Notes under the pieces: generated by a model
Databases searched by the model: none
The model's input: only the letters and a program-made list of their open reading frames with translations
Told to the model about the DNA's origin: nothing
Made by a program: the position numbers and the translations under genes
IMG/VR virus record: IMGVR_UViG_3300001213_000018
Reading direction: 5' to 3' (one strand)
From: a virus
Length of the DNA stretch: 17,821 bases
In this document: one piece after another, positions 1 to 17,821 of the stretch
How positions within the stretch are numbered: the first letter of the stretch is position 1
How the letters are laid out: each line of letters starts with the position of its first letter

Positions 1-6813: not shown

Positions 6814-6855
6814 TCTCTGCGGCCTTGCGGCGGGTTACCGGGCACTCGCACCCGG

Positions 6856-7386
6856 CTAAATGCTCAATACAGCGGCGTCAGCTTCACCAGCAGCCACCCG
6901 GTCTTCGAGGATGCTGTCGATGATACGACGCTCGTCCGGGCTAACCTTTGGGCTGTTCTTCTTGATGTTCAACAGGTGCTCTGTGGTCAGGTCAACAAGC
7001 CGCTGGAACTTCGTCGGCTGGTCACCGTTTAATCCCTTGGTTCCCCACATGGCTACGTGCTTGGCACGTTCCACACCGAGAACTCGAACCTTCACGAGGT
7101 CGGCGTCCGGGCCGTCAACGCTGATGCCTTCGAGGCTATCCATGAGCGTGGATGTATCCGGTGTGACATCTTCAAACGTCGAGTCAGCTTCACCCTTCTC
7201 ATCCTCGGTCAAATCCAGCGTGTCCAGAGGGTTGGTCTCGGGAACATCGGGAACGCTGTTGACAGTCTTGCTGGCTGACCAGAAACCGAATGCCCCGATA
7301 ACGACTCCAATCAAAAGTGCGATGGCACCACTGATGCCTGTGTTCTTTGTGTCTTTCACGTTTTCCTCCAGTTGGTTGTGCTGCAC
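6856..7386 (-). CDS. Single-pass membrane protein with an acidic extracytoplasmic region, 167-176 aa.
   Basis: GTG at 7384-7386. The GTG at 7357-7359 has the better SD (GGAGGA, 4-nt spacing). One N-terminal TM segment ISGAIALLIGVVIGAFGFW, followed by an Asp/Glu/Thr-rich segment. Confidence 0.45.
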   Translation of the reverse strand: MQHNQLEENVKDTKNTGISGAIALLIGVVIGAFGFWSASKTVNSVPDVPETNPLDTLDLTEDEKGEADSTFEDVTPDTSTLMDSLEGISVDGPDADLVKVRVLGVERAKHVAMWGTKGLNGDQPTKFQRLVDLTTEHLLNIKKNSPKVSPDERRIIDSILEDRVAAGEADAAVLSI

Positions 7387-7388
7387 AG

Positions 7389-7766
7389 TTATACGCTCCG
7401 AGCGGCTTCTACCGCGTCTGCGATTTGGCTTTCGTTGAATCCCCGGTTCATGAGAATAACCTTGATGATGCGGGGATATTGGGTGTAGGCGATTTGATAC
7501 TGAGTGGCGAGAATGGCGAGTAGGTGGGAGGTTTCACAATCCACCAAACGAACCCACCGTAGCTGGTGTTGAGGGCAAGCACCGTTGCAGTGCGTCAGTC
7601 CGTGCTTGCCATAAGTACCCCACATGGTATTCAGGGTGGTTTCATCCATGACCGGAGGGGTTGGCACGGGGATTCTGTCCTGCACCGTAAGAGCCGTGGC
7701 TACAGGAGCAACGGTCAACGCTGCGGTTGTCGCGACTGCTGCCGTTAGAAAGTTTCTCCTGTTCAT
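7389..7766 (-). CDS. Tat-signal (twin-arginine) secreted protein of unknown function, 125 aa. Starts MNRRNFLTAAVATTAALTVAPVATA.
   Basis: ATG at 7764-7766 with SD GGAGGA at 6-nt spacing. RRNFLT matches the S/T-R-R-x-F-L-K Tat motif, followed by a hydrophobic h-region and an A-x-A-like cleavage site. The ORF-track N-terminal extension to 7799 lacks an SD. Confidence 0.55.
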   Translation of the reverse strand: MNRRNFLTAAVATTAALTVAPVATALTVQDRIPVPTPPVMDETTLNTMWGTYGKHGLTHCNGACPQHQLRWVRLVDCETSHLLAILATQYQIAYTQYPRIIKVILMNRGFNESQIADAVEAARSV

Positions 7767-7775
7767 CCTTTTCCT

Positions 7776-7813
7776 CCAAAATAGTCGGGGCTCGGCCACA
7801 CCGCCTCGCCCCG
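7776..7813 (-). terminator. Candidate intrinsic terminator after ku: 6-bp GC stem CGGGGC/GCCCCG with a 16-nt loop, then ACTATTTTGG on the minus strand.
   Basis: Inverted repeat at 7786-7791 and 7808-7813. The T-run is only 4 nt and the loop is long, so this is weak. Confidence 0.25.
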
Positions 7814-7835
7814 GCCTGAAGTGATTCAGTTTCGA

Positions 7836-8804
7836 TTAGGCTGCGGCACCCTTCGCCTTGCCCTTGCTGGCTGTCAGAGCGCCGGTCAGAAGCGACATCA
7901 AGTCCATCTTCTTGTCGGCGACCGGAGCAGGAGCCAGAACTGGCGTGGTCGGAACCTTGCCCATAATCTTGTCGTTGATGAGACCCTTGTACTGGCGGAT
8001 GCTCAGGTCAGAGTAGTCGGCGACGTTGAACGTGCCAGTCATGGAGGCGACCAACTGAGTCGCGATGTCCACCAGAGCGGCTTCGTTCGCACCATCGAGG
8101 TTGACCTTCGTCCACTTGTCGCATCCGCGAACTTCGTTGTCGAAGTACAGGTAGCTGACAATCATGCCACCATCGGTGCCGTAGGGGCGGATAACGACCG
8201 TCTCTTCGCGGCCACGCTGGCTGGTCTTGGCGATGGCGACTGAGTTCTGTTCGACCATTGCCTGACGCAGGATGGCGAAAGGAATCTCGAAGCCCTTTTC
8301 GGGGGCGATGTACTCGGACGCGGCATAGTAAACCGGGTCGATTTCGTTCACGTCAACGAACTTCTCGATGGGCATCGCGTCAGAGTGAGAAACTTGGCAA
8401 GCCTTCTTCTCTGCATCGGTGACCACAGCGAACTTGCCGTCTTCGTACTGGTAGCCCTTGAGCATCGCTGCCCGTTCAACTTCCTCGCTGCAAACTGGGC
8501 ACTTCATCGCACCCTGCTTGAGTTGGTTGTAGGTGGGCTCGGGGGCCGTCTTGCCGTCCGCAATCGCGGCGTCAATCGCGGCATGATTGCAAGCATGAAT
8601 CAGGTTGAGTTCAACCTTCTCCTGCTCGGTTGCCTTGAAGGTCTTAACCTTCATGGTCAACGCGCTAAAGCTAAGAGTACCTGTCCACGTCGCACGAGAG
8701 ACCATTGCCTTCTCGGCGGGGGCGGTGCTCAACTGTGGCTTGGTGGGGGCGAGGCCAGCGGTGAGTGCCGCAGCCAAAAGGTCGGTTTGTGTCATGGTTG
8801 CCAT
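7836..8804 (-). CDS. ku: Ku-like DNA end-binding protein (NHEJ Ku homologue), 322 aa.
   Basis: SRATWTGTLSFSALTMKVKTF matches the bacterial Ku N-terminus (R-A-I-W-K-G-x-I-S-F-G-L-V-x-I-P-V-x-L-Y). LIHACNHAAI...KCPVCSEEVERAAMLKGYQYEDGKFAVVTDAEK matches the B. subtilis YkoV block LHKEDHAPIKYEKVCTNCEK...IVKGYEYVKGKYVVLTDEDLK. ATG at 8802-8804 lies 6 nt after the -10 hexamer of P2 (leaderless). Confidence 0.8.
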   Translation of the reverse strand: MATMTQTDLLAAALTAGLAPTKPQLSTAPAEKAMVSRATWTGTLSFSALTMKVKTFKATEQEKVELNLIHACNHAAIDAAIADGKTAPEPTYNQLKQGAMKCPVCSEEVERAAMLKGYQYEDGKFAVVTDAEKKACQVSHSDAMPIEKFVDVNEIDPVYYAASEYIAPEKGFEIPFAILRQAMVEQNSVAIAKTSQRGREETVVIRPYGTDGGMIVSYLYFDNEVRGCDKWTKVNLDGANEAALVDIATQLVASMTGTFNVADYSDLSIRQYKGLINDKIMGKVPTTPVLAPAPVADKKMDLMSLLTGALTASKGKAKGAAA

Positions 8805-8810
8805 ACTAGT

Positions 8811-8860
8811 AGTATACCGGGACGGCCACCGTTTTGGCTACCTTTTTGCTAATTTTTTCG
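8811..8860 (-). promoter_or_regulatory. Conserved promoter copy P2: -10 TATACT at 8811-8816, -35 TAGCCA at 8835-8840, 18-nt spacer, A/T tract at 8843-8860.
   Basis: Minus-strand reading: CGAAAAAATTAGCAAAAAGGTAGCCAAAACGGTGGCCGTCCCGGTATACTACTAGTATG. Confidence 0.6.
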
Positions 8861-8867
8861 AAAAAGT

Positions 8868-8906
8868 TAAGGAAAAAGACAGGGGGAGCCATGATTAGGC
8901 TCCCCC
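8868..8906 (-). terminator. Rho-independent terminator of the rIIA-rIIB unit: perfect 9-bp stem GGGGGAGCC/GGCTCCCCC with a 7-nt loop, then TGTCTTTTTCCTT on the minus strand.
   Basis: Inverted repeat at 8882-8890 and 8898-8906. T-rich tract at 8868-8881 on the transcribed strand. Confidence 0.6.
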
Positions 8907-8909
8907 GTT

Positions 8910-8948
8910 GACACGGCAGGATTTAGGAGAGGAGAGACTGCCGTGTCC
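8910..8948 (-). other. Perfect 10-bp inverted repeat GACACGGCAG/CTGCCGTGTC with an 18-nt purine-rich loop (GATTTAGGAGAGGAGAGA), just downstream of the rIIB stop.
   Basis: Seen directly in sequence. No T-run follows, so it is not a classical terminator. It could be an RNA processing/stability hairpin or a protein-binding site. Confidence 0.4.
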
Positions 8949-8960
8949 AGATAAAACCAG

Positions 8961-10238
8961 CTAAAAGTCCTCGTCTTCGTCCTCATCATCCCACACTTCC
9001 TCGTCGTCCTCTTCTGTGCTGCTATAGGCCGCACCGGGGGTGTAGGCGTTCGTGTTCTTCGCGGAGGGGCGAGGGTAGGAAACCCCGGCCTGACCGATGT
9101 CGTTGTTGCCCTGAAGGCTGGCAATGGCAATCAGAAGCTGGTCAATGACATCCTGAGAGGGCTTCAAGCACCGCTCGGCGTTGTAGGTCTCTTGCAGCGA
9201 CAGACCAGCAGCCTTGGCTACCTGCCCCAAGGTAAGGCCAGCAGCCTCACGAGCGAAACGGAGCGGGTTGTCGAACAGCTTGGACTTGGACGGTGCTACG
9301 TCCATCCGGCTGAACTTGCGGAGCCAGCCCACCAACCGCTCGGTGGATGCCTTACGGAAGCTTGCGGCGGTCAGCTTGCCACGCCGCATGAGACGCTTCA
9401 CGGTCGGCAGAGCCTTGACCTTGCGAATGATGTCAGGACGCTCGTCCGGAATCTCAATCACCGCTTCCATCATCACCGGAGCATCACCTTCGCCACGGGA
9501 CACCATTTGGTCGGGCTCGATTTCGCCGGTTACTTCATACGTCCAGCAGCGACCTTTGCTGAACCCGTAACCCTCGGGAATCGCAACCACGTCAGCCGGG
9601 TTTACCTTGACAGTCATAAGGTGGTCACCGTTCGACAGGAAGTTCGGAATGTAGCCGCGAGAGCAGAAGTGATAACCACGAGAGCACTCGTTGCGACGGT
9701 CGGGGTCAACAGCAGAACGAGCCATCAGGGGCCGGGCACCGATGTGATTGTCCACGGTACCTGTGTGCTTGTCCTTGTAGTTCGCACGGACGACCTTGTA
9801 GGCCACAAAGCAGCCGTCAGAAGTCAGGCAGAAGCGACCGGAGTTCAGCCACTCATAGACCTCGTTGACTGTTGCCATGTCGGGCTGCTGGTACAGGTTG
9901 TCCATGAACCGAAGCATGTAGTCAACCTTCTGACCATGCTCCATCAGTTCCATAATCTTGGCTGTCAGGACGTTCTGAACCTTGTTGCCCTTGTAGAAGA
10001 TGCCTTCCTTGGTCACCTTGACCTTGCCGTGCGACTTCTGAGCGATTTGCTGCGTCACGTCCAGCAGCTTGGGAATACGGCCCCACTGCTGCTTTTCGAG
10101 TGCCTTCTTCAAAGCCTTGAACGTCGGTTGAGAACTGCTCACCGGAACCTGCTCCGGCACTCCGTTCCGAGTCACAATCACGGACAGGAAGTCCCGCTGA
10201 AGTACATAAGGAATTGCGCTTGCATTTGTGCTAGGCAT
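8961..10238 (-). CDS. rIIB: rIIB protein homologue, 425 aa, with an acidic C-terminal tail.
   Basis: ECSRGYHFCSRGYIPNF vs T4 rIIB TCSRGLHVCSKSYIRHF. NPADVVAIPEGYGFSKGRCWTYEV vs HPRDVVSIPIDYNDAKMRTCQYEV. FVAYKVVRANYKDKHTGTVDN vs FYAWKVVRSNYFDCHSNTFDN. ATG at 10236-10238 overlaps the rIIA stop by 8 nt (ATGCCTAG). SD GAGGAGAGAG. Confidence 0.8.
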   Translation of the reverse strand: MPSTNASAIPYVLQRDFLSVIVTRNGVPEQVPVSSSQPTFKALKKALEKQQWGRIPKLLDVTQQIAQKSHGKVKVTKEGIFYKGNKVQNVLTAKIMELMEHGQKVDYMLRFMDNLYQQPDMATVNEVYEWLNSGRFCLTSDGCFVAYKVVRANYKDKHTGTVDNHIGARPLMARSAVDPDRRNECSRGYHFCSRGYIPNFLSNGDHLMTVKVNPADVVAIPEGYGFSKGRCWTYEVTGEIEPDQMVSRGEGDAPVMMEAVIEIPDERPDIIRKVKALPTVKRLMRRGKLTAASFRKASTERLVGWLRKFSRMDVAPSKSKLFDNPLRFAREAAGLTLGQVAKAAGLSLQETYNAERCLKPSQDVIDQLLIAIASLQGNNDIGQAGVSYPRPSAKNTNAYTPGAAYSSTEEDDEEVWDDEDEDEDF

Positions 10239-12732
10239 TGACTACCTCTCTCTCCTCATCAATTGCAATTACGTTGTTGGTAAGAACGAGCCGCTTGCGC
10301 TGTTCGTCCACTGACCGAATGTAATCAACCATGATGGTCTTCTCTTCTATAGTACAAGAGCCATACGACTTTCGGTCACAAATTTTCAAAATTGGGTACT
10401 GACGGTACACTTTTTCCCATGCCTTGCTGAAATCGGCAGTGTTGTCAATCGTGATACCGAAGTGCTTAGCGAGGGTTGACAGGTTAACGAAACCAGCACG
10501 GTCAGTCTGCTCGGCTTTGTGCAGCAGCATAGCAAACTGGCGAACGGGGCTGTCCACTGAGAGCACCATCGGGTGCTCTACCACGTATTCCAGAACCGGC
10601 TTCCACTCTGACGAGAACGGCTTTACAGTCAGGCTCATTGCCATCTGCTTCGCCGGGGTCAGTTCAGCCGCTACCCGTGCCTTGACGAATGACGTGAACT
10701 CTATGTAGTTCGGGTCAGCCAGCAGTTTCGACCCAACCTTGATGCCGAAGATAGGCGTGGTGGAATCAATCTCAGGGAACAGGTCAGAGTCGCGAACCTC
10801 GTTAACGAACTCCACAAAGGTACGACCGTCGCGAACCTCGTTAACGAACTCCACAAAGGTACGACCGTAGTAGAAGTTGCCCACGACGTTCACGGGTTCC
10901 CCGCCATTCACCACTGCCACGTAGAACTTCGTTGCACTGAAGTCATTCAGCAATGGGTTGTCGTCACCCTTCTTCCACTGCTTTTTCCAGCCGGTGTTGC
11001 GACGTGTGTTCTGTGCATACCGATGCAACTGGCGGATGCTCATACGTTCACGACGAATAACCTGCTCCGCCTTTTCCTGCTTCATCTGTGGGTCGTACTT
11101 AACTTTCAAGTCAGACGCCTTCAACGCCGGAGGATTACCGATTGAATCCAGCAGAGAGATAGCCTCGTCCCCCGCACGATTCATACTGACAGCCTTGTTC
11201 ACCCGTTGAAGCACGATGGCCTTGCTGTACTTGGCAGACAACTCACGGTCGTTTTGGAGCATGAAGTTGACGTACTTGTCGGCGGAGCCACGAGCTATGT
11301 CGTGAATTACAAACACAGTCCGCTCGTTCACTTCGAATTTGATTTCGTAGTCAGACTTCTTCGACACGCCAGCAGCCACGTCACGCAGTGCAGCCACACG
11401 CTTGAAGTTATCGGCAGTCTCGAACAGGGCTTCCTTCTTCGCCTTGCGCTTCGCCCGGTCGTTGTGGCGGAATTCAATTGCGGTGATGTTGTTGTAGTCC
11501 AGTTCGTTGACAGCAACCTTCGCACCCTTCAACTTGAAGGACTTGTACTTGCCGTCCAGCATACCCTTGTTGAATGCATCGTTGACGAGGGCACCGAGGC
11601 CAGACTGCATCATCAATTCGTGAATCTTGAGACGTGCTTCCCATCCTGTCGGGCAAGCATCAACCTTGGCCTTGACTTCCTCCATCAGCTTGTCCTGCAC
11701 TACATCCAGACGTGCAAGAATGTTGGTAACCGTCTTTGGGTCCAACTGAAGGTTCTCACGGTTTGCAGCCACGTTCAGGTCGCCGATGTTGAAGAACAAG
11801 TCAATCGGCATTTCGACCAGCTTTTTCTGTGCATCCGACAAACGGCTCTGGTCAATGTTGCCGACGCTGTAAGGAACCACACCCGAGATTGCACGGAGAC
11901 CATAGCCACCCTGTGCTGTCTGTGCGTTGGTACGCATACCCCATAGTTCGCTCTGAACCGAGTAGGTAGAAACGTTGACGCTGACTGACTTCTCCCCGAT
12001 GAAAACCGGCTTGGGCTGGAAGAATTCAAACACGGTCTTGGCAGTGTTCTCAAATTCCCAAATGTCGCCGGAGGCAACCGGGAACTTGATTTCAACACCG
12101 TTCGGTACGTCTGGCGAATCCACAACCATGTCGAGCGAGGTCGCAGGGAAACCATCCTTCACACGAGCGGTGTAGAAGTAGGTCTTACCCTCGTAGTGGT
12201 TCGCGATGTTGAAACCACCCGTCTCTTTGTCGCCGGTCTGTGAATGTTTGTTGATGTAAGCGAAGGGGCTCTTCGAGCCGAGGCCGAGGGCACCAATGAG
12301 TTCATTCGAGTGATGCTTGTCCGAAGCGAAGTAGGTGCAACCTAGACGCATCACAGCGTCGTAGTCACCCGTAGCATCGCAAGCTTCGCAATAGGTCTCT
12401 GATGCAGACCCCTGACCGACAATGCCGGTACCATTGCATTCTTCGCAACCGCCCTTGATGAACTTGAAGCCGGTACCGTAATCCTTGATTTTGAAGATGG
12501 GTTCGAACTGAGTGGGGAGTTGAACTTCGAAAGGCTCATGCTTTTTGCCAGCCGCCACATGGGCGTCGTAGGCATTGCATGATAGTTCGCGGATAACCGC
12601 TTCAATCTTGCGGCTGTACAAGCCGTTGGACATGATGTCAAAGCTGATAGCGGTGGCTGCGATGCGGTAGTTCTTAGGGGTTGAAATCCCCCCTGAGACT
12701 TCCCCGTCTTTTCCTTGCGCTCCAAGCTGCAT
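10231..12732 (-). CDS. rIIA: rIIA protein homologue, 833 aa, with an N-terminal GHKL (Bergerat-fold) ATPase domain.
   Basis: NGLYSRKIEAVIRELSCNAYDAH vs T4 rIIA [23 protein letters not shown] (GHKL N-box E-x-x-x-N-x-x-D-A). DYGTGF is the G1 box. GALGLGSKSPFAY vs T4 GGFGLGSKSPFSY is the G2 box. Start taken as the ATG at 12730-12732 with SD AGGAGAG. The ORF-track GTG at 12750 sits 2 nt from the -10 hexamer and cannot be the start. Confidence 0.8.
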   Translation of the reverse strand: MQLGAQGKDGEVSGGISTPKNYRIAATAISFDIMSNGLYSRKIEAVIRELSCNAYDAHVAAGKKHEPFEVQLPTQFEPIFKIKDYGTGFKFIKGGCEECNGTGIVGQGSASETYCEACDATGDYDAVMRLGCTYFASDKHHSNELIGALGLGSKSPFAYINKHSQTGDKETGGFNIANHYEGKTYFYTARVKDGFPATSLDMVVDSPDVPNGVEIKFPVASGDIWEFENTAKTVFEFFQPKPVFIGEKSVSVNVSTYSVQSELWGMRTNAQTAQGGYGLRAISGVVPYSVGNIDQSRLSDAQKKLVEMPIDLFFNIGDLNVAANRENLQLDPKTVTNILARLDVVQDKLMEEVKAKVDACPTGWEARLKIHELMMQSGLGALVNDAFNKGMLDGKYKSFKLKGAKVAVNELDYNNITAIEFRHNDRAKRKAKKEALFETADNFKRVAALRDVAAGVSKKSDYEIKFEVNERTVFVIHDIARGSADKYVNFMLQNDRELSAKYSKAIVLQRVNKAVSMNRAGDEAISLLDSIGNPPALKASDLKVKYDPQMKQEKAEQVIRRERMSIRQLHRYAQNTRRNTGWKKQWKKGDDNPLLNDFSATKFYVAVVNGGEPVNVVGNFYYGRTFVEFVNEVRDGRTFVEFVNEVRDSDLFPEIDSTTPIFGIKVGSKLLADPNYIEFTSFVKARVAAELTPAKQMAMSLTVKPFSSEWKPVLEYVVEHPMVLSVDSPVRQFAMLLHKAEQTDRAGFVNLSTLAKHFGITIDNTADFSKAWEKVYRQYPILKICDRKSYGSCTIEEKTIMVDYIRSVDEQRKRLVLTNNVIAIDEEREVVNA
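10791..10868 (-). repeat. Perfect 39-bp tandem direct duplication (2 copies, 10791-10829 and 10830-10868) inside rIIA. It is in frame and duplicates 13 aa (GRTFVEFVNEVRD x2).
   Basis: The unit cgcgaacctcgttaacgaactccacaaaggtacgaccgt occurs twice back to back with zero mismatches. Confidence 0.85.
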
Positions 12733-12752
12733 GGTTTTTCTCTCCTGCACCT

Positions 12753-12800
12753 AGTATACCGGAGACTCCAGCTTTTTGGCTACAAATTTGAAAAATTTTT
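12753..12800 (-). promoter_or_regulatory. Conserved promoter copy P3 driving rIIA-rIIB: -10 TATACT at 12753-12758, -35 TAGCCA at 12777-12782, 18-nt spacer, A/T tract at 12785-12800.
   Basis: Minus-strand reading: GAAAAATTTTTCAAATTTGTAGCCAAAAAGCTGGAGTCTCCGGTATACTAGGTGCAGGAGAGAAAAACCATG. The TAG stop of the upstream gene is the TAG of the -35 element. Confidence 0.6.
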
Positions 12801-13256
12801 CACTTGTTTTTCAACAGGTGTGTTTTCAATAGAAATTCTTATGGAACGGAGCCATTCTATGTCCTTGGAAGTGAAGGTAACAGGCAGATTCGAAGAACAA
12901 TGCTGCTCACTCCAGAACTCTTTGGCAAGGCCACAATGAGCACACAGGTTTGGGTATTTCAAACTAATAACATGCCCGGTCGGGTCGGCCATGTCCACAC
13001 CGTTGCAGAGTGGCTGTTTCATGTACAGGCGAAGGCCGCAGTCACGATGGAAGTAAGTGTCTTCCTTGCAATTGGGGCAGAGCCGCTTCACCCATTGGCT
13101 AGTCGGGTCAACGTCCTTAGTGCAATAGTGGCAACTATGAAGAACTGGGGTTTCCGTCGCAGCGGTTCTGATAAAGCTGACAGCGGCGATGAGGGCTGTA
13201 CCGACAATGATAATGCCGGAGTACCAAAGAACGACAATTCCAAGAGTGGCAAGCAT
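12780..13256 (-). CDS. Membrane-anchored Cys-rich (zinc-finger-like) protein, 158 aa.
   Basis: ATG at 13254-13256 with SD GGAGGA at 6-nt spacing. N-terminal TM segment LGIVVLWYSGIIIVGTALIAAVSFI. Then HSCHYC...CPNC...HRDC...CAHC clusters. Confidence 0.55.
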   Translation of the reverse strand: MLATLGIVVLWYSGIIIVGTALIAAVSFIRTAATETPVLHSCHYCTKDVDPTSQWVKRLCPNCKEDTYFHRDCGLRLYMKQPLCNGVDMADPTGHVISLKYPNLCAHCGLAKEFWSEQHCSSNLPVTFTSKDIEWLRSIRISIENTPVEKQVKNFSNL

Positions 13257-13257
13257 G

Positions 13258-13521
13258 TTATTCCTCCGGGGGGAGGGACTCGAATTCAGACCTGATGTAC
13301 GCTACAAACCGTTTGTGCAAGGATACTACAACATCAGTACCCGGTGGGATTGACTCCTGTGTAAATCTCAACTTCTCCCCGTTAATTGGGACGACACCCT
13401 CCGGGGTAACTACCGAGTACAGGTACCGTCCGTGAAGAGCGGGTGCGAGTGCAAGGGTGAGCCAGCGTTGAATGTACTTGTGGTCAGGTGTGTGTAGTGG
13501 ATATGGGGTTCGCGTGGTCAA
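13258..13521 (-). CDS. Hypothetical protein, 87 aa, apparent TTG start.
   Basis: ORF from the track. There is no in-frame ATG near the 5' end. TTG at 13519-13521 with GAGGA 9 nt upstream. Weak. Confidence 0.3.
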   Translation of the reverse strand: MTTRTPYPLHTPDHKYIQRWLTLALAPALHGRYLYSVVTPEGVVPINGEKLRFTQESIPPGTDVVVSLHKRFVAYIRSEFESLPPEE

Positions 13522-13577
13522 GAGAAGAAATCCTCAGCAAAAGAAGGTCAGAACACAACTAGGGTATCACACCCCGG

Positions 13578-13958
13578 CTATTTGAATCTGGTCGCCTCGC
13601 GGTGAGCTTCGGCACGTTTCCGGAAAATCCCGTTCTGCGCCAGCTTAAGTATTTGTTTATCAACCCTGAATCCCTTTTCGTGGGCAGTGAGAAAAAATTT
13701 CTCGTAGAACAAATTCGACCACTCAGCGTCCCTCCCGTTGGTCGGCCACTCGTATCCCTTGCCGAGAATGTCGGTCACAAGGAAGTGAAGCATGTAGTCA
13801 CGGGTCATGGTGTCTGTGCAATCGTATTTCAGCACATCGTTCCGCGTGACTGAATCTTTACGAGCATATTTAGCAATCTGCTCATAGGTCAGAGTGATGC
13901 CACAGTCCTTGAAAAACTCCCGCATCTTTGGAAACGTCTTGCGAATCTTGGTCTTCAT
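13578..13958 (-). CDS. Hypothetical protein, 126 aa.
   Basis: ATG at 13956-13958 with GGAG upstream. ATGA overlap with the upstream gene. Confidence 0.5.
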   Translation of the reverse strand: MKTKIRKTFPKMREFFKDCGITLTYEQIAKYARKDSVTRNDVLKYDCTDTMTRDYMLHFLVTDILGKGYEWPTNGRDAEWSNLFYEKFFLTAHEKGFRVDKQILKLAQNGIFRKRAEAHREATRFK

Positions 13959-14167
13959 TTTCCGGCTCCATCAATTGCAAGTTTGAGTCGGGTTAGGTCA
14001 AGGATGCTGTGTCCCCGGACGGTCATTTCCATGACGAATTCGGCGGCGTTCAACCGAATCCCTTCCCACATTTGTGCTTCGGTGATGTTCTGTCCCTGAT
14101 GCAGTCCAAGTGTAGCCATTACACACTCAGAGAGTTCCATCGCCGACCCTTCATACCAGACAATCAT
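13955..14167 (-). CDS. Small hypothetical protein, 70 aa (MIVWYEGSAMELSECVMATLG...).
   Basis: ATG at 14165-14167 with SD GGAGGG at 4-5-nt spacing. ATGA overlap with the upstream gene. Preferred over the ORF-track start at 14203. Confidence 0.45.
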   Translation of the reverse strand: MIVWYEGSAMELSECVMATLGLHQGQNITEAQMWEGIRLNAAEFVMEMTVRGHSILDLTRLKLAIDGAGK

Positions 14168-14673
14168 TTGCCCTCCAACTTGACCCAAAGCAGATGCGGC
14201 CAAGGTGCCAGACGTTCGAGTTGTGCATAGCAGGTCGCGGTCTTGGCAGCTTGCTCTCGTGCATCGTACATGGCCTTTAGCTCAGGCCACTTGGCGAACT
14301 GGTCTTTGGTTGCTTTCTTCACACGAGCCGGGGCTCCCTTGTCCGTTTCATGCCAGCGATAGCGGAACTTGATTGTCACAGGGGTGGCATCGTTGATTTT
14401 CTTGGCAGCGGCGTAGACGCCGGTCTCGCCCCGGTAAGGGCCGACAGCCATCAACTCGTAGCGATGCCCGTCAATCTTGGACATGCGGGTAGGGCGGGAA
14501 CCGTCTGCGGTCTTCATACAGCCATGATTCTTGCCACCACAAGAGCAGCGGCAGATTTCCTCACGAGCGTGCCAACAGGCTTCCCCGCAAGTAGCTTCAG
14601 TCAGGAAGGCGATAATGGGGCTCATCCCGGCTGCGATGTTTTTCTCGATAGGATTAAGCAGCTTGGTATCCAT
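14164..14673 (-). CDS. Cys/His-rich hypothetical protein, 169 aa (CGEACWH...CRCSCGGKNHGC), translated from a leaderless transcript.
   Basis: ATG at 14671-14673 lies 6 nt after the -10 hexamer of P4. No SD is possible at that distance. Confidence 0.55.
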   Translation of the reverse strand: MDTKLLNPIEKNIAAGMSPIIAFLTEATCGEACWHAREEICRCSCGGKNHGCMKTADGSRPTRMSKIDGHRYELMAVGPYRGETGVYAAAKKINDATPVTIKFRYRWHETDKGAPARVKKATKDQFAKWPELKAMYDAREQAAKTATCYAQLERLAPWPHLLWVKLEGK

Positions 14674-14679
14674 ACATAC

Positions 14680-14730
14680 AGTATACCGGGATGTACACCT
14701 TTTTGGCTACTTTTTGGGGGAATTTTTTGT
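14680..14730 (-). promoter_or_regulatory. Conserved promoter copy P4: -10 TATACT at 14680-14685, -35 TAGCCA at 14704-14709, 18-nt spacer, A/T tract at 14711-14730.
   Basis: Minus-strand reading: ACAAAAAATTCCCCCAAAAAGTAGCCAAAAAGGTGTACATCCCGGTATACTGTATGTATG. The upstream gene's TAG stop is embedded in the -35 element. Confidence 0.6.
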
Positions 14731-15138
14731 AGACTTGACGAGCACAACATACTCCATGCAGATTTCATCCCACCGCTGAAGGGTGCCCCGGTAACCCAAT
14801 TGCTTGACAATGGCATACGACGGGCGGACGACATCCATCCAGATGGTCTCGCGGGGAGGGCGTATCAATTGTGTACCCACCCAGCGGAATTTGGGCTGGG
14901 ATGGGTTGTGCGGGTCTCGACACTCAGCCTGACGCCTCAGGAACTCCTCAGCGGTCTCCTGAGCCACTTTGATGATACCGGGGATGTCCCCTAGCTGCGA
15001 GTCAGGCGGGGGCTCGGGGAGGGAATCCATGAATTCCTGACTGGTGATGTCCACACCGCAAGCTTTGCAAATCCCCTCATCGGTGATTTCGTCATGGCCG
15101 CAATCTAACATATTTTTCAATACTGAATCCTTGGGCAT
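14707..15138 (-). CDS. Hypothetical protein with an N-terminal zinc-ribbon-like motif (CGHDEITDEGICKACG), 143-146 aa.
   Basis: ATG at 15136-15138 (GTG at 15147 is an alternative). There is no SD. A CAATAT hexamer lies 5-6 nt upstream of the GTG, so this could be another leaderless start in the divergent region. Confidence 0.45.
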   Translation of the reverse strand: MPKDSVLKNMLDCGHDEITDEGICKACGVDITSQEFMDSLPEPPPDSQLGDIPGIIKVAQETAEEFLRRQAECRDPHNPSQPKFRWVGTQLIRPPRETIWMDVVRPSYAIVKQLGYRGTLQRWDEICMEYVVLVKSTKNSPKK

Positions 15139-15171
15139 GGGGAGCACCCCCTATATTGAAAAGAGAAAATC

Positions 15172-16215
15172 ATGAAAGATTTGAACGTACTGGAGTTCTC
15201 AGAAATCGAACTCGGTATTAAACTGTATCCTCTCCAAAAGACCCTGCTAAAAATTATCTTCGGGGTTCCTCTCGACTACCAACCTCAGACAATTGATGTT
15301 TGGGACGACCTTCACGAGTATAAACTATACACCCTCTCTGAACCCGACTACTTGAAGATGTGTTTGGAAGAGTGTAGGTGCAACTACGGTGACTGGCGTT
15401 CACTACCAGCCAACGGCTTCAACGAGGCCCACTTATTCCAAGGACGCCGTGGCGGGAAATCTACTCTACTCATGGTCGCCTCAGCGTACAAGTTGTACCA
15501 TACTCTTCAACTCGGAGACCCACAGAGATTCTTCAATTTGATTCCCGGCGCTCAGATTGACCTAACCCTCGTCGGAATGGATGATAACAGCATACAGCGG
15601 ATGCACCAAAACCTGTATGACCTTGTTAACTATCAGAGGGTCACCCGCGAAGGTACATGGAACGGTGGATTCTTTTCTCCCTATATGGCATCCTTCAACC
15701 CCGGTAGGAGCATAAAGTTTTTCACGGAGGCGGACAGGCGGGGTAAGAATCTTTACGCTTCAATCAATGTTGGAGCAATACCAGCCACCAGCAATTCCTC
15801 TCGCGGTGTGTCCAGCATCGGGCTCTTCCTCGATGAGTTTGCTCATTACAAGAAGGCTGGGGATTTGTACGATGCCGCAGTCCCATCTACCATGAACTAC
15901 CACAATGCTAGTGGAAACTATTCTCTTGTCATGTCAGCGGCATCCCCATGGTATACAAACGGGAAGATGTTTCAACTACATGAGTTGGCATTCAAGGAAT
16001 TGCAGAGTAGCGTTTTCACGCACAACGAAACCACAGCCACCCTGTGCCCCGGAGCAAGCTACATGAACTTCCGCCAACAGAAAGCGAAGGGCAATAAGTT
16101 TTTCGAGGTTGAATTCTGCGGAAAGTTTATCCACCCGCATTTTACGGGTGGACATTCGATAGAAGAATATGTTGTTACGTTCAAGGAATACTTGGAAGGG
16201 AAGGGCTCAAGATGA
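15172..16215 (+). CDS. P-loop ATPase resembling the N-terminal ATPase domain of a terminase large subunit, 347 aa. No nuclease domain is present.
   Basis: Walker A QGRRGGKST. Walker B GLFLDEFAHY (compare T4 gp17 IYIDECAF). About 35 aa downstream, LVMSAASPWYTNG resembles the TerL ATPase-coupling C-motif (T4 IIITTTPNG). It is the only convincing plus-strand gene in the window. ATG at 15172 with a weak SD AAGAGAAA. Confidence 0.55.
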   Translation: MKDLNVLEFSEIELGIKLYPLQKTLLKIIFGVPLDYQPQTIDVWDDLHEYKLYTLSEPDYLKMCLEECRCNYGDWRSLPANGFNEAHLFQGRRGGKSTLLMVASAYKLYHTLQLGDPQRFFNLIPGAQIDLTLVGMDDNSIQRMHQNLYDLVNYQRVTREGTWNGGFFSPYMASFNPGRSIKFFTEADRRGKNLYASINVGAIPATSNSSRGVSSIGLFLDEFAHYKKAGDLYDAAVPSTMNYHNASGNYSLVMSAASPWYTNGKMFQLHELAFKELQSSVFTHNETTATLCPGASYMNFRQQKAKGNKFFEVEFCGKFIHPHFTGGHSIEEYVVTFKEYLEGKGSR

Positions 16216-16229
16216 GATGAGCCTACAGC

Positions 16230-17768
16230 TTAGTTTTCCTCGTCACTGTTGCCATGAAACTCTCCTTCAAACTCCGCAACATCACTGACACTGAACAACC
16301 CGAGGTTATCAGCCTGAGCCATGTACTCACCGTACGCCGCCTCGTCTACAACGAAATCCGGGTCGGTGAAGATGGGTGTGAGAATTGAATGCAACTTACG
16401 CATGTTGAGACGGTCGGTTTCAATGTGAGGAGCCACGAGCCACTCGGTTGAACCCAGTTCATGCTCTTCGACAACACCAACGTTTGAACGCTTTTCAGCC
16501 TCCACCCACATCATGAACAGTTCCTGCTTCAGCGGGTTCTTGAGAATAGCTTGCATGATTTCAGCGTGAGGGTCAAGCTGGACATCAACCTCAGGCTCCG
16601 TGAACTGGTTAATGACCTTCGCTTCGCCGGTCGCCAGCTTAGCAAAAGTATCATGGGCCTTCTGTGAAGCGGTGGCGAGTTGCGTCTTCTCCCTCTCTTC
16701 GAAAGAGAGACCGCTGTTCTTGATGCCCTTCAGGAATTCGGTCACTTGGTCGCGAACGATGTGAAGGAAACCAAACCAGTTGGTGCCGGGGTCGTACTTA
16801 ATACCCGCGATTTCCTTTGGCTCGTAAACCAAGCGCAGGAGTTCATCGCGTTCGATGTCTGTAAGGCGGATGTCCCCGCCCAACTCTTCCTTGATAACCT
16901 TCTGGTATCCCATCTGGCGAAGAATCTTTGCAGCCGTAGCACGCAGAACTGCACGCTGTGTGAGAGCCCGTTCGAGAATGTCCACTTCGAGGAAAACGTG
17001 TGGGGTCACCCCGCCGTTCTCGTTGAGATAGGACTGCTGTCCGAGAACGTCACCTGTGTCCAATTCAATGTAAACATCAGAGATTGGTGTAACCGCGTAG
17101 TCGGCGATAAGGCCAAGTAGGTCGGCACGGAACAGGTCAAACAACCGAGTTGCAACACCATTTGGTTCCCCACCCTTGCCGAAATAGTTGGGGCACTCTT
17201 CCTTGATTAGGTTCCAAATAACATCGTCGGGTTGGTCTTTAAAGGTGCGGGGGTCAAGTGTATCCCACCCCAACATTCCTTCTGGATGACACCCACACTG
17301 CAAGTCCGCACCGGGCCTTGGAATTTCAAGACCTTCTTTTTCCACCATCTCAGGGAAAATGCGAAGGTACCAGTTGCGAAGAGCGCATTTCTTGTCCGGG
17401 TGCATCAAGATGTAATAGAAGTATCGTCCTTCGCCAAGGGTCTCGGCGTATTGTTCCAAATCTGCGATGGTACTGGTGAAAGTTCCATCACTGGAGATGT
17501 ACTGCTTGCCCACCATGGCATCCCCGCCGAAGACTGCACGACGATTGACGATGAAGGCGTTTTCGATTTTCACAAATCGGGGGTCGTGAATGAGTGCCCA
17601 AGTCGGTCCGAGGGTTTCCACATATCCCCCGTCGCCGAACACAAGAGCGTCGATAAGCTGACAGTATTCAAATTCTTCGCGAGTAACTTCTCCGGAAACA
17701 AAGCGGTACTGCCGCTTTCCTTCGTCATCCAATCCAAGCAATCTCTTTAGGCTAATATCCACAAACAA
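16230..17768 (-). CDS. Large hypothetical protein, at least 512 aa. The start is uncertain because the frame stays open to the window end.
   Basis: The ORF-track start is a TTG at 17766-17768. The GTG at 17760-17762 lies 6 nt after CTTTGAAAGGAAC, the same 13-mer and spacing that precedes the MVP ATG, so it is the likely start. An HxD...H arrangement (IHD...MHPD) is noted but not assigned to a family. Confidence 0.5.
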   Translation of the reverse strand: MFVDISLKRLLGLDDEGKRQYRFVSGEVTREEFEYCQLIDALVFGDGGYVETLGPTWALIHDPRFVKIENAFIVNRRAVFGGDAMVGKQYISSDGTFTSTIADLEQYAETLGEGRYFYYILMHPDKKCALRNWYLRIFPEMVEKEGLEIPRPGADLQCGCHPEGMLGWDTLDPRTFKDQPDDVIWNLIKEECPNYFGKGGEPNGVATRLFDLFRADLLGLIADYAVTPISDVYIELDTGDVLGQQSYLNENGGVTPHVFLEVDILERALTQRAVLRATAAKILRQMGYQKVIKEELGGDIRLTDIERDELLRLVYEPKEIAGIKYDPGTNWFGFLHIVRDQVTEFLKGIKNSGLSFEEREKTQLATASQKAHDTFAKLATGEAKVINQFTEPEVDVQLDPHAEIMQAILKNPLKQELFMMWVEAEKRSNVGVVEEHELGSTEWLVAPHIETDRLNMRKLHSILTPIFTDPDFVVDEAAYGEYMAQADNLGLFSVSDVAEFEGEFHGNSDEEN

Positions 17769-17821
17769 GTTCCTTTCAAAGTCCCAATACGGGTTCCTAA
17801 GTAAGAGAGCCCGGAAGATTG

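Follow-up and report, generated by a model that had tools for sequence, protein, structure and literature searches.

A bacterial-type Ku on a 413-kb phage contig: a very probably leaderless gene and its linkage to a minimal ATP-dependent DNA ligase

Results

The Ku locus and its phage context

The DNA analysed here, referred to as the window, is a stretch of 17,821 nucleotides from the IMG/VR virus record IMGVR_UViG_3300001213_000018. It is part of a contig of 413,469 bp (JGI sample 3300075153) that carries mainly unknown small genes on one and the same strand, among which a gene for a Ku protein follows homologues of rIIA and rIIB (Table 1). The C-terminal tail of the rIIB product is acidic (…EEDDEEVWDDEDEDEDF). 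Scans of the window for tRNA genes and Rfam families were empty, and a megablast comparison of the whole window with 50,697 phage records gave no match and hence no isolated relative. Relatives of Ku occur in IMG/VR, and a profile of the Ku clade found no relative in 185,579 GTDB representative genomes, hence neither a prophage nor a clue to the host.

Table 1. Coordinates of the genes and regulatory features at the Ku locus (window positions)
Feature	Position	Strand	Description
rIIA-rIIB promoter	12753..12782	-	TAGCCA-18-TATACT; drives rIIA-rIIB via a 20-nt leader with SD
rIIA homologue	10231..12732	-	PHROG 612 RIIA, E 1.2e-87; first gene of the upstream operon; likely start ATG 12732, 20 nt past the -10 element, preceded by SD GGAGAG
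rIIB homologue	8961..10238	-	PHROG 609/11221 RIIB, E 5e-61; PF26926 Phage_T4_rIIB
Hairpin right after rIIB stop	8910..8947	-	10-bp stem, CU-rich loop (UCUCUCCUCUCCU)
rIIA-rIIB intrinsic terminator	8871..8906	-	GGGGGAGCC-loop-GGCTCCCCC, then T-run
Ku promoter	8811..8860	-	A-tract 8860-8851, TAGCCA 8840-8835, 18-nt spacer, GG+TATACT 8818-8811
Ku coding sequence	7836..8804	-	322 aa, ATG start at 8804
N-terminal extension of Ku, aa 1-36	8697..8804	-	clade-specific; alignments A1 and A2, AF2 secondary structure
Insert in beta-barrel region of Ku	8490..8597	-	H70-x-C72-x-H74 … C102-x-x-C105; alignment A1, PDB alignments
Ku minimal C-terminus	7875..7913	-	K298-K-M-D-L-M-S-L-L-T-G-A-L310; aligned with the bacterial DLMxAL motif, A1
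Imperfect GC hairpin after Ku stop	7776..7813	-	followed by ACUAUUUUGG
Next gene 3' of Ku, 125 aa	7389..7766	-	twin-arginine signal peptide; own SD GGAGGA

The Ku protein and its clade-specific N-terminal extension

In the Pfam scan the Ku open reading frame matched the Ku family alone (PF02735, aa 45-230, E 6.5e-31, 108.1 bits against a cut-off of 25), with no match to the Mu Gam family, and it was also recognized by PHROG 4873, 'Ku-like DNA end binding' (E 1.9e-30), and by the NCBIfam equivalog TIGR02772 Ku_bact (178.5 bits, cut-off 150). The clade profile matched the PDB entries 9vnq (B. subtilis Ku, E 2.5e-44) and 8v53 (E 3.8e-38) as well as 9i91, the latter two being M. tuberculosis Ku. 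When an AF2 single-chain model of moderate quality (pLDDT 63) was compared with known structures by Foldseek, the bacterial Ku entries 9vnq, 9i91 and 8v53 came out on top (E ~1e-13), followed by Ku70/80. Judged by sequence and model, the product is a genuine bacterial-type Ku. The original prediction of a Ku homologue, together with its placement in the Pfam Ku family by HMM, is therefore borne out by Pfam, PHROG, NCBIfam, PDB profile and Foldseek alike, and its view that this Ku is phage-encoded is supported by the upstream rIIA-rIIB genes, the 413-kb contig, the relatives in IMG/VR and their absence from the GTDB representatives.

The N-terminal extension is predicted to form an amphipathic helix at aa 6-16 and to continue in a disordered linker with the conserved sequence KPQLSTAPAEK, in which T27, A30, E31 and K32 are invariant within the Ku clade (alignments A1 and A2). 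When 1.84 billion proteins were searched, the clade profile was matched from positions 1-11 onwards by about 35 clusters, whereas ordinary Ku proteins matched from positions 41-45 only; the extension, with its helix and TAPAEK motif, is absent from cellular Ku. The internal codon M34, which opens the sequence MVSRATW, a canonical bacterial Ku N-terminus, and would imply a leader of about 100 nt, was rejected as a start because the 36 upstream residues are conserved as protein down to about 37% identity, including TAPAEK, and because M34 is not conserved beyond the closest relatives while the spacing between the -10 element and the ATG is invariant.

The insert in the beta-barrel region contains a possible metal-binding motif, which corresponds to the HxxH…CxxC of M. 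tuberculosis and B. subtilis Ku. Since the cysteines of the insert are lost in part of the Ku clade (P0011-P0014, P0016-P0019), the putative metal motif is not essential clade-wide. At the other end of the protein, K298-KMDLMSLLTGAL aligns with the C-terminal motif of bacterial Ku, M303 and L306 being nearly invariant; a short basic tail comes after it. The corresponding minimal C-terminal region of M. tuberculosis Ku contacts both the polymerase and the ligase domain of LigD (bioRxiv 10.64898/2025.12.12.693941).

Promoter, probable leaderless start and transcription unit

The ATG of Ku lies 7 nt past the -10 element (TATACT 8816-8811) and is not preceded by a Shine-Dalgarno sequence. In the ungapped alignment A4 of 11 distinct upstream sequences, which represent 16 loci and relatives spanning 47-85% protein identity, the arrangement GGTATACT-N6-ATG(G) is invariant, with the ATG exactly 6 nt after TATACT, while the N6 itself occurs in 10 different versions. 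Over the same 11 distinct loci the A-tract and an AAA past the -35-like box are nearly invariant and the -35-like hexamer varies; the conserved phage promoter consists of an A-tract, TAGCCAAAA, about 11 nt and CCGGTATACT. This combination of an invariant GGTATACT-N6-ATG with a variable N6 strongly supports a leaderless mRNA; the Ku transcript very probably lacks a leader, and we infer that it starts at the A of ATG 8804. Its 5' end is predicted to be weakly structured. ATG 8795 is a less likely start codon, the conserved ATG being the one 6 nt after TATACT (the equivalent ATG in L022 is at 4488). Gene calls that begin inside the promoter (L020, L007 and L022, and GTG 12750 for rIIA) were judged spurious, as the conserved ATG spacing speaks against them.

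The TATACT class of promoters is not peculiar to Ku but is common to rIIA and the ligase described below: at least five copies lie on the window's coding strand, one of them ahead of rIIA, and about half of the copies in the window are leaderless. Expression of Ku may be immediate-early, as originally suggested, yet its promoter does not set it apart from rIIA and the ligase. The sigma factor that reads this class may be the host sigma-70 or one made by the phage; in L002, two sigma70_r4 proteins are encoded beside Ku. These results provide a clean, testable consensus for a class of leaderless genes in these phages.

Upstream of the Ku promoter, the stem at 8906..8882 has 9 bp, of which 8 are G-C pairs, is followed by TGTCTTTTTC and is the only strong minus-strand terminator of the window. 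The region 3' of rIIB with its two hairpins folds with z = -6.6, and relatives carry an equivalent GC hairpin and T-run upstream of Ku. In the hairpin directly after the rIIB stop the stems are changed and the UUCUCUCC loop is conserved in 9 of 11 relatives; this hairpin is part of the rIIAB transcript and not of the Ku unit. The hairpin downstream of Ku (stem 7813..7786, then ACUAUUUU) is imperfect, with z = -1.9; it may act as a terminator, though a weak or partial one, or else stabilise the 3' end of the mRNA. Perfect and stronger hairpins stand at the same place in L023, L018, L002 and L022, and none in L020.

Of the transcriptional features originally predicted for Ku, the own, very probably leaderless promoter, found as TAGCCA-18-TATACT right after the terminator and kept as GGTATACT-N6-ATG in the 11 distinct relatives, and the upstream terminator with its strong stem and T-run both hold. 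The proposal that Ku is monocistronic is uncertain, because the downstream hairpin is weak in the window and missing in one relative and the five genes 3' of Ku, including the adjacent 125-aa gene, have no promoter of the TATACT class. Transcription from the Ku promoter may extend into the 125-aa gene.

A minimal ATP-dependent ligase on the same contig

Searches of about 20 open reading frames of the window with Pfam, PHROGs and NCBIfam, and the Pfam list for all called genes, gave no ligase, polymerase or phosphoesterase domain. The original statement that the window holds no LigD is thus literally true, although it is misleading in that it reflects the position at which the window ends: an ATP-dependent DNA ligase of 267 aa (P0050) has its gene 11.75 kb downstream of that for Ku, on the same strand of the 413,469-bp contig and about 3.9 kb past window position 1, an offset computed through a shared gene of 818 aa. 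The search for LigD beyond the window accordingly yielded a minimal LigC/LigD-like ligase on the same contig, and not the multidomain LigD that had been sought.

P0050 matches PF01068 with 48.5 bits (cut-off 26.2) and carries the motifs I (KHNGHR), III (DGELV), IIIa (FYIFD), IV (EGIVSK), V (WKLKF) and VI (RYDK), and across 20 homologues their key residues do not vary. The D usual in motif I is replaced by N, a substitution conserved throughout the family. From its motif set the enzyme is predicted to be catalytically competent. Its best NCBIfam matches are the LigC-type model PRK08224, NHEJ_ligase_lig and LigD, the scores against the LigD/LigC models (68-76 bits) being far below their cut-offs of 228-373, and the closest solved chain is 1vs0, the ligase domain of M. 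tuberculosis LigD. The protein comprises a nucleotidyltransferase and an OB domain only, and members of the family have just 256-273 aa; neither the window nor the neighbourhoods that were fetched contain a gene with a polymerase or phosphoesterase domain. The GGTATACT-N6-ATG promoter precedes the ligase gene in four of five divergent genomes, and in the window genome the ligase likewise has a promoter of the leaderless class.

Linkage of Ku and ligase across phage groups

Ku and the ligase share a contig in several phage groups. About 23 unrelated small genes separate the two in the window genome, where the ligase has a separate promoter, and the distance is 15 kb in L018+L025, 8 kb in L020, 5.7 kb in L003/L004/L017 and 2.5 kb in L040. 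In high-GC viral contigs (L032-L035, L038, L039) the gap shrinks to 5-10 nt and the pair is bicistronic; the high-GC Ku-ligase loci that were fetched showed no rII genes. The linked loci have GC contents of 43%, 45%, 52-55% and 63-64%. By these gene arrangements the ligase appears to be evolutionarily linked to the Ku clade across several phage groups. In L041, a distant member whose Ku is 29% identical, there is no such ligase within 10 kb downstream; a 282-aa gene adjoining Ku in this contig was rejected as a diverged ligase (hhalign probability 0.1%, weak PTH2-like Pfam hit).

Discussion

Ku and the ligase as a proposed phage-autonomous module

Our preferred reading, to which we assign a probability of about 0.6, is that Ku and the minimal ligase constitute a phage-autonomous module for end joining or end protection. 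A Ku dimer would thread onto phage DNA ends, be they the termini of the genome or breaks left by nucleases of the host, and as a ring it would shield these ends from exonucleases and hold two of them together. Ku could then recruit the phage ligase via its C-terminal DLM motif, via the clade-specific N-terminal arm or via both, and the ligase would seal the break without the host LigD. The two proteins would accordingly be expected to interact physically, in a role that may be the repair of nuclease-made breaks, circularisation or end protection. The retention of the C-terminal LigD-binding motif in Ku counts for such a two-gene set, whereas the position of the ligase in the window genome, not adjacent to Ku but 11.75 kb away, counts against a dedicated pair, as do its lack of polymerase and phosphoesterase domains, its scores far below the LigD/LigC cut-offs and the distant member L041, which shows no such ligase within 10 kb downstream of Ku. 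A more specific form of this reading, which we put forward only tentatively, is an undescribed phage-autonomous end-joining system, in which the Ku clade with the N-terminal arm would use this arm to recruit a LigC/LigD-like ligase without the polymerase domain, the part of LigD that bacterial Ku normally engages. In huge phages and other uncultured phages this system would act on restriction or CRISPR breaks, or on genome ends, independently of host NHEJ.

It is also conceivable, although rather unlikely, that this Ku serves in end protection only, capping linear or concatemer ends against RecBCD/AddAB-type exonucleases in the manner of Mu Gam, with the ligase being an Okazaki-fragment ligase whose linkage to Ku reflects synteny or coincidence. 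Phage relatives of Ku can indeed be pure end protectors, as exemplified by Mu Gam, a Ku-related, DNA-end-binding and early-expressed protector of linear phage DNA (PMC1378119), and ATP-dependent ligases are widespread replication genes of jumbo phages (PMC7824862). P0050 may therefore be a replicative ligase, and the rII-linked cases of linkage may be due to a colinear early region alone; moreover, Ku adjoins rIIA/rIIB, which are counter-defence genes, and in the window genome Ku and the ligase are separate transcription units. However, the two genes lie 5-10 nt apart in high-GC contigs without detected rII genes, and early-region synteny therefore cannot explain their pairing there. End protection alone likewise accounts poorly for a ligase that is closest to the NHEJ-associated LigC/LigD domains and not to the T4/T7 type, and for a Ku that has kept the bacterial LigD-binding C-terminal motif. 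Compared with the Ku protein described here, which has the full bacterial core and a linked ligase, Mu Gam is much shorter and forms a separate Pfam family.

The mycobacteriophages Omega and Corndog (clusters J and O) likewise encode a bacterial-type Ku, and among 50,697 deposited phage records Ku was found in mycobacteriophages only, apart from one uncultured fragment. According to PMC12848934, which cites Pitcher et al. 2006, these phages rely on the host LigD, a precedent under which the phage Ku would recruit the host enzyme and close a genome with short cohesive ends into a circle. The conserved LigD-binding motif at the C-terminus of Ku would fit this model. Nevertheless, it is no longer the default, because the same contig encodes a ligase linked to the Ku clade; the phage thus supplies its own ligase, one that several phage groups keep linked with Ku, rather than having a Ku without a ligase as in Omega and Corndog. 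The Ku protein is also just about 25-27% identical to mycobacteriophage Ku, which lacks the N-terminal extension (tblastn alignments begin at query residues 26-37), and the carriers differ, Omega and Corndog being cos siphoviruses of about 110 kb and the phage studied here having a genome of about 413 kb with rII genes. Headful packaging, which makes cos joining unnecessary, is usual in huge phages that carry rII genes. Dependence on the host LigD is hence improbable for this phage. We regard as still less probable that Ku interferes with the host without any joining, by binding to host DNA ends left by degradation or by competing with host Ku/NHEJ or nuclease defences. NHEJ of the host can work to the detriment of phages (PMC12848934), and the N-terminal arm of the clade might adapt Ku to a target in the host, but such interference leaves the tight pairing of Ku and ligase unexplained.

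Relation to known end-joining systems

The proposed phage module resembles bacterial NHEJ, in which a Ku homodimer acts with LigD as in M. tuberculosis and B. subtilis, in that Ku belongs to the same core family and shares the C-terminal motif, and in that its partner is likewise an ATP-dependent ligase, closest to the LigC/LigD ligase domains. The adjacency of bacterial ku and ligD is also mirrored in some of the phage relatives with their gap of 5-10 nt. In contrast to bacterial LigD, however, the phage ligase has neither the primase-polymerase nor the phosphoesterase domain, and in contrast to bacterial Ku the phage protein ends in a short basic tail only and has an N-terminal extension of about 36 aa. 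The set further differs in being phage-encoded and absent from the GTDB representative genomes, with the two genes lying far apart in the genome studied here.

A phage ATP-dependent ligase of the PhiKMV type was recently described to repair CRISPR and restriction breaks as a counter-defence (bioRxiv 10.64898/2026.09.21.753257). In the abstract of that work the repair is credited to the ligase alone and Ku is not mentioned, whereas the phage ligase analysed here has a genetic link to Ku. So far the term phage Ku has stood for mycobacteriophages that make use of the host LigD. If our preferred reading is correct, a Ku clade confined to uncultured phages, including phages of about 400 kb, would together with its own minimal ligase represent self-contained viral end joining and a candidate for a broad counter-defence against DNA-cutting immunity, which would be timely in view of the ligase-only rescue of CRISPR- or restriction-cut genomes reported in that work. 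Such a module would also be an experiment of nature on the way Ku engages a ligase devoid of a polymerase domain, and, comprising just two proteins (about 320 + 267 aa), it could become a compact end-joining tool for bacteria without NHEJ.

Among isolated phages the best match of the ligase is an Acidobacteria phage (26% identity), which is a weak hint at a host and not a host assignment. The ligase family also occurs on other large contigs, two of which (156 and 328 kb) were read, and its cluster members reach contigs of up to about 435 kb.

Results

The minus-strand ORF at 7836-8804 encodes a 322-aa protein that HMM searches place in the Ku family (108 bits with Pfam Ku; 178.5 bits with the NCBIfam Ku_bact equivalog, cut-off 150), and it matches the PHROG 'Ku-like DNA end binding'. 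A profile of its clade retrieved recently solved Ku chains of B. subtilis and M. tuberculosis (E 1e-44 to 1e-38), and an AF2 model of moderate confidence (pLDDT 63) retrieved the chains of these species first and Ku70/80 next; the Ku homology claimed in the original prediction is thus borne out by each of these comparisons. An N-terminal extension ahead of the canonical Ku-core start is conserved across the clade, and four of its residues (T27, A30, E31, K32) do not vary there. When 1.84 billion representative proteins were searched exhaustively, about 35 clusters matched the Ku profile from its first positions, and roughly 12,000 ordinary Ku clusters matched only from profile position 41-45. 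The window Ku also contains an HxCxH…CxxC insert that some clade members have lost.

Homologues of rIIA and rIIB (PHROG E 1e-87 and 5e-61) lie 5' of Ku on the same strand, and every relative with sufficient flank preserves the order rIIA-rIIB-terminator-promoter-Ku. The identical Ku protein is recorded on a 413,469-bp JGI contig in which most genes are small, lie on a single strand and have no known function; the carrier is a huge phage. All homologues at 45-94% identity come from metagenomes, and relatives occur in IMG/VR; none was found among 185,579 GTDB representative genomes, and 50,697 deposited phage genomes gave Ku-like matches only in mycobacteriophages (~25% identity) and one uncultured fragment. 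The rIIB protein has a weak HTH_31 match (aa 326-368) and a strongly acidic C-terminal tail with an aromatic residue (8961-9015, minus strand; …EEDDEEVWDDEDEDEDF), which recalls the protein-docking peptide at the C-terminal tip of SSB; in-frame 3'-end reads of relatives give similar tails (EWDEDDEF, DWDDEEDDF, EEDWDED).

Features of the window and of the Ku protein
Feature	Position	Strand	Remarks
-10 box	14685-14680	-	Ku-class promoter
-10 box	12758-12753	-	Ku-class promoter, rIIA
Hairpin	8910-8947	-	directly 3' of rIIB stop, before terminator
Terminator upstream of Ku	8906-8882	-	9-bp stem, 8 G-C pairs, then T-run
Promoter-like site	8840-8811	-	TAGCCA-18-TATACT, upstream of Ku
-10 box	8816-8811	-	Ku-class promoter, Ku
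Hairpin 3' of Ku	7813-7786	-	imperfect
125-aa protein	7389-7766	-	gene after Ku; twin-arginine (TAT) export signal, MNRRNFLTAAVATTAALTVAPVATA
164-aa protein	5889-6383	-	weak peptidyl-tRNA hydrolase PTH2 match, E 0.006
818-aa protein	3338-5794	-	Major Vault Protein (MVP) shoulder and Vault_3 repeat domains (Pfam E 1e-22, 8e-11)
-10 box	3053-3048	-	Ku-class promoter
UPF0114 family membrane protein	835-1395	-	conserved in relatives
-10 box	286-281	-	Ku-class promoter
Amphipathic helix	aa 6-16		Ku N-terminal extension
Disordered linker	after helix		Ku N-terminal extension; KPQLSTAPAEK motif

The Ku ATG begins 7 nt after the -10 box and has no Shine-Dalgarno sequence. In an ungapped alignment of the upstream regions of 11 distinct relatives (Ku 47-85% identical), GGTATACT and ATGG are invariant and an A-tract and the A-run after the -35-like box nearly so, and the six bases between GGTATACT and ATGG occur as ten different sequences. 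This fixed distance from the -10 box to the start codon, with no space for a ribosome-binding site, is as expected of a leaderless mRNA; the 5' end of the predicted transcript is weakly structured. Since the leaders of more distant Ku loci (<=41% identity) are of the ordinary kind, with sites of the AAGGAG or GGGAG type, the arrangement is a trait of the sub-clade of the window Ku. The proposed leaderless promoter is conserved but not peculiar to Ku, as its consensus occurs five times on the window's coding strand. Three of these copies are followed by ATG exactly 6 nt on; the other two, including that of rIIA, precede leaders of 17-20 nt that carry GGAGAG sites. The same layout (A-tract, TAGCCAAAA, ~11 nt, CCGGTATACT) recurs at many sites in the loci L020, L023, L024 and L025, and with these included about half of the copies stand exactly 6 nt before ATG, the rest having 17-24-nt leaders and GGAGAG-type sites. 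A search for GGTATACT with one mismatch allowed gave 13 matches (5.4 expected), a number reached by none of 200 shuffles. Because the class also precedes rIIA, Ku shares a regulatory class with rIIA-rIIB, and because the promoter is sigma-70-like, the immediate-early expression suggested earlier is plausible. In the related locus L002, two sigma-70 region 4 proteins flank Ku (L002:9293-9820 and 11276-11938); they are candidates for phage sigma factors or for anti-sigma-like regulators, and might read this promoter class.

The terminator upstream of Ku is real, and is the window's only strong one on the minus strand. The monocistronic unit that had been proposed is unproven, since the hairpin 3' of Ku (strong in four relatives, absent in one) is imperfect and none of the next five genes has a promoter of the Ku class. 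The hairpin behind rIIB recurs at the same position in relatives (L023, L022, L018, L002, L006, L007, L008, L011), with differing stem sequence and preserved pairing, and is absent from L020 and L015. Its loop keeps UUCUCUCC(UC), complementary to the GGAGAG ribosome-binding sites of rIIA and other leadered genes. The hairpin, for which Rfam gave no match, may be an RNA element that serves regulation or protein binding at the rIIAB transcript's 3' end.

Pfam, PHROG and NCBIfam scans detected no ligase, polymerase or phosphoesterase domain in any window ORF, so that the reported lack of LigD holds for the window itself; the search of the genome beyond it did reveal a ligase. In the relative L020, an ATP-dependent ligase of 273 aa is encoded 8 kb downstream of Ku, and a search with this protein retrieved P0050, a 267-aa homologue from the same JGI sample and the same 413,469-bp contig as Ku. 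With the shared 818-aa gene as anchor, P0050 maps to the strand of Ku, with its start 11.75 kb downstream of the Ku stop codon and ~3.9 kb past window position 1; its gene is present in a second sample at L024:3850-4653. P0050 exceeds the Pfam DNA_ligase_A_M threshold and contains ligase motifs I, III, IIIa, IV, V and VI, whose key residues do not vary among 20 homologues. It is LigC/LigD-like and has no polymerase or phosphoesterase domain: its best families (LigC-type PRK08224, NHEJ_ligase_lig, LigD) all score far under cut-off, and among solved proteins the ligase domain of M. tuberculosis LigD is nearest in sequence. The GGTATACT-N6-ATG promoter precedes the ligase in four of five divergent genomes.

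Discussion

As judged from sequence comparison, the window Ku represents a phage-specific clade that is genetically coupled to a minimal ligase of its own and has a conserved, predicted-leaderless promoter class, a finding of more interest than a phage Ku without LigD. The observation behind the original prediction is confirmed, and its interpretation is supported in part only. We favor, with a probability of roughly 0.6, a phage-autonomous module in which Ku would bind, protect and bridge DNA ends and the phage ligase would seal them, serving break repair against host nucleases and/or genome-end joining. According to a recent preprint, phages cut by CRISPR or restriction systems can be rescued by a phage ligase on its own (bioRxiv 10.64898/2026.09.21.753257).

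The module and its three rivals are not mutually exclusive. The Ku-to-ligase distance in rII-linked genomes (2.5 to 15 kb), taken alone, could reflect a colinear early region, as would suit the somewhat unlikely case that Ku provides Gam-like end protection and the ligase is replicative and unrelated to it. This picture altered when IMG/VR was scanned with the ligase profile: high-GC (63-64%) viral contigs were found in which Ku ends 5-10 nt before the ligase start. Their Ku proteins belong to the same clade (37-38% identical, same N-terminal extension), and the loci retrieved yielded no rII gene. The ku-ligD link in bacteria originally rested on the same gene-pair signature. The Ku-ligase link holds at every locus with sequence reaching far enough except L041 (Ku 29% identical), which has no such ligase within 10 kb downstream. 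Cooperation with a host LigD, as in the Omega/Corndog model, appears improbable beside a ligase on the same contig; the window Ku does retain the C-terminal DLM motif, followed by a short, basic tail, and in M. tuberculosis Ku this motif contacts the LigD polymerase and ligase domains (bioRxiv 10.64898/2025.12.12.693941). Interference with host end metabolism seems very improbable.

Beyond the ligase lie genes for a histidine phosphatase (His_Phos_1), an NAD synthase and a 339-aa HNH and RNA-ligase fusion (L024:6304-7026, 8871-10646 and 10688-11707), the last also with a leaderless TATACT promoter; possible readings are end healing by the phosphatase or an RNA-repair set separate from Ku and its ligase. 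The adjacent Ku-ligase pair of the high-GC contig L033 is likewise flanked by His_Phos_1 genes (L033:6348-7625 and 11827-12852). Between Ku and the ligase, the 818-aa MVP-like gene is conserved in L018, L002, L026, L029 and L031, and aa 433-738 of its product match solved rat and human MVP chains (E ~1e-14); viral MVP homologues have been described in one report, from gut phages (bioRxiv 10.1101/2023.11.10.566534). As for the 164-aa protein, a gene resembling PTH2 comes after Ku in L041 as well. The TAT signal of the 125-aa protein is unusual for a phage early-region gene; in L018 and L019 the counterpart is a similar-sized DUF7736 protein (no tblastn match to the 125-aa protein), and in L007 a homologue with 58% identity follows Ku.
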